A stretch of DNA of 64,000 nt from Synechococcus sp. (GCA_047284725.1 JBJBEO010000001.1:1848203-1912202); one strand, 5' to 3'. Positions 1-64,000 are shown, numbered from the stretch's first letter. The notes: generated by a model from the sequence alone, not told the origin. A program made the numbers and translations.

Positions 1-1
1 C

Positions 2-190
2 CAGTTCGCTGATTTCGTCGGTGCGTGGGGATTCATGAGTCAGGTGGCACTGATGGCTGAAGCCATGAATCACCATCCCGACTGGAGCAATGTCTATGCG
101 AGCGTCACCATTCGCCTCAGCACCCATGATCTTGGAGGCATCTCCACGCTCGATCGAACCCTTGCCCAGGCGATCGACCGCTTGCTTTGA
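2..190 (+). CDS. phhB: Pterin-4-alpha-carbinolamine dehydratase, 3' part (runs off the window start)
   Basis: Hand translation of frame 2: [51 protein letters not shown]...; HHPDW and THD motifs of the PCD family; TGA at 188-190. Confidence 0.9.
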
Positions 191-225
191 AGCCTGCCAG
201 CATGAAGAGTCCCCCTTGCAACGCC

Positions 226-1350
226 ATGACCGCCACCCCCACCAGCGCAGTGATGCCGACCAGTGGCGTGCCGGTCACGATTCTCACTGGGTTTCTCGGT
301 GCAGGCAAAACCACACTGCTCAACCACATCCTCACCAACCAGAACGGAGTGAAAACAGCCGTTCTGGTGAATGAATTCGGCGAGATCGGCATCGATAACG
401 ACCTGGTGATCAGCACCGGGGAAGACATGGTGGAGCTGAGCAACGGCTGCATCTGCTGTTCGATCAACGGCGAGCTGCTCGAGGCCGTCGACCGAATCCT
501 GACCCGTCCGGACCCCGTTGACTATCTCGTGGTGGAGACCACAGGCCTGGCAGACCCCTTGCCAGTGGCCATGACGTTCCTGGGGAGTGAGCTGCGCGAT
601 CAGACGCGCCTCGACTCGATCATCACCCTGATCGATGCCGAAAACTTCAGCCCTGATCTGCTGGAGAGTGAAGTGGGACGCTCTCAGGTGGTCTATGGCG
701 ACATCCTGCTGCTCAACAAGACGGATCTGGTCAATGAGGAGCGTTTGCAGGCCATCGAAACGACCTTGAGAGAGGTCAAAAAGGACGCGCGCATCCTGCG
801 TTCTGAAAAGGGCAATGTCCCCCTGCCACTGCTCATGAGTGTGGGTCTGTTTGAAAGCGACAAGGTGGTGAGTGCAGCCGATGACCCCACCCTCGACCAC
901 AGCGACTGTGACCATGACCATGGGCACTGCAGTCACGACCATCACGACCACGGCGACCACAGCCATGACCATGACCACAGCCACAGCCACAGCCACAGCC
1001 ATGACCACAGTCACAGCCACGGCCAAGGCACCGACCATCTAGCGATTGAGGGCTACACCTCTCTCTCCTTCAGCAGCGATGGCCCCTTCGCCCTGCGCAA
1101 ATTTCAAAACTTTCTCGACAATCAGCTGCCCGCCACAGTGTTCAGGGCCAAGGGAATCCTGTGGTTCAACGAAAGCGAACGCCGCCACGTGTTCCATCTG
1201 GCAGGCAAGCGCTTCTCCATCGACGACAGCGATTGGCCCGGAGAACGCAAGAACCAGCTGGTGATCATCGGTCGGGACCTCGACCACAACACCCTGCGGA
1301 AACAGCTGCGGGCCTGCGTGGCCAAGGACGCCGGCACAGGTTTCGGTTGA
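226..1350 (+). CDS. COG0523/CobW-family G3E metallochaperone GTPase with His-rich insert
   Basis: GFLGAGKTT Walker A, GCICC metal motif, ETTGLADP, NKTD, C-terminal RAKG motif; long H/D/S tract; ATG 226 preferred over TTG 187. Confidence 0.92.
   Translation: MTATPTSAVMPTSGVPVTILTGFLGAGKTTLLNHILTNQNGVKTAVLVNEFGEIGIDNDLVISTGEDMVELSNGCICCSINGELLEAVDRILTRPDPVDYLVVETTGLADPLPVAMTFLGSELRDQTRLDSIITLIDAENFSPDLLESEVGRSQVVYGDILLLNKTDLVNEERLQAIETTLREVKKDARILRSEKGNVPLPLLMSVGLFESDKVVSAADDPTLDHSDCDHDHGHCSHDHHDHGDHSHDHDHSHSHSHSHDHSHSHGQGTDHLAIEGYTSLSFSSDGPFALRKFQNFLDNQLPATVFRAKGILWFNESERRHVFHLAGKRFSIDDSDWPGERKNQLVIIGRDLDHNTLRKQLRACVAKDAGTGFG
976..999 (+). repeat. (CACAGC)4 in-frame microsatellite encoding HSHSHSHS
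   Basis: Read directly; lies inside the His-rich tract (about 898-1038) of the COG0523 gene. Confidence 0.9.
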
Positions 1351-1422
1351 TGCAATCGGACGCAATCCCTACAAGCAGGATTGGCACAGCTTGCTTAGGG
1401 TGTCTGAATCTCAGGAGATGCC

Positions 1423-1569
1423 ATGATTGAACTCCTCACCGCAACACTGGCTCTGACAGCCCTTGGTGTTGCTCTGTGGATGATGGCTGACTCTGACGAC
1501 GACAATTCCGGTGGCGGCCTGATGGAACCTGTGCTGGTACCCATTCCGGTCCGCAACACCCGCCGCTGA
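1423..1569 (+). CDS. Small single-TM protein, 48 aa (MIELLTATLALTALGVALWMMADSDDDNSGGGLMEPVLVPIPVRNTRR)
   Basis: Below the ORF-track cutoff; AGGAG RBS just upstream, one hydrophobic helix, acidic DDD-x-GGG linker, own terminator. Confidence 0.75.
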   Translation: MIELLTATLALTALGVALWMMADSDDDNSGGGLMEPVLVPIPVRNTRR

Positions 1570-1586
1570 AACGGTCTTCGTGTTCC

Positions 1587-1622
1587 AAAAACCATCGCTC
1601 CCCAGGGAGCGGTGGTTTTTTT
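1587..1622 (+). terminator. Intrinsic terminator (A-tract and T-tract flanks, possibly bidirectional)
   Basis: AAAAACCATCGCTCC-CCAG-GGAGCGGTGGTTTTTTT. Confidence 0.85.
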
Positions 1623-1653
1623 GTGTCCGAGCCAGCCAGGCGAATAACGCTAT

Positions 1654-1702
1654 TGCGTATCATTCGCACCTTGCGAGCCAAGGCTAATGCGTATCACTCT
1701 CA
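1654..1702. promoter_or_regulatory. Two Fur-box-like 7-1-7 inverted repeats upstream of futA
   Basis: TGCGTAT-C-ATTCGCA (1654-1668) and TGCGTAT-C-ACTCTCA (1688-1702) resemble TGAGAAT-N-ATTCTCA; directly upstream of an Fe(III)-binding protein gene. Confidence 0.65.
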
Positions 1703-1722
1703 ATAAGCGGCCAGTGCTGCGA

Positions 1723-2727
1723 ATGGTTTCGCTCGGGCTGTTGCTGTCCGGAGCAGGCCTGCTGCAGGCCTGTGGTGCCAGCAAAGACAAGAGCATCGGG
1801 GTCTACTCCGGACGTCACTACAACACGGATCAGGAGCTGTATAAGCGGTTCACCCAAGAGACGGGAATCCGCGTTGAACTGCTGGAAGCCAAAGATGATG
1901 CACTGATCCAACGCCTGCGTTCCGAAGGTGACAACAGCCCCGCTGATGTGTTGATCCTGGCCGACGCTGCCCGACTGGATCGCGCCGCAGGCCTGAATCT
2001 CTTCCAGCCGGTGTCCTCGAAAACCTTGAGCCAGGCGATCCCCGCGACGCTGCGCGACCCAGAGAACCGCTGGTTTGGCCTCACCCGCCGCATGCGCGTG
2101 CCCATGGTCAACCCCAGCCAGGTCAAGCCCGATCAGGTGGGTCGCTACAGCAAGCTCTCCGATCCGTCTCTGGCCGGCAAACTCTGCCTACGCAACCGCC
2201 GCAGCGTCTACAACCAATCGTTGGTCGCCTTCATGATCGACCGAACCGGCGAGGAGTCCACGGCCCGTTGGATCAAGGGAATGGTCGCCAACCTGGCCCA
2301 ACCCGTGTTCAGCAGCGACACCCCGATGATCCGCGCAGTCGCCCAGGGCCAGTGTGGGGTGGCTTTAGCCAACACGTATTACCTGGCCCGCTTGCAGGCA
2401 GGCGATAAAGGGGCCGCCGATCAAACGCTGAGCCAATCGGTTGAGGTGGCATGGCCTGACCCCGTGCACGTCAACATCACGGGCGCTGGGGTCACCCGCG
2501 CCAGCAGCAATCCTGCTGCAGCCCAGCGCTTCGTGGAGTTCCTGGCCTCCAACCAGGCGCAGGGTGGCTATGCGGCCGCCAACCATGAATATCCAATCAA
2601 AGGGGTCGGCAACGATCCAGTGCTCAAGGCCTGGGGGACCTTCCGCCAAGCTGATGTCTCGGCCGCCAGGCTGGGCGACTTGAATGGCAAAGCACTACAA
2701 CTGATGACTGCGAACGGCTGGCAATGA
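1723..2727 (+). CDS. futA: Fe(III) ABC transporter substrate-binding lipoprotein FutA/IdiA
   Basis: Lipobox-like LQAC, YSGRHY, SPADVLI, YNQSL, NTYY iron-ligand tyrosines, NHEYP; ATG 1723 chosen because ATG 1687 overlaps the Fur-like box. Confidence 0.93.
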   Translation: MVSLGLLLSGAGLLQACGASKDKSIGVYSGRHYNTDQELYKRFTQETGIRVELLEAKDDALIQRLRSEGDNSPADVLILADAARLDRAAGLNLFQPVSSKTLSQAIPATLRDPENRWFGLTRRMRVPMVNPSQVKPDQVGRYSKLSDPSLAGKLCLRNRRSVYNQSLVAFMIDRTGEESTARWIKGMVANLAQPVFSSDTPMIRAVAQGQCGVALANTYYLARLQAGDKGAADQTLSQSVEVAWPDPVHVNITGAGVTRASSNPAAAQRFVEFLASNQAQGGYAAANHEYPIKGVGNDPVLKAWGTFRQADVSAARLGDLNGKALQLMTANGWQ

Positions 2728-4286
2728 TCCAGGCGCCCCTGGCACCGACTGCCGGGCACCGCAGCTTCTGGCAACCCGGTCGACGCTGGCTGAGCATCTT
2801 GGCGGTGGTGCTGGCCGTGATGGCCCTGCTGCCGCTGGCAGGGCTCATCCAGGCTGGCCTCCAAGGACTGGGGGATGGAAGCGCCAGCCTTGGCGCTGAT
2901 GGTGGCCAGCAGATCGCCGGCACCATCACCCTGCTGCTCGGCACCACAGGCCTGGGCGCAGTGCTGGGGACCGCCAATGGTTGGTTGCTCGCCAATTGCC
3001 GCTTCCCAGGAAGGCGATTGCTGCGGGTCGCCCAGTTGTTGCCCCTTGCCACACCCTCCTACGTGCTGGCCGCCACACTGATCGATCTCGGGAGCCGCCA
3101 GGGCATCCGCATTCATGGCCTGAGCTGGGGAGTGCTGGTGATGGCGCTCTGCACCTATCCCTACGTTTTTCTGCTCAGCACCGAGAGTTTCACCATCTGC
3201 GGACGGCGCCAGCTCGAGGCCTGCCGATGCCTGGGCGTGGGGCCCTGGAACAGCTTTCGTCGGATTGCACTGCCGATGGCAATGCCAGCGATCGGCGCCG
3301 GCATCGCCCTGATGGGCATGGAAGTGGTGAATGAACTTGGAGCAGTGCAGTTACTCGGGATTCCAAGCCTGTCAGGCGGAATCCTTCAGGCATGGCAAGC
3401 GGAAGGGAATCCAGCCGGAGCGGTCGGGCTAGCCCTGATCACTCTCTGCATCGTGATGGTGCTCCTCATCGGAGAGCGTCGGCTTCGTCGACGCAGTCGA
3501 CGCTGGGCGGAAGGAGTGGCAGGCGGTGAATCACCGGCCTGGCCGCTCAACGGTGGGCGGGCGCTGATTGCACAGATCCTGGGAGCCATGCCGCCACTGC
3601 TGAGTCTGGGCACGCCCCTGCTGTGGGCCAGTGTCAACATCGATCAACTCAGCCAGAGCATCAGCCCTGAACTTCTGCTGCTCACAGGGCGCAGCCTGGG
3701 TCTAGCGCTCGCAGCCGCAGGCCTTGCCGTTGTGGCTGCCCTGCTTCTGTCCATCGCCAAACGATGGAGTCAATCGACGGGACTGCGAGGACTCACATTT
3801 CTGGCAGGCATGGGCTACGCCGTGCCTGGGGCCGTCCTCGCCCTTGCCCTGCAATTAATCGGGGGTCCTTGGCAGCTCGCACCGCTCGGCCTGCTGCTCT
3901 GGGGATACAGCGATCGTTTTCTCGCGGTCGCCAAAGGAGGCCTGGATGCCGCCCTTGAACGCCTGTCTCCAAGCCTTGATGAGGCTGCGACAGGTCTGGG
4001 GTGCCGCTGGCCAACGGTGCTGAAGCGCGTGCACCTCCCCCTGCTGCGAGGCCCTTTGGCGGTCGGTGGACTGCTGGTCTTTGTCGACACGGTGAAAGAA
4101 CTGCCGCTCACCTTCGCCCTGCGCCCCTTCAACTTCGACACCTTGTCGGTGCGGGTGTTCCAGTACGCCAGCGACGAACGCCTGGCAGCCGCCCTCCTGC
4201 CCACGATGATGATCCTCAGCCTCGGCTTAATCGCGTCTCTGGCACTCGTCCCAGGCCTTGAACAGGGTCCAAGCGTCGACGACTGA
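2724..4286 (+). CDS. futB: Fe(III) ABC transporter permease
   Basis: Two EAA-loop repeats (LEACRCLG, DEAATGLG), KELP motif, polytopic; ATGA overlap with futA. Confidence 0.92.
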   Translation: MIQAPLAPTAGHRSFWQPGRRWLSILAVVLAVMALLPLAGLIQAGLQGLGDGSASLGADGGQQIAGTITLLLGTTGLGAVLGTANGWLLANCRFPGRRLLRVAQLLPLATPSYVLAATLIDLGSRQGIRIHGLSWGVLVMALCTYPYVFLLSTESFTICGRRQLEACRCLGVGPWNSFRRIALPMAMPAIGAGIALMGMEVVNELGAVQLLGIPSLSGGILQAWQAEGNPAGAVGLALITLCIVMVLLIGERRLRRRSRRWAEGVAGGESPAWPLNGGRALIAQILGAMPPLLSLGTPLLWASVNIDQLSQSISPELLLLTGRSLGLALAAAGLAVVAALLLSIAKRWSQSTGLRGLTFLAGMGYAVPGAVLALALQLIGGPWQLAPLGLLLWGYSDRFLAVAKGGLDAALERLSPSLDEAATGLGCRWPTVLKRVHLPLLRGPLAVGGLLVFVDTVKELPLTFALRPFNFDTLSVRVFQYASDERLAAALLPTMMILSLGLIASLALVPGLEQGPSVDD

Positions 4287-5307
4287 GGCAGGCCTTGCCC
4301 CTTCGAGGTGCCAGGACGGCCAACCAATTCATCTGCAACGGACTGAAATTGTCATCGCTGGCCAGCACCAGCGTGAATCGACCATCAGCCAGCTGGGGAC
4401 CAAGGGTCAGCGCTTCCCAGTTGTCGGCAGGCAGACCGGCCGTGTGAAGGTCCCATTGCATCAAAGGGCGATGCGCATCCCGCGTTGAAGGCGACAACGG
4501 GAAAGCCACCAACCAGGCTTGCCAACCAAACGGAAACGACACCTGCCTGACCAATGCAAGCAATCGTTGAGCGGCTGGCACAGCGAGCAGATCCGTAAGA
4601 CCGGCGTCTGCGCCCAGAGAGGCAAGACGCAACCATGCGTAAGGTTCAGCCTGGCCGCCGGGATGGCTTCTGGCCAAAGGGATCCCTCCGTGCATCCGCT
4701 CTTGCAACAAAGGGGCTTCCGCTGCCATCAGCAGATCTCCCGGCGCCAGTGTGGTCAAGGATTCCGGACCCAGATTCACCGCCAGACCACGTCCCCTCGT
4801 CGCAGCCCAACTGGCAGGAAGCGGCCGTCGCTGCATCAGGCGCCCCGTCGCAAGATCGAAACGGATCAGGCTGGCCTGCCGCCGCTGCGTCCGTCGCCCC
4901 TCGCTCACGATCCAGGCCTGATTGCCCTGGAGCACCAGCCCCTCGCCATCCAATCCAACGGGCAACGCATCGCCCTGGGCTGTGCGCAGCCGTAAACGGG
5001 GCCCGGGCGTCAGGGCTGAAGCCTCTCCCCGCAGCAACCGCGCCAGGCCGCCCCATGGCATCAAGTAACTCCGAGGTGAATCGCTCAGCAACCACAAGCG
5101 ATCCTGTTCGGGCTGATAACCCGCAGCAGAGAACCCTCCAACCGGTTGACCATCAAGGCCCTTGCGGGGGAGTTTCACCGTGCGCACAACGTCCCAGCCT
5201 GCCGAAAGCGGGCAAGGGAACACCTGGGGGGAAGGTGGTAGCGCAGCAGCGAGCATCAAACCCATCATGGTCCGACGTCCCGCCATGCCACACAGCTCTG
5301 CGCTCAA
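4216..5307 (-). CDS. Esterase-like activity of phytase family protein
   Basis: GGFSA, LLSD, DGEGL, NLGPESL, DNWEAL, LASDDNF motifs; start uncertain. Confidence 0.75.
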   Translation of the reverse strand: MSAELCGMAGRRTMMGLMLAAALPPSPQVFPCPLSAGWDVVRTVKLPRKGLDGQPVGGFSAAGYQPEQDRLWLLSDSPRSYLMPWGGLARLLRGEASALTPGPRLRLRTAQGDALPVGLDGEGLVLQGNQAWIVSEGRRTQRRQASLIRFDLATGRLMQRRPLPASWAATRGRGLAVNLGPESLTTLAPGDLLMAAEAPLLQERMHGGIPLARSHPGGQAEPYAWLRLASLGADAGLTDLLAVPAAQRLLALVRQVSFPFGWQAWLVAFPLSPSTRDAHRPLMQWDLHTAGLPADNWEALTLGPQLADGRFTLVLASDDNFSPLQMNWLAVLAPRRGKACLSRRRLDPVQGLGRVPETRLSRG

Positions 5308-6233
5308 GCCTGATGGTGGGCCGAAACGCGCTGATCGAGCACCGAAGCACCAGCCGCCATCACATCAGCCAAGGTGACAACCAGGCGATAGCTGAGGGCA
5401 ATCGCCAGCAACGGCGCCTCCGCCACCACGCCATGAAGCCTGAGCAGCAAAACGGTTTCAAACACGCCAAGGCCACCCGGTGCCCCGGGGACCACCAGGC
5501 CCACCGTCCAGGCCAGGGCAAAGCCTGAGAGCCACACACCGAGTGGATGACCGTCGCCAAGCCCGAAACTCTGCACACAGCACCAGAAACCAGCAAAGCG
5601 GCAGAGCACAAACACCATTTCCATCGCCAACGGAGCCCAGGGATAGCCGCCGCGGCCACTGCCGAGCTGCGTTGGATCAAACGAGGCCAAGCTCTCGCCC
5701 TCGACCCGGTTGAGTTGCTTCCACTTCGCCTGCTCCAGGCGGGTCAGCAAGGGTTCACGCCAGCGCGGCATCAGCACCAGCAAAGGCAACACACACACCA
5801 AGGCCAGACCCGACTGCCAACCGCCCAACGGGACCCAGAGCAGTGCCGCCACCGCCATCACCAGAGGCTCCAGCAGCACGGAAACCAGGGCTTGATTGGC
5901 CCCGATGAACGGTTGAAGCGTGCGCAGGCGATCGACGAAATGCCAGATACCACCAGGCAGATACTTGAGCAGGTTGGTCCGTAGATAAAGCTGCACCAGG
6001 GCCAGGTCTGCAACGCCATGGCCGAGCCAATCCATCAGCACCCGCCAGGCCAGACCATTCACCACCAAGCTCAACCAACTGAGGTTCAATCCCAACAGCA
6101 ACCACCACCAGCCGCGGGCCGTGAGGGTGAGATCGCGCAAGCCCGTCACATGCCCAGCCAGAGCCCAGGCAATGAAGCCAAGACTGGCCAGGGTGACCCA
6201 GAGCCGCAATCCACCGGGGAGCTTGAACGTCAT
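5304..6233 (-). CDS. UPF0104 / lysylphosphatidylglycerol synthase TM-domain membrane protein
   Basis: KYLPGGIW and PGGLGVFE motifs, polytopic; ATG 6233 overlaps the larC stop. Confidence 0.8.
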   Translation of the reverse strand: MTFKLPGGLRLWVTLASLGFIAWALAGHVTGLRDLTLTARGWWWLLLGLNLSWLSLVVNGLAWRVLMDWLGHGVADLALVQLYLRTNLLKYLPGGIWHFVDRLRTLQPFIGANQALVSVLLEPLVMAVAALLWVPLGGWQSGLALVCVLPLLVLMPRWREPLLTRLEQAKWKQLNRVEGESLASFDPTQLGSGRGGYPWAPLAMEMVFVLCRFAGFWCCVQSFGLGDGHPLGVWLSGFALAWTVGLVVPGAPGGLGVFETVLLLRLHGVVAEAPLLAIALSYRLVVTLADVMAAGASVLDQRVSAHHQA

Positions 6234-7450
6234 AACGACCAGTCGTCGAGAGGAGTGAAACGGTCCGCCTCGGCCAACACCACCTGCCGCACATGATCCA
6301 CCGAGACAGCGTCCTGAAGGCTGATTCGGCGCAGCTCGTCGTGTTCCACCTTGAGCGTGGTCTGACCACCGGGGCGGCGCACCTGTTTCACACGGATCTC
6401 GCCCCATGGAGAAGGACAGAGTCCAGAACGCCGCCACAGCAGCCAACGGCCCTGGCGGCGTTCACGCACCCCAAGGCTGGAGCTAGTCCGCAACCAGACC
6501 TGGCGCAGAGCCAAAGCGTGTTCGGGCAACAGCAAAGCCGTGAGGGCATGGCCCTGGCGTCCCTTCTGCATCACTGCAGGGGTCGTCGCCACCTCCAGGG
6601 CACCGGCCTGGCGCAGGCTCTCAGCCAGGTGAGCGATGTCTTCCGCAGACGCATCATCAATCCAGGCCTCCTGCACCACCAGGTCCTGCCATCCGATCAA
6701 GTCATCTCCTCGGGAGATCTCCTCCACCTGCAACAGCCGCAACAGGTTGGGACGATCAAGCTGACGATGACCCAGGCCGATGCCCACCGCGTCCACCACC
6801 AGATCCTGCGGTTCGGCAAAGGCGTCCGCCAGCACAGCCATCAAAGCCAGGCCTGTGGGGGTGGTGAGTTCTCCACCAGGGAGATGCGACCCGGAACGCA
6901 GGGGCACGCGATAGCGACGCGCCAGTTCCAACACCGCTGGAACGGGCACCGGCAGGCAGCCGTGAGCCGTGTCCACGGTTCCTCGACCCGCAGGAGGCGG
7001 CTGACACAGGAGACGCTCTGGGGCCAGATGGGTCACGGCGGCACAGACCCCCACCACATCCACAAGGCTGTCCAGGGCACCCACCTCATGAAAATGCACG
7101 TCGTCAGGGACGGTGCCATGCACGGCGGCCTCGGCTTCCGCCAATGCACTGAACACCGCCAGCACCTTCGTCTTCAGCAAGGGAACGATGGGTGCTGCAC
7201 GGATCCGCCCGCGCAGATCACGCCAGTGGCGATGGTGCTCACTAGGAATGGTGGGCTCCACATCCAGCTGAAGACCCCGCAGACCGCCGTTGGTGCTTTC
7301 CTCAACCACCAGGCGATAGGCGTCGCCCAGACCAAGGGCATCCAGCGGCTCGGTGATCACCTGGCGAGGAACGCCCAGATCCAGACTGGCGGCCAGCAAC
7401 ATGTCGCCTGCGAGCCCGGTCGGACAGTCGACCACCAGAGTTTGCATCAC
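6230..7450 (-). CDS. larC: Nickel-pincer cofactor nickel insertase LarC
   Basis: GLAGDMLLAA, HHRH, VHFHEVGALDS, HGCLPVPVPA, ELTTPTG, MQKGR. Confidence 0.92.
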   Translation of the reverse strand: MMQTLVVDCPTGLAGDMLLAASLDLGVPRQVITEPLDALGLGDAYRLVVEESTNGGLRGLQLDVEPTIPSEHHRHWRDLRGRIRAAPIVPLLKTKVLAVFSALAEAEAAVHGTVPDDVHFHEVGALDSLVDVVGVCAAVTHLAPERLLCQPPPAGRGTVDTAHGCLPVPVPAVLELARRYRVPLRSGSHLPGGELTTPTGLALMAVLADAFAEPQDLVVDAVGIGLGHRQLDRPNLLRLLQVEEISRGDDLIGWQDLVVQEAWIDDASAEDIAHLAESLRQAGALEVATTPAVMQKGRQGHALTALLLPEHALALRQVWLRTSSSLGVRERRQGRWLLWRRSGLCPSPWGEIRVKQVRRPGGQTTLKVEHDELRRISLQDAVSVDHVRQVVLAEADRFTPLDDWSL

Positions 7451-8121
7451 ACCTCAGGCGGTTGAGACGACGGGGAGGACAGCAACTGGTCGGTGAGCTG
7501 CTCGAGCTGAGGCTGCTGCCGCCGCAGCCACTGGTCCACTTCGCGTCTGGCTCGCCGCTGCTCCCTCTGGGCCGTGTCCACGTCATGGCCCGAGAGGCCC
7601 CAGAGGCGACCGAGCAGAGCCCGGTCGTCGGCACCGCCTCGAGCGGCGCCGTACATCAGGGACTCGGCAGCGATGCCGGCCTGGAGAACACGGCTCCAGC
7701 GCCGCAGATCTTCAAGCGACATCCGCACGCTGGGAAGACGTTCGAACTCGGTGGCGCCATTGCTGCGCACCCCTGCCTGCAGGCAAGCCCTGGTGCCAAC
7801 GAGCACCCGTTGCACCTGGAGTTTGTTGTCTCGCGCCAGAAGGAGATGACCGGCCTCATGGCAAGCGATCCGACGCAGCCTGGCCTGCCCCCCTGGCAAG
7901 GATTCCGCCAGTAGGTGACCACCAAGCCCCTGCCATTGCGAAGCATCCACGGTGAGACCGACCAGCAGGCCGCCGACACCCACTGCGATCCACGCGGGTG
8001 AGATCCCCACCAGGGGACCAAAGACCGCAACGAGCGTGGCACCGGCAACAGCAGCGCCTGCGGTGATGCTGGCGACCGATCCTCTGGACTCGCCGCCGCT
8101 GCCGGAAGGGGACGACGGCAT
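7447..8121 (-). CDS. Membrane protein with M41-like HEAGH metalloprotease motif
   Basis: Two N-terminal TM segments; RIACHEAGH and AGIAAE...GGADD. Confidence 0.7.
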   Translation of the reverse strand: MPSSPSGSGGESRGSVASITAGAAVAGATLVAVFGPLVGISPAWIAVGVGGLLVGLTVDASQWQGLGGHLLAESLPGGQARLRRIACHEAGHLLLARDNKLQVQRVLVGTRACLQAGVRSNGATEFERLPSVRMSLEDLRRWSRVLQAGIAAESLMYGAARGGADDRALLGRLWGLSGHDVDTAQREQRRARREVDQWLRRQQPQLEQLTDQLLSSPSSQPPEV

Positions 8122-8762
8122 CAGGCCTGGGGCTGACGACTGCGACCCTTGCCACCACGGCCTTTCCCTGCACGGGTTGGCATTGGGGCGATCACGTCAT
8201 GGCGTTCCACCTGAAGGTCCTGGCCTTCACGCCGCACGTCAAGGCTGACGAAATGGCGCAGATGATCGATGGAGACCTCACCTCTGAGCTGAAGCTTGAA
8301 CGGCAGCGGACGGCTGCCATCTGGTCTGGGTTGCTGCCGAATCTTGATCACCAGCTCACCGCTTTCAGGGCGGGTGTAGATCAGCTCACCACGGATGGAG
8401 AAGTAATCATCACCTTCAGGCAGGGTGTCGTGCACCTCGGCGGCCGATGCCGTATCGGCTTCAGCATCGACCCGATCGAGGGTGCTCGGCTCCCAGACGC
8501 CTGCGATTTGCAGATGAAGAAGACCTCCCTCCCGGCTGCGGGGATACACCACCCAGAGATGGGGGTGGTCCATGGCCAGGTGACGGCGCATCAGCGTGAG
8601 CATGCGGCCCAAGACGACGGCCTCGAGCTCCTGGCCCTGGTCGTCAACCAGAACGCCTCGCGTGAGCTGGTCGTCGGACTCAGGCCGGTAGGTACCGCGG
8701 ACAATGCCGATGGCCCGGTATTGCAGCGGTTCGGTGACCGGGGGAATCGGATGGTCGCGCAT
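8121..8762 (-). CDS. Conserved cyanobacterial hypothetical protein
   Basis: HPIPPVTEPLQYRAIG and HLWVVYPR motifs; 1-nt overlap with the downstream gene. Confidence 0.8.
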   Translation of the reverse strand: MRDHPIPPVTEPLQYRAIGIVRGTYRPESDDQLTRGVLVDDQGQELEAVVLGRMLTLMRRHLAMDHPHLWVVYPRSREGGLLHLQIAGVWEPSTLDRVDAEADTASAAEVHDTLPEGDDYFSIRGELIYTRPESGELVIKIRQQPRPDGSRPLPFKLQLRGEVSIDHLRHFVSLDVRREGQDLQVERHDVIAPMPTRAGKGRGGKGRSRQPQA

Positions 8763-8858
8763 CAGTCAGTAAGGGCATGCAGTGGCCCTCACAAACTTTA
8801 GCCAGCACTGGCGATCCGCCTCAGACTGATCGGCGTTGGCATGGGCTGAGCAAACGCG

Positions 8859-9677
8859 GTGGCAGGAGAGAATCGCTGGTGGTTAGGAGGGGGTCTCGTC
8901 GTGGCCCTCGGGCTGGGCTGGCTGCTGAGTGCCGTGATTCATGACCACCAGGCCACGGCATCGCCCAGCCGCCTGGAAGTGGATCGTCAGGTGAAGGAAC
9001 TGTTGCAGAAACGAACTCAGCAGCCCCTCAGCCCTTCGGATGAGCGCCGCTTGATCGAACGCCTCTTGGCACTGGGGAGGCTGCCGGAAAGCATCGTGCT
9101 CGTGGAAGAACAGGTGAAGGCCCAGCCCAAGGTCTGGCGGTGGCGCCTCCTCCTCACCCAGCTGCATCTCCGTAACGGCAACAACAGAGCTGCTGACGCT
9201 CAGATCCAGCACCTGATGCGCCTGCATCCTCACCAGGTGGATGTGCTGCAAACGTTGTCCCAGCTTCGACTGGAGCAAGGGCGAGCCAAGGACGCCCTTG
9301 CCCTTGTTCAATCAGCCCTTGCGTCTGCGCCAGCCGATCAACGGATCGTGATCGGCCTACTGCTGGCTGATCTGCAACGCCAGAGCGGCCAAACAGCCGC
9401 TGCACTGAGCACCTACGGACAACTCGGCACCCAAGCGCCGAAGGACCCCAGACCCGTCATGGCCCAGGCCCTGCTCATGAAGGAGCAGGGAAAGGACAAG
9501 GAAGCAGAGCAGCTGCTCAGCATTGCCCGCCAACGCCAGGTCACGGCCAATGTGGACACACAGGCCATTGACAGCCTCGCGGCCAGCTGGGGGCTGCACA
9601 CCAGTCGAGAGGCAAAGGCTCAATCCGAACCAACGCCTACTGCCCCGGCTCCGTCGTCTGTGCGTCCCAACCCTTGA
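8859..9677 (+). CDS. Membrane-anchored TPR-like protein
   Basis: N-terminal TM helix then TPR-like helical repeats. Confidence 0.75.
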   Translation: MAGENRWWLGGGLVVALGLGWLLSAVIHDHQATASPSRLEVDRQVKELLQKRTQQPLSPSDERRLIERLLALGRLPESIVLVEEQVKAQPKVWRWRLLLTQLHLRNGNNRAADAQIQHLMRLHPHQVDVLQTLSQLRLEQGRAKDALALVQSALASAPADQRIVIGLLLADLQRQSGQTAAALSTYGQLGTQAPKDPRPVMAQALLMKEQGKDKEAEQLLSIARQRQVTANVDTQAIDSLAASWGLHTSREAKAQSEPTPTAPAPSSVRPNP

Positions 9678-9930
9678 GGGCCGCATCAATCGCATCCACA
9701 GGGTCGGTGGCATCGTCCATCGCGGTGGCCTGACGTAAACGGTTGATCAGGTCCATGGGATTGGTCGCATCCAGCACAGTCCCTTTGGGCTGACCTGGGC
9801 TGGTGTTGTAAAGCTCCTGCTCCGCGGGCGTCTGATAGCCAGACATCGTGCTCTGCGCCTGGGCGATCCCTGAGCCAGACACCACCAAGACAGCCACTGC
9901 AAGTGCGGTGCGGCGATAAAGCAACTGCAT
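9637..9930 (-). CDS. Small secreted hypothetical protein
   Basis: Signal peptide ending AQA; LDATNPMDLINRLRQATAMDDAT motif. Confidence 0.7.
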   Translation of the reverse strand: MQLLYRRTALAVAVLVVSGSGIAQAQSTMSGYQTPAEQELYNTSPGQPKGTVLDATNPMDLINRLRQATAMDDATDPVDAIDAALKGWDAQTTEPGQ

Positions 9931-9987
9931 CAGACGACTGCCTAGGGAGGGCCAATGCTAAGGGTCTCCAGCAGTGGCAGAAAGTCT

Positions 9988-10836
9988 GTGCTGATCGTCA
10001 GTTGGAACGTCAACTCCGTGCGCACCCGGCTCGAGCATGTGCTGGCCTGGCTGAAGAACGTCCAACCGGATCTGCTCTGCCTGCAGGAGACCAAGGTGGA
10101 TGACCCGCTGTTCCCGGCAGCAGCCTTTGAAGCGATCGGCTACCGGGTGCACGTCCACGGTCAGAAGGCTTACAACGGCGTGGCCCTCGTGAGCCGTGAA
10201 CCGCTCGAGGATGTACGCATGGGATTCAGCGGCGAACTCCCAGGCGATGCAGAGGCCATCGAGCTCGGCGAACAGAAACGGGTGATCAGTGGCGTGCTTC
10301 AGGGGGTGCGCGTCGTGAATCTCTACGTTCCAAACGGCTCCAGCTTGAGCTCAGACAAATACACCTACAAATTGCGCTGGCTGGACTGCCTCAGGCGCTA
10401 TCTGGAGGCAGCCCGGGAACGGGATGAACCGTTGTGTGTGGTCGGAGATTTCAACATCGGCCTGGAAGCCCGCGACATCCACGATCCGGAGCGGCTGACC
10501 GGCGGGATCATGGCCACAGAAGCCGAGCGCAGCGCTCTTCGGCTCGCCCTCGGAGATGACATGGACGACGTCTTCCGCGTCTTCGAGCCCGATGCAGGCC
10601 ACTGGAGCTGGTGGGACTACCGCAGTGGGGCCTGGAACCGCGACAGCGGCTGGCGCATCGATCACATCTATCTCTCTGACGAGCTCCTGGGCTCAGCCCG
10701 CAGCTGCGTGATTGACAAGCAGGAGCGGGGCCGGGAGCAACCCAGCGACCATGCTCCCGTGGTGGTCGACCTCTGCTGGCCACCCGACGATGACGATGAC
10801 GGCTGGCGTGATCAATCCTGGGGCGACGAGGATTGA
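9988..10836 (+). CDS. xthA: Exodeoxyribonuclease III
   Basis: SWNVNS, LQETK, YNGVA, GDFN, WWDYR, RIDH, SDHAPV; GTG start inferred. Confidence 0.95.
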   Translation: MLIVSWNVNSVRTRLEHVLAWLKNVQPDLLCLQETKVDDPLFPAAAFEAIGYRVHVHGQKAYNGVALVSREPLEDVRMGFSGELPGDAEAIELGEQKRVISGVLQGVRVVNLYVPNGSSLSSDKYTYKLRWLDCLRRYLEAARERDEPLCVVGDFNIGLEARDIHDPERLTGGIMATEAERSALRLALGDDMDDVFRVFEPDAGHWSWWDYRSGAWNRDSGWRIDHIYLSDELLGSARSCVIDKQERGREQPSDHAPVVVDLCWPPDDDDDGWRDQSWGDED

Positions 10837-10858
10837 TGCAACGCCTCAGGCCATCACG

Positions 10859-12316
10859 TCAGTACGCAATCACAGAAGGATCAGACTGGAGGGTGACGGC
10901 ACGCCTTGACGATTCCCCACAGCTTTTAGGCGTGGGGAAGATCTTGCCGGGATTGGCAACGCCATCCGGATCAAACGCCAAACGCAGGCGTCGCATCGTG
11001 GCCAGGTCCTCCGGGGCGAACATCCAATCGAGGTAGCAGCGTTTGTCGGAACCGACGCCGTGTTCCCCCGTGATGCTGCCTCCCACCGCCAGGCATTCCC
11101 GCAGGATCGCAGCGCCGAGATCCTTCACCCGCTGGTCAACGTCAGGATCATCACGTCGATACAGGATGAGCGGATGGAGATTGCCGTCACCGGCATGAAA
11201 CACATTGGCCACCGGCAATCCAAACTCCCCGCTCAGCCTCTCGATGGCCGCCAACACCCTGGGCAGGCTGCTCCGGGGCACCACGCCGTCTTGCACGTAA
11301 TACGTGGGTGAAATCTGGCCTACAGCGGCAAACGCTGATTTGCGTCCCTTCCAGAGCATCGCGCGATCGGCGGCGTCATCAGCGCGGCGTACCCCCCGCG
11401 CTCCGGCATCTCGGCACAATTGAGCAGCACGGTCGGCGGCGACGGCCACCTCCGCTGCCTGACCATCCAGTTCCACCAGCAGAACAGCAGCCGCATCCCT
11501 GGGGTACTCGTCATGGCCGAACAGGTCATTGACGGCATTGATCATGAAGTTGTCCATGATCTCCATCCCCGCGGGCAGCACCCCTGCCGCTGTCACCAGG
11601 CGCACCGCCTCCCCGGCCGACTCCATGGTGGGGAAATCAGCAAGAAGCACACTCACCGTTTCCGGCGCCCGCAACAAGCGAAGCGTGATTGCTGTGGCCA
11701 CACCGAGGGTGCCCTCGCTGCCAATGAACGCTCCGCGCAGATCCAGGGCAGCGCACTCGGCCAGATCAGCCCCAAGGCTCGTCACCGTGCCATCAGGCAG
11801 CACCACCTCCATCCCGAGAACGTGATTGCTCGTGACCCCGTATTTGAGGCAATGCACGCCGCCCGAATTCTCAGCGACGTTGCCACCGATGCTGCACACC
11901 ACCTGGCTGGAAGGATCAGGGGCGTAATAGAAGCCATCCCCTGCAACAGCGCGGGTGACCCAGCTGTTGATCACCCCGGGCTGGACAGTGACGGTCTGAT
12001 TCGGGAGGTCGATGGCCAGGATCTGGCGCATGCGACTGGTGATCAACAGCAGCGCCTCCTGCTCCGTCACGGCACCACCTGAGAGTCCCGTCCCACTGCC
12101 ACGCGCCACAAACGGCACTCCGTGATCACGACAACATTGCAGGGTGATTGCCACCTCCTCGGTCGTCCGCGGCAAGACCGCCAGGGGTGGTTCGTGACGG
12201 TCAATCGTCAAACCATCACAGTCGTAGGTAAGCAGTTCCTGCCGCTTTCGCACCAGGGCGTCAGACGGGAGCAACCGGCTGAGATCTCTGTCCAGGGCTG
12301 CCCAGTCGTGGATCAA
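10859..12316 (-). CDS. glcD: FAD-linked oxidase, glycolate oxidase GlcD-like
   Basis: [42 protein letters not shown]; start uncertain (TTG 12316; ORF open to 12445). Confidence 0.88.
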
Positions 12317-12438
12317 GGACCGTCCGTTCGGAAGCCTCAACTCTGGCAGAAGCGACCGCGAACCAGTGGGGCTTCGGTCACAGTTCAGTCGCAGGTGACC
12401 GTTTTGGGTCAGGATGTCGGACGGTTTGCATCTGCCCC

Positions 12439-13755
12439 TTGGCATCCGTCCCCGTGACAGCTCCCACCCTGAACACCAGCCATTCCCAGGCCATTTTCAG
12501 TGCGGCCCAGAGCCTGATGCCCGGCGGGGTGAGCTCCCCGGTGAGGGCTTTCAAGTCGGTGGGCGGTCAGCCGATCGTCTTTGACAGGGTCAAAGGTCCC
12601 TATGCCTGGGACGTTGATGGCAACAAATACATCGACTACATCGGCAGCTGGGGACCGGCCATCTGCGGCCATGCCCATCCTGAGGTGATCAGCGCTCTCC
12701 AGGAAGCGATCGAGAAGGGAACCAGCTTCGGTGCACCGTGCGCTCTCGAGAACACCCTCGCGGAGATGGTGATCGAGGCCGTTCCCAGCGTGGAAATGGT
12801 GCGCTTTGTGAACAGCGGCACCGAGGCCTGCATGGCTGTTCTGCGCTTGATCCGTGCCTACACAGGCCGTGACAAGGTGATCAAGTTCGAAGGCTGCTAC
12901 CACGGACATGCCGACATGTTCCTGGTCAAGGCCGGCTCCGGAGTCGCCACTCTGGGCCTTCCTGATTCCCCCGGTGTGCCGCGAAGCACCACCGCCAACA
13001 CGCTCACAGCCCCCTACAACGACCTTGAAGCCGTCAAACAGCTGTTTGCAGAGAATCCGGACGCCATCGCCGGGGTGATTCTTGAACCGATCGTTGGCAA
13101 CGCCGGCTTCATCACTCCGGAGCCTGGATTCCTTGAGGGATTGCGCGAAATCACCAAGGAGCATGGCGCTCTACTCGTCTTCGATGAAGTGATGACCGGC
13201 TTCCGCATCAGCTACGGAGGAGCCCAAGCCCATTTCGGAGTCACCCCTGACCTCACCACGATGGGCAAGGTCATCGGAGGCGGCCTGCCTGTGGGCGCCT
13301 ATGGCGGCCGCAGAGAAATCATGGAGATGGTGGCCCCTGCAGGTCCGATGTACCAGGCAGGCACCCTGAGCGGCAATCCCCTGGCGATGACCGCAGGCAT
13401 CAAGACCCTCGAACTGCTCAAACAACCAGGCAGCTACGAGAAACTCACGGCAACGACCGAAACGCTGATCTCGGGCATCAGAGAAGCTGCCAAGGCCGCT
13501 GGCCTTCCATTCACCGGCGGCAGTGTCAGTGCGATGTTCGGCTTCTTCCTCTGCGAAGGCCCAGTCCGCAACTTCGAGGAAGCCAAGCAAACGGATTCAG
13601 AGCGGTTCGGAAAACTGCATCGGGCGATGCTTGAACGTGGGGTTTACCTGGCTCCGAGCGCCTTTGAAGCCGGTTTCACCTCCTTGGCACATTCCGACGC
13701 AGACATCGAGGCGACATTGCAGGCATTCCGCGAAAGCTTCGCGGAAATCGCCTGA
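12439..13755 (+). CDS. hemL: Glutamate-1-semialdehyde 2,1-aminomutase
   Basis: [35 protein letters not shown]. Confidence 0.97.
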
Positions 13756-13779
13756 CCCCACCCTTCAGGTTCCCTCTTC

Positions 13780-13810
13780 AAGCCCCGCTGCCGAGGCAGC
13801 GGGGCTTTTT
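13780..13810 (+). terminator. hemL intrinsic terminator
   Basis: AAGCCCCGCTGCC-GA-GGCAGCGGGGCTTTTT, perfect inverted repeat. Confidence 0.9.
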
Positions 13811-14146
13811 GCTGGCGAAAATCCTACGAATCAACAGCGTTCGCATGCGCTGCCAAAGGGCAGACGCATTGAGGCCGCGACAAAACACTGACGACTCGAA
13901 TCCAACTGAAGCAGGCACGGAAGAGAACCGTGATTTCAATCGGATCCAGAGACGTTCAACGATGTTTCCTATGAAAGAACTGAATCTGACCAATACGCTG
14001 AGTGCAACCTTAACGATCTGCTATCAGTCTTCTATCAACAACTGTGCACCAATTCAATGTAGCGGCGAGCCAAACCGACCACAACGCAGTCAGCAAAAAC
14101 TGTTCAGCGCAGTCCCTGCTCACACGAACCCATCAAAAATCATTCT

Positions 14147-14335
14147 TCAGGATGACTTTTTCTTGCCATCCAGAAGATCAATCAACGCCTGCAGCTTCTC
14201 AATCGCTTCTCTCACCGCAACAGCTTCGGGCATGGTGCCCTCGTCCATCACCGCAAGGTGCATGTCTTTACACATATTGCGCAGCTGCTGAATTCTTTGC
14301 TTGACATCTGCCTTTTTTTCAGCTGCTGTTGCCAT
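14147..14335 (-). CDS. Small helical hypothetical protein (62 aa)
   Basis: Natural-looking two-helix charged sequence; fills an otherwise empty gap. Confidence 0.6.
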   Translation of the reverse strand: MATAAEKKADVKQRIQQLRNMCKDMHLAVMDEGTMPEAVAVREAIEKLQALIDLLDGKKKSS

Positions 14336-14432
14336 TGAAATCCAGTCAATTTCAGCAGCCTACCATTCGCTACAGCATCAACATGCTGCCCCCAAGCATG
14401 GGAAGCAACAGACCTCTGGAGGCCTCACCGAC

Positions 14433-14693
14433 ATGCCATCCGACGTTCCAGCCCAAGAACAAACGAGGAAATGGTTCCGCAGCCACCTCCTCAACCGTGA
14501 AATCGAATTGCAGGAGCTGTACGAGCTCGGGGGCGATGAGCTGGATTTGATCATGGCTGAAACAGCTGAGATCCGATCCGATCCCGACAACAAAGCGCGT
14601 AGCCACGGTCGTTGGTGCACAGCGGGTTATGTGCTGGAGCTGGCGCGCATCATCGACAGACGGCGAAGTGACGATTGCGACCCGCACCTGTGA
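14433..14693 (+). CDS. Hypothetical protein (86 aa)
   Basis: GGAGG RBS upstream of ATG 14433; WFRSHLL...WCTAGYVLELARIID. Confidence 0.7.
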   Translation: MPSDVPAQEQTRKWFRSHLLNREIELQELYELGGDELDLIMAETAEIRSDPDNKARSHGRWCTAGYVLELARIIDRRRSDDCDPHL

Positions 14694-15121
14694 TGCCTCC
14701 ACTCGCTGACCAGCTGCTCGCCATGGGGATGCGAGAGCTCGAGATCGGTCATGTCTTGGCACGTCTGATCGATGAGCACTACGAACTCGACACCACCCAC
14801 TTCCTTGCCGAGGTAGAGGCCCCCAACCGCATTAAAGCGATTGAAACATTTCTCTGGGCCCATCTTCAGCCCCGTTTTCAGGGCCAGTCTTTCGCCCTAG
14901 ACCCCGCCTTCCTCCGAAGCCACGTCGACTGGGGCGGCGCCTGGCGTCAACTCCGCCAGCAACACGGCATGAGTTGCATTCAGATGCCCAAGGAATCACA
15001 GCAAGCGATGGTGCATTTCCTGTTCGTTGCAGGTCCTAATCCTCTCTGTCGAGGTGATCTGAACCTGCGTCAAACCCAGGGCGATCCCCAGCTCGGCAAC
15101 CAGTTCATCTGGACGCCATGA
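14675..15121 (+). CDS. Hypothetical protein
   Basis: 148-aa ORF; ATG 14693 overlaps the upstream stop (TGATG), so it is the likelier start. Confidence 0.6.
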   Translation: MRPAPVMPPLADQLLAMGMRELEIGHVLARLIDEHYELDTTHFLAEVEAPNRIKAIETFLWAHLQPRFQGQSFALDPAFLRSHVDWGGAWRQLRQQHGMSCIQMPKESQQAMVHFLFVAGPNPLCRGDLNLRQTQGDPQLGNQFIWTP

Positions 15122-15141
15122 CGGCTGATCATGGCCGCTGA

Positions 15142-15639
15142 TCAGCGGTAGTTCTCGAACTGAAGGGGCACCTCAAGGTCCTCCTCCTTGGTTTTCAGCA
15201 GCTGAATGGCCTGCTGGAGATCATCCTTGCTTTTGCCAGTGACGCGCAGACTCTCGCCCTGAATGGCCACTGTCACTTTCTTGAGCTCATCCCTCACCAT
15301 CTTGCTGAGCTTCTTGGCATTGTCCTGACTGAGCCCTTTGCGCAGTTTCACGACCTGTTTGACCCGGTTCCCACCCACGGTTTCAGGGGTCTGAAAATCG
15401 AAAATCTTCAACGACAGATTGCGCTTGGTCGCCTTGGCGCGCAACACATCCTCGACTGCTTGAAGCGTCATGTCGCTGGCCGTGGTGATCACAACCTCGG
15501 TTTCCTCCAGCTCAATCTCCGTGCCGGAATCCTTGAGGTCGTAACGGTTGCCCACATCGCGACGCACCTGGTCAAGGGTATTCACCAGCTCCTGACGGTC
15601 GAAATCGGAGACCACATCAAAGGAGTAGGTGCTGGCCAT
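15142..15639 (-). CDS. yajQ: YajQ family nucleotide/c-di-GMP-binding protein
   Basis: SFDVVS, RYDLK, IQGESLRVTGKSKDDLQ, PLQFENYR. Confidence 0.95.
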   Translation of the reverse strand: MASTYSFDVVSDFDRQELVNTLDQVRRDVGNRYDLKDSGTEIELEETEVVITTASDMTLQAVEDVLRAKATKRNLSLKIFDFQTPETVGGNRVKQVVKLRKGLSQDNAKKLSKMVRDELKKVTVAIQGESLRVTGKSKDDLQQAIQLLKTKEEDLEVPLQFENYR

Positions 15640-15756
15640 GACCCTCATTCAGTCGTTTGAGACCACCCTATCGGTGGTGCGGGCGCAGGAGGCCCACAAA
15701 GGAGGCTCACAAGAGAAGACCTGCCTCCCTTGAATAGGGAGATCCCTCAAGGTTCG

Positions 15757-16212
15757 ATGTCACTCACCAGCTTGTTCACCGCCACCGCCGCGGCTCCCTT
15801 CGCCTGGTCACTTGTGCTCGCCGGAGCGGTGGTGATCGCCAGCATTGTTCCTCTGGGGGCCGCCCGTTCCCAGGCCGACTTCACCATGACCGACATGGGT
15901 GCCCCCAGGGCCATGTTTGACCGACTGCCAGCCTGGGGGAAGCGCGCCAGCTGGGCCCATCAGAACAGTTTTGAAGCCTTCAGCCTCCATGCGCCGGCAG
16001 CCCTGCTCGCCCTGATCGCAGCACTTCAGACAGGACCTTTACCAGTCATCGCCGTCGGAGCCGCACTGGTTCAACCCCTGTTGCGACTTCTCTACATCGC
16101 TGCCTATGTGGGCAATGTGCCCCCAGCCCGTGGCCTCTGCTGGGCAACGGCTCTGTTCTGCACCGGTCTTCTCTACACCGAAGCGCTCAGAGCCCTGCTT
16201 CAGGCCGCCTGA
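15757..16212 (+). CDS. MAPEG family membrane protein
   Basis: RASWAHQNSFEAF and RLLYIAAY motifs. Confidence 0.85.
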   Translation: MSLTSLFTATAAAPFAWSLVLAGAVVIASIVPLGAARSQADFTMTDMGAPRAMFDRLPAWGKRASWAHQNSFEAFSLHAPAALLALIAALQTGPLPVIAVGAALVQPLLRLLYIAAYVGNVPPARGLCWATALFCTGLLYTEALRALLQAA

Positions 16213-16667
16213 GCCCAAGCGGCCAGAGCCTTGTCGGCTGAGGTGATCGACGCCAGAGAATCGTGCCAGTAGGCCTGCCATCCCAGCCGAGGCAGGCCTG
16301 CAAACACCATCAGATTCAGTGGATAGTGATCGGAATCCGTGCAGCGACGAAAATCATCGCGATACAGGAACACAGGCTTCTCCAACGCAAAGGCCGCTCC
16401 CAGCTCAACCATCACCCCCTCATCCGGGGGAGTGCCATTGACGATGGCGAACACGGCGTCAGCCTCGCCCACATCGTTCAGACACTGCTGCGCCACCCGA
16501 TAGACGCCGTCTGACCGGCTCAGATCAACGCCCTGGTTGCGGGCAAAGGGCTCCCAGACCACCAGGCCAAGCGACTCCAGCGCCTGCACAAAACGCGGCA
16601 GCAATGTGGCCCTGCTCTCTGAGGAAAAACCCAGGGGGGAGGCGAGATAGATCGTCTTCGCAGCCAT
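16200..16667 (-). CDS. Nucleoside 2-deoxyribosyltransferase family protein
   Basis: IYLASP, DEGVMVELGAA, NLM motifs. Confidence 0.88.
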   Translation of the reverse strand: MAAKTIYLASPLGFSSESRATLLPRFVQALESLGLVVWEPFARNQGVDLSRSDGVYRVAQQCLNDVGEADAVFAIVNGTPPDEGVMVELGAAFALEKPVFLYRDDFRRCTDSDHYPLNLMVFAGLPRLGWQAYWHDSLASITSADKALAAWAQAA

Positions 16668-17581
16668 CAGCCCTGGGGGGCTTGGAACTGTTTCAGCGCC
16701 GCCAGCAACGCAGCGGGCGACTGGGGGTCAACCATCAGGACACTGCCGCCCGGTGCATCCGCCAGCTGTTCACCCATGGTCATCCACTCTTTGGCGAGCA
16801 TCAGACGCATCGCTTCAGCGGTGTGGGGGTTGGATTGCAGAGCTTCCGCCATCACCAGGCCGGCTTTCGCCTTGGCATCAGCGAGCACCTGCTGTTGCTG
16901 TGACTGGGCTTCCGCCTCCAGCAGCAAGGCCTCCTTCTGCGCTCTGGCATCCAGGACCAAGGCTTCAGCACGACCTCGAGCCTCGTTCAACTGAGATTCC
17001 TTCTCACCCTCCGAGCGCAGGATGGCAGCCCGCTTCTCGCGTTCCGCGGTCATCTGCTGTTCCATCGCCTGCTGAACCCCGGGCGATGGCACAATGTCGC
17101 GCATCTCAACCCGGGTGACTTTCACCCCCCAGGGATCGGTGGCCTGATCCAATTCCCGCAAGAGCAATTCGTTCACTTCACTGCGGGTGGTGAACGTCTG
17201 ATCCAGATCCAGCTTTCCCATCTCAGCACGAATCTGGGTCAACACGAGATTGACCATGGCCGCCTGCAGATTGTCGACCGCGTAGTAGGCGCGGGAGTGC
17301 TCGAGCAACTGCCAGTACACAACGGCATCGACTTCGATCGAGACGTTGTCGCGGGTGATGCATTGTTGCGGAGGAATGTCGAGAACGCGCTCCTTGAGCG
17401 ATTCATGGCTGACCACCTTCTCCACCACGGGAATCACCAACGACAACCCCGGCTGCAACTCGCGGTCAAACTTGCCCAGGCGCTCCACCAGGCGAGACCG
17501 TCCGCCACTGGTGACTTTGACGCTACCGGTACCGAGAACCGCCAGCAGCAGCAAAGCCGGCAGACTGAAAAGCGCTTCCAA
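16667..17581 (-). CDS. SPFH/band-7 stomatin-like protein
   Basis: VERLGKF, ITRDNVSIEVD, WGVKVTRVE, AEREKRA; TTG start. Confidence 0.93.
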   Translation of the reverse strand: MEALFSLPALLLLAVLGTGSVKVTSGGRSRLVERLGKFDRELQPGLSLVIPVVEKVVSHESLKERVLDIPPQQCITRDNVSIEVDAVVYWQLLEHSRAYYAVDNLQAAMVNLVLTQIRAEMGKLDLDQTFTTRSEVNELLLRELDQATDPWGVKVTRVEMRDIVPSPGVQQAMEQQMTAEREKRAAILRSEGEKESQLNEARGRAEALVLDARAQKEALLLEAEAQSQQQQVLADAKAKAGLVMAEALQSNPHTAEAMRLMLAKEWMTMGEQLADAPGGSVLMVDPQSPAALLAALKQFQAPQG

Positions 17582-17685
17582 GGCATCAAGGCGTCTGTGG
17601 CGACCTTAAGGACCTTGACCAATGCCCACAAGGGCCATGCCACAGCCATGCAGGGGCATCAGAGTGAACTGAACTGGCGCAAGCG

Positions 17686-18147
17686 GTGATGCCCTCGATC
17701 TGGGTTCCATTGATCTGGCTGGCGGTGGCTGCAGTCCTGCTGACCCTGGAGCTGTCACAGCCCAGTTTTGATGGCTTGATGTTTGCCGCCATCGCCGCCC
17801 TGCTGGTCTCAGCCGTCACGGCCATCGGCCCGCTGCCATTGGTGCTGCAACTGAGTGCGTTCGTCGTCATCACTGTCGTTGGCACCGTGTGGTTGATGCG
17901 TTGGTCAGCGCACCGCAATCCCGATCCCGACAGCCAACGACAGCGCCAGGATCTGGCCGAAGTGATCAGTCCCATTCCCCCTGGAGGTGAAGGCCGGGTT
18001 CGCTGGCATGGTCAGAGCTGGGCAGCGGCCTCTCTGGAACTGGAGCGCCCCCTCACCGATGGAGAGAAAGTGCTGGTGGTGGGGCGAGACGGAACGCAGC
18101 TGCAGGTGATGGCAGCAAGCCCTCTCAGTCGAAGTAGAGAAGACTGA
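17686..18147 (+). CDS. NfeD family (short, OB-fold) membrane protein
   Basis: Three TM segments then GRVRWHGQSWAA...GEKVLVVGRDGTQLQV. Confidence 0.88.
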   Translation: MMPSIWVPLIWLAVAAVLLTLELSQPSFDGLMFAAIAALLVSAVTAIGPLPLVLQLSAFVVITVVGTVWLMRWSAHRNPDPDSQRQRQDLAEVISPIPPGGEGRVRWHGQSWAAASLELERPLTDGEKVLVVGRDGTQLQVMAASPLSRSRED

Positions 18148-18643
18148 CAACTTTTCCCATATCTTCGGCGCTGCGACAGCTGTTCAGCAGCGTTTCACTG
18201 TCATGGAAGGCCAGACAGATCAGCTGATCACAACGGCTGATGATGTCTTGATTGCAGAGACTGCTCGCCAGAGGCAGGGGCAAATCATCCTGTTCAGGCT
18301 TTTCGATCAGGTGAAGCACCCGATCCAGACTCTCACGAATCTCAGGGAGCTGCCTTTCCAGACTTTGGGGCAACAGCACCGTGAGACGCGCGGGATCCAC
18401 ATCCAACACTCCCCGGATGACAGCGGCGTTGACACCCTGGGCACCCGACGTGATCAAGGAGTGTCCTTCCTGGGCCAGGGAACGGGCGATCAATTCAACG
18501 AGATGAATGGCCACAATCGGCACATGACGGCTGCCGAGAATCGCAATTCTGCGCTTGCCTTTGTCCTGAAGCAGTGCCAACTCCTGGGCCAGGGTGTCAA
18601 CCCTGTCAAGAGACGGAAGATCTAGGGAGCGGCTCAAGGACAT
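18125..18643 (-). CDS. DprA/Smf-like Rossmann-fold protein (DNA recombination-mediator A family)
   Basis: IAILGSR, ITSGAQGVNAAV, AFHDS. Confidence 0.75.
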   Translation of the reverse strand: MSLSRSLDLPSLDRVDTLAQELALLQDKGKRRIAILGSRHVPIVAIHLVELIARSLAQEGHSLITSGAQGVNAAVIRGVLDVDPARLTVLLPQSLERQLPEIRESLDRVLHLIEKPEQDDLPLPLASSLCNQDIISRCDQLICLAFHDSETLLNSCRSAEDMGKVVSLLYFD

Positions 18644-18740
18644 CCCACCGGTCACAGTCAGAAATTAGCAGTAATTCTGATGCGTATGAGAGAACGAAAC
18701 ACGCTCGCGTCAGGATGATTGAACCGTCGGGATGGGAGCT

Positions 18741-19832
18741 TCAGAGCGAGACGCCCAGAACGGAGAACAACCGGTCGAGTTGGCAGTGATCTTCGACCAG
18801 ACGGAAGGCGTAGGTGGCTTTGACTGCCTCGTGCAGGCGCACATGACCAAAGGCCTGTTCAATCACTTCCACGGTGGCGAGGGTGTCGTGCTCCACTTTC
18901 AACAGAGGGACCTCAAGTTCGTCGGCCCGGCTGATCAATTGAGGCAGAGGCTCGCCAGCACCGGTGAGAATCAGACATTGTGTGGAAGCCTCAAGGGCTG
19001 CCAACTGAATATCGGTTCGATCAGCACCGGTCACAACCGCCATATTGCGGCGACGACGGAAGAACTCCATCGCTGAGTTCACGTTCATGGCACCGATACT
19101 CAGCGTCTCAACCAGCAATTCCAGACGCTCTTCACAGCAGATCACCCGAGCATCAAGACGACGCACCAGTTCTCCGACCGTGACACTGCGCAACAGGGGA
19201 GAACGCGGCATCACACCAAACACAGCCAGGCCAAGCGCCTCCAGAGCCGGTACCACCTGACGCTGAATCACGCCCACTTCTTTGGGCGTCACGGCATTGA
19301 GCACGATGCCGGCCAAACGGTCACCCAGCTGATCGCGGGCCTCCAGCAGCGCATCCACACTTGTGCTGTTCTGCCACAAATGCAACAACACCACCTTGGC
19401 GTCGAGGCCGCGGGCCAGCTGGCCGAGGCTGAGCCCATATAAGAGGCCTTCATGCAGGCTTCCCGCCGCCTCCAGCAGGGTGAACGCGTCATCGTCCTGT
19501 TGAAGCTGCTGTTGCAGTCGCGTGAATCCATCGCCGGGATCAAGTCGACCTTCGGACAGACGCTGATCGGCAGAGGCGGGAGCGAGAAGGTGAAGCGATG
19601 GAATCAACTGGTCCTCGCTGAGGCCCAGGGTGTCTCCGACGAAACGAACGTCGTCGTCAATCAAGGGATCTGGCAGCTCACCACCATCAGCAGACCACTC
19701 AAGACTGGTGGCCAAGGGTTTCCCGAAGCGGACGGGTCGACCAGACGTCGCGAGTTGACGCGCCAGACCCAACACAAAAGCTGATTTCCCACTGAAAGGT
19801 TCACACGATCCGATCAGCAAGGTCGATCCCAT
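18741..19832 (-). CDS. BioD-like/DRTGG-domain phosphotransacetylase-family protein
   Basis: FSGKS P-loop, GKP, VTGADRTDIQLAALE, LILTG; no PTA catalytic domain. Confidence 0.85.
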   Translation of the reverse strand: MGSTLLIGSCEPFSGKSAFVLGLARQLATSGRPVRFGKPLATSLEWSADGGELPDPLIDDDVRFVGDTLGLSEDQLIPSLHLLAPASADQRLSEGRLDPGDGFTRLQQQLQQDDDAFTLLEAAGSLHEGLLYGLSLGQLARGLDAKVVLLHLWQNSTSVDALLEARDQLGDRLAGIVLNAVTPKEVGVIQRQVVPALEALGLAVFGVMPRSPLLRSVTVGELVRRLDARVICCEERLELLVETLSIGAMNVNSAMEFFRRRRNMAVVTGADRTDIQLAALEASTQCLILTGAGEPLPQLISRADELEVPLLKVEHDTLATVEVIEQAFGHVRLHEAVKATYAFRLVEDHCQLDRLFSVLGVSL

Positions 19833-19872
19833 CAGAGGCTCCAGGTTTCCCTTCTTGCAAATAATTTAAGGG

Positions 19873-20250
19873 TCATCCCGCATCCGAGACGAGCGGATCC
19901 TGCTCCAGCAGAATCCACCGCCAACATTGCTCCGGCAAATCGATGGCTTCCGCCTCCAGGGGGCACTCCATCAACCACTGCACGAGTTGATGCGCTGGCA
20001 CTTCAAAGCTGTAGCGCAACGAGGGCTCATCAGGAAACGACAAGTCACAGCGGCAGGGATTGAGGGGTGCTCGCACCGGATCCCAACTGAGCCGATAGGC
20101 ATGCGATTGTCCCCCCTCCAGCTGGCGTCGCCCCTCCAGAAATCCCCTGTCAAAGAACGGCAGCACGTTCAGCAAGGCCTGTTCCTGCGGCAAACCTCCG
20201 CAGTAGGGAGCGAAGAGTGCAATCTGAGCTGCGTCGGCTGGGGGGGTCAC
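19873..20250 (-). CDS. ebsA: Probable type IV pilus biogenesis protein EbsA
   Basis: IALFAPYC N-terminal motif, LEGRRQLEGG; size and position next to the DRTGG gene; GTG start inferred. Confidence 0.65.
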   Translation of the reverse strand: MTPPADAAQIALFAPYCGGLPQEQALLNVLPFFDRGFLEGRRQLEGGQSHAYRLSWDPVRAPLNPCRCDLSFPDEPSLRYSFEVPAHQLVQWLMECPLEAEAIDLPEQCWRWILLEQDPLVSDAG

Positions 20251-20274
20251 TGGCCTGATTTTGTTAGTCCCAGG

Positions 20275-21033
20275 ATGCCCCAAGCTGGGGCGATGGCCCA
20301 ACATTCATCCAAATCTCCCTGGAAGGGAAAGCGAGTCGGCATCACCGGGGCCCGTGGTGCGCTGGGCCAGGCCCTCTGCCGGCAGTTTCAACAACGCGGA
20401 GCCAAGGTGGTGGGCTTCAGCCATGGCCCGCGTCCCGACACGGCTGATCCCCGGTCCATCCCCCAGGAATGGGTGCAATGGAGCTGCGGGCAGGAACACC
20501 AACTGGATCCCGTGCTCGCAACTCTTGACCTGTTGGTGCTGAACCATGGCATCAATCCTGGAGGTGATCAGCGACCCGAAACGATCACAACCGCTCTCCA
20601 GGTCAATGCTTTGAGCAGCTGGGCTTTGATCAATCGGTATGAAGCGATCGCCGCGGCCGCCCCTCTCGACGATGGCCGTCGCGACCTCTGGGTGAACACC
20701 TCCGAAGCGGAGATTCAACCAGCCTTAAGCCCTGGCTATGAACTGAGCAAACGCCTGATCGGTCAGCTGGTGAGCTTGCGATGGAGCCAACGCAGCCCCA
20801 GGGATCAGGCCTCATTGCGCCTCAGGAAGCTGGTGCTTGGCCCATTCAAGTCGGACCTCAATCCAATCGGGCTGATGTCGGCGGATTTTGTGGCGCAACA
20901 AGTGATCACTCAGGCGTCGTGGGGCCTCAGCCTGATCGTCGTCACGCCGAATCCACTGACGTATGTGTTTCTCCCCCTGAACGAACTGGGGCGTTCGCTG
21001 TACAACCGCTGCTTCAATCGCCCCGATCGGTGA
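20275..21033 (+). CDS. SDR-family oxidoreductase
   Basis: [37 protein letters not shown]. Confidence 0.85.
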
Positions 21034-21853
21034 GGATGTCGCAGCCATCGGAAGTGACCACGATGGTGTGTTCCCACTGGGCCGACAAGCTGCCGTCCTT
21101 GGTGACGACGGTCCAGCGGTCTTTGAGGGTGCGGCAATGCTTGCTGCCTGCATTGAGGATGGGTTCCACAGCCAAGGTCATGCCCGGACGCAGGATGACA
21201 TTGGGAAGGTCGTCGGTGCGGAAGTTGAAGACCGAAGGCTCTTCGTGCAAATTACGGCCCACCCCATGACCGGTGTAATCCTCCACCACACTGAAACCAT
21301 TGGCGACAACGTGATCTTCCACAGCACCGGCGATATCCAGCAGCGTGTTGCCGGCCTTGATTTTTGAGAGACCAGCCATCAATGACTCACGAGCCACACG
21401 ACTGAGGGTCTGCGCCTCTTCAGAGGCGTCACCGACGCAGATGGTGACGCAGCTGTCACCGTGGTACCCGTCGAAATAAGCACCCGTATCCACTTTGAGT
21501 AAGTCGCCGTTGCGAATCACACGCTTGGCATTCGGGATGCCATGCACCACCTCGTTGTTGATGCTGGCGCAGATACTGGCCGGGAATCCGTGATAGCCCT
21601 TGAAACTGGGAGTCGCGCCCATCTCTCGGATGCGGCGTTCAGCGATGGCATCCAGATCACCTGTGGTCATGCCGGCCTGAACAGAGCCCATGATTTCGCG
21701 AAGCACCGTCGCGACGATCCGACTCGCCTCGGCCATGATTTTGAGTTCACGGGCTGATTTCACCTCCACACCACGACGCTGCTGGATGCGGGGCCCCGTG
21801 GCCGTGGCCCTGCCGCCATTGGAGGCAGCAAGAAGATCAGCAAAAAGATTCAT
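21014..21853 (-). CDS. map: Methionine aminopeptidase type I
   Basis: VVHGIP, DTG...GDS, GHGVG...HEEP, EP, SAQWEHT. Confidence 0.96.
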
Positions 21854-21969
21854 CGCATCGCGTGGGGTGAGGATGACCGGTGGAGAACGGCAGGGCTGGC
21901 GTGATCTCCGCAGTCATGTCGGCATGGCTGGTTTCACGCTATCAATAGCTGCATCATCTGGAGGGTTCG

Positions 21970-22284
21970 ATGGCTTGGCTGCGACGGATCCGCCAGCTGC
22001 ATCGCTGGGTAGCGCCCTTCGTCCTGCTCCCGCTCCTGATCACGTTGACAACAGGCATGGCCTATCGCCTGCTCAAGGACTGGGCAGGCCTTGAACGGGA
22101 TCAGGTGCACTGGCTAATGGCGCTGCATGAAGGGGAATGGCTGGGTCCCCAGCTGGAACCGGCGGTCGTTCTGCTCAATGGCATAGGACTGCTATGGATG
22201 CTGATCACAGGTGGAGCCATGGTCTGGCAGCAGTTCCGCCTTGCTCGCCCTGCTTCAACAGATCAGGGGCAGGCGAAAGGGTAA
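21970..22284 (+). CDS. PepSY-associated TM-helix small membrane protein
   Basis: RQLHRW...TG and LHEGEWLG...ITG motifs. Confidence 0.75.
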   Translation: MAWLRRIRQLHRWVAPFVLLPLLITLTTGMAYRLLKDWAGLERDQVHWLMALHEGEWLGPQLEPAVVLLNGIGLLWMLITGGAMVWQQFRLARPASTDQGQAKG

Positions 22285-22317
22285 GCTGGTTGTTTGGCGT
22301 GATTACCCGGAGCTGGG

Positions 22318-22791
22318 ATGGCAGCGGATCCGAAAGAGACTTCCTCAACGGAAGAGACCACTGACGTGGCAACCAGCGATGTGGCCGTTGCAGACGCACC
22401 CGCCAAGGTCAACAGTGCTGCTTCAGGGGTGAAACTCAGCGCACAGCAGCTGATTCACGAATTTGAAGCAGCTCAGCAGAAATCCGAGCTCCCAGATATT
22501 TACGTGGGTGACACCGTCAAGGTGGGTGTTCGCATCAGCGAGGGCAATAAGGAGCGAGTCCAACCCTACGAAGGTGTGGTGATTGCCAAGCGCCATGGAG
22601 GCATCAATGCCACCATCACGGTGCGTCGCATTTTCCAGGGAATCGGCGTTGAGCGTGTGTTCATGCTTCACAGCCCCCAGGTGGCCTCCATCAAGGTCGA
22701 GCGTCGCGGTAAAGTACGTCGGGCGAAGCTTTTCTACCTGCGAGACCGAGTGGGCAAGGCCACTCGTGTGAAGCAGCGCTTCGACCGCTGA
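22318..22791 (+). CDS. rplS: 50S ribosomal protein L19
   Basis: [36 protein letters not shown]. Confidence 0.98.
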
Positions 22792-22853
22792 GGCCACGGC
22801 CTCACCCCGTCCAACAATCGTTGCTTTGCAATGGTCGAGGGGATCATCGCCTT

Positions 22854-22926
22854 GCGCCGTTAGTTCAGTTGGTAGAACGCAGGTCTCCAAAACCTGATGT
22901 CGGGGGTTCGAGTCCTCCACGGCGCG
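22854..22926 (+). tRNA. trnW: tRNA-Trp (CCA)
   Basis: GCGCCGT/ACGGCGC acceptor stem, anticodon loop CTCCAAA, GTTCGAG T-loop. Confidence 0.97.
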
Positions 22927-22962
22927 TCCGATGACCCCTCATGCACTTTCCTGAGTTCGAGC

Positions 22963-23151
22963 ATGGAGTTAGATCTTCAACCTGGTGATGTTGTGAAGGT
23001 GCTCGAATCAGCCGCCCTCGGCTGGGTTCGGGCCCGTGTGATTCGTGTCAAATCAGGCGGCAGGGTCGTTGTTCAAAGCGATCAAGGCCGTGAGTTCACA
23101 GCCCGCGGCAATCAGGTACGCCTGATTGAGCCAGCAGGGTTCCGTCCCTGA
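22963..23151 (+). CDS. hcp: Prochlorococcus/Synechococcus hyperconserved protein (62 aa)
   Basis: MELDLQPGDVVKVLESAALGWVRARVIRVKSGGRVVVQSDQGREFTARGNQVRLIEPAGFRP; rplS-trnW-hcp context. Confidence 0.95.
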   Translation: MELDLQPGDVVKVLESAALGWVRARVIRVKSGGRVVVQSDQGREFTARGNQVRLIEPAGFRP

Positions 23152-23172
23152 CAGTTCTCATTGATGGACTGT

Positions 23173-23198
23173 GACCTCGCCCAAGGGCGGGGTTTTTT
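23173..23198 (+). terminator. Intrinsic terminator after hcp
   Basis: GACCTCGCCC-AA-GGGCGGGGTTTTTT. Confidence 0.85.
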
Positions 23199-23322
23199 CA
23201 TGCCTGCATCTGCCCATGCGCTTCGGCCGTGGCCTGGCCCATGTTTTGCGAGCACAGGTGGAGTCCAGCTGGTTGACCTGATGCAACCACAACAGATCGA
23301 ACATGCCGCCGAAAACCGGCAG

Positions 23323-23405
23323 CTCTCAGGAAATTCACAGACATGCCTCAGCAGCCATTCATTGGCGGCACCCTTTTCTGAGCGATGGTGTGGTGGAGAG
23401 AAAGG
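23323..23405 (+). promoter_or_regulatory. Putative regulated promoter: three 11-bp-periodic heptamers plus -35/-10-like boxes; paralogous to the array unit
   Basis: CTCTCAG (23323), TTCACAG (23334), GCCTCAG (23345), then TTGGCG-N16-GATGGT, then GAGAGAAAGG; 58/83 ungapped identity to the minus strand of each 284-bp unit. Confidence 0.6.
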
Positions 23406-23468
23406 CAGCCCTGAGAGCAGGTTCCACGCTGCCGACCAGAGGCCAATTATTAAGAAAGTGTCAAGCCC

Positions 23469-23521
23469 TTGCGCAAGGCTTTGTAGCGTGCCATCATGAG
23501 TTCAAGGGAGGGAACACTCCC
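23469..23521 (+). promoter_or_regulatory. Possible proximal promoter and 5' hairpin of the pilin-like gene
   Basis: TTGCGC-N17-CATCAT (23469-23497) then GGGAG-GGAACA-CTCCC hairpin (23506-23521). Confidence 0.35.
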
Positions 23522-23560
23522 CCCTCATGCACAGCTCCTTTCTCTCACCCGAGCTTTCAA

Positions 23561-24019
23561 ATGAAAAACTTCAAAGCACTCGTTGCCGGTCTTGTTGCGC
23601 TGGGCGCCTTTGCTCCTGCAGCTTTCGCCGACACTTCTGATAGCACCAAGTTCCAGTATACTCGTTCATTCGCTTGTGACATTGCAGCCGACGATTCGAC
23701 GGTCGCGATGACCAAGACTGGCGACCAACTTGATGGTAGCACTGGTTTGACTGTCACTGGTGACACAAGTCTCGCCAAAGTGACTGTCCAAGTTGGAGAC
23801 ACTTCAGCCAGCGAAAATGTCACCCTCCAAGCGGGCTCGGCAATTGTGACACTTGACGGCGTTTCTTCGGAAGCAGTCACTGGATCTGGCGGCAGCAAGT
23901 CTGACAATTTCGTGCACACCTCCGTCGCGAGCGCTATGACCCTTAGCGCTCAAGTCACGGGTGCTACTGCTCTTGGCTTGTATGAAATCCCAGTCGAGGT
24001 GACCTGCGCCGAAGCTTGA
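23561..24019 (+). CDS. Secreted beta-rich protein, fimbrial major-subunit-like (152 aa)
   Basis: Sec signal MKNFKALVAGLVALGAFAPAAFA; T/S/V/G/A/D-rich alternating pattern; two Cys near the two ends of the mature chain; C-terminal GLYEIPVEVTC. CDS is secure, function is inferred. Confidence 0.7.
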   Translation: MKNFKALVAGLVALGAFAPAAFADTSDSTKFQYTRSFACDIAADDSTVAMTKTGDQLDGSTGLTVTGDTSLAKVTVQVGDTSASENVTLQAGSAIVTLDGVSSEAVTGSGGSKSDNFVHTSVASAMTLSAQVTGATALGLYEIPVEVTCAEA

Positions 24020-24070
24020 TTGATTTTCATCAGCTAACCAAAGGGAACACAGTCTCTTTGCAACTATTAA

Positions 24071-24099
24071 AAGAGAGGGGCTTTACACCCCTCTTTTTT
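24071..24099 (+). terminator. Intrinsic terminator after the pilin-like gene
   Basis: AGAGGGG-CTTTACA-CCCCTCT-TTTTT. Confidence 0.85.
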
Positions 24100-24130
24100 A
24101 TGCTACTTTTCAAATATCTAGGCTCTTAAC

Positions 24131-24511
24131 ATGATCCTTGAAGGTGCTCTTCTTGCTGCAGCATTGCAAATCAAAGGCCCCGACGTTTTAACGCGCAATA
24201 TAAAAAATGAATCCCAAGTGAGAGGCTATGCCGAAGCCGACCAAGGTAAACCTGGTGTTTACACCATCACCATTCACACTGCAGATGGAGAAGGAGTTGG
24301 AGAAGAGATCATTCCTATCACCATCCTCCCGAAAAAGCTAATACTTAAGGAAAAGAGACCGAGAACATTTTCTATGAAATTTTCACTCTCCGAAAACTAC
24401 GAAGGTCCGGTTTACTTTTGCATTAAACGAAAAAATGATCCCGGCGAAAAAGCCGGAGGACTCAGAATTAGAACTCGCACATGCTATAAGAGATCGATAC
24501 TTGCCAAATAG
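24131..24511 (+). CDS. Hypothetical protein, possibly a single-domain PapD-like chaperone
   Basis: 126 aa, beta-strand pattern, ITILPKKLIL...PRTFSM, two C-terminal Cys (VYFC...RTRTC). Confidence 0.55.
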   Translation: MILEGALLAAALQIKGPDVLTRNIKNESQVRGYAEADQGKPGVYTITIHTADGEGVGEEIIPITILPKKLILKEKRPRTFSMKFSLSENYEGPVYFCIKRKNDPGEKAGGLRIRTRTCYKRSILAK

Positions 24512-24516
24512 ACCGC

Positions 24517-25047
24517 ATGACTCACTGCAACATCAAAATGTTTCGCCCCAAGGCAATTAATTTCAGATTATTTTTCCTGCTATTTGCTTATTGCTTTTTT
24601 CCTGCAAATGCCTTCTCTCAAATAACAACTTTTGAGCCAGTCACTGGCACGTCCAACGAACTTCTTCTCGATGATTTGGGGCTCTCCTCCATACAACAAC
24701 CAGAAGGAAGAACATTTACTCTTGAACTGCCTGATGGATTAGTTTGCGAATCAACTGATGGAACTCCACCTTCACTGAATCTCTATGCAGGCACATCAGA
24801 TCGAACCAATTCATTTCAACGCTCCAGCGATTATTACACGGGAGGCATTGGTGCAGGTGCTGTAGTTTCAATACCTTTGAACACAAAAGAAAAAAGAAAC
24901 TGTGATGCAGCTTACAAAAGCTATTTAAATTCGAAGCAACTTGAAACAGCCCAATTGCTCTACGAGCTCGGGGTCATGAATGACGACGAACTTCAAGAAT
25001 TCGCAAACCGCATCAAAGATTTGCTTATTAATTCAAGCCAAAATTAA
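24517..25047 (+). CDS. Exported hypothetical protein
   Basis: Signal peptide (..FFPANAFS), GLVC..., GAVVSIPL...NC, helical C-terminus; 5 nt after the previous stop; alternative ATG 24538. Confidence 0.7.
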   Translation: MTHCNIKMFRPKAINFRLFFLLFAYCFFPANAFSQITTFEPVTGTSNELLLDDLGLSSIQQPEGRTFTLELPDGLVCESTDGTPPSLNLYAGTSDRTNSFQRSSDYYTGGIGAGAVVSIPLNTKEKRNCDAAYKSYLNSKQLETAQLLYELGVMNDDELQEFANRIKDLLINSSQN

Positions 25048-25056
25048 AATATCTGG

Positions 25057-25296
25057 CTACCGATCGTTAACTTTACAACCAATAAGGTCTTCGCCTCCCA
25101 AATCAGAAACGAAATAGCGACAAGTTTCCACAATAGTTTCCTCAACCTTAAAACGAAATATTACCCGAACGCTTTTTTTTTCGATACCTGCTACTCGATG
25201 CCTCTCACTATTTATGCCATTTTGTATGAGTACAAAAGAAAAAATCAGCACAAGAACCACAAGAGTGCAATAATATACTGATTTTTTTTGCATCAT
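25057..25296 (-). CDS. Small membrane-anchored hypothetical protein
   Basis: N-terminal TM helix, two Cys in the C-terminal half; AT-rich. Confidence 0.5.
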   Translation of the reverse strand: MMQKKSVYYCTLVVLVLIFSFVLIQNGINSERHRVAGIEKKSVRVIFRFKVEETIVETCRYFVSDLGGEDLIGCKVNDR

Positions 25297-25315
25297 TCTC
25301 AAGCCTTAAACTTTG

Positions 25316-25603
25316 CTATTGCAACTTTTTATGCAAGGTCTCTGTTGAAACTCTCCCGTTAGTCAAATCAATACAAGAGACAGAAGTCACTGTATCTAAA
25401 GGTTGATTGGCTAAGAAATTACTTGCAGCATTTAGGCAAATGCTATGTCTTTGAAATTGAAAAGCGACGGCATCTATTGTACTAGAGCCTTGAGTTCTCA
25501 CCTGAATAACCATTTGCGACCGCGCCATCACTGGCGCAGAGGCAAAGGCTAAAAGCATCAATTGTGAGAGTGGAGCCCAAGCGAAAAGCCGCAACCGTTT
25601 CAT
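25316..25603 (-). CDS. Small secreted hypothetical protein
   Basis: Signal peptide (..LLAFASAPVMA), F-x5-C-x2-A...C pattern. Confidence 0.6.
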   Translation of the reverse strand: MKRLRLFAWAPLSQLMLLAFASAPVMARSQMVIQVRTQGSSTIDAVAFQFQRHSICLNAASNFLANQPLDTVTSVSCIDLTNGRVSTETLHKKLQ

Positions 25604-26074
25604 AAAATCGATCTAATTAGAATTGAACGCGAACTGGTCAGGATGCCAGCGAAAAACCAATTTCGCCCATAACGACAAACAATTGAGAAATTGAGAGGCT
25701 TCAGAGCAAACAGGGAAATCCCTTTTCCTTCTTAGCTTGAGAACAAACAATTCACAAGGCTGCATGAAGTTTCTATGCAAAGTTTTGCTCTCCAAACGAC
25801 TCAATCTCCATCATGATTGAACTCATGGCAGGCGTAGCAACTTGAATGCTGCGGCCAAACCCTTGACGCAACCTTTGATCCAAGTCAAGCAAGCTGACAG
25901 CCTCTTGCGACTTTAGAGATCCATACACCTCAAACTGCTTGATCCCCGCCATGCACGGATCAAGCCCGTGATTGACCGACAAAGCATGGAGCGGCAGCGC
26001 AGCCCGGCGACCTGACCCACGCCATCACCATCAGGGCCTGTTCCTTGATGGGCCTGAATCGGGCAGCAAGCAAT

Positions 26075-26103
26075 AAAAAAGGCGCCCATGCAGGCGCCCC
26101 TTT
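26075..26103 (-). terminator. Intrinsic terminator in repeat copy 1 (recurs at +284, +568, +852, +1136)
   Basis: Minus strand AAAGG-GGCGCCT-GCAT-GGGCGCC-TTTTTT. Confidence 0.8.
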
Positions 26104-26110
26104 CTCTCAA
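26075..26110 (-). ncRNA. Candidate tiny RNA (~35-40 nt), one per repeat copy
   Basis: Lies between the conserved promoter-like element and the terminator: UGAGAGAAAGGGGCGCCUGCAUGGGCGCCUUUUUU; inferred only, no expression data. Confidence 0.4.
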
Positions 26111-26181
26111 GACCAACATCGCGCACATCGATGCCCGGTCAATGGGTGGCCACTGAGAGCTATCTGTGAATTACCTGAGAG
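26099..26181 (-). promoter_or_regulatory. Promoter-like element in repeat copy 1 (recurs in all five copies)
   Basis: Minus strand CTCTCAG-N4-TTCACAG-N4-CTCTCAG...TTGACC-N16-GATGTT...GAGAGAAAGG; colinear with 23323-23405. Confidence 0.6.
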
Positions 26182-27623
26182 TCCTGGTGGACGGTTGCAG
26201 AGGCGGCCCCTGCTATCGCCGTCCCGCCCCCGCCATGCACGGATCAAGCCCGTGATTGACCGACAAAGCATGGAGCGGCAGCGCAGCCCGGCGACCTGAC
26301 CCACGCCATCACCATCAGGGCCTGTTCCTTGATGGGCCTGAATCGGGCAGCAAGCAATAAAAAAGGCGCCCATGCAGGCGCCCCTTTCTCTCAAGACCAA
26401 CATCGCGCACATCGATGCCCGGTCAATGGGTGGCCACTGAGAGCTATCTGTGAATTACCTGAGAGTCCTGGTGGACGGTTGCAGAGGCGGCCCCTGCTAT
26501 CGCCGTCCCGCCCCCGCCATGCACGGATCAAGCCCGTGATTGACCGACAAAGCATGGAGCGGCAGCGCAGCCCGGCGACCTGACCCACGCCATCACCATC
26601 AGGGCCTGTTCCTTGATGGGCCTGAATCGGGCAGCAAGCAATAAAAAAGGCGCCCATGCAGGCGCCCCTTTCTCTCAAGACCAACATCGCGCACATCGAT
26701 GCCCGGTCAATGGGTGGCCACTGAGAGCTATCTGTGAATTACCTGAGAGTCCTGGTGGACGGTTGCAGAGGCGGCCCCTGCTATCGCCGTCCCGCCCCCG
26801 CCATGCACGGATCAAGCCCGTGATTGACCGACAAAGCATGGAGCGGCAGCGCAGCCCGGCGACCTGACCCACGCCATCACCATCAGGGCCTGTTCCTTGA
26901 TGGGCCTGAATCGGGCAGCAAGCAATAAAAAAGGCGCCCATGCAGGCGCCCCTTTCTCTCAAGACCAACATCGCGCACATCGATGCCCGGTCAATGGGTG
27001 GCCACTGAGAGCTATCTGTGAATTACCTGAGAGTCCTGGTGGACGGTTGCAGAGGCGACCCCTGCTATCGCCGTCCCGCCCCCGCCATGCACGGATCAAG
27101 CCCGTGATTGACCGACAAAGCATGGAGCGGCAGCGCAGCCCGGCGACCTGACCCACGCCATCACCATCAGGGCCTGTTCCTTGATGGGCCTGAATCGGGC
27201 AGCAAGCAATAAAAAAGGCGCCCATGCAGGCGCCCCTTTCTCTCAAGACCAACATCGCGCACATCGATGCCCGGTCAATGGGTGGCCACTGAGAGCTATC
27301 TGTGAATTACCTGAGAGTCCTGGTGGACGGTTGCAGAGGCGGCCCCGAAACAAGCCTTCGCGAAAAGCCTCGCAAGACGGTCATGTTTCCGGGTTATTGA
27401 CAGACACCCTGTCTTCGGCGGAATAGCGCCACGTTGACGCTTGCTGATCGAAGTCCGATCCCAGGCGATTCTGCCGGCCTGCGTCCGTCTCCGGTTCCGC
27501 TTCATGGGCACAAAGCCTTGGACTGGCCTCGCCTCGAGTCGACCAGACCAGCCAGAACACGGGTGAACACTTCGCGTCACTGACAACCGTTTGAGGCATC
27601 CACCAGCTGATTCAGGCAGTTGG

Positions 27624-27653
27624 TTGACGGAGGGCAGGGCTGAGGTCGATACT
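27624..27653 (+). promoter_or_regulatory. Sigma70-like promoter for trnD-gltX
   Basis: TTGACG-N18-GATACT about 60 nt upstream of the tRNA. Confidence 0.5.
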
Positions 27654-27716
27654 TTCTGAGTCGCGCAAGCGATGCAGGGCAATCGCAGGTGAAGTCGCAC
27701 CTGACGATGCATGCCT

Positions 27717-27790
27717 GGGACCGTAGTTCAATTGGTTAGAGCACCGCCCTGTCACGGCGGAAGTTGCGGGTTCGAGCCCCGTCGGTCCCG
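27717..27790 (+). tRNA. trnD: tRNA-Asp (GTC)
   Basis: GGGACCG/CGGTCCC acceptor stem, anticodon loop CTGTCAC, GTTCGAG. Confidence 0.97.
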
Positions 27791-27810
27791 TTCCAAACCT
27801 CCACACCACC

Positions 27811-29244
27811 GTGTCGGTTCGCGTTCGTCTGGCTCCAAGCCCTACAGGAACCCTCCATATTGGAACGGCTCGAACAGCGGTTTTCAACTGGTTGTTTGCG
27901 CGCAACAGCGGCGGATCCTTCCTCCTTCGCATCGAAGATACCGACCGCGAACGATCCAAGGACGCCTTTACCGCCAACATCCTCGAAGGCTTGCAGTGGC
28001 TTGGCATCAACTGGGACGAAGAGCCCGTCATCCAAAGCAAGCGGATTGCCGATCACCGTGCGGCGATCCAGACGCTGCTTGATCGGGGCTTGGCCTACCG
28101 CTGCTACGCCAACGAACGTGAGCTTGAGGCCATGCGCAAGGCCCAGAAAGCCGCCAATCAGGCCCCCCGCTACGACAACCGCCACCGTGATCTAACCCCT
28201 GAGCAGGAAGCGGCTTTCCAACAGGAAGGCAGAGATGCAGTGATCCGTTTCCGCATCGATGACAACGCCGAAATCCGCTGGACCGACCTCGTCAGAGGCC
28301 CCATGAGCTGGCGGGGTGCGGATCTCGGTGGCGACATGGTGGTGGCCCGCAGGGCTCCAGCCGATCAGATCGGAGATCCCCTCTACAACCTTGTGGTGGT
28401 GGTGGATGACGCGGCGATGGCGATCACCCATGTGATTCGAGGCGAAGACCACATCGCCAACACCGCCAAGCAACTGCTGCTCTACGAAGCACTAGGCCTC
28501 TCCAAACCGACTTTCGCCCACACACCGCTGATCCTGAACTCCGAAGGGCGCAAATTGTCCAAGCGTGATGGAGTCACCTCCATCAGCGACTTCCGCTCGA
28601 TGGGCTACACCGCTGATGCGATCGCCAACTACATGACGTTGTTGGGCTGGTCTGTACCGGAAGGAATGGAGGAGCGCTTCACCCTGGCTCAAGCGGCTGA
28701 GGTCTTCAGTTTCGATCGTGTCAATAAAGCGGGTGCCCGCTTCGACTGGGACAAACTCAACTGGCTCAATGCCCAGGTTCTCCACGAGCAGACTCCCGAG
28801 CAGCTCTTGGCTGCACTCGAACCGCTCTGGTCTGAACAGGGCTGGACGCTCCCCAACGACCGCAACTGGTCGCTTGCGCTGTGTGAACTGCTTGGCCCCT
28901 CCCTGACCCTGATCAAAGACGGAATCGATCAAGCGGCTCCGTTCTTTGCAGAACCGCCCCTCGAAGACGATGCCGTCAAACAACTGGAGCAGGAAGGGGC
29001 CCGCAACGCCCTGAAGGCGCTGCTCTCAAACCTCGACGCCAGCCCTTGGGATGGCATCAACCGTGACGAGGGCCAAGAGCTGCTGGCCAACGCAGTCAAA
29101 ACCGCTGGTGTGAAGAAAGGGGTGTTGATGAAGTCCCTGAGGGCCGCCTTGCTCGGACGACTGCAAGGTCCTGACCTGATGACCACCTGGGGGCTACTGG
29201 CCAGACTCGGGGCTGACCGTCAACGCATTCACCGCAGCGTCTGA
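27811..29244 (+). CDS. gltX: Glutamate--tRNA ligase
   Basis: [28 protein letters not shown]. Confidence 0.97.
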
Positions 29245-30462
29245 GCCTCCCTCCTCCATGCCTGCTGGCTCCGGCTCCACCAAACCGAGCATCTGGGCCA
29301 AGGGTTGAGCCGTCAATCCCTGCAGGCCAACGGTCATCAGGATCGTGAGAAAGACCAGACCCTGAAGACGACCAGCACCCAACACCCCTGCCTGCTCCAG
29401 GCGAATGGCGAAAAGGGAGGCCACTGCCGCCGTGACGATGCCGCGGGGAGCGAGCCAGCCCATGAACAAGCGCTGCCGCCAGTCCAGGGGAAGACCAATC
29501 GTGGCGAGTCCCACAGCTGCCGGGCGCACCACCAGCATCAAGAGAAGCACACAGCTCACACCTCCCCAACCGAGCGGACTGAGCTCTGCCCAGGACACAT
29601 CAGCGGCAAGCAAAGGGAACAACATCGTGATCGCCAAACGCGCCAACTCACGGATCAGCTCATCCAGCTGAGCCGCCTCCGTGAAGGGCCTGCGGCCAAC
29701 AACGAAACCAGCGGCCACGGAGGCCGGCAGCCCAGATTCCGGCAACAACCATTCACAGGTGCCGAACATCAGAAACAGTGCCCCAAGCGTGATCTGGAGC
29801 CGGAGCCCGACTGCAGGGTCGGGGCGTAAACGGCGCAGCGCTTCCGATAACAGCCAGCCGACGCCGAGACCAATCACCACCCCACCACCGAGCCGAGCCA
29901 TCAAACCGATGGCCAGCTCTCGCCAGCCATGCAGATTGCCCAGCAGCAATTCCAGCAACAGCAGGGCCAACACAGCTCCCACAGGCTCCAACACCAACCC
30001 TTCAGCTTCCAGCACATCTCCGAGGGGAGAAGCGAGGCGTATCTGCTGAATCAACGGTGTGACCACCGTCGGGCCTGTCGCCAGCACGATGGCGCTGTAC
30101 ACCGCTGCCACCGACCAGCTGAGCCCCGCCAACCAGTGCGCGGCACACAAGCCGGCAACAAGAGACAGCAGCAAACGGATCACGGAAATCCGGAGCACGG
30201 TTGCTTTGATCGTGTCTCCGGGAAGACGCAGGTTGAGGCCCCCGTCAAACAAGACAAGGCTGACGAGTAAACCCACCACCGTCGCCAGCCCCTGGCCGAG
30301 ATCCAGAGGCTCCACCAGCCCAAGGCCAGAACGCCCGATCAGCAAGCCCGACAGCAGCAGCAGCACCACGCCCGGTAACCCCGACAACGCTGCCAGCAGG
30401 CGTGCGGAGGCCCCGGCAAACACCGTGACCCCCCACAACAGCCCCAGCCGTTCAGGCGTCAT
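29194..30462 (-). CDS. CPA1 (NhaP-type) cation:proton antiporter
   Basis: LFDGGL, TGPTV, LEAEG, APRGIV; polytopic. Confidence 0.9.
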
Positions 30463-30697
30463 CGATGGCCGAGAATTGCGGCTCCACCCGAAGCCCGATC
30501 ACCGCCTCGGGACGCAACACCAGATATTCACCATCCAACTCCCCCAGGGGCACATTGACGAACCCGGAGCCCGCCGCAGCACTGACCAAGCCCTGATACC
30601 ACTGCTGAAACTGCTCAAGCGTGGGGAAATGCACCATCTCGGTCTGCCCACCACTCAAATGCAGTGAAACAGCGTATCGGCGGGGAGTGCGAGTCAT
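30452..30697 (-). CDS. Hypothetical protein (81 aa)
   Basis: Overlaps both neighbours in an operon-like run; natural composition. Confidence 0.7.
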   Translation of the reverse strand: MTRTPRRYAVSLHLSGGQTEMVHFPTLEQFQQWYQGLVSAAAGSGFVNVPLGELDGEYLVLRPEAVIGLRVEPQFSAIDDA

Positions 30698-31320
30698 CGG
30701 CGAACAGTCAAAGCCTGAACATTGTCACCAGGATGACCAATCCCCAGCCTTGGTGCCGCAGTCCAGGCCTGCAGAGAAGCCGAACCCGCCAGGTACAGAG
30801 GATGCCTGGGATGCCCCGACCGGGTCGTCCCCAGACACAGGGGCCCAGACGCCCCATGCTGTTGTCGCAGGCTTTTCAGCTCCGAGAGACGCTCCAGCAT
30901 CCATTGATCACGGCGACCGAGCCCACCGCCTGCGCCCCACCCCAACCAGAGAGTCCAACCAGGACAACGGCACCAGCGCTGCAACCAGCTGTTCAGCACC
31001 GCATCGTTGGCATCCCCCACCGGCCTGCGATGGCGACGCAACACAGCGGGGGATGGGGTGATCAACGCAAACAGATTGATCACCACCAGGCGTCGGTAGC
31101 CCCAGGTTTGGGCAAAGCCACTCAGCCGCCGCATCGTCGGGTCGTCGGTGTTGGCATCAGCGCGCGAAGGATTCAGTCCGCAGAAAATCAGGGTGTCGCA
31201 GGCACCATCCATCCGTTGACGGGCGCAGGGATCATTCCAGTAACGCTCCAGAAACCAGCGATAGCGACCGCAGCGGCTGAAGGCCGCCCGTCCGTTCACC
31301 CCAGAGGTCGCCACAGGCAC
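30694..31320 (-). CDS. DUF1643 family protein
   Basis: GRYRW, GLNPSRAD...DDPT, NLFA, PRHPLY. Confidence 0.88.
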   Translation of the reverse strand: MPVATSGVNGRAAFSRCGRYRWFLERYWNDPCARQRMDGACDTLIFCGLNPSRADANTDDPTMRRLSGFAQTWGYRRLVVINLFALITPSPAVLRRHRRPVGDANDAVLNSWLQRWCRCPGWTLWLGWGAGGGLGRRDQWMLERLSELKSLRQQHGASGPLCLGTTRSGHPRHPLYLAGSASLQAWTAAPRLGIGHPGDNVQALTVRR

Positions 31321-31322
31321 AA

Positions 31323-32435
31323 TCAGAGCTTGAGAAGGGTGCGAGCCGCTTCAAGAATCCGTGCACTGGCCTGACCATCGCCAAAAGGATTCACAGCCCG
31401 GGCCATGGCGTCATAGGCATTGGGATCGTTGAGGAGGCGACTGGCCTCAGCCGCGATCGCGTTGGCATCCGTTCCCACCAGGCGAGCCGTGCCGGCGTCC
31501 ACGGCCTCGGGGCGTTCGGTGGTGCGACGCAACACCAGAACCGGTTTTCCGAGGGCAGGTGCCTCTTCCTGCAATCCGCCTGAATCGGTGAGCAACAGGG
31601 TGCAGCCCTTCATCGCCGCCACCAGACGGTCGTAATCAAGAGGCTCGGTCAACACCACGCGTGGATGTCCACCCAACAGCTCTTGCAACGGTTCCCGCAC
31701 GGTTGGATTGCGGTGAAGAGGCAACAGCAAAGCCGTGTCGGGATGGTCGTTCAGCACCTTGAGCATGCCCTCGGCAATGGATCGCAGTCGGTCACCCCAG
31801 TTTTCCCGCCGATGCACGGTGGCCAGAATCACGCGTTGGCGCTCCCAGTCGATCGCCACGTCATCGAGATGAGGAGCACGTTCTGCCATGCGGAGCAAGG
31901 CATCAATCACGGTGTTGCCAGTCACCATCACGCGTCCCAGCACCCCTGAGGCCTGAAGGTTGCGCTCCGAGCGTTCCGTGGGGGCGAAATGGAGCTGGGC
32001 CACCTGAGAGATCAGGCGACGATTGGCCTCCTCCGGGAACGGATCAAAAATATTGTCGGTGCGGAGCCCCGCCTCCACATGGCCAACCGGGATCTGCTCG
32101 TAGAACGCCGCGAGAGATGCAGCAAAGGCTGTTGTCGTGTCTCCCTGGACTAACACCAGTGATGGGGGATAGGCCTGAAAGTCATCCCTGAGCCCCTGGA
32201 GGGCCGCGCAGGTCACGTGGGTGAGGGTCTGACGGGGTGCCATCAGATCGAGGTCGTGGTCAGCCTTGATCCCAAAAAGATCCATCACCTGCGTGACCAT
32301 CTCGCGATGCTGCCCGGTGAGCACAACCCGCGTTTTCAGGCGATCACAGGCCTGGAACTCTTGAATCACCGGCGCCAACTTGATCGCCTCAGGCCGGGTG
32401 CCGAGCACAATCGTCACCCTGGGCTTCCCAGCCAT
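31323..32435 (-). CDS. wecB: Non-hydrolysing UDP-N-acetylglucosamine 2-epimerase
   Basis: GTRPEAIK, TGQH, QGDT, HVEAGLR, HRREN, DSGGLQEE. Confidence 0.96.
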   Translation of the reverse strand: MAGKPRVTIVLGTRPEAIKLAPVIQEFQACDRLKTRVVLTGQHREMVTQVMDLFGIKADHDLDLMAPRQTLTHVTCAALQGLRDDFQAYPPSLVLVQGDTTTAFAASLAAFYEQIPVGHVEAGLRTDNIFDPFPEEANRRLISQVAQLHFAPTERSERNLQASGVLGRVMVTGNTVIDALLRMAERAPHLDDVAIDWERQRVILATVHRRENWGDRLRSIAEGMLKVLNDHPDTALLLPLHRNPTVREPLQELLGGHPRVVLTEPLDYDRLVAAMKGCTLLLTDSGGLQEEAPALGKPVLVLRRTTERPEAVDAGTARLVGTDANAIAAEASRLLNDPNAYDAMARAVNPFGDGQASARILEAARTLLKL

Positions 32436-32529
32436 AGGACCAACCACGTTCGAAACACTCTAAGAGCGATTGAAGGTTGCAAGATCCGCAGCTTTGGCGA
32501 TGCTGAAGAGATCAGCCAGAGAGACTGCC

Positions 32530-33753
32530 GTGACCAGTCCGGTCTTCCCCCCCGGGTTCCCCCCTCTTCCCCAGCAGCCCGAGGCGGCACCGAGCCAGAG
32601 CGGTACCCGAATTCCTGCCTCCAGTCCCGCCGAGCGCCGAGCCCCTGCGCCAACCCCGCCTGCGCCAACCACAACGCCAGCCCCCCGGGGGCAAGGGCCA
32701 ACCCTCGAGGAGATCGTGCGGATCGCGAATGACGCCGGCCACTCCGATGTGCACCTGGGTGTTGGAGAAACACCCCGCTATCGCGCCCGCGGAGAAATGC
32801 AGCTCACCGAATGGCCGGTGAGCACACCGGAGGTTTTCCAGGCCTGGCTTCAGGAAATCCTGACACCACACCAGATTGATTCCTTTACGACCCACAAGGA
32901 ATTCGACGGATCCCACGCGTTCCCTTTCGTGCGCGTCAGGATCAACCTGCTCGATTCACTGCACGGGCCAGCGATGGTGCTGCGCCTGATTCCCCAGACG
33001 ATCCTCACCCTGGAACAGCTGCATCTGCCGGATGTGCTGCAGGAACTGTCGTCGCGTCCCAAGGGACTGGTGCTGGTGACTGGACCCACGGGCTCAGGCA
33101 AGAGCACCACCCTCGCCGCCATGATCGATTGGATCAACAGTCACCAGACCAGGCACATCCTCACGATTGAGGATCCTGTGGAGTTTGTGCATCAGAGCCG
33201 GAATTCCCTGATCCGCCACCGCGAGGTGGGACAACACACACTCAAATTCCACAACGCCTTACGGGCGGCCTTGCGCGAAGACCCCGACGTGATCCTGGTG
33301 GGGGAGATTCGTGATCGCGAGACCCTGAGCACAGCCCTGGAGGCATCCCAAACCGGTCACCTGGTGTTCGGCACGCTCCACACCAACTCAGCGGTGAAAA
33401 CCGTGGAACGCGTCCTCGGCATGTATCCCCCCGATGAACAGGAGAGCGTGCGTCGGGCACTGTCGGAATCGTTGCTCGGGGTGATTGCCCAGGGTCTGAT
33501 CCGCACCACGGATGGCAAGCGTGCCGCCTACCACGACATCTTGATCAACACCGATGCCTGCAGGGATTACATCCAGCGAGGGGCCCTTGATGAGGTCGAG
33601 GAAATCATGGAGCGCAGTCGTTTTGATGGCATGTGCACCATCAACCAGTCGCTGCTTGAACTGGTTCAGGCCGACAAGGTGGAAGCGCAGAGTGCGATAG
33701 CCGTGAGCCTCAAGCCCAATGAACTGGCGCAGGCCCTGCGCGGCAGGAGTTAG
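32530..33753 (+). CDS. pilT: Type IV pilus retraction ATPase PilT/PilU with Pro-rich N-terminus
   Basis: SDVHL, GPTGSGKST, TIEDPVE, LREDPD, TGHLVFGTLHT; GTG start inferred. Confidence 0.92.
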   Translation: MTSPVFPPGFPPLPQQPEAAPSQSGTRIPASSPAERRAPAPTPPAPTTTPAPRGQGPTLEEIVRIANDAGHSDVHLGVGETPRYRARGEMQLTEWPVSTPEVFQAWLQEILTPHQIDSFTTHKEFDGSHAFPFVRVRINLLDSLHGPAMVLRLIPQTILTLEQLHLPDVLQELSSRPKGLVLVTGPTGSGKSTTLAAMIDWINSHQTRHILTIEDPVEFVHQSRNSLIRHREVGQHTLKFHNALRAALREDPDVILVGEIRDRETLSTALEASQTGHLVFGTLHTNSAVKTVERVLGMYPPDEQESVRRALSESLLGVIAQGLIRTTDGKRAAYHDILINTDACRDYIQRGALDEVEEIMERSRFDGMCTINQSLLELVQADKVEAQSAIAVSLKPNELAQALRGRS

Positions 33754-33780
33754 ACGACAGATCGCACAGCGCAAACAGCC

Positions 33781-33969
33781 TCAGAAGAAGCTGCCCCTGA
33801 CCAAACGGACGATCAACAGAATCCCCAGGCCGACGGAAAGACCAAGCATCGCCAGTCGTCCATTCCAGATCTCAGCCTGGGGCGTGAAACCACGCCGCCA
33901 GGAATTGAGTTCACCTTTGGAGACATCTTCGACCTGGGTGCCACGGTCCGATGGTGACTGGGAATCCAT
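33781..33969 (-). CDS. hli: High-light-inducible protein
   Basis: GFTPQAEIWNGRLAMLG chlorophyll-binding motif. Confidence 0.92.
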   Translation of the reverse strand: MDSQSPSDRGTQVEDVSKGELNSWRRGFTPQAEIWNGRLAMLGLSVGLGILLIVRLVRGSFF

Positions 33970-34008
33970 GGCAGACGAAACTCTAATCGGATCGTAAGAA
34001 CAAACCTC

Positions 34009-35079
34009 TCAGAACGGCGGCGGATGGGCTTGAAGGGCCGACGCCTGATCGAGGGGCCAGCGCGCTGAGACCCCCAAGGACAGAGCACTGCGCTGCACAC
34101 CCCGAGCCAACCGCTGCAGGGCCGCCGCGCCCACCATGGCGGCGTTGTCCGTGCAATACGCCAAAGGCGCACAATGCACGGACACGCCGGCCTTGGCACC
34201 GCACGTTTCCATCAAGTCCCGTAATCGATGGTTCGCCGCCACGCCCCCCACCATCACGAGGCTGCTGAGTTGATGCTCGCTGCAGCACCGCAAACTGCGT
34301 TCCACCAGCACGTCGGCCACCACTTGCTCAAAACTCGCCGCCAGATCAGCCAGAGGAAGCTCCTCTGACTGCTGCCTCAAGGACTCGACCTGTCGGAGCA
34401 TCGCTGTTTTCAAACCACTGAAGGAGAAGTCATAGGGGTAGAAACCGCCCTCAGGTCGCTTCACCCGCCCTTTCGGCAGCGCGAAACGGCGGGCATTGCC
34501 TTGCACCGCGGCCGCCTGAATCGCAGGCCCGCCCGGATAGCCCAAGCCCAGCAAACGGGCCACTTTGTCGAAGGCTTCGCCTGCAGCATCGTCATGACTG
34601 CGACCGAACCGCTGCATCTCTCCATCAGACCCCACCCGAATCAATTCGGTGTGGCCACCACTCACCAGCAGCACCAAGTATGGGGGCTGCGGGGGATCCT
34701 CAGCCAATTGCACGGAGGCCAGATGGCCCTCCAGATGATGAATCGCCAAAAAAGGGCGTTGATGCAGCGCAGCCAGCGTGCGTGCCGTCACCGATCCCAC
34801 CATCAGGGCTCCCACCAGACCTGGAGCCACCGTTGATGCCACGGCATCAAGCTGTTCGACCCCGACACCGGCCTCGCTCAGCACCGTCTCAACAAGATGG
34901 GGAAGGGCCTCCACATGGCGGCGAGAGGCGATTTCAGGCACAACCCCTCCCCACTGGGCATGCTCTTCCACCTGGGAAGCGATGCGATGGGCGAGCACCT
35001 CCAATCCGCCCCCCCGACGCCGCACAATGGCGGCAGCCGACTCGTCACAACTTGTTTCGAGCGCCAGCACGGTGGTCAT
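34009..35079 (-). CDS. tsaD: tRNA t6A37 threonylcarbamoyltransferase
   Basis: [46 protein letters not shown]. Confidence 0.97.
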
Positions 35080-35156
35080 TCGACTGGGCAGCCTCCCCTA
35101 GTGTCCTCATGTGACATCCTGCCGTTTCGGGGCAGGCTCAATCAGGAATCGTTCCG

Positions 35157-35636
35157 ATGCGTCGTCTCTTCGCCCTTGCGCTTTCGGCCCTTCTTGTCTT
35201 CGGCTTCGCCCCTGTTGCCAAGGCTGATGTGGCAGGTCTGACTCCCTGTTCCGAGAGTGCTCGTTTCCAGCAGCGCGCGAGCGCAGCCGCCACTCCGCAG
35301 GCCAAAGCCCGCTTCGAGATGTACAGCCAGGCAGTCTGCGGTGACGATGGCCTTCCCCACTTGATCGTGGATGGCCGTTGGAGCCATGCCGGTGATTTCG
35401 TTTACCCCGGCCTGATGTTCCTTTACATCACCGGCTGCATCGGCTGGGCTGGTCGTGAGTACCTCAAGGCCACCCGTGGCACCAAGGACCAATACACCAA
35501 AGAGATCCAGATCGATCTGAAACTCGCCCTCAAGAGCTGCATTGCGGCTGCCACGTGGCCCCTGGCCGCATTCGGTGAGTTCACCAGCGGCAAGCTGCTG
35601 GAAAGCGACGACAAGGTGACCATTTCACCTCGCTGA
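35157..35636 (+). CDS. psaF: Photosystem I subunit III
   Basis: [33 protein letters not shown]. Confidence 0.97.
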
Positions 35637-35682
35637 TCGCCGATCGGCCCTTCATCTCCAACGTTCTTCCCTTTGTCTTCCG

Positions 35683-35799
35683 ATGCAGAAATTCCTCACC
35701 ACCGCCCCTGTGGTTGCCGCGATCTGGTTCACCCTCACAGCAGGCATCCTGATTGAGTGGAACCGCTTCTTCCCCGATCTCCTCTTCCACCCCATGTGA
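35683..35799 (+). CDS. psaJ: Photosystem I subunit IX
   Basis: Hand translation [38 protein letters not shown]. Confidence 0.97.
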
Positions 35800-35803
35800 G
35801 TGG

Positions 35804-35855
35804 TTGAGACCCTTAAAAAAGGTGGGGCCTGAGGCCCCTTTTTTAATGGTCTCAA
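35804..35855. terminator. Bidirectional terminator between psaJ and gmk
   Basis: TTGAGACC-CTTAAAAAAGG-TGGGGCC-TGA-GGCCCC-TTTTTTAAT-GGTCTCAA extended inverted repeat between convergent genes. Confidence 0.85.
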
Positions 35856-35893
35856 GTTGATGCACAACCCTGCTGATTCAAGGCAACCAGGCG

Positions 35894-36460
35894 TTAGGTG
35901 AGAGCCATCAACCGTTCAAGGTCGACCAACGCCTGATCAAGGTTGTCGTTGACAACAACAGCGTCAAATTCGTCACAGGCGGCAAGCTCTTCCCGCGCCC
36001 GCTCAAGACGACGGAGGATCGCCTCTTCCGCATCAGTGCCGCGACCACGAATGCGCTGTTCCAGCACCTCAAAACTGGGAGGCGCCAGAAAAATCTGAAA
36101 GGCATCGGGAAAACTACGCCGAACTTGCCGAGCCCCCTCGAGCTCAATCTCCAGAAGCACAGGAGATCCGGCCTGCAGGCGGTCTTGCACAGGAGCACGA
36201 GGCGTTCCGTAGCAGTTACCAGCGAATTCGGCCCACTCCAGAAGCCCGCCCTCGGCCAAAAGAGCCTCGAAGCCTTCACGACTATGGAAAAAGTAATGCG
36301 TTCCGTCCTGTTCTCCCTCGCGAGGTGAACGGGTGGTGGCGGAAACCGACAGCCAGAGCTTGGGATGCCTTTGCAACAGTCGACTCACCAAGGTTCCTTT
36401 GCCCACTCCGCTGGGGCCGGTGAGCACCGTGAGCCTGGCGGTTGTCTCAGAAGCGGCCAT
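35894..36460 (-). CDS. gmk: Guanylate kinase
   Basis: [28 protein letters not shown]. Confidence 0.96.
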
Positions 36461-36526
36461 GGGAGGTTTGAGGTCACCCTGCAGAGTAGAGAGGCATCCC
36501 GCTGGGCCGAGTTGGCTGACTGACTG

Positions 36527-38275
36527 ATGGGTTCGCCCCTTCCCCAGGTCATGGACTTCACCACTCTGAGGGCCGTGGTGAGTGATCTGGATGGCCGCAT
36601 CCTGCCCAGCCGCTTTGAAAAAGCTCAACAGTCGGATCCCCAGACTCTCCAGCTTGGCTTTCGCACCCTGAAGGGCATGGTGTGGCTTGAGCTGAGCTGG
36701 CGAGCCGAATGCCCCCGCCTGGTTCAGATCCCGCCACCACCCCGCGATGGTTCAGGCAGCACCCTTGCGCAGCAGCTCCAGCACGCCCTGCGCCAACTCG
36801 CCCTTGTGCAACTCAGTCAGGAGGGGTTTGAACGGGTCGTGACGTTCTCATTCGCCAGCCGACCTGGCGATCCCCTGCAACGAACTCTCGTGCTGGAACT
36901 GATGGGCCGTCACAGCAACCTGTTACTTCTGGATGAGACCCAGCGCGTCATCGCCCTGGGCCGACAGGTGCGCGACCACCAATCCCGAGTGCGTCCAATC
37001 GGCACCGGTGACCGTTATGTGCCACCGCCACCGCTGCAGAGCATGCCGCCAGAGCGAGAGGAGAGCTTCGATCGCTGGCAACAGCGCCTCAGCCTGGTGC
37101 CAGTGACCCTGGGCAAGGCCCTGCCTCAGACCTACCAGGGCATCAGCCCTGCATTGGCACGCCAACTCGCCTCGAACCAAGCCAAAAGCGCCACAGACCT
37201 GCTGAACACGCCAGTGCAGCACTTGAGCCAGCAGCAATGGCGTGGCCTGCACTGTCAATGGCAGCAATGGCTCACATGTCTCGAACGGGGCCAGTTCGGC
37301 GTCAACCCTGCGGATGCCATGGCCACCGGCTACAGCGTCTGGCCAGCCGAAGGAGCATCCAGGGGGACACACCAACCCCCTTGGTTACGCAGTGCAGAAC
37401 CCTTGAGCCTGAGCCTTGGTCGCTACTACACCTCTCAGCTGCAGAGACGAGCGCTGGCGCAACAGAGCGACGAGCTGAGGCAGCAACTGATCCAGGCTCG
37501 AAAGCGCGAACAAAACCAGCTCAACGAACAGATCAGCCGACTGAAGGCCACGGAACAAGCACCGGAGCTGCAGCAACAGGCCGATGCGCTGTTCTGCCTG
37601 CAAAGCCCAAACCGCGACGAGATCGCCCAGGCCCAGAAGCTCTATCAACGCGCCAAGAAACTGCGGCGTGCCGTCCCCCAACTGGAGGAGCGCCAACGCC
37701 ACCATCGCCAGCGTTTGGCTCTGATCGATGGCAGTGAAGCGTTTCTCGATGATGTGCTCGCCGCCGACTGGGACCAAAGCGAGCAACGTCTCCAACGCCT
37801 GAGCGAACTCCGCCATGAAGCACAGGAGCTGCTGATCCCTCGTCAACGGGGACGCAAGCGCCCTGGGGTGCAGCGCAAACAAGGGCACCCGCAACCGCTG
37901 GAGCTCCAGTCCCCTTCCGGTCTGACCATCCAAGTGGGCCGGAACCACCGTCAGAACGACTGGATCAGTCTGCGTCAGGCAAAACCGGGAGATCTCTGGT
38001 TCCACGCCCAGGAATGTCCAGGCAGTCATGTGGTGCTGAAAGCCTCCACATGCCCTGCCGATGACGATGACCTGAGACTCGCCGCAGACCTGGCGGCATT
38101 GTTCAGCCGCGCCCGCGGAAACCGACGGGTCGCCGTCGTGATGGTGCCCGTGGAGCAGCTGCAGCGGATTGTCGGTGCCGGACCAGGCACCGTGCGCCAT
38201 AAAGGAGGAACCGTTTGCTGGGCTGAGCCGGAGCGAGCCGGGCGTCAGCTGCAGTCTGGAAAACTTCTAGCCTGA
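36527..38275 (+). CDS. NFACT/RqcH (FbpA-like) ribosome quality-control protein
   Basis: [35 protein letters not shown]. Confidence 0.9.
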
Positions 38276-38407
38276 TCCCAGTCAAAACAAGACCCTCTGA
38301 GCCCCACCAATCCGATCGACCAGCAGGACGACGCCCCTCAGCCGCTTCCGCCACCACCACCGATTCGGATCGGCAGTACGGCACCTGATCTGCCATCCGA
38401 TCAGGAG

Positions 38408-39142
38408 ATGCCCCTTGTCGATCATCTCGAAGAACTGCGTCAGCGCGTGTTACGCAGCCTGATCGCCGTGGTGGTGGCAGCTCTGGCATGCCTGGTGGTC
38501 GTCAAGCCATTGGTGCGATTGCTGGAGGAGCCGGCAGGTTCGATTCATTTCCTTCAGCTTGCACCGGGCGAGTTTCTGTTCGTGTCGTTCAAGGTGGCGG
38601 GTTACGCAGGCTTGACCCTCGCCCTTCCCTACGTCCTCTATCAGGGGCTGGCTTTTGTGCTGCCGGGTCTCACCCGCAAAGAACGCCGCTTGATTGCCCC
38701 TGCGGTGGCTGGCTCCGCGGTGCTGTTCCTGGCAGGTCTGGCCTTTGCCTGGTGGGCGCTCGTGCCAGCGGCTCTTCGCTTTCTGGTCAGCTACGGCGCT
38801 GATGTGGTCGAGCCGCTGTGGTCAATCGAGCGCTATCTGGATTTTGTCCTCCTGCTGATGCTGGCCACAGGTCTGGCCTTTCAGCTGCCGGTGCTGCAGC
38901 TGCTCCTGGGACTGTTTGGCCTGCTGAGCTGGCGATCGATGCTGGCGGCCTGGCGCTGGGTGGTTCTGTCAGCCGCCCTGGCAGGAGCCGTGCTCACCCC
39001 GTCCACCGACCCGGTGACCATGCTCCTGTTAGCTGGAGCGATCACAGCCCTGTTCCTGATCGGCGTGGGATTGGTGGCAGCCACCCAGGGCTTTAAAGCA
39101 GAAACTCCTCAAGACGCTCAGCCCCCTGGAGCGGCAGGCTGA
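38408..39142 (+). CDS. tatC: Twin-arginine translocase TatC
   Basis: MPLVDHLEELRQR, PGL, FQLP, TPSTDP; may start further upstream. Confidence 0.95.
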   Translation: MPLVDHLEELRQRVLRSLIAVVVAALACLVVVKPLVRLLEEPAGSIHFLQLAPGEFLFVSFKVAGYAGLTLALPYVLYQGLAFVLPGLTRKERRLIAPAVAGSAVLFLAGLAFAWWALVPAALRFLVSYGADVVEPLWSIERYLDFVLLLMLATGLAFQLPVLQLLLGLFGLLSWRSMLAAWRWVVLSAALAGAVLTPSTDPVTMLLLAGAITALFLIGVGLVAATQGFKAETPQDAQPPGAAG

Positions 39143-39437
39143 GGGCCTTGCCAAGCCGTGGGCGATCGCGGGTGGTGGAGAGCCAATCACGCACCACATC
39201 GGCCTGAGCTAAACGATTCACAACATCAATCACCTTGGCGATGTGCTCCCGATAAGCGGATTCGTCGAGGGGAAACGACTGTTGCTCAAGAAAAGCCCAC
39301 ATCACGTGCAGGTAAAGACGGCCTCTGCGCACCACCAGCTGAAGGTCGTAACTCGCCTGCCAGCGCTGCTGCAGGCAGCTGATCACCTCATCCACGGTGA
39401 GAGGGCGAGGTGCCCCTGCTGCGATTTGGTCAAGCAC
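39093..39437 (-). CDS. DUF3067 family protein
   Basis: RWQASYD, VMWAFLEQQSFP, RPRLGKA. Confidence 0.85.
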   Translation of the reverse strand: MLDQIAAGAPRPLTVDEVISCLQQRWQASYDLQLVVRRGRLYLHVMWAFLEQQSFPLDESAYREHIAKVIDVVNRLAQADVVRDWLSTTRDRPRLGKALSLPLQGAERLEEFLL

Positions 39438-39541
39438 GGAGTCGGCAGTTCAAACAGTCGTTAAAGCCCTGTCATCGCAAAGCGTGAAGAGACCTTTAGC
39501 GTCCATAATGGTCGCCATTCAGTGACGGTTGATCACCCGCC

Positions 39542-40078
39542 ATGACCCAAGCTTCCTCGAGCGATGTTCCCGGAATGGGTCGTCGGCAGTTCATGAATCT
39601 GCTGACCTTCGGCTCCGTGACCGGCGTTGCCCTGGGTGCTCTCTATCCGGTGGCCAACTACTTCATCCCTCCCCGCGCAGCAGGTGGCGGTGGTGGAACC
39701 ACCGCAAAAGACGAGCTCGGGAATCCCGTCACAGCCTCTGGCTGGCTGAGCACCCACTCCACAGGCGACCGCAGCCTTGTGCAGGGCTTGAAAGGTGATC
39801 CCACCTACCTGATCGTCGAAGGCGACGACGCCATCGGCAGCTACGGCATCAATGCCATCTGCACCCATCTGGGTTGCGTTGTGCCCTGGAACAGCGGCGC
39901 GAACAAGTTTATGTGTCCTTGTCACGGCAGCCAGTACGACGCCACCGGCAAGGTGGTGCGTGGCCCTGCTCCCCTCTCCCTGGCCCTGGCCAACGTGAGC
40001 GTTGAGAACGACAACGTCTTCGTGAGCCAGTGGACCGAAACCGACTTCCGCACGGGCGAGAAGCCCTGGTGGGCCTGA
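39542..40078 (+). CDS. petC: Cytochrome b6f Rieske iron-sulfur subunit
   Basis: RRQFMN Tat motif, CTHLGC, CPCHGS. Confidence 0.98.
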
Positions 40079-40122
40079 TCAACCCAAGCGTTTCTCTCTA
40101 CCTCCCCCGCTCCTCGTCCCCC

Positions 40123-41055
40123 ATGCGCCGTCTCCTTTCACCTTTGTTTGCTGCTCTGATCGTCGGCATCGCTGTTCTCACGGCCCCAACAGCCTCCTGG
40201 GCCTATCCCTTCTGGGCTCAACAGAACTACGAAAACCCCAGGGAAGCCACGGGCAAGATCGTTTGCGCCAACTGCCACCTCGCCAAAAAGCTCACTCAGG
40301 TCGAGCTGCCTCAGTCCGTTCTGCCTGACACCGTCTTCACCGCAGCCGTGAAGATTCCCTATGAGCAGGGACTGCAGGAAGTTGGCGCCGATGGCAGCCA
40401 AGTTCCTCTCCAGGTTGGTGCCGTTGTTCAACTGCCCGACGGGTTCACCCTGGCTCCTCAGGATCGCTGGACTGACGCCATCAAAGAAGAGACCGAAGGC
40501 GTCTACTTCACTCAGTACAGCGACGATCAACCCAACATTCTTCTGGTCGGTCCCATCCCCGGCGACCAGCACCAGGAGATCGTGTTCCCGATCCTGTCTC
40601 CCGACCCTTCTGCCGACAGCAACATCCACTTCGGCAAGTACCAGGTATTCGTGGGCGGCAACCGCGGACGAGGCCAGGTCTATCCGACCGGTGAAAAGAG
40701 CAACAACACCCTCTTCACAGCTCCTGCTGCCGGCACGATTAGCGCCATCGCCCCCGGAGAGAATGGCGCCAATGTTGTCACCATCCAAGCCGCCGACGGC
40801 AGCACCACCGACGAAACAATCCCCGTCGGCCCCGAGCTCGCCGTCTCTGTGGGCGACCAGATTGAAGCAGGTGCAGCTTTGACCAACGATCCCAACGTCG
40901 GCGGCTTTGGCCAGATGGACGGGGAGATCGTCCTCCAGAACCCTGTGCGTATCTACGGCCTTCTGGCCTTCTTTGCCGCAGTGGCACTTGCTCAGATCCT
41001 GCTGGTGCTGAAGAAGAAGCAGGTTGAGAAGGTTCAGGCAGCTGAGGGCGTCTGA
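40123..41055 (+). CDS. petA: Apocytochrome f
   Basis: [29 protein letters not shown]. Confidence 0.98.
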
Positions 41056-41060
41056 GGTCT

Positions 41061-41948
41061 GTGACGCTGACTGCGGTATTCACATCCCCTGGGCCCGAGT
41101 TCTTACAGCTCGGGCCTTTTGTTCTGCGCTGGTACGGGCTTCTGATTGCCCTGGCCGTCTTGATCGGGCTGAGTCTTTCCAGCTGGCTGGCACAACAGCG
41201 TCAACTGGAACAAGGCTTGATCAGCGATCTGCTGCCGATCCTGGTGCTCTCTGCCGTGATCGGTGCGCGGATTTATTACGTTGCGTTCGAGTGGCGGAAC
41301 TATGCCGGTGCTCCGCTCAAGGCTCTCGCGATCTGGGAAGGAGGCATCGCCATTCACGGTGCTCTGATTGCAGGAACACTGGCGGTGATCGGCTTCTGCC
41401 GGTGGCGCCGCCAATCCTTCTGGACCGTGCTGGATGTGCTGGTTCCATCTGTTGCTCTGGGCCAGGCGATCGGCCGCTGGGGCAACTTTTTCAACAGTGA
41501 AGCCTTCGGTGTTCCCACCGACCTCCCTTGGAAGCTCGCGATTCAGAACGTGCCTCCGAGATTGCAGACCCTCTTGGAAACGGCCGGGTTTGCTCAAACC
41601 CAGTTCTTCCACCCCACGTTTCTCTACGAATCCATCTGGAATCTCGGTGTGTTTGCCCTGCTGATCCTGCTCTTTCTCCAGGGACGGAAGGGCACCATCC
41701 AGTTGCCTGCCGGCGCCCTGAGCTGCGTTTATCTACTGGTCTACAGCCTTGGCCGTTTCTGGATTGAGGGACTTCGCATCGACCCTCTCTGTCTGGGGGG
41801 ACTTCCCCCATTCTGCGAGGGGGGACTTCGAATGGCCCAGGTGATGAGCTTTGGCCTCATGCTTCTCGCTGCTGCAGGCTTGTGGCGGCTGTATGGCCAT
41901 CACCGTGAGCTGCCCGATCCGGGCCTTCGTTCAGGACCAACCCCTTGA
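41061..41948 (+). CDS. lgt: Prolipoprotein diacylglyceryl transferase
   Basis: [35 protein letters not shown]. Confidence 0.96.
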
Positions 41949-41958
41949 TCCAGCTGTG

Positions 41959-42747
41959 ATGATTCACCCAGCGGTGTCCCCCACGCCAGTTCATGCCGCC
42001 GTTTCCATCGTGGGAGCTGGGCCTGGAGCGCCTGATCTGCTCACTCGCAGAGCGGAAAACAGGATCAAGCAAGCCGATGTCTTGGTCTGGACCGACTCAC
42101 TCGTCTCACCTCAAATTGCAGCCCTGGCAGCGGATGGCTGCGAAAGCGTCCGAACCAGCACCCTCACCCTGGAAGAGGTGCTTCCCCTCATGATCGACAG
42201 AGCCCAGAAGGGCCTCAAAGTTGTGCGTCTTCATGACGGTGACCCTTGCCTGTATGGAGCCCTGTCTGAACAGGTGTGTGGCCTGGCGGATGCCGGGATC
42301 GGTGTGGATGTGGTGCCGGGCATCAGCGCCTATCAAGCCACAGCCTCCGCAATGAACGCTGAATTGACGATTCCAGGCGTGGTGCAAACCATCGTGCTCA
42401 GCAGGGCCGGTGGACGCACTGGCGTCCCTGATGCCGAGAATCTCGCCAATCTGGCGCGGCTCCAAGCATCGCTGTGCCTCTATCTCAGCGCTCGTCATGT
42501 GGACGAGGTTCAGACCACCTTGCTGGAGCATTACCCAGACGACACGCCAGTCGCCATCGGCTACCGCGTGAGCTGGCCTGATCAATGGCTGCAAGTGGTT
42601 CCCCTCAAGGACATGGCCAGGGTGTCGCAAGATCGGAAACTGATCCGAACCACTCTTTATCTGGTGAGCCCAGCCCTGGCCCACCAAGGTCGACGTTCTC
42701 TGCTGTATTCCCCCAGCCATGACCACCTTTTCCGCCCCCATCGCTGA
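41959..42747 (+). CDS. cobM: Precorrin-4/cobalt-precorrin-4 C11-methyltransferase
   Basis: VGAGPGAPDLLT, RLHDGDP, VPGISA, SWPDQ. Confidence 0.93.
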   Translation: MIHPAVSPTPVHAAVSIVGAGPGAPDLLTRRAENRIKQADVLVWTDSLVSPQIAALAADGCESVRTSTLTLEEVLPLMIDRAQKGLKVVRLHDGDPCLYGALSEQVCGLADAGIGVDVVPGISAYQATASAMNAELTIPGVVQTIVLSRAGGRTGVPDAENLANLARLQASLCLYLSARHVDEVQTTLLEHYPDDTPVAIGYRVSWPDQWLQVVPLKDMARVSQDRKLIRTTLYLVSPALAHQGRRSLLYSPSHDHLFRPHR

Positions 42748-42788
42748 GCAAGGGAAGGCACCCGTGGTGGTCTAAGATCCATTGGTGC

Positions 42789-42860
<72 letters not shown>

Positions 42861-42969
42861 TTGTTTTTTGGCATTCAGCCCACGTTTGGCTGAGATATTG
42901 CTTAAAAGAAAGACAACTTTGACCATCTCTTCTATGGTCAGGCCGAACGAGCAGCTTGGTTCACTGCTT

Positions 42970-43800
42970 ATGGCGATTTTCAAACACGCCCAGAGCGAGT
43001 CAAACAATACGTTCGAGACACTTCAATCCAACGATCTCGTCAGTACTGGAGCAGCACTGAGGGAAGGTCGAGAAGCGCAGAGGCTCAGCCTTCACGACCT
43101 TGCGTCGCAACTCAACATGGGCGACGAACAGCTGACAGCCCTCGAAACGGGTGACCGATCCAATCTTCCTGAAGCCGTTTTCATCAGGGCCTCCGTGCGG
43201 CGGGTTGCCAACAAGCTGGGATTAGACCCCGAACCACTGATTGCCCAGCTTCGAGATCTCGACCAGACCTCAGCGCAACAGACTTCACAACCCATTCCAG
43301 ATCCAAACAGCCTGCTGAACGCCAACCGCTCAATGGGGTCAGCAACATCCAAGAAGCCTGTGCGACTCGGATGGGGTTGGCTCCGTTTCGCGTCAGGACT
43401 CGCGGCTGTCAGCGCAGTGGCGGTTGCTGGCTGGAGATGGAGTCAGAGCACCAATTTTCAGACACAACAACCTCCGCAGCCCAACAATGAAGTGGCTGCA
43501 AAGCCTCTTGCAGCTCCAACGTCATCAGCTCAAAACAAGGCCCCGAACACGGTCACAATCATCACCAGTCAACCCAGCTGGATCGCGATCCGCAATCGGG
43601 GCGGTGCGCTGTTGTTTGAAGGCATGGTCGAGAAGGAGAAAACCCTGACAACATCGCAACCTCTGGAGATCTACGCAGGCAGACCCGACCTCGTACAAGT
43701 GCTGTCAGGTAGTGACCAGCAGGGCCCTCTGGGATCCATCGATCAGGTGCGCTGGTATCCGATTAATGCTGCACCGTCACCGACAGCTGCAACCCTGTGA
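42970..43800 (+). CDS. RodZ-like HTH/TM/DUF4115 protein
   Basis: GAALREGRE...ALETGD...LPEAVF HTH, single TM, SWIAIR...GRPDLV; start uncertain. Confidence 0.85.
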   Translation: MAIFKHAQSESNNTFETLQSNDLVSTGAALREGREAQRLSLHDLASQLNMGDEQLTALETGDRSNLPEAVFIRASVRRVANKLGLDPEPLIAQLRDLDQTSAQQTSQPIPDPNSLLNANRSMGSATSKKPVRLGWGWLRFASGLAAVSAVAVAGWRWSQSTNFQTQQPPQPNNEVAAKPLAAPTSSAQNKAPNTVTIITSQPSWIAIRNRGGALLFEGMVEKEKTLTTSQPLEIYAGRPDLVQVLSGSDQQGPLGSIDQVRWYPINAAPSPTAATL

Positions 43801-45385
43801 CCTCTTCAACAACCGGGGAACACTCTTCGAGACTCCACTGTTCGAGACTGAGATTCTGATTCAGGCGCTCAGGCACCAACTCACAGGACAGAACCCCAGC
43901 TGCAGCGCTCACCTGAATGGATTTAATCACAGGTTCCGGTCGCCGGTCGAGCGATGCAGCCAACCTGAGCAAAAGGGCCATTTCTGACACTGTTCGGCGT
44001 TCAGAGCGGGATGACAAGCACTGCCATGACTCATGCCGCTTCTTGGGGAGGCTGCGGCGGTGATAGCGGGCGATGGCCGCCACCATCAGATGTTCGTTCT
44101 CCGAATAGCCCAGCAGTTCACCGTGGCGGATCAGATACCAGGAATGTTTGTGATAGGCACTGAGATTGATGTGCTGACCGCAGGCATGCAGCATCGCTGC
44201 TGCCCATAGAAGTTCACGTCCTGGTCCTGGATCGCGATGCAGAACGCCGACTGTGCTGTCGTAAAGACAGAGTGCGTGGCTGACGACGCGCTCGGCACGC
44301 TGCTGATCCACAGCGAAGCGCTGCACTTGGTGCATCACAGTGCGCTCCCGAATATTGCTCTGAAAACTGAAACGATCTTCGAGCAACCCTTGGCGCAACA
44401 TCCAATCCACGATCAGGCCCTCGCGGAGGGCCCGTTCGCTCAGCACCAGATCCTCAACACCAAGCATCTGCATGCTGGTCTGGAGAATGAGCGCTCCAGG
44501 AACAATAATCTCAGCACGCCGATCATTGATGGGGGCTAGGTCCCTGCGTTGTTCTGGGTTGAGGCGAGTCAGCTTGTCGACCACCTGATCAAGCCGCTTC
44601 CGACGGATGCGATAGCCGTGAAGCTTCTGGGGAGGTCGATCATCGTTGCTGGCGACCAGAGCACCAACCGCCATCGCCGTCCCGCTCGTCGCCACCATCA
44701 GCGGGCTTTCGCGAGGATGGATCCGGCGCTTCACCTTCTCCACGGCCGGCTCGAGAGACCCCTGGATGTAGGCACGGAGAAAGGCCAGCCCTTGGGGAGG
44801 CAAGGGATCTTCGGTGACGAAGTCCCGTTGCAGGCGCACGGCACCGATGCGGGTGCTGGTCAATGCACGCGCATCACGCCCATCCGCCAGGATCAGTTCG
44901 GTGGATCCACCCCCGATGTCCAGCAGGAGGTGTGGGCGATCGCCGAACGACATTCCCGAGAGCACGCCGAGATAAATCAGGCGGGCTTCCTCAGGTCCAC
45001 TGACCAGATCAACGTCGAGATCGAGTTCGTCTTTGAGTTGCTGGAGAAAATCGCGTCCGTTCGGGGCCTCCCGCACGGCACTGGTGGCAGCCGTGACGAT
45101 CTGTTCCACCTGATGACTGGCCGCCAGTTGTGTGAACCTGCGCAGGGCATCCATGCCGCGGCCAAGGGCAGCATGGGTGATGGCACCACTCTCAGGATCC
45201 CTTTCTCCCAGGCGGGTGGTTGACTTTTCCGCAAGCACCACAGTGAAGGTGCGCAGTTCAGGGTCAACAGCCGCCACCAGCAGATGCGTGGAGTTGGTCC
45301 CGATATCAATCGCAGCGACACGCCGAAGCAAGCGTCCTGCTCTGCGCTGAGTGGGATCGGAAGCCGCGGCGTCGGCACCTGGCAT
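43763..45385 (-). CDS. ppx: Ppx/GppA exopolyphosphatase
   Basis: AIDIGTNS, ATSAVREA, EEAR, DIGGGSTE, LREG. Confidence 0.95.
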   Translation of the reverse strand: MPGADAAASDPTQRRAGRLLRRVAAIDIGTNSTHLLVAAVDPELRTFTVVLAEKSTTRLGERDPESGAITHAALGRGMDALRRFTQLAASHQVEQIVTAATSAVREAPNGRDFLQQLKDELDLDVDLVSGPEEARLIYLGVLSGMSFGDRPHLLLDIGGGSTELILADGRDARALTSTRIGAVRLQRDFVTEDPLPPQGLAFLRAYIQGSLEPAVEKVKRRIHPRESPLMVATSGTAMAVGALVASNDDRPPQKLHGYRIRRKRLDQVVDKLTRLNPEQRRDLAPINDRRAEIIVPGALILQTSMQMLGVEDLVLSERALREGLIVDWMLRQGLLEDRFSFQSNIRERTVMHQVQRFAVDQQRAERVVSHALCLYDSTVGVLHRDPGPGRELLWAAAMLHACGQHINLSAYHKHSWYLIRHGELLGYSENEHLMVAAIARYHRRSLPKKRHESWQCLSSRSERRTVSEMALLLRLAASLDRRPEPVIKSIQVSAAAGVLSCELVPERLNQNLSLEQWSLEECSPVVEEVTGLQLSVTVQH

Positions 45386-45390
45386 CGACG

Positions 45391-46383
45391 GTGACGTGGG
45401 AACCGATCACACTCTGCCACCGGTGGCCGGCCCTGGGATGGAACTGCCTATGGTTTTTCGAAACATCCAGCAACGTGACCGGCGCATCCCAACGCCAACC
45501 TCTATCTGCTTTGTCCAACTGGTTTCAGCTGCTGCGCTGGAACAAGCCCAGTGGACGCCTGATCCTGTTGATCCCAGCCGGCTGGAGTCTCTGGCTGACA
45601 CCCAACCGACCACCCGATCTCTTTCTGATGCTGCTGATTGTGGCAGGAGGCCTGAGCGTCTCCGCTGCGGGTTGCATCGCCAACGACCTCTGGGACCAGG
45701 GTTTCGATCGTCAGGTCGAACGCACCAAGAACCGGCCCCTGGCCCGGGGTGGACTCCCTGTCACAACGGCCGTCACATCCCTGCTCAGCCTCCTGGTGGT
45801 GAGCCTTCTGGTGGTGATGGCGCTACCGAATGAGGGACGCAGGCTTTGCCTGTTGCTGGCGCTCCTGGCCTTGCCGCCGATCCTGCTTTACCCCTCCGCA
45901 AAACGCTGGTTCCCCTTCCCCCAAGCCGTGCTGGCGCTCTGCTGGGGGTTCGCCGTCTTGATTCCCTGGGCTGCCGCTCAAGGACACCTGAGCACAGCGC
46001 CTCCACTGGTGCTCTGCTGGCTTGCCACCCTGACCTGGACCTTCGGCTTTGACACGGTTTATGCGATGGCCGATCGAGTCGACGATCAAAGACTGGGGCT
46101 TCACAGCAGTGCCCTGACGCTGGGGGCTGCTGCGGTTCCAGTGGTCACCGTCTGTTATGGAATCACCGTGCTGGCCCTCGCTGCGGCAGCCGTCACCGCC
46201 CAACTTGGAGTCCTGTTCTGGCCCTTCTGGGCTCTCGCCTCAGCAGGAATGCTGTTGGAACCCCGGCAGCTAAACCGCTTCCAACAACAATCGATGTCGG
46301 TGTATGGGAAGCACTTCAAACACCAGGTCTGGCTTGGGAGCCTGATGCTGCTGGCACTAGTCATGGGGGGTCTGCAGGGATGA
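45391..46383 (+). CDS. ubiA: 4-hydroxybenzoate polyprenyl(solanesyl)transferase, UbiA family
   Basis: RWNKPSG, NDLWD..FD..VERTKNRPL, YPSAKR, DTVYAMAD; true start probably near 45475. Confidence 0.92.
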   Translation: MTWEPITLCHRWPALGWNCLWFFETSSNVTGASQRQPLSALSNWFQLLRWNKPSGRLILLIPAGWSLWLTPNRPPDLFLMLLIVAGGLSVSAAGCIANDLWDQGFDRQVERTKNRPLARGGLPVTTAVTSLLSLLVVSLLVVMALPNEGRRLCLLLALLALPPILLYPSAKRWFPFPQAVLALCWGFAVLIPWAAAQGHLSTAPPLVLCWLATLTWTFGFDTVYAMADRVDDQRLGLHSSALTLGAAAVPVVTVCYGITVLALAAAAVTAQLGVLFWPFWALASAGMLLEPRQLNRFQQQSMSVYGKHFKHQVWLGSLMLLALVMGGLQG

Positions 46384-47258
46384 ACACCTCCAGCCCGAGT
46401 CTGCGCCAAGGGGATGCTGTGGCCGTTGTCGCCGCCAGCTCCGCCTATGACGATTGCGAACCACTCCGCCGCGGCCTCGAGGTACTGAACAGCTGGGGAC
46501 TGCGCACGGATCCCGAAGCCATACCTCAGCGACGCTGGGGCTATCTGGCTGGGGATGACGCCTCCCGGCATCACGATCTGCAGCCGAATCCACCTGCACC
46601 ACTCCTGGCCTGTGCCCGAGGCGGATGGGGAGCGGCTCGCCTTCTGGAGAGGCCCATTCGCTGGCAGCGGGGCTGGCTTCTCGGCTTCTCTGATGTCACA
46701 GCACTGCTGTTGTCACGCTTGAGCGCAGGCATCGACGGTGGCATCCATGGCCCTCTGCTGAGCACACTGGCCGCCGAGCCGAAATGGAGTCAGCAACGGT
46801 TACGGGATCTGCTGTTCGGAGCCGAGTTGCCTCCGCTCCATGGCCAGGGCTGGGTGAAAGGGCAGATCAGCGGCCCCTTGATCGCCGCCAACCTCACCGT
46901 GGCCTCCCACCTGCTGGGCAGCCCTCACATGCCCCGATTGGATGGGGCCATCCTGATCCTGGAAGATGTGAGTGAGAGTCCTTACCGGCTCGACCGCATG
47001 CTCACCCACTGGCGTCTGACTGGCAGCCTGCAGAGACTGGCGGGGCTTGGCTTCGGTCGCTTCAGCCACTGTGCCGACGATGATGACAACGGGGCTGGTT
47101 TCAGCTGGCGTGAGGTCCTGCAGGAGCGCAGCGCAGACCTTGGCATTCCCGTGGTGGCAGACCTGCCCGTGGGTCATGGTCCGGAAGGCAATGCAGCCCT
47201 GCCGATGGGACGCCCCGCCTGCCTGGATGCGAACCAGGGGGAACTCAGGCTGCTCTGA
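46380..47258 (+). CDS. ldcA: LD-carboxypeptidase (S66)
   Basis: ARGGWG, GFSDVT, HGP, LEDVSE, VGHG. Confidence 0.9.
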
Positions 47259-47937
47259 CCGACAGCACCGCCTCGGCGACCACCAGGTCAAAACGGGTGG
47301 TGACCTTGATGTTGCCCGGGCCGGCATCCAGCACTTTCACCTCCCAGCCCAACCGTTCGTAAAGAGAGGCATCGTCGGTGACCTCCCAGCCCAGGCGGCA
47401 GGCCTTGGCATGGCCCTCCCGCAACTGCTCGACAGCAAATCCCTGCGGCGTCTGAGCCGCCCAGAGCTCAGACCGACAGGGGGTGGCCGTGATCACCCCA
47501 CTGCCATCCACCCGTTTGATCGTGTCGGAGACAGGTGTGGCGGCAATCACGGCATCACCGGCACGCACCGCCTCGGCGCAACGGTCGAAAAGAGCGGGCT
47601 CCACCAAGCAGCGAGCGCCATCGTGGATCAGCACATGACGTGCCTCAGAGGGCAAGCCGGCCAGCCCCTGCAGCACCGACTCCTGCCGGGTCGCTCCGCC
47701 CTGAATCCAACAGACCGGTATGGCCGACAGCTCTGGACGACAGTTCTTGATGATTGTTTCAATCGCCGCCCGGTCACTCTCCTGACCCACAATCCCGATC
47801 CAGCGGATCGTCCTGGCCTGCAGAGCAGCCTGCAGGGTCCAGGCCAGCACAGGCCGCTGCAGGAGAGGTAACAGCAACTTGTTGCGATCGGCCCCCATGC
47901 GACGACCACTTCCCGCAGCGGCGATCAACAGATGCAC
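47245..47937 (-). CDS. ispD: 2-C-methyl-D-erythritol 4-phosphate cytidylyltransferase
   Basis: [41 protein letters not shown] start. Confidence 0.95.
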
Positions 47938-48011
47938 AAGCGACTCCTGCAAAAGGCAGGGGGAAACGGCCTCCATACAATCAGCTCGCATCCCATTTGT
48001 GCTGCTGGTTC

Positions 48012-48844
48012 ATGCGCGTTCTTGCCCTTAGCCCGGGGAGCCTTCAGCAGCAACTCGAACGGCTGCCCGTGGTCGCAGCCACTGCCGAGCAGCTCGAATC
48101 CACCGTTCAGGTGGCCTGTCCGATCGCCCATCGCCAGATCTGGGAGCTGGTGCCGGCCGTTGAAAAGGTGATCCCCTTTGCCTTTGATGAGGGGTCGACC
48201 CTGGCCGACTGGGCCAATCTGCTCGGCTGTGTTCGCGAGCCCGACTTCCAGGTGTGCCTGAACTTCGCCTCAGGGCGCCAGGTGAATCTGATGCTGGGCA
48301 TGAGCCACATCCCCACACGCCTGGCCTTCGACGGCTTCGCCACAACCCACAAGGTGCAGCACACCGATGGCTGGAAAGCTCAGCAGCTCAGCGGCTTTGC
48401 ACAGGCCATCGGCCTGACGCTGAAGGCCGATGATTTTCGCCTTTCTCTGCCTGCAAAAAGCCTCGACCACATCCGATCGGAGCAGCCAGCAGGCAATGGC
48501 CCACTCCTGCTGCTGGCCCCGAACGGTGAGGCGACTGACTGGCCCACCGACCATTGGCAGAGCCTGACAGAGACCATCCGCCAGCGCCTGGCATCCCTGC
48601 GCAGGCAGCAGGTGTCCTCCGAGACCAAACTAATCACCCGTGCTGCACTTGTTGCCTGTGCCGACGTGGTGCTGAGCAGTTGCCCGGTCACACAACTGCT
48701 GGCGGTCTACACCGGTGTGCCGCTCGTGGCCCTTGGCACCAACCCTGCGGATCTGCCCCAACGGGAGGGACTGCGCTGTCTTGGAGACCGCAGCAGCCTG
48801 GAGCACCTTGGTGAGCAAGAGGTCCTCTCCGCCCTTGGGTTCTG

Positions 48845-48845
<1 letters not shown>
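48012..48845 (+). CDS. Glycosyltransferase family 9-like protein
   Basis: MRVLALSPG, LADWANLLG, W-P and QLLAVYTGVPLVAL motifs. Confidence 0.75.
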
Positions 48846-50778
<1,933 letters not shown>

Positions 50779-50781
50779 AGC

Positions 50782-50958
50782 TCAACGCGATAGCGGCTGA
50801 GTCAAGGCATCGCGCAGCCGCCGAATCCGCTGAAGCAGGCGCAGCCGCCTGCTTCTTTCCGTGGCCGTCAGGAAGATTCGCAACGGCACATAGACCAAAG
50901 CCATTGCTGCTGCCAGGGCCGCAATCAAGATGAAGGATTGGGAGCCGACATCGTTCAT
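50782..50958 (-). CDS. Small membrane protein, 58 aa (MNDVGSQSFILIAALAAAMALVYVPLRIFLTATERSRRLRLLQRIRRLRDALTQPLSR)
   Basis: Hand translation, below the track cutoff; TM helix plus Arg-rich helix; fits the fabG-groL gap. Confidence 0.7.
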   Translation of the reverse strand: MNDVGSQSFILIAALAAAMALVYVPLRIFLTATERSRRLRLLQRIRRLRDALTQPLSR

Positions 50959-51087
50959 GAACGGACGTTAACGAGCTCGTGACAACAGGGCACCATCCGG
51001 TCGCACTTGATTCGGCTTTCCCCACCCGACAGGTGCTTCGAAGGGTCAGGTCCCTATGGGACATTGACCAACGGGTACCTGTAGATC

Positions 51088-52764
<1,677 letters not shown>

Positions 52765-52792
52765 TGCCAAAGCCCGGCAGGACCCAATGACG

Positions 52793-53002
52793 TCAGAGGG
52801 AACGAACAAGCCGGGCATGAATTCTGCACACCGTGAGTGCTTCCTGGGGCGGCCGCCTGCACAGCCGCCCCAGTTCACGATTCAGTGCCTGAAGCTCCCC
52901 CATCGGCAATCCAGCGAGCGGAACGGCAAAGACCAGGCCGCCGAGGGCAAGATTCAACGGCAGCAGCAGCCGAAGTCTCTTCACGGGTCTCTCGCGTCTC
53001 AT
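52793..53002 (-). CDS. Small hypothetical membrane protein
   Basis: Hydrophobic N-terminus, LC..PPQEALTVCRIHARL. Confidence 0.55.
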   Translation of the reverse strand: MRRERPVKRLRLLLPLNLALGGLVFAVPLAGLPMGELQALNRELGRLCRRPPQEALTVCRIHARLVRSL

Positions 53003-53093
53003 CCGATTCTGGGCCGATTGGCGTCACCTGTGTCAATTCCTCAGCTTCGCTTCCAGGGATCCCTGAGATCAGGGTTGGTGGCTGTCCTCGCCC

Positions 53094-53786
53094 TCAGCGA
53101 GCGATCTGTCGGCAGTAAGCCGCAACCTGAAGATCGACCCCGGTGATGGCAGTGCCAACCACCACACAGTTCGCGCCATGGTCCAACGCCTGAACCGCCA
53201 TCGCAGCGGACGCGATGCCTCCTTCACAGATCAGAGGCACGGACGGCGGCAGCTGCTGACGCAGAGGCCGCAGCAGATCCAAGCCTGGAGGGGTGTCCTG
53301 ACGGGTTTCGCCTGTGTAGCCAAAGAGTGTCGTGCCGACCCAGCGGCAGCCCAGCTCTGCCGCCCTCAGACCATTCGCAACACTGTCGACATCAGCCATC
53401 AACGGAGCGCCTAAGTCATCCATCGCCCGCTGCACCAACGTTTGGAGTTGTTCACCATCGGGGCGAGCCCGGGACGTGGCATCGAGAGCGACAACATCGG
53501 CCCCCGCACCCCACACCGCCTTGATCTCGTGCCATCGAGGCGTGATGTAGACCTCGCTGTCTGGGAAGGTGCGTTTCCACAAACCGATGATCAGGGCTTC
53601 AGGGCATCGGCGCCGCACGGCACCGATGTGCTCCGGACTCTCAAGCCTGACACCGATGGCCCCGTTGTTCAGGCTTGCTTCCGCCATGGCTGCGATCACC
53701 TCGGGATCTCGCATCGGCGAAGCTTCGGGGGCCTGAACAGACACAATCAGCCCTCCCTGAAGGCTGGAGAGATCCAACTTGGCCAT
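53094..53786 (-). CDS. nanE: N-acetylmannosamine-6-phosphate 2-epimerase
   Basis: GLIVSVQA, IIGLWK, YITP, MAD, GTTLFGYT, EGGI, VVGTAIT. Confidence 0.92.
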   Translation of the reverse strand: MAKLDLSSLQGGLIVSVQAPEASPMRDPEVIAAMAEASLNNGAIGVRLESPEHIGAVRRRCPEALIIGLWKRTFPDSEVYITPRWHEIKAVWGAGADVVALDATSRARPDGEQLQTLVQRAMDDLGAPLMADVDSVANGLRAAELGCRWVGTTLFGYTGETRQDTPPGLDLLRPLRQQLPPSVPLICEGGIASAAMAVQALDHGANCVVVGTAITGVDLQVAAYCRQIAR

Positions 53787-53789
53787 TGC

Positions 53790-54263
53790 TCAGGAGGCCC
53801 TGGGGAGCTCGTCAGCTCTCGCAGGCAGCCAACGGCGCAACCGATCAAGGCGGGGGGCCGGCGGAGGCGGCATCTGCTCTGGTGCCACGAGGGGAATACG
53901 GGAGAGTCTGCTGGTCGCAGAGGAGTGATCAGCTCTGGCATCACTCACAACATCGATGGAGGCTGGCTCTACCTGCAGAGAGGGTTCAACGACCAACGCA
54001 TCCGTCTCATCCACCCTGATCGAAGGCAGCGATGACGCGGACTCATCAGCGCCGTCTCCTCCTGTTGTGATGTCCTCAGTCGAATCCTCCGAGGCCAGAG
54101 GATCACGCGTCAGTTGGTGCAGGGTGGCAACGCCGTAGCGATGAACCCATTGGCGTTCAATCCTTTTGATCGCGAGGTGGTCACCCTGGGAACGGGCGTG
54201 GAGGAGTTGCTGACGCAATGCATCGCGTCGTCGCTGGGGCAGAGAGGCGCTGGAAGCAGTCAC
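53790..54263 (-). CDS. Hypothetical protein
   Basis: QWVHRYG and PPAPRLDRLRRWLP motifs; sits within the operon run. Confidence 0.65.
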   Translation of the reverse strand: MTASSASLPQRRRDALRQQLLHARSQGDHLAIKRIERQWVHRYGVATLHQLTRDPLASEDSTEDITTGGDGADESASSLPSIRVDETDALVVEPSLQVEPASIDVVSDARADHSSATSRLSRIPLVAPEQMPPPPAPRLDRLRRWLPARADELPRAS

Positions 54264-54267
54264 AGGA

Positions 54268-55101
54268 TCAGGCGAGCTTGCGGTTGAGCAGAGGGCGAAT
54301 CAACAGAAACAGCCCGAAGGTGAGAACCGTCAAGACCGTCAGGCAGGCATAGCCAGTCACGGGGCCGTAGGGGGCTTCGAGCAGCACCTGGGACAAGTCC
54401 AGAGGACCGGTGTAAGCGGCACGAATCGGTTCTATGGCGAAGGTAAGGGGATTCAGGGCCGCGAGCCAGCCCAGCCAAGTGGGCATGAACGCCAACGGAG
54501 CCAAAGCAGTACTCGCAAACAAAAGAGGCAGATTGGCGACAAAGATCACTGCGATCAGCTCGATATGGCCGGGGAGTGCGAAGGCAAGTCCGAGGCTCAG
54601 GGCTGTGACCGCAAACACCAGCAAGAGCAGCGTGAGCAGCACCAGGCCAAGGCCAGCCAATCCGGGCCAGCCATACCCCAGCAAGGCCGCCGTGGCCATG
54701 ATCGCCACGCTCTGCACCAGGCTCAAGGTGGTGATGTAGATCACGGAAGCCAGCACGATCGAACTGCGGCTGCGCAGGGGCGCCACCAGCAAACGGTTCA
54801 GGAAGCCGAATTCCCGATCGAACATCACCGGTAACCCTGCGTTCAATGCTGCGCTGAACGCGGTGAAGACGATGACGCCAGCCCCGAGGAAACGCCCATA
54901 ACTGAGCCCCCCGGGCAGCAATCCCTCAGGAGCCCGGGAGAAAAGAGCTCCGAACAGCACCAACCAGATCAGGGGTTGCAGCACCCCCGCCACCAGGGTG
55001 GAAGGGCGGCGCTGCAGCTGAAGGAAGAGACGCCTGGTCAGCGCCATCGTTTCCTGCGCCAGTTCGGACAGAGGAGTGCTGGTGACAATGGAACGCGACA
55101 T
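54268..55101 (-). CDS. ABC-2 type transporter permease
   Basis: QPLIWL, DREFGFLNRLLVAP, NPLTFA. Confidence 0.92.
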   Translation of the reverse strand: MSRSIVTSTPLSELAQETMALTRRLFLQLQRRPSTLVAGVLQPLIWLVLFGALFSRAPEGLLPGGLSYGRFLGAGVIVFTAFSAALNAGLPVMFDREFGFLNRLLVAPLRSRSSIVLASVIYITTLSLVQSVAIMATAALLGYGWPGLAGLGLVLLTLLLLVFAVTALSLGLAFALPGHIELIAVIFVANLPLLFASTALAPLAFMPTWLGWLAALNPLTFAIEPIRAAYTGPLDLSQVLLEAPYGPVTGYACLTVLTVLTFGLFLLIRPLLNRKLA

Positions 55102-55149
55102 CGAAGGGGGCGATCAAACAACGAGGCAGACAACAGCGAGAGGAGGGGT

Positions 55150-56163
55150 TTAACGCATGGCCTGTTTGCGTTCTTGTTTCGGGTCGCGCTGGCCAGCAAC
55201 CGCCAATTCGGCATCCATCAGCGTGCGACCGGTGGCCTGAAGGTAAACGTCATCGAGGCTTGGGCGACTCTGAGCCAAAGCGAACACCGGCAGTCCGGCC
55301 TGATCCAATTGCTGTCTCAACCGGTCGAGCACCTGATCGTCTTCCACCACGAGATTGAGGGAATAACCCTGGGCGCGATTGACGACAATTTGACGAACCC
55401 CTTCCACTGGCTGCAGCAGACCCTGGACACGCTCGGCTTCCACCTGATCGCTGAATTCGCGCACCCTCAGGGTGATTCGATCCCCACCCAGCCGTTGTTT
55501 GAGCTCGTCGGGACTCCCCTCTGCAATCACCCGGCCGGCATCGATGATCGCCATCCGGTCGGCCAAGGCCTCCACCTCTTCTAGGTAGTGACTGCTGAGC
55601 AAGATCGTGGTGCCCTGCTGACGCAGCTCCCTCAGCACCTGCCAGATCGCAGCTCGACTTTCAATGTCAAGGCCAACGGTGGGCTCATCGAGCACCAGCA
55701 GGCGAGGACGGTGCAGGAGGCCTGAAGCCAGATCGAGCCGACGGCGCATCCCTCCGGAATACGTGCCGCAGCGACGATCAATCCAGTCCTGCATTCCCAG
55801 AATGGTGATCAACTCCACGATGCGTTGGTCACGATCGGCGCGAGGGAGGTGATAGAGATCGCCTTGAAGCTGGAGCAGCTCACGGCCGGTGAGGATTTTG
55901 TCGATCGCCACCTCCTGTGCCACGTATCCCATCAGACAGCGCACGGCCCGGGGATCCTGCAAGGCATCGATGCCGGCCACATGCACCGTGCCGGCATCAG
56001 GAGCCAGCAGCGTGGCCAAGATGCGAAAGGTCGTGGTCTTGCCGGCGCCATTCGGACCTAAGAGCCCATAAAGACACCCTTCTGGAACATCCAGACTCAA
56101 GTCCTGAAGAGCCTTGACTGACCCATAGGTCTTCTGGAGATGTGCCAGCTCCAACAAGGACAT
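55150..56163 (-). CDS. ABC transporter ATP-binding protein (DrrA-like)
   Basis: GPNGAGKTT, YSGGMRRRL, LDEPT, SHYLEE, PSLDDVY. Confidence 0.93.
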   Translation of the reverse strand: MSLLELAHLQKTYGSVKALQDLSLDVPEGCLYGLLGPNGAGKTTTFRILATLLAPDAGTVHVAGIDALQDPRAVRCLMGYVAQEVAIDKILTGRELLQLQGDLYHLPRADRDQRIVELITILGMQDWIDRRCGTYSGGMRRRLDLASGLLHRPRLLVLDEPTVGLDIESRAAIWQVLRELRQQGTTILLSSHYLEEVEALADRMAIIDAGRVIAEGSPDELKQRLGGDRITLRVREFSDQVEAERVQGLLQPVEGVRQIVVNRAQGYSLNLVVEDDQVLDRLRQQLDQAGLPVFALAQSRPSLDDVYLQATGRTLMDAELAVAGQRDPKQERKQAMR

Positions 56164-56196
56164 CGAGGAGACAAGGGACAAAGGCCGAAATGGAAT

Positions 56197-57201
56197 CTAG
56201 GCAGCGGTGCGGGGGAGTCCGCTGATCACCGGAGCCAGCAAGGAATGAACTTGCTGATCAAAGTGGGCGCCGGCGGGGAGTCGGCTCAGGATCAACAGCA
56301 GGCACACACCGAAGAGATAGAGAATTGACCATCGGAACAACCCCTTCGCCCGCTCTGCGCTCTCAGGGGTCAGGGAGAGATAATTCACCATCTGCAGCAG
56401 GCGGGCATTGAAGGGCAGCAACAGCAGCCCATAGAGCAACCCACCTTCTGGAAGAACCCAGACCCCGAAGGCACTGAGCACCACCGTGGCCCAGCCGTAA
56501 CGACGAATCGCCCTGGCAGTCACCACTGGCCCTTTCACCACGGGGAGCATTGGGATTCCCACCGCGCGATAGTCGTCCCGAAGCAGGAGCGCCAAGGCCC
56601 AGAAATGCGCCGGCGTCCACACCATCACGAGGGCAAAGAGCCACCATCCCCCCAGTCCAATGTGGCCCGCTGCCGCTGCAGCCCCCACAAGGGGAGGGAT
56701 CGCCCCAGCCACTCCACCAATGACAATGTTCTGAGGGGTGCGGGGTTTCAGCAGCGCTGTGTAGAGCAGAACGTAACTGCACATCCCCAGCAGAGAAAGT
56801 CCTGCAGCCAGACAGTTCACTCCGCTCACGAGCAGCAAAGCGGCTGCCAGGGTGCATGAAACAGCGCCTGCGAAGGCTGCAGTGGGGGAGAGCCGACCAG
56901 ACGGCAGGGCCCGACCGCTGGTGCGCTGCATCCGACCATCAAGGTCCTGTTCCCAGAGACAGTTGAGAACCCCAGCAGCGGCAGCAGCCAGGGCACCTCC
57001 ACCGAGGGTGCAGGCCAGTCGTGGAGAGGAGAGCGGCCATCCTTCGCTGAGGGCCATGCCTCCGAGGGTTGTGGCCAACAGCAGGGGAATCAACCGGGGC
57101 TTGGCCACTTCAAGCCAAGCGGGCAGCTTCACCCGACCGCGCGAGGGCACCACCTGTTCGCGAGTGAGGGCGGTCGCAGGAGACACCGTGGAACTAGCCA
57201 T
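56197..57201 (-). CDS. ctaB: Protoheme IX farnesyltransferase (heme o synthase)
   Basis: [41 protein letters not shown]. Confidence 0.95.
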
Positions 57202-58195
57202 GACAGGGTTCCAGAGAAGAGGACTCGAAATCGGCCGAATCTGGGCTCACCACCAGCCGCGGCCGCCGGCAGGTCAAAGCAGCGAGCAAGGCCACCAACA
57301 GACAGGCCACCAACTGATGCGCCACCGTGACGGTGGGCTGGTGAAGGCCAAGCCGAAGCGTGAACACCCCCAGGGCGATCTGAACCACCACGAGAGCCGC
57401 AGCACTACCGAGCAGCGGCCATTGGCTTCGGGCCCAGCCACCGGCCAGCATGGCCACCACAACAAACAGCAGCACCGTGGCAGCCACTGGGGTGGCAGCA
57501 CTGCGATGCCAGTGCAACCACTGACAGGCCTCACCGGCATCAAGGCAACGCTTCGCGGCCCAGGACGTCGCCATCCTTCCTCCCAGGAGGCTCTGGCCAC
57601 CCACCGCGAGAACACTCAGTGCACCGAACCAAGGCCACCATCGGGGAGGCGACAGCTCTGACGGACTCCCTGGTCTCAACAGCACCTGACTGAGGCCGCT
57701 CATCACCGCCACCAAGGTGAGGCCGAGCGCCAGATGGGCGGTGACAACGGAGGAGGGCAACAGCTGCAGCACGGTGAGTGCTCCAAGAGCTCCCTGAAGC
57801 ACCACCACCCCAACAAGGACAACACTGCAGGGAAGCAACCAGGGGGGGAGTTGACGACGCCACCACCAGGAAGCCCCGAGCTGAACCAGCAGAGCAATGC
57901 CGATCACAAAGGCATCGAGACGATGAAACCACTCCAGAAACACCTGGACGTTCATCTGCCGACCAGGGAGCAGCGTGCCGTAGCAAAGAGGCCAATCCGG
58001 ACAGGCCAGACCTGCTTCCATCACCCGCGTCGCACCACCGATCACCACAAGGGCCACAAGGGCAACGACCAAATGACTCGCCAGCTGAGCCAGTCGGCGA
58101 CGGATCGGCAACGAAGACGAGCTATCCAACAGACCTTCACCCCCTTCATGACGACGGGAATAATCGGAAGGTAGCGATCTGCTCAGCAACGGCAC
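57194..58195 (-). CDS. ctaA: Heme A synthase (COX15/CtaA)
   Basis: [23 protein letters not shown]; true start probably downstream of 58195. Confidence 0.93.
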
Positions 58196-58404
58196 GGTGT
58201 ATGGCCGTTCGCAACATCCAAACCACCCTCAACGTCTCCACCCCCTGACAAAACCTCAGTGATGGAGAAATGACTTTGGTGCACCGACAGGGAGTTTCAC
58301 CAACCCGTCTCACGACTTGAGCAGGAATTTCAACCTGGCTTAATGATCCATGCGTGGCTCTCCCACGGCACTGTCCATAGTCTGAAACGAGTCACGGATT
58401 CACC

Positions 58405-59271
58405 GTGCCCATTCCCTCTTCAATCGTCACTCTGGTGCTGGGAATGATCCTGGTGCTGGGGGGACTCTGGATCGGTCAGAACGTCAACTTGCTGCCGGCC
58501 GACGCCAGCGCCAATGCACCCATCTACGACGAACTGTTCCGCGTGCTGTTCAGCATCGGCACCATTCTGTTCATCGGCATCGTCGGACTCGTGCTGTTCA
58601 GCTTGGTGCGCTTCCGGCGCAAGGCCGGTCAGCTCGGAGACGGACTGGCCATCGAGGGGAACCTCCCCCTGGAGGTGTTCTGGACAGCCGTTCCGGCGAT
58701 TGTTGTGCTGTTTGTAGGCCTCTACAGCTACGACATCTATGACCGGATGGGAGGCATGACGCCCCTGAATCACGGCATGGACCACAACGCCATGGAGCAT
58801 GCCTCCCACGCGAGCGACATCTCCACTCCTGACGACTCCTTCAATGAAGCCGAGTCCCGGGTTTGGGGCGGGATCGGCACCGGCATCAGCACCAACGGTG
58901 GCGCCATGGCACCAGTCCCCATTGAAGTGACGGCGATGCAGTTTGCCTTTCTGTTTCGGTATCCCCAGGGTGACTTCATCTCCGGCGAACTTCACGTCCC
59001 TGCTGGTCAACCCGTGAGCCTTCGGCTGGAAGCCAAAGATGTGATTCATGCCTTCTGGGTCCCTGAATTCCGACTGAAACAAGACGTCATTCCTGGCCAA
59101 CCGACGGTGCTCAACTTCACACCCACCAGGCCTGGCACCTATCCGATTGTGTGCGCCGAACTCTGCGGTCCTTACCACGGAGGGATGCGATCTTCGGTCG
59201 TGGTGGATGAACCGGAGAGTTATCAGGCTTGGTTCAACGCCAACAACAAAGTGGAGGTCGCTGACGCATGA
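58405..59271 (+). CDS. ctaC: Cytochrome c oxidase subunit II
   Basis: LEVFWT, DVIHAFW, CAELCGPYHGGM CuA motif. Confidence 0.97.
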   Translation: MPIPSSIVTLVLGMILVLGGLWIGQNVNLLPADASANAPIYDELFRVLFSIGTILFIGIVGLVLFSLVRFRRKAGQLGDGLAIEGNLPLEVFWTAVPAIVVLFVGLYSYDIYDRMGGMTPLNHGMDHNAMEHASHASDISTPDDSFNEAESRVWGGIGTGISTNGGAMAPVPIEVTAMQFAFLFRYPQGDFISGELHVPAGQPVSLRLEAKDVIHAFWVPEFRLKQDVIPGQPTVLNFTPTRPGTYPIVCAELCGPYHGGMRSSVVVDEPESYQAWFNANNKVEVADA

Positions 59272-60938
59272 CTGCTTCTCTCACTCCTCAGAGCGATCAG
59301 CACGAAACCCGCCTGCAACCGACCGGCTGGTTGCGCTACTTCAGCTTCAGCGTCGACCACAAAGTGATCGGACTTCAGTATTTGGTCTGTGGCTTTCTTT
59401 TTTATCTGATTGGTGGCGCCCTCGCCGGAGCGATTCGCACAGAGCTGCTCAGTCCCATCTCTGATTTCATGCCGCGCGATGTCTACAACCAGGTCCTCAC
59501 CCTGCATGGCACGGTGATGATCTTTCTCTGGATTGTGCCTGTGGTGAATGGTGCCTTCGGCAATTACCTGATCCCCTTTTATGTGGGAGCCAGAGACATG
59601 GCCTTCCCTCGGCTGAATGCGGTGGCATTCTGGCTGATCCCTCCAGCGGGCCTACTGCTCATCAGCAGTTACTTCATCACTGGAGCAGCTCAATCGGGTT
59701 GGACGGCGTATCCACCATTGAGCATCACCACTCCTGCCAGCGGTCAGATCATCTGGATCCTGAGCGTGTTATTGCTGGGGGGCAGTTCGATCTTCGGCGG
59801 CATCAATTTCATCGCCACGGTGCTCAAGCTGCGCCGTCCGGGACTGAAGCTGATGCAGTTACCGATGTACTGCTGGGCCATGCTCGGCACGAGCATTCTT
59901 GTCGTTCTTTCCACTCCGGTTCTGGCAGGTACACTGATCTTGCTGAGCTTCGACATCGTTGCTCACACCGGCTTCTTCAACCCAGGACTGGGTGGCAATG
60001 TGGTGGTTTATCAGCACCTCTTTTGGTTCTATTCCCACCCTGCCGTTTACATCATGGTGCTGCCGGCCTTTGGCCTGGTGAGTGAAATCCTGCCTGTGCA
60101 CTGCCGCAAGCCCCTCTTCGGTTACGCGACGATGGTGTATTCGATCCTGGCGATTGTGATTCTGGGGCTGGTGGTATGGGCCCACCACATGTTCACAAGC
60201 GGCACGCCGCCGTGGATGCGCCTTTTCTTCACCATTGCCACAGCCTTTATTGCCGTCCCCACCGGCATCAAATTCTTCAATTGGCTTGCAACCCTCTGGG
60301 GAGGCCGAATCTCCTTAAACAGCGCCGTTCTGTTTTCCTGCGGCTTCATCGTCAACTTCGTACTCGGAGGCATCACTGGCGTTGCTCTGGCGCAGGTGCC
60401 CTTCGACGTTCACGTGCATGACACCTACTTCGTGGTCGCCCACTTTCACTACATCGTTTACGGCGGCACGGTCTTTGTGATCTTTGCATCGATCTATCAC
60501 TGGTATCCGAAGGTCACGGGACGGATGCTGAACGAACCACTGGGGCGTTTGCACTTCCTGCTGACCTTCATTGGCTTCAATCTCTGTTTCGCGCCCCAGC
60601 ATTGGCTGGGCCTCAACGGCATGCCTCGCCGAGTCGCGGAATACGACCCCCAGTTCGCTTTCATCAACCAGATCAGCAGTGCCGGAGCCCTGCTGATGGC
60701 CCTCAGCACCCTGCCGTTCCTCTGGAACGTGATTGCCAGTGCATTCAGCGGTGAGATCGCCGGTGACAATCCCTGGAAAGCACTGACGCCGGAGTGGCTC
60801 ACCAGCTCACCTCCTCCGGTGGAGAACTGGGAAGGGGAACCTCCTCTTGTGGAGGAGCCCTATGGCTATGGCGTTCCCCTTGATCAAATCGACCTCAGCT
60901 CTGCCAGTGGCAGTGATCTCTGGAGCAGCAGCAAATGA
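59268..60938 (+). CDS. ctaD: Cytochrome c oxidase subunit I
   Basis: DHKVIG, HGTVM, WFYSHPAVY, WAHHM, VAHFH, GMPRR. Confidence 0.98.
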   Translation: MTASLTPQSDQHETRLQPTGWLRYFSFSVDHKVIGLQYLVCGFLFYLIGGALAGAIRTELLSPISDFMPRDVYNQVLTLHGTVMIFLWIVPVVNGAFGNYLIPFYVGARDMAFPRLNAVAFWLIPPAGLLLISSYFITGAAQSGWTAYPPLSITTPASGQIIWILSVLLLGGSSIFGGINFIATVLKLRRPGLKLMQLPMYCWAMLGTSILVVLSTPVLAGTLILLSFDIVAHTGFFNPGLGGNVVVYQHLFWFYSHPAVYIMVLPAFGLVSEILPVHCRKPLFGYATMVYSILAIVILGLVVWAHHMFTSGTPPWMRLFFTIATAFIAVPTGIKFFNWLATLWGGRISLNSAVLFSCGFIVNFVLGGITGVALAQVPFDVHVHDTYFVVAHFHYIVYGGTVFVIFASIYHWYPKVTGRMLNEPLGRLHFLLTFIGFNLCFAPQHWLGLNGMPRRVAEYDPQFAFINQISSAGALLMALSTLPFLWNVIASAFSGEIAGDNPWKALTPEWLTSSPPPVENWEGEPPLVEEPYGYGVPLDQIDLSSASGSDLWSSSK

Positions 60939-61534
60939 CCACTCTCAATCCATCCAGCAGCGAAACCGTCAGCACCACCGAAGGGCACGGTCATCCAGAC
61001 CACCGCATGTTCGGCGTCGCCACCTTTCTGGTGGCAGATGCCATGACCTTTGCCGGTTTCTTTGCCGCCTACCTCACCTTCCACGCCGTCAATCCTCTGC
61101 AGGCCGATGCCATCTACGAGCTCGAGCTGCCGCTGCCCATCCTCAACACCGTGCTGCTGCTGGTGAGTAGTGCCACCTTCCACAAAGCAGGCCAGAATCT
61201 GCGCAAGGGCGCGAACAAGGCCTGCCGCCACTGGCTGATGGTCACCGCACTTCTCGGCCTGGCGTTTCTCGTCAGTCAGATGGTCGAGTACTTCACCCTG
61301 CCCTTTGGGCTCACCGACAACCTCTTCGCCAGCACCTTTTACGCACTGACAGGCTTCCACGGTCTGCATGTCACCTTGGGAGCCCTGATGATCCTGATCG
61401 TTTGGTGGCAATGTCGCACTCCGGCCGGACGTGTCACCGCCGACAACCAATTCCCACTCGAAGCCGTTGAGCTCTACTGGCACTTCGTTGATGGAATCTG
61501 GGTTGTGCTCTTTCTGATTCTTTATCTGCTTTAA
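60935..61534 (+). CDS. ctaE: Cytochrome c oxidase subunit III
   Basis: TGFHGLHV, YWHFVD. Confidence 0.97.
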   Translation: MTTLNPSSSETVSTTEGHGHPDHRMFGVATFLVADAMTFAGFFAAYLTFHAVNPLQADAIYELELPLPILNTVLLLVSSATFHKAGQNLRKGANKACRHWLMVTALLGLAFLVSQMVEYFTLPFGLTDNLFASTFYALTGFHGLHVTLGALMILIVWWQCRTPAGRVTADNQFPLEAVELYWHFVDGIWVVLFLILYLL

Positions 61535-61627
61535 GCAGAGCCAGCTTGATGAAGCCTGAACAACAACGGCGATCCGTTGCCGTTGTTGTTCAAAATCGCC
61601 AAAATCAAGTCAACTCTTCCTGATCAG

Positions 61628-62038
61628 ATGCTGGTCGGCCAGGAACTCCTCGACAAAGCACGCGCCCTCAGTAATCGGCGCGAAGATGAAATCGCACGGG
61701 GCTGCGGCTACGTCGGTCCGAGTGGCCGTGTTCTGAAAAAGAGCTTCTACAAAGCCTTGGTGGAAGCCAAGGGCTATGTGCTCCCTTCGGCATCAGCAAG
61801 CAGTGGAGGCGGCACCCGCGGACGACATGCCGAATTCCGCACCCGGGTGCATGGCAACGGCAATTTGCTCATTGGCCACGCCTACACGCGCCGGCTCGGT
61901 CTGGAGCCTGGCCAGGAGTTCAAGATCGAGCTGCACAAGGAATCAGGTTCCATTTGGCTCCTGCCGCGGGACGATGACAACACCGCCGACCAAGGGGCAG
62001 CAGCACCTCATACAGACGCTGCTGCCGCCATGGAGTGA
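61628..62038 (+). CDS. Cyanobacterial AbrB-like transcription regulator
   Basis: GQELLDK, ARGCGY, FYKALVEAKG, VHGNGNLLIGHAYT. Confidence 0.92.
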   Translation: MLVGQELLDKARALSNRREDEIARGCGYVGPSGRVLKKSFYKALVEAKGYVLPSASASSGGGTRGRHAEFRTRVHGNGNLLIGHAYTRRLGLEPGQEFKIELHKESGSIWLLPRDDDNTADQGAAAPHTDAAAAME

Positions 62039-62087
62039 TCAGACCAGAGCTGGTCAGCAAACACTGCCGATCACCATTCTTCCGTCT

Positions 62088-62741
62088 TCAACCCCAGCCA
62101 TGCTCCTTCAACCAAGCCGTTGAGATGATGGAGGTGTCGGGCTGGTGGCCCGAGCCCGCCTGATGCAACAGCCTCTCCGTGTAACGAGCCATCAGATCGG
62201 CCTCCAGATTCACCGTCGCACCTTGCTGCAGATGCTGAAGAGCCGTTGAAGACCAGGTGTGCGGAATCACAGCAACCCAAAACCGCGCGCCGTCAGCCGC
62301 ACAACCCGCCACGGTGAGGCTGATGCCGTCCACGGCAATGCTGCCCTTTTCGCACACGTACCTCCCATAGGAAGGATCCCTCCATTGCAGCTCCAGGCGC
62401 CATGACTGGGGCAGAGCCTCAATGGCGACCACCTCCCCCGCACCATCGACATGACCACTAACCAGGTGACCGCCAAGGCGGTCCGCGAGCCGCAAGGCCG
62501 GCTCAAGATTCACCACACCCCGACGCAGGGCCTTGGCTCCCAGGGTGGTGCGCTGGAGCGTCTCCTCACTGACATCAGCCAGAAAGCCGTCGGCAACGCA
62601 CTCAGCAACGGTGAGACAGACTCCGTCCACCGCCACACTGTCCCCGAGCTGCAACGGTGCCAACGGTGCGCAACCACTCACCAGGAGGCGCTGACCTCGG
62701 AGTTCGACCTGCCCAACCGCCTGCACCAGCCCAGTGAACAT
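62088..62741 (-). CDS. ribE: Riboflavin synthase alpha chain
   Basis: MFTGLV, GDSVAVDGVCLTV, GGHLVSGHVD, KGSIAVDGISLTV. Confidence 0.96.
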   Translation of the reverse strand: MFTGLVQAVGQVELRGQRLLVSGCAPLAPLQLGDSVAVDGVCLTVAECVADGFLADVSEETLQRTTLGAKALRRGVVNLEPALRLADRLGGHLVSGHVDGAGEVVAIEALPQSWRLELQWRDPSYGRYVCEKGSIAVDGISLTVAGCAADGARFWVAVIPHTWSSTALQHLQQGATVNLEADLMARYTERLLHQAGSGHQPDTSIISTAWLKEHGWG

Positions 62742-62797
62742 TGCTTCCCGCCCGTGGCTGTTCCTCTGGCCATAATCGGATAAGGAGGAGGAAGGCC

Positions 62798-63484
62798 GTG
62801 GTTGAAATGCACGTTGCCGGAATCGCTCTCGACGCGGCCAGCCGCAGCCCGATTGTGCTGCTGCGTGATCCCTCAGGCCGCCGTCAGGTGCCGATCTGGA
62901 TCGATCAGGCCCAGGCCCACAACATCATGGCCGGCCTTCAAGAGGAGGAGAGCCCACGCCCCCTCAGCCACGATCTGATGGCAGCCCTGCTGGAGGCCGG
63001 AGACCTGGAATTCGACCGGGTGATCATCCATGCGATCGAGGACAGCACGTTCCGCGCTCTGCTCAAGCTGCAAAAAACAGGCCTCTCGGAGGCAGACAAC
63101 GACTCAGACCAGCTCGACTCCAGCAACGGCGACCCGATTGCATCGGCTGAGGATCAGCCTCTGACAGAGCAGCAGCCCCCGTGCAGCGACGAGATCGAGA
63201 TCGATGCACGCCCCAGCGATGCCATCGCCCTCGCCGTGCGCACCGGGGCCACGATCTGGATGCTGGAGGAGGTGGTGGCGGAGGCCTCCATCCCCGTTGA
63301 TGCCGAGGCGGACCATGAAGAACAAGACGAATTCCGGCGGTTTCTGGATCAGGTGAGTCCAGCCGCATTGGTGCGCCACCTGCAGTCGCGCCAGCCCGAC
63401 CAGGCAGCGGGCGACGACGCATTCAGTGATGACGACAGTCCTGACGGCGAACCGAGCCAGGGGGACAGCGGCAGAAGGCCATGA
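62798..63484 (+). CDS. Bifunctional nuclease (DUF151) family protein
   Basis: PIVLL, PIWI, RPLSHDL, DARPSDAIALA; AAGGAGG RBS before GTG. Confidence 0.92.
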   Translation: MVEMHVAGIALDAASRSPIVLLRDPSGRRQVPIWIDQAQAHNIMAGLQEEESPRPLSHDLMAALLEAGDLEFDRVIIHAIEDSTFRALLKLQKTGLSEADNDSDQLDSSNGDPIASAEDQPLTEQQPPCSDEIEIDARPSDAIALAVRTGATIWMLEEVVAEASIPVDAEADHEEQDEFRRFLDQVSPAALVRHLQSRQPDQAAGDDAFSDDDSPDGEPSQGDSGRRP

Positions 63485-64000
63485 ACAGGTCCCCCTCAGG
63501 CGTCTCAGCCAGTCGTCGCCGCTTCGGCGATGGACCGGAGGTGAGCCTGTTCACCCTGGGCACGATGCGAGCCCTCGCTTCGCCCGACCAGATGCTGGAG
63601 GTGCTTGAGGCGGCCGTGAGCGCAGGCATCAACCACCTGGAAACCGCACCGGCCTACGGACCCGCCGAGGAGTTTCTGGGCACAGCACTCCAGACCTGCA
63701 GGGAAGCGGAGCTCGCCCCCCGCGACGGCTGGGTGATCACCAGCAAGGTGCTGCCCGGGGTGGAGCTTGAGCAAGGCAAGCGCCAACTGCTGGCCTGCCT
63801 CCAGCGGCTGGGGATGCCACGGATCGACAATTGGGCCGTTCATGGCCTGAACCGGCCGGACCATCTCGCCTGGGCCTTGCACGGTGACGGCAAGGAGCTG
63901 CTGCAGTGGGCCCGGGGCGAAGGCCTGGTCGGTCAGACGGGGTTCAGCAGCCATGGCCCCCTCGAGCTGATCCGCGACGCCATCAGCAGTGGGGCATTCC
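63481..64000 (+). CDS. Aldo/keto reductase, 5' part (runs off the window end)
   Basis: Hand translation ...RRFGDGPEVSLFTLGTMR...GINHLETAPAYGPAEEFLG...ITSK...VHGLN...GFSSHG. Confidence 0.9.
   Translation, partial: MNRSPSGVSASRRRFGDGPEVSLFTLGTMRALASPDQMLEVLEAAVSAGINHLETAPAYGPAEEFLGTALQTCREAELAPRDGWVITSKVLPGVELEQGKRQLLACLQRLGMPRIDNWAVHGLNRPDHLAWALHGDGKELLQWARGEGLVGQTGFSSHGPLELIRDAISSGAF

Follow-up and report, generated by a model that had tools for sequence, protein, structure and literature searches.

A tandem array of candidate small-RNA units linked by sequence to an orphan secreted-protein gene in a picocyanobacterial islet

Tandem arrays of small-RNA genes have been described in cyanobacteria. 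According to the available text of PMC9045159, NsiR1 of Nostoc/Anabaena sp. PCC 7120 occurs as 12 tandem copies beside hetF, with their own promoters and with the central 7 copies identical and the peripheral ones diverged, and acts on the 5′ UTR of this neighboring gene; the available parts of that paper and of PMC6596454 give each repeat its own promoter motif, an RNA of ~60 nt and a terminator. In Trichodesmium, highly expressed sRNAs of unknown function lie in long tandem arrays with near-identical transcribed portions (repeats of 736–973 bp, transcripts of ~250 nt; available text of PMC6596454), and copies of multicopy ‘sibling’ sRNAs, such as the Yfr2 family with 1–9 copies, may act additively according to the available parts of both papers.

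We analyzed a 64-kb stretch of DNA (hereafter the window), which its sequence shows to come from a marine picocyanobacterium of the Synechococcus type, and tentatively read one locus in it as a new, narrowly distributed multicopy small-RNA/promoter array. An earlier note on this DNA had not recognized the locus as a described system, a view that needs revision given that NsiR1, in the available text of PMC9045159, is a described tandem array of promoter, sRNA and terminator. As with NsiR1 in these sources, the array consists of tandem direct repeats in a cyanobacterium, with identical copies and diverged ones; each repeat has an intrinsic terminator (284 bp × 4.9 copies, terminator in 5/5 units), and its RNA is predicted to be able to pair with the 5′ UTR of a neighboring gene, for which a cis alternative exists. 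The array differs in having no sequence or Rfam relationship to NsiR1, a predicted RNA of only ~34 nt and a candidate target whose promoter region is homologous to the predicted sRNA promoter; it is also known from sequence alone. Whereas the NsiR1 array overlaps its target, the array here lies 2 kb downstream and is predicted to pair in trans only. Compared with the Trichodesmium arrays, the repeats (284 bp) and predicted transcripts (~34 nt) are shorter and a candidate target lies nearby, and in contrast to Yfr2-type sRNAs the copies are strictly tandem and identical, with no Rfam/Yfr match at the gathering score. Rfam 15 gave three matches at the gathering threshold over the whole window, all of them tRNAs, and its 10 sub-threshold matches in 22900–27720 had E-values of 1.2–8.8, with none at E<1, Yfr families included.

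The array belongs to strain-variable DNA of ~4.5 kb that occupies the interval between the genes for PSHCP and tRNA-Asp, flanked as follows.

22853–22929, plus strand: tRNA-Trp, within the conserved left flank (ARAGORN; Rfam tRNA, 68.9 bits)
22963–23151, plus strand: PSHCP, a 62-aa protein hyper-conserved in picocyanobacteria, anchoring the islet on its left (PDB match)
27347–27715, plus strand: native spacer 5′ of tRNA-Asp, with a promoter-like site at 27624–27653
27716–27791, plus strand: tRNA-Asp, right anchor of the islet (ARAGORN; Rfam; synteny statement in PMC4215834)
27811–29244, plus strand: gltX, after tRNA-Asp (ORF listing)

According to PMC4215834, the PSHCP–tRNA-Asp gap is conserved in picocyanobacteria, with the two genes as direct neighbors. 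The islet, with a GC content of 0.36–0.43 vs about 0.6 in its surroundings, is a small foreign insertion in this normally invariant spot. The left anchor matches PDB entry 6nnb, ‘Prochlorococcus/Synechococcus Hyper Conserved Protein’, at E 2.4e-31, and a terminator-like hairpin lies 3′ of it at 23173–23194. A tRNA-targeting integrative island, which would bring an integrase and a second tRNA 3′ end at its far border, was rejected: none of the islet ORFs searched (Pfam, 8; NCBIfam, 6) matched an integrase family, and no fragment of at least 10 nt from tRNA-Trp, tRNA-Asp or tRNA-Val was found within 23152–27715. Searches of phage and plasmid collections gave no match.

The array and the 83-bp element that recurs in it comprise the following features.

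25944–27346, minus strand: tandem array, 284-bp unit × 4.9 copies (TRF, 99% matches)
26075–26098, minus strand: intrinsic terminator of array copy 1, GGCGCC-loop-GGCGCC plus T6, recurring every 284 nt
23323–23405, plus strand: element copy A (58/83 to the array copies; heptamer phase; nhmmer E 3.3e-24)
26099–26181, minus strand: element in array copy 1 (alignment to copy A; nhmmer profile)
26383–26465, 26667–26749, 26951–27033 and 27235–27317, minus strand: element in array copies 2–5, repeating every 284 nt

On the minus strand, each unit runs from 46 nt into the 83-bp element, the terminator and a ~130-nt spacer. The terminator (6-bp GC stem, 6-nt loop, T6) directly follows the element in 5/5 units, in agreement with the earlier note, and the predicted RNA, counted from the conserved GAGAGAAAGG through the T-run, extends from 26108 to 26075 (minus strand) with a length of 34 nt. 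With the AAAGG/U-run included, the terminator stem reaches 13 bp (−19.4 kcal/mol). The 34-nt form is almost all terminator stem, with 4 unpaired 5′ nucleotides in the minimum-energy fold, and its pairing stretch lies partly inside that stem; the whole unit is not unusually structured (z −0.57 and −0.48). It is reasonable to read each unit as a putative promoter-like module followed by a terminator, and the array may make a tiny regulatory RNA.

Units 1–3 share one sequence, from which unit 4 departs by 1 mismatch and unit 5 over its last 17 nt. As read here, this near-identity shows recent amplification or homogenization, not selection, and identity to within 1 nt is also what the main rival to our reading would lead one to expect, together with an A-run/hairpin/T-rich layout typical of a two-way terminator. 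According to this rival, which we consider doubtful but serious, the locus is a neutral remnant without RNA or regulator, its 83-bp copies stem from an old duplication in inverted orientation, or from a rearrangement, at the islet borders, and the array arose by recent slippage or unequal-exchange amplification of a bidirectional-terminator stretch.

The array unit itself is noncoding. Open frames of 84–101 aa (101 aa on the minus strand, 84 aa on the plus strand) recur in every unit, and AAAGGGG is found by sequence reading 7 nt 5′ of an ATG that lies in the hairpin loop, but it is highly improbable that the array encodes small proteins through these repeating ORFs: GC is flat over codon positions (0.59/0.64/0.60 and 0.66/0.59/0.59, in contrast to 0.66/0.44/0.71 in gltX), the frame that is open in an environmental relative, P0004, has two stops here, a 1-nt indel separates the two sequences, and the 101-aa ORF is absent as a called gene from the protein collection.

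Copy A at 23323–23405 (plus) and the array element at 26181–26099 (minus) are identical at 58/83 positions without gaps, and each unit of the array matches copy A equally well on its minus strand. This match, claimed in the earlier note, stands far above its background, in which the element slid over the remaining window on both strands (119,236 placements) averaged 21 matches and reached at most 42/83. The similarity ends sharply on both sides. The outermost 19 nt are the best-conserved part of the element (18/19), and the outer 19-mer has 6 occurrences in the window, 5 of them in the array and the other upstream of the gene, where 0.08 were expected. A generic repeat finder did not have the copy A/array pair among its listed repeats; an nhmmer profile built from both element versions detects no copy in the 64 kb at E<1 beyond these 6. 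The earlier note had counted dispersal of the element against its own proposal; all 6 copies are at this locus. Among 185,579 species-representative genomes, the 19-mer is absent save for 15 chance matches, 0 of them cyanobacterial.

Both versions carry heptamers at element positions 1, 12 and 23 and a weak fourth at 34 (CTCTCAG, TTCACAG and GCCTCAG in copy A; CTCTCAG, TTCACAG and CTCTCAG in the array copies), and the phased pattern matches its own sequence shifted by 11 nt. Winged-helix response regulators bind direct repeats one helical turn apart, upstream of or overlapping the −35 box. Copy A has a −35-like TTGGCG, a −10-like GATGGT and GAGAGAAAGG at its 3′ end, while the array copies have TTGACC, a 16-nt spacer and GATGTT followed by the same GAGAGAAAGG; the positions of both boxes and the spacer are conserved between them. 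The earlier note described identity as concentrated in these spots; the matching positions cluster only mildly into blocks (29 runs vs 36 ± 3.8 expected, P=0.046). A consensus promoter scan, whose threshold the −35- and −10-like boxes do not reach, found 0 sites in the 6 elements and 3 in the region vs 3.3 expected, and copy A, having no TA dinucleotide, therefore has no canonical TAnnnT box. The lack of a canonical promoter and the merely mild clustering are compatible with a neutral remnant; that the homology stops sharply at a heptamer and a 10-mer, and that the exact 11-bp heptamer phase is kept in both diverged versions, argue against it.

Two environmental relatives, P0004 and P0005, carry the element at the same right-hand flank-to-element junction, where the minus-strand translation of the spacer 27347–27715 is shared with both and runs directly into the element. 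The unit is therefore older than its amplification. Its presence in relatives is a point absent from the earlier note. Residue blocks SGNSQ and PLT, which correspond to heptamers 1–2 and the −35-like box, are unchanged in 3/3 versions (ours, P0004 and P0005), while 7/19 visible element codons of P0005 differ vs 6/73 in the flank; outside these blocks, the element, judged from these versions, is not well conserved. The divergence in P0005 and the narrow distribution would both suit a neutral origin, against which stands the retention of the two blocks in 3/3 array-type (B-type) versions.

Both islet ends carry the 83-bp module, each facing inward across low-GC DNA. This inward-facing arrangement of two element types was also absent from the earlier note. 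A transposon or insertion sequence with terminal inverted repeats was rejected, as the islet ORFs scanned gave no transposase family, the flanking bases differ and the copies are not dispersed. We regard as improbable a defunct non-autonomous mobile element, whose complex terminal inverted repeats, the 83-bp copies, brought in low-GC cargo: the inverted copies flanking low-GC DNA, the 18/19 conservation of the outermost 19 nt and the insertion within an otherwise conserved gene order are in its favor, but neither transposase nor integrase gave a significant match (Pfam for 8 islet ORFs, NCBIfam for 6), sequence reading finds no target-site duplication at 23322/27318, tRNA fragments of at least 10 nt and phage or plasmid collection matches are lacking, the amplified unit extends 46 nt past the outer end of the element, and the 19-mer is dispersed neither in the window nor in the species-representative genomes.

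Between the two element types lie several small ORFs.

23561–24019, plus strand: 152-aa secreted protein of no family, the ‘pilin-like’ gene of the earlier note (ORF; signal peptide)
24068–24100, plus strand: strong hairpin plus T-run 3′ of the 152-aa gene, resembling a terminator on either strand
24131–25047, plus strand: low-GC ORFs of 126 aa (24131–24511) and 176 aa (24517–25047), no family found
25057–25603, minus strand: low-GC ORFs of 81 aa and 95 aa without a family match, running toward the plus-strand ORFs

By direct reading, the 152-aa protein has a Sec-type signal peptide that ends in AFA before DTSD. It is a near-orphan with just two relatives among 1.84 billion representatives, Cys39 and Cys149 being invariant across this 3-member family, and has no family match in Pfam, NCBIfam, PDB, PADLOC or PHROGs. 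No fimbrial/SCPU domain was found at E≤10 in the 3 members, PilE_C, at E 0.46 and below its cutoff, is the single pilin-related entry in the Pfam results, a language-model look-alike search returned spore-coat-U-type clusters for 3/30 matches (score 0.94), and the fold model is unusable (pLDDT 45.5). A prepilin-type N-terminus combines a short leader, a conserved Gly and a hydrophobic helix with Glu5; a type IV pilin was rejected, the N-terminus here being of the Sec type. A chaperone-usher/SCPU fimbrial cluster was likewise rejected, without usher, periplasmic chaperone or recognized subunit domain: searches of 8 islet ORFs in Pfam and 6 in NCBIfam gave no usher, chaperone or fimbrial/SCPU domain at E≤1, and no pilin domain. 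With no chaperone, usher or pilin family found, the earlier description of a ‘fimbria-like cassette’ is therefore unsupported, and the sole likeness to chaperone-usher, SCPU/Csu and type IV pilus clusters is a small secreted beta-rich protein of ~150 aa. The 176-aa ORF has a signal-peptide-like N-terminal segment, as does the 95-aa ORF, and the 81-aa ORF has one hydrophobic segment; at least three small islet proteins thus read directly as having signal-peptide-like N-termini, which fits a putative surface or secreted cargo.

Upstream of the 152-aa gene, two features bear on a link to the array.

23406–23560, plus strand: leader of the secreted-protein gene (sequence reading; fold of 23396–23600)
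23534–23547, plus strand: CU box, GCTCCTTTCTCTCA, complementary to the predicted array RNA 5′ end and to the 3′ end of element A

Assuming a transcription start at 23396, the leader is 165 nt long, and it includes at 23409–23416 an inverted 8-nt copy of the first 8 nt of the element. Lying 14–27 nt ahead of the start codon (ATG at 23561), the CU box agrees with the array plus strand at 13/14 positions, equivalent to 14 bp with the minus-strand RNA including one G-U. Taken as a generic local similarity, the 14-mer is marginal (8/200 shuffles score equally well). Nevertheless, the complementarity to 14 nt before the start codon described in the earlier note is confirmed as the best predicted target in the window: the CU box is the best duplex site for the first 18 nt of the RNA (−25.2 vs −23.4 kcal/mol for the next among 24,968 windows), and in co-folding gain with the full 34-nt RNA it ranks 1 and 2 of 2,900 windows. 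The co-fold of RNA and leader gains 11.4 kcal/mol over the separate folds, or 8.7 kcal/mol with the cis helix allowed. All three parts, namely array, upstream element and leader complementarity, hold up and are tied together by sequence. A further point against a neutral remnant is that the complement of the 10-mer sits in the very leader that carries copy A, where it forms the top-ranked target of the 64 kb.

For an mRNA start at 23396, the CU box is predicted to pair with the first 10 nt of the mRNA itself at a probability of >0.99. Because the predicted 5′ end of the mRNA carries the identical 10-mer, the complementarity could work in cis and, given this start, needs no RNA in trans. This cis option is a point absent from the earlier note. 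It underlies an unlikely alternative without RNA pairing in trans, in which the element is a shared promoter driving two inward units, the helix between the mRNA 5′ end and the CU box serves stability or translation control, and the five extra copies act as a decoy that titrates the regulator or feed read-through into the 25603–25057 ORFs. In addition to the cis helix at probability >0.99, the array elements face the minus-strand ORFs of the islet, and cyanobacterial ‘actuatons’, sRNA promoters driving downstream genes by read-through, are known from the available text of PMC6596454; against this alternative, the terminator is strong (13 bp, −19.4 kcal/mol, T6), ~470 nt lie between it and the first convincing ORF on the minus strand, and the alternative relies on a putative regulator and an assumed transcription start.

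In our preferred reading as a small-RNA/promoter array, the module would be a regulated promoter in which three, perhaps four, YTCWCAG heptamers at 11-bp phase could bind one regulator, with a −35-like box, a weak −10-like box keeping A2 and T6, and GAGAGAAAGG as the conserved start region. The left module would start the 165-nt leader of the orphan secreted-protein gene; the right module with its immediate terminator would yield a 34–39-nt RNA per unit, a unit probably amplified recently to five near-identical copies. The short RNA and the mRNA would then begin with the identical 10 nt, both complementary to the CU box, and a co-regulated multicopy small RNA that binds the CU box is therefore the most likely mechanism. 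At the CU box, the RNA could block the initiation region or displace the 5′-end helix of the mRNA, and the output of the neighboring gene might be set in an NsiR1-like manner with array copy number as the dose. Here we infer the transcription start, the regulator and the RNA–RNA effect.

A more elaborate version, a copy-number-tunable ‘5′-end mimic’ circuit at an orphan surface-protein gene, is a long shot. One regulator would fire both the surface-protein gene and the array of 34-nt RNAs, which would compete with the mRNA 5′ end for the CU box, switching the leader between protected and exposed states. Recombination among identical 284-bp units would heritably change the RNA dose, and cells would differ in the amount of surface protein, possibly recognized by phages or grazers.

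The locus is easy to test because both partners fit into 4 kb and would pair over only 10–14 nt. If the array is not transcribed, it would be a recent tandem amplification in a small foreign islet, and its main value would be as a marker that the supposedly invariant PSHCP–tRNA-Asp gap accepts insertions. Marine picocyanobacteria have few protein regulators, and their interactions with phages and grazers are thought to be influenced by genomic islets. Transcription of the array would make it the first tandem small-RNA array with a link to a particular neighbor gene in marine picocyanobacteria, and a shared promoter module with identical RNA and mRNA 5′ ends would, if true, extend the NsiR1 model.

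PSHCP, a hyper-conserved protein shared by Prochlorococcus and marine Synechococcus, is identified here as a 62-aa ORF matching PDB 6nnb (E 2.4e-31). In published accounts, its gene is flanked by tRNA-Trp on the 5′ side and by tRNA-Asp and gltX on the 3′ side (PMC4215834; bioRxiv 10.1101/542068), an order stated for all picocyanobacteria examined, with rpl19 upstream (PMC4215834), and for completely sequenced genomes (bioRxiv 10.1101/542068). The corresponding region contains the following features:

22318–22791, rpl19
22853–22929, tRNA-Trp
22963–23151, PSHCP, 62-aa ORF (PDB 6nnb, E 2.4e-31)
23323–23405, plus strand, element A, the 83-bp copy upstream of the 152-aa gene
23534–23547, CU box, a stretch of the leader of the 152-aa gene
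23561–24019, plus strand, 152-aa gene
25944–27346, array of 284-bp tandem units with five minus-strand copies of the element (element B)
27716–27791, tRNA-Asp
27811–29244, gltX

The order rpl19, tRNA-Trp, PSHCP, tRNA-Asp, gltX (22318–29244) is broken here ahead of tRNA-Asp. PSHCP and tRNA-Asp lie 4.56 kb apart, and therefore the array and the 152-aa gene sit in an islet that interrupts a normally invariant gap. The islet core (24000–25900) has a G+C of 0.36–0.46 versus ~0.6 on both flanks, with the window as a whole at ~60%. No integrase and no tRNA fragment marks the entry route of the 4.56-kb insert, att sites formed by tRNA fragments were looked for at the islet and none was found, and blastn of 23150–27400 against phage and plasmid collections gave no match. 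A 13-bp hairpin between an A-run and a T-run (24068–24100) separates the 152-aa gene, at 54% G+C, from downstream ORFs at 36–43%. Together, the hairpin and this contrast suggest that the “cassette” of the earlier note probably comprises two or more transcription units of different origin. Outside the islet, at least five copies of a 9-bp CATGGGTGG-like sequence stand in tandem (52686–52748) near the 3′ end of a 558-aa ORF (51088–52764) and would encode a Gly-Gly-Met repeat tail, presumably of the kind carried by GroEL-type chaperonins.

The 83-bp match that had been claimed between element A and the minus strand of each array unit is real: it is gapless at 58/83, against a background in which the best of 119,236 other placements of the element in the window reaches 42/83, and the similarity breaks off sharply at both borders. 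The outer 19-mer of the element occurs six times in the window (0.08 expected) and its terminal 10-mer, GAGAGAAAGG, seven times (0.15 expected), the seventh copy lying as a reverse complement in the leader of the 152-aa gene. Neither a profile of both versions nor a search for additional diverged copies found another element within the window, and a generic repeat finder did not report the A/B pair. The opening octamer of element A (CTCTCAGG, 23323–23330) recurs as a perfect inverted copy, CCTGAGAG, at 23409–23416, beginning 4 nt past the end of the element; the array copies carry CTTGAGAG within the 3′ end of the element instead. Elements A and B are mutually inverted and each is directed into the islet, A towards the 152-aa gene and B towards two small minus-strand ORFs (25603–25057). 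Such a pair could represent the ends of a defunct mobile element, an improbable account in our judgement; the other islet ORFs match no transposase or integrase in Pfam or NCBIfam.

We propose that both borders of the islet would use the element as a regulated promoter module. Heptamers occupy element positions 1, 12 and 23 in both versions, an exact 11-bp phase, and read CTCTCAG, TTCACAG and CTCTCAG in B and CTCTCAG, TTCACAG and GCCTCAG in A, with a fourth, weaker heptamer at position 34 adjoining a −35-like box. Sites for winged-helix response regulators are usually arranged as direct repeats spaced by one helical turn, and the phasing hints at sites of this type, as a lead and not a test. 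The core promoter is weak in both versions (TTGACC, 16 nt, GATGTT in B; TTGGCG, 16 nt, GATGGT in A). TAnnnT is absent from element A, and a consensus promoter scan called none of the six elements.

The array (25944–27346) has a period of 284 bp and 4.9 copies; three units are identical, a fourth has one mismatch and the fifth departs from the others over its last 17 nt. Its length, four full units plus 267 nt, is not a whole number of units (border 25927–25944), and because the missing 17 nt fall at the junction with low-G+C DNA, a later deletion or insertion at this border is suggested. The terminator described in the earlier note is found in every unit, as a GC hairpin and T6 directly after the element on the minus strand, with a stem that extends to 13 bp (−19.4 kcal/mol). 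Counted through the T-run, the predicted array RNA (minus strand, copy 1 from 26108 to 26075) is 34 nt long, and its minimum-energy fold leaves only the first 4 nt unpaired. Considered as a structured RNA, the whole unit is not unusual (z −0.57 and −0.48 on the two strands), and this reading is rejected. No curated RNA family matches the array or the element: Rfam at gathering thresholds returned only tRNAs across the window, and at E<=10 over 22900–27720 only tRNAs and chance-level rows.

The complementarity noted previously between this RNA and the leader also holds, the CU box being able to form 14 pairs, including one G-U, with the predicted RNA start. Judged simply as local similarity of a generic kind, the 14-mer is marginal, its score being equalled by 8 of 200 shuffles. 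In energy calculations, which are thermodynamic predictions only, the CU box pairs with the first 18 nt of the RNA at −25.2 kcal/mol, the top of 24,968 windows outside the array (runner-up −23.4 kcal/mol). When the full 34-nt RNA is ranked by co-folding gain, two CU-box windows take the first and second of 2,900 places (−13.2 and −12.4), followed by an unrelated window at −10.0 (mean −1.3, sd 1.6). By these predictions the CU box stands out as a target. The leader (23526–23546) and the array (26087–26108, plus strand) also have CATGCA in common beyond the 10-mer, 5 and 6 nt before CCTTTCTCTC, through either common descent or chance; in the co-fold it extends the predicted pairing to two helices of 13 and 9 bp. 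The corresponding TGCATG, 5–6 nt from the 10-mer, raised the possibility that a third, partial copy of the element lies at 23546 on the minus strand; no similarity exists upstream of 23546, and TGCATG is therefore assigned to the complementarity. The signal-peptide coding region of the 152-aa gene (23601–23611) also matches the descending arm and T-run of the array terminator (minus strand) exactly over 11 nt, TGGGCGCCTTT, probably by chance.

Our tentative proposal is that the element is a promoter module and that short RNAs from the tandem array act on the neighbouring mRNA in the manner of NsiR1. The array would be composed of tandem copies of the promoter module and a terminator, each yielding a very short RNA that has the same first ten nt as the neighbouring mRNA and that could pair with the CU box, which lies 15 nt ahead of the start codon of the 152-aa gene. 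The logic is that of Nostoc NsiR1, in which twelve tandem promoter–sRNA–terminator units, with seven identical ones in the centre, act on the 5′ UTR of hetF, the gene next to them (PMC9045159). The CU box has a second predicted partner in cis: if transcription of the mRNA begins where the element ends (23396), the ten nt at its 5′ end are predicted to pair with the CU box at a probability above 0.99, in a helix that closes a 150-nt leader domain. This leader helix might act in cis only, and the array might then be a decoy for the regulator or a promoter for read-through, a lesser alternative that we consider doubtful. Co-folding of the 34-nt RNA with the leader is 11.4 kcal/mol better than the separate folds, and a gain of 8.7 kcal/mol remains when the cis helix is allowed to compete.

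An exact 19-mer scan of 185,579 species-representative genomes found 15 loci, none of them cyanobacterial, with chance-level identity past the 19-mer (9–28 of 64); since only exact matches count and the genome of the window itself was not recovered, the scan is a poor guide to diverged copies. The translated minus-strand array frame recovered two environmental ORFs, P0004 and P0005, on contigs of 743 nt and 3,891 nt. That the array units are coding ORFs is very improbable; they show no coding signature. Both relatives, known from protein translations of the right-hand side, start in the native spacer upstream of tRNA-Asp (equivalent of window 27599 downward) and pass directly into the element at the same junction as here. 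The unit is therefore a feature of this locus within a small clade and predates the five-fold amplification. P0004 extends across the terminator and the larger part of the spacer and differs at 8 of 87 residues, versus 12 of 73 in the flank, and in P0005 7 of 19 visible element codons are changed versus 6 of 73 in the flank. The main rival to the NsiR1-like reading, only slightly less likely than that reading, is that a stretch carrying a terminator was recently amplified, neutrally, next to an inverted duplication of older date. Two residue blocks, SGNSQ and PLT, which span heptamers 1–2 and the −35-like box, are unchanged in all three versions (ours, P0004 and P0005). The P0004 ORF leaves its contig ~12 nt before the point where the period of our array restarts, a place where an assembly break would be expected if its source also carries tandem copies.

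A Sec-type signal peptide is present in the 152-aa protein, as are two cysteines that are invariant (positions 39 and 149). Exhaustive HMMER searching of 1.84 billion representatives found only two relatives (50% and 35% identity), a word-index protein search returned only the protein itself, and tblastn against phage and plasmid collections gave no match. It has no family in Pfam, NCBIfam, PDB sequences, PADLOC or PHROGs; its profile matched nothing in PDB sequences below E 0.015, the matches being weak immunoglobulin-like rows, and PADLOC and PHROGs gave nothing at E<0.06 for seven islet ORFs. AlphaFold2 on the three-sequence alignment produced an unusable model (pLDDT 45.5). A language-model search of the ESM Atlas with two ORFs gave only unnamed clusters apart from an SCPU lead; for the 152-aa protein it returned cyanobacterial hypotheticals, with spore-coat-U-type clusters for 3 of 30 matches, and a spore-coat-U-type relation is a lead only. 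With no family for this protein and no chaperone or usher match among the other islet ORFs (Pfam, NCBIfam), the “fimbria-like cassette” of the earlier note is unsupported, and what the data show is an islet encoding small secreted proteins of unknown function.

The distribution of the array unit is very narrow, and the literature covered, which did not extend to the main survey of marine Synechococcus small RNAs, contained no equivalent array for these organisms. If functional, the array would join the tandem multicopy small-RNA arrays already known to lie beside their targets, among which a shared promoter and a shared 5′ end would be unusual.
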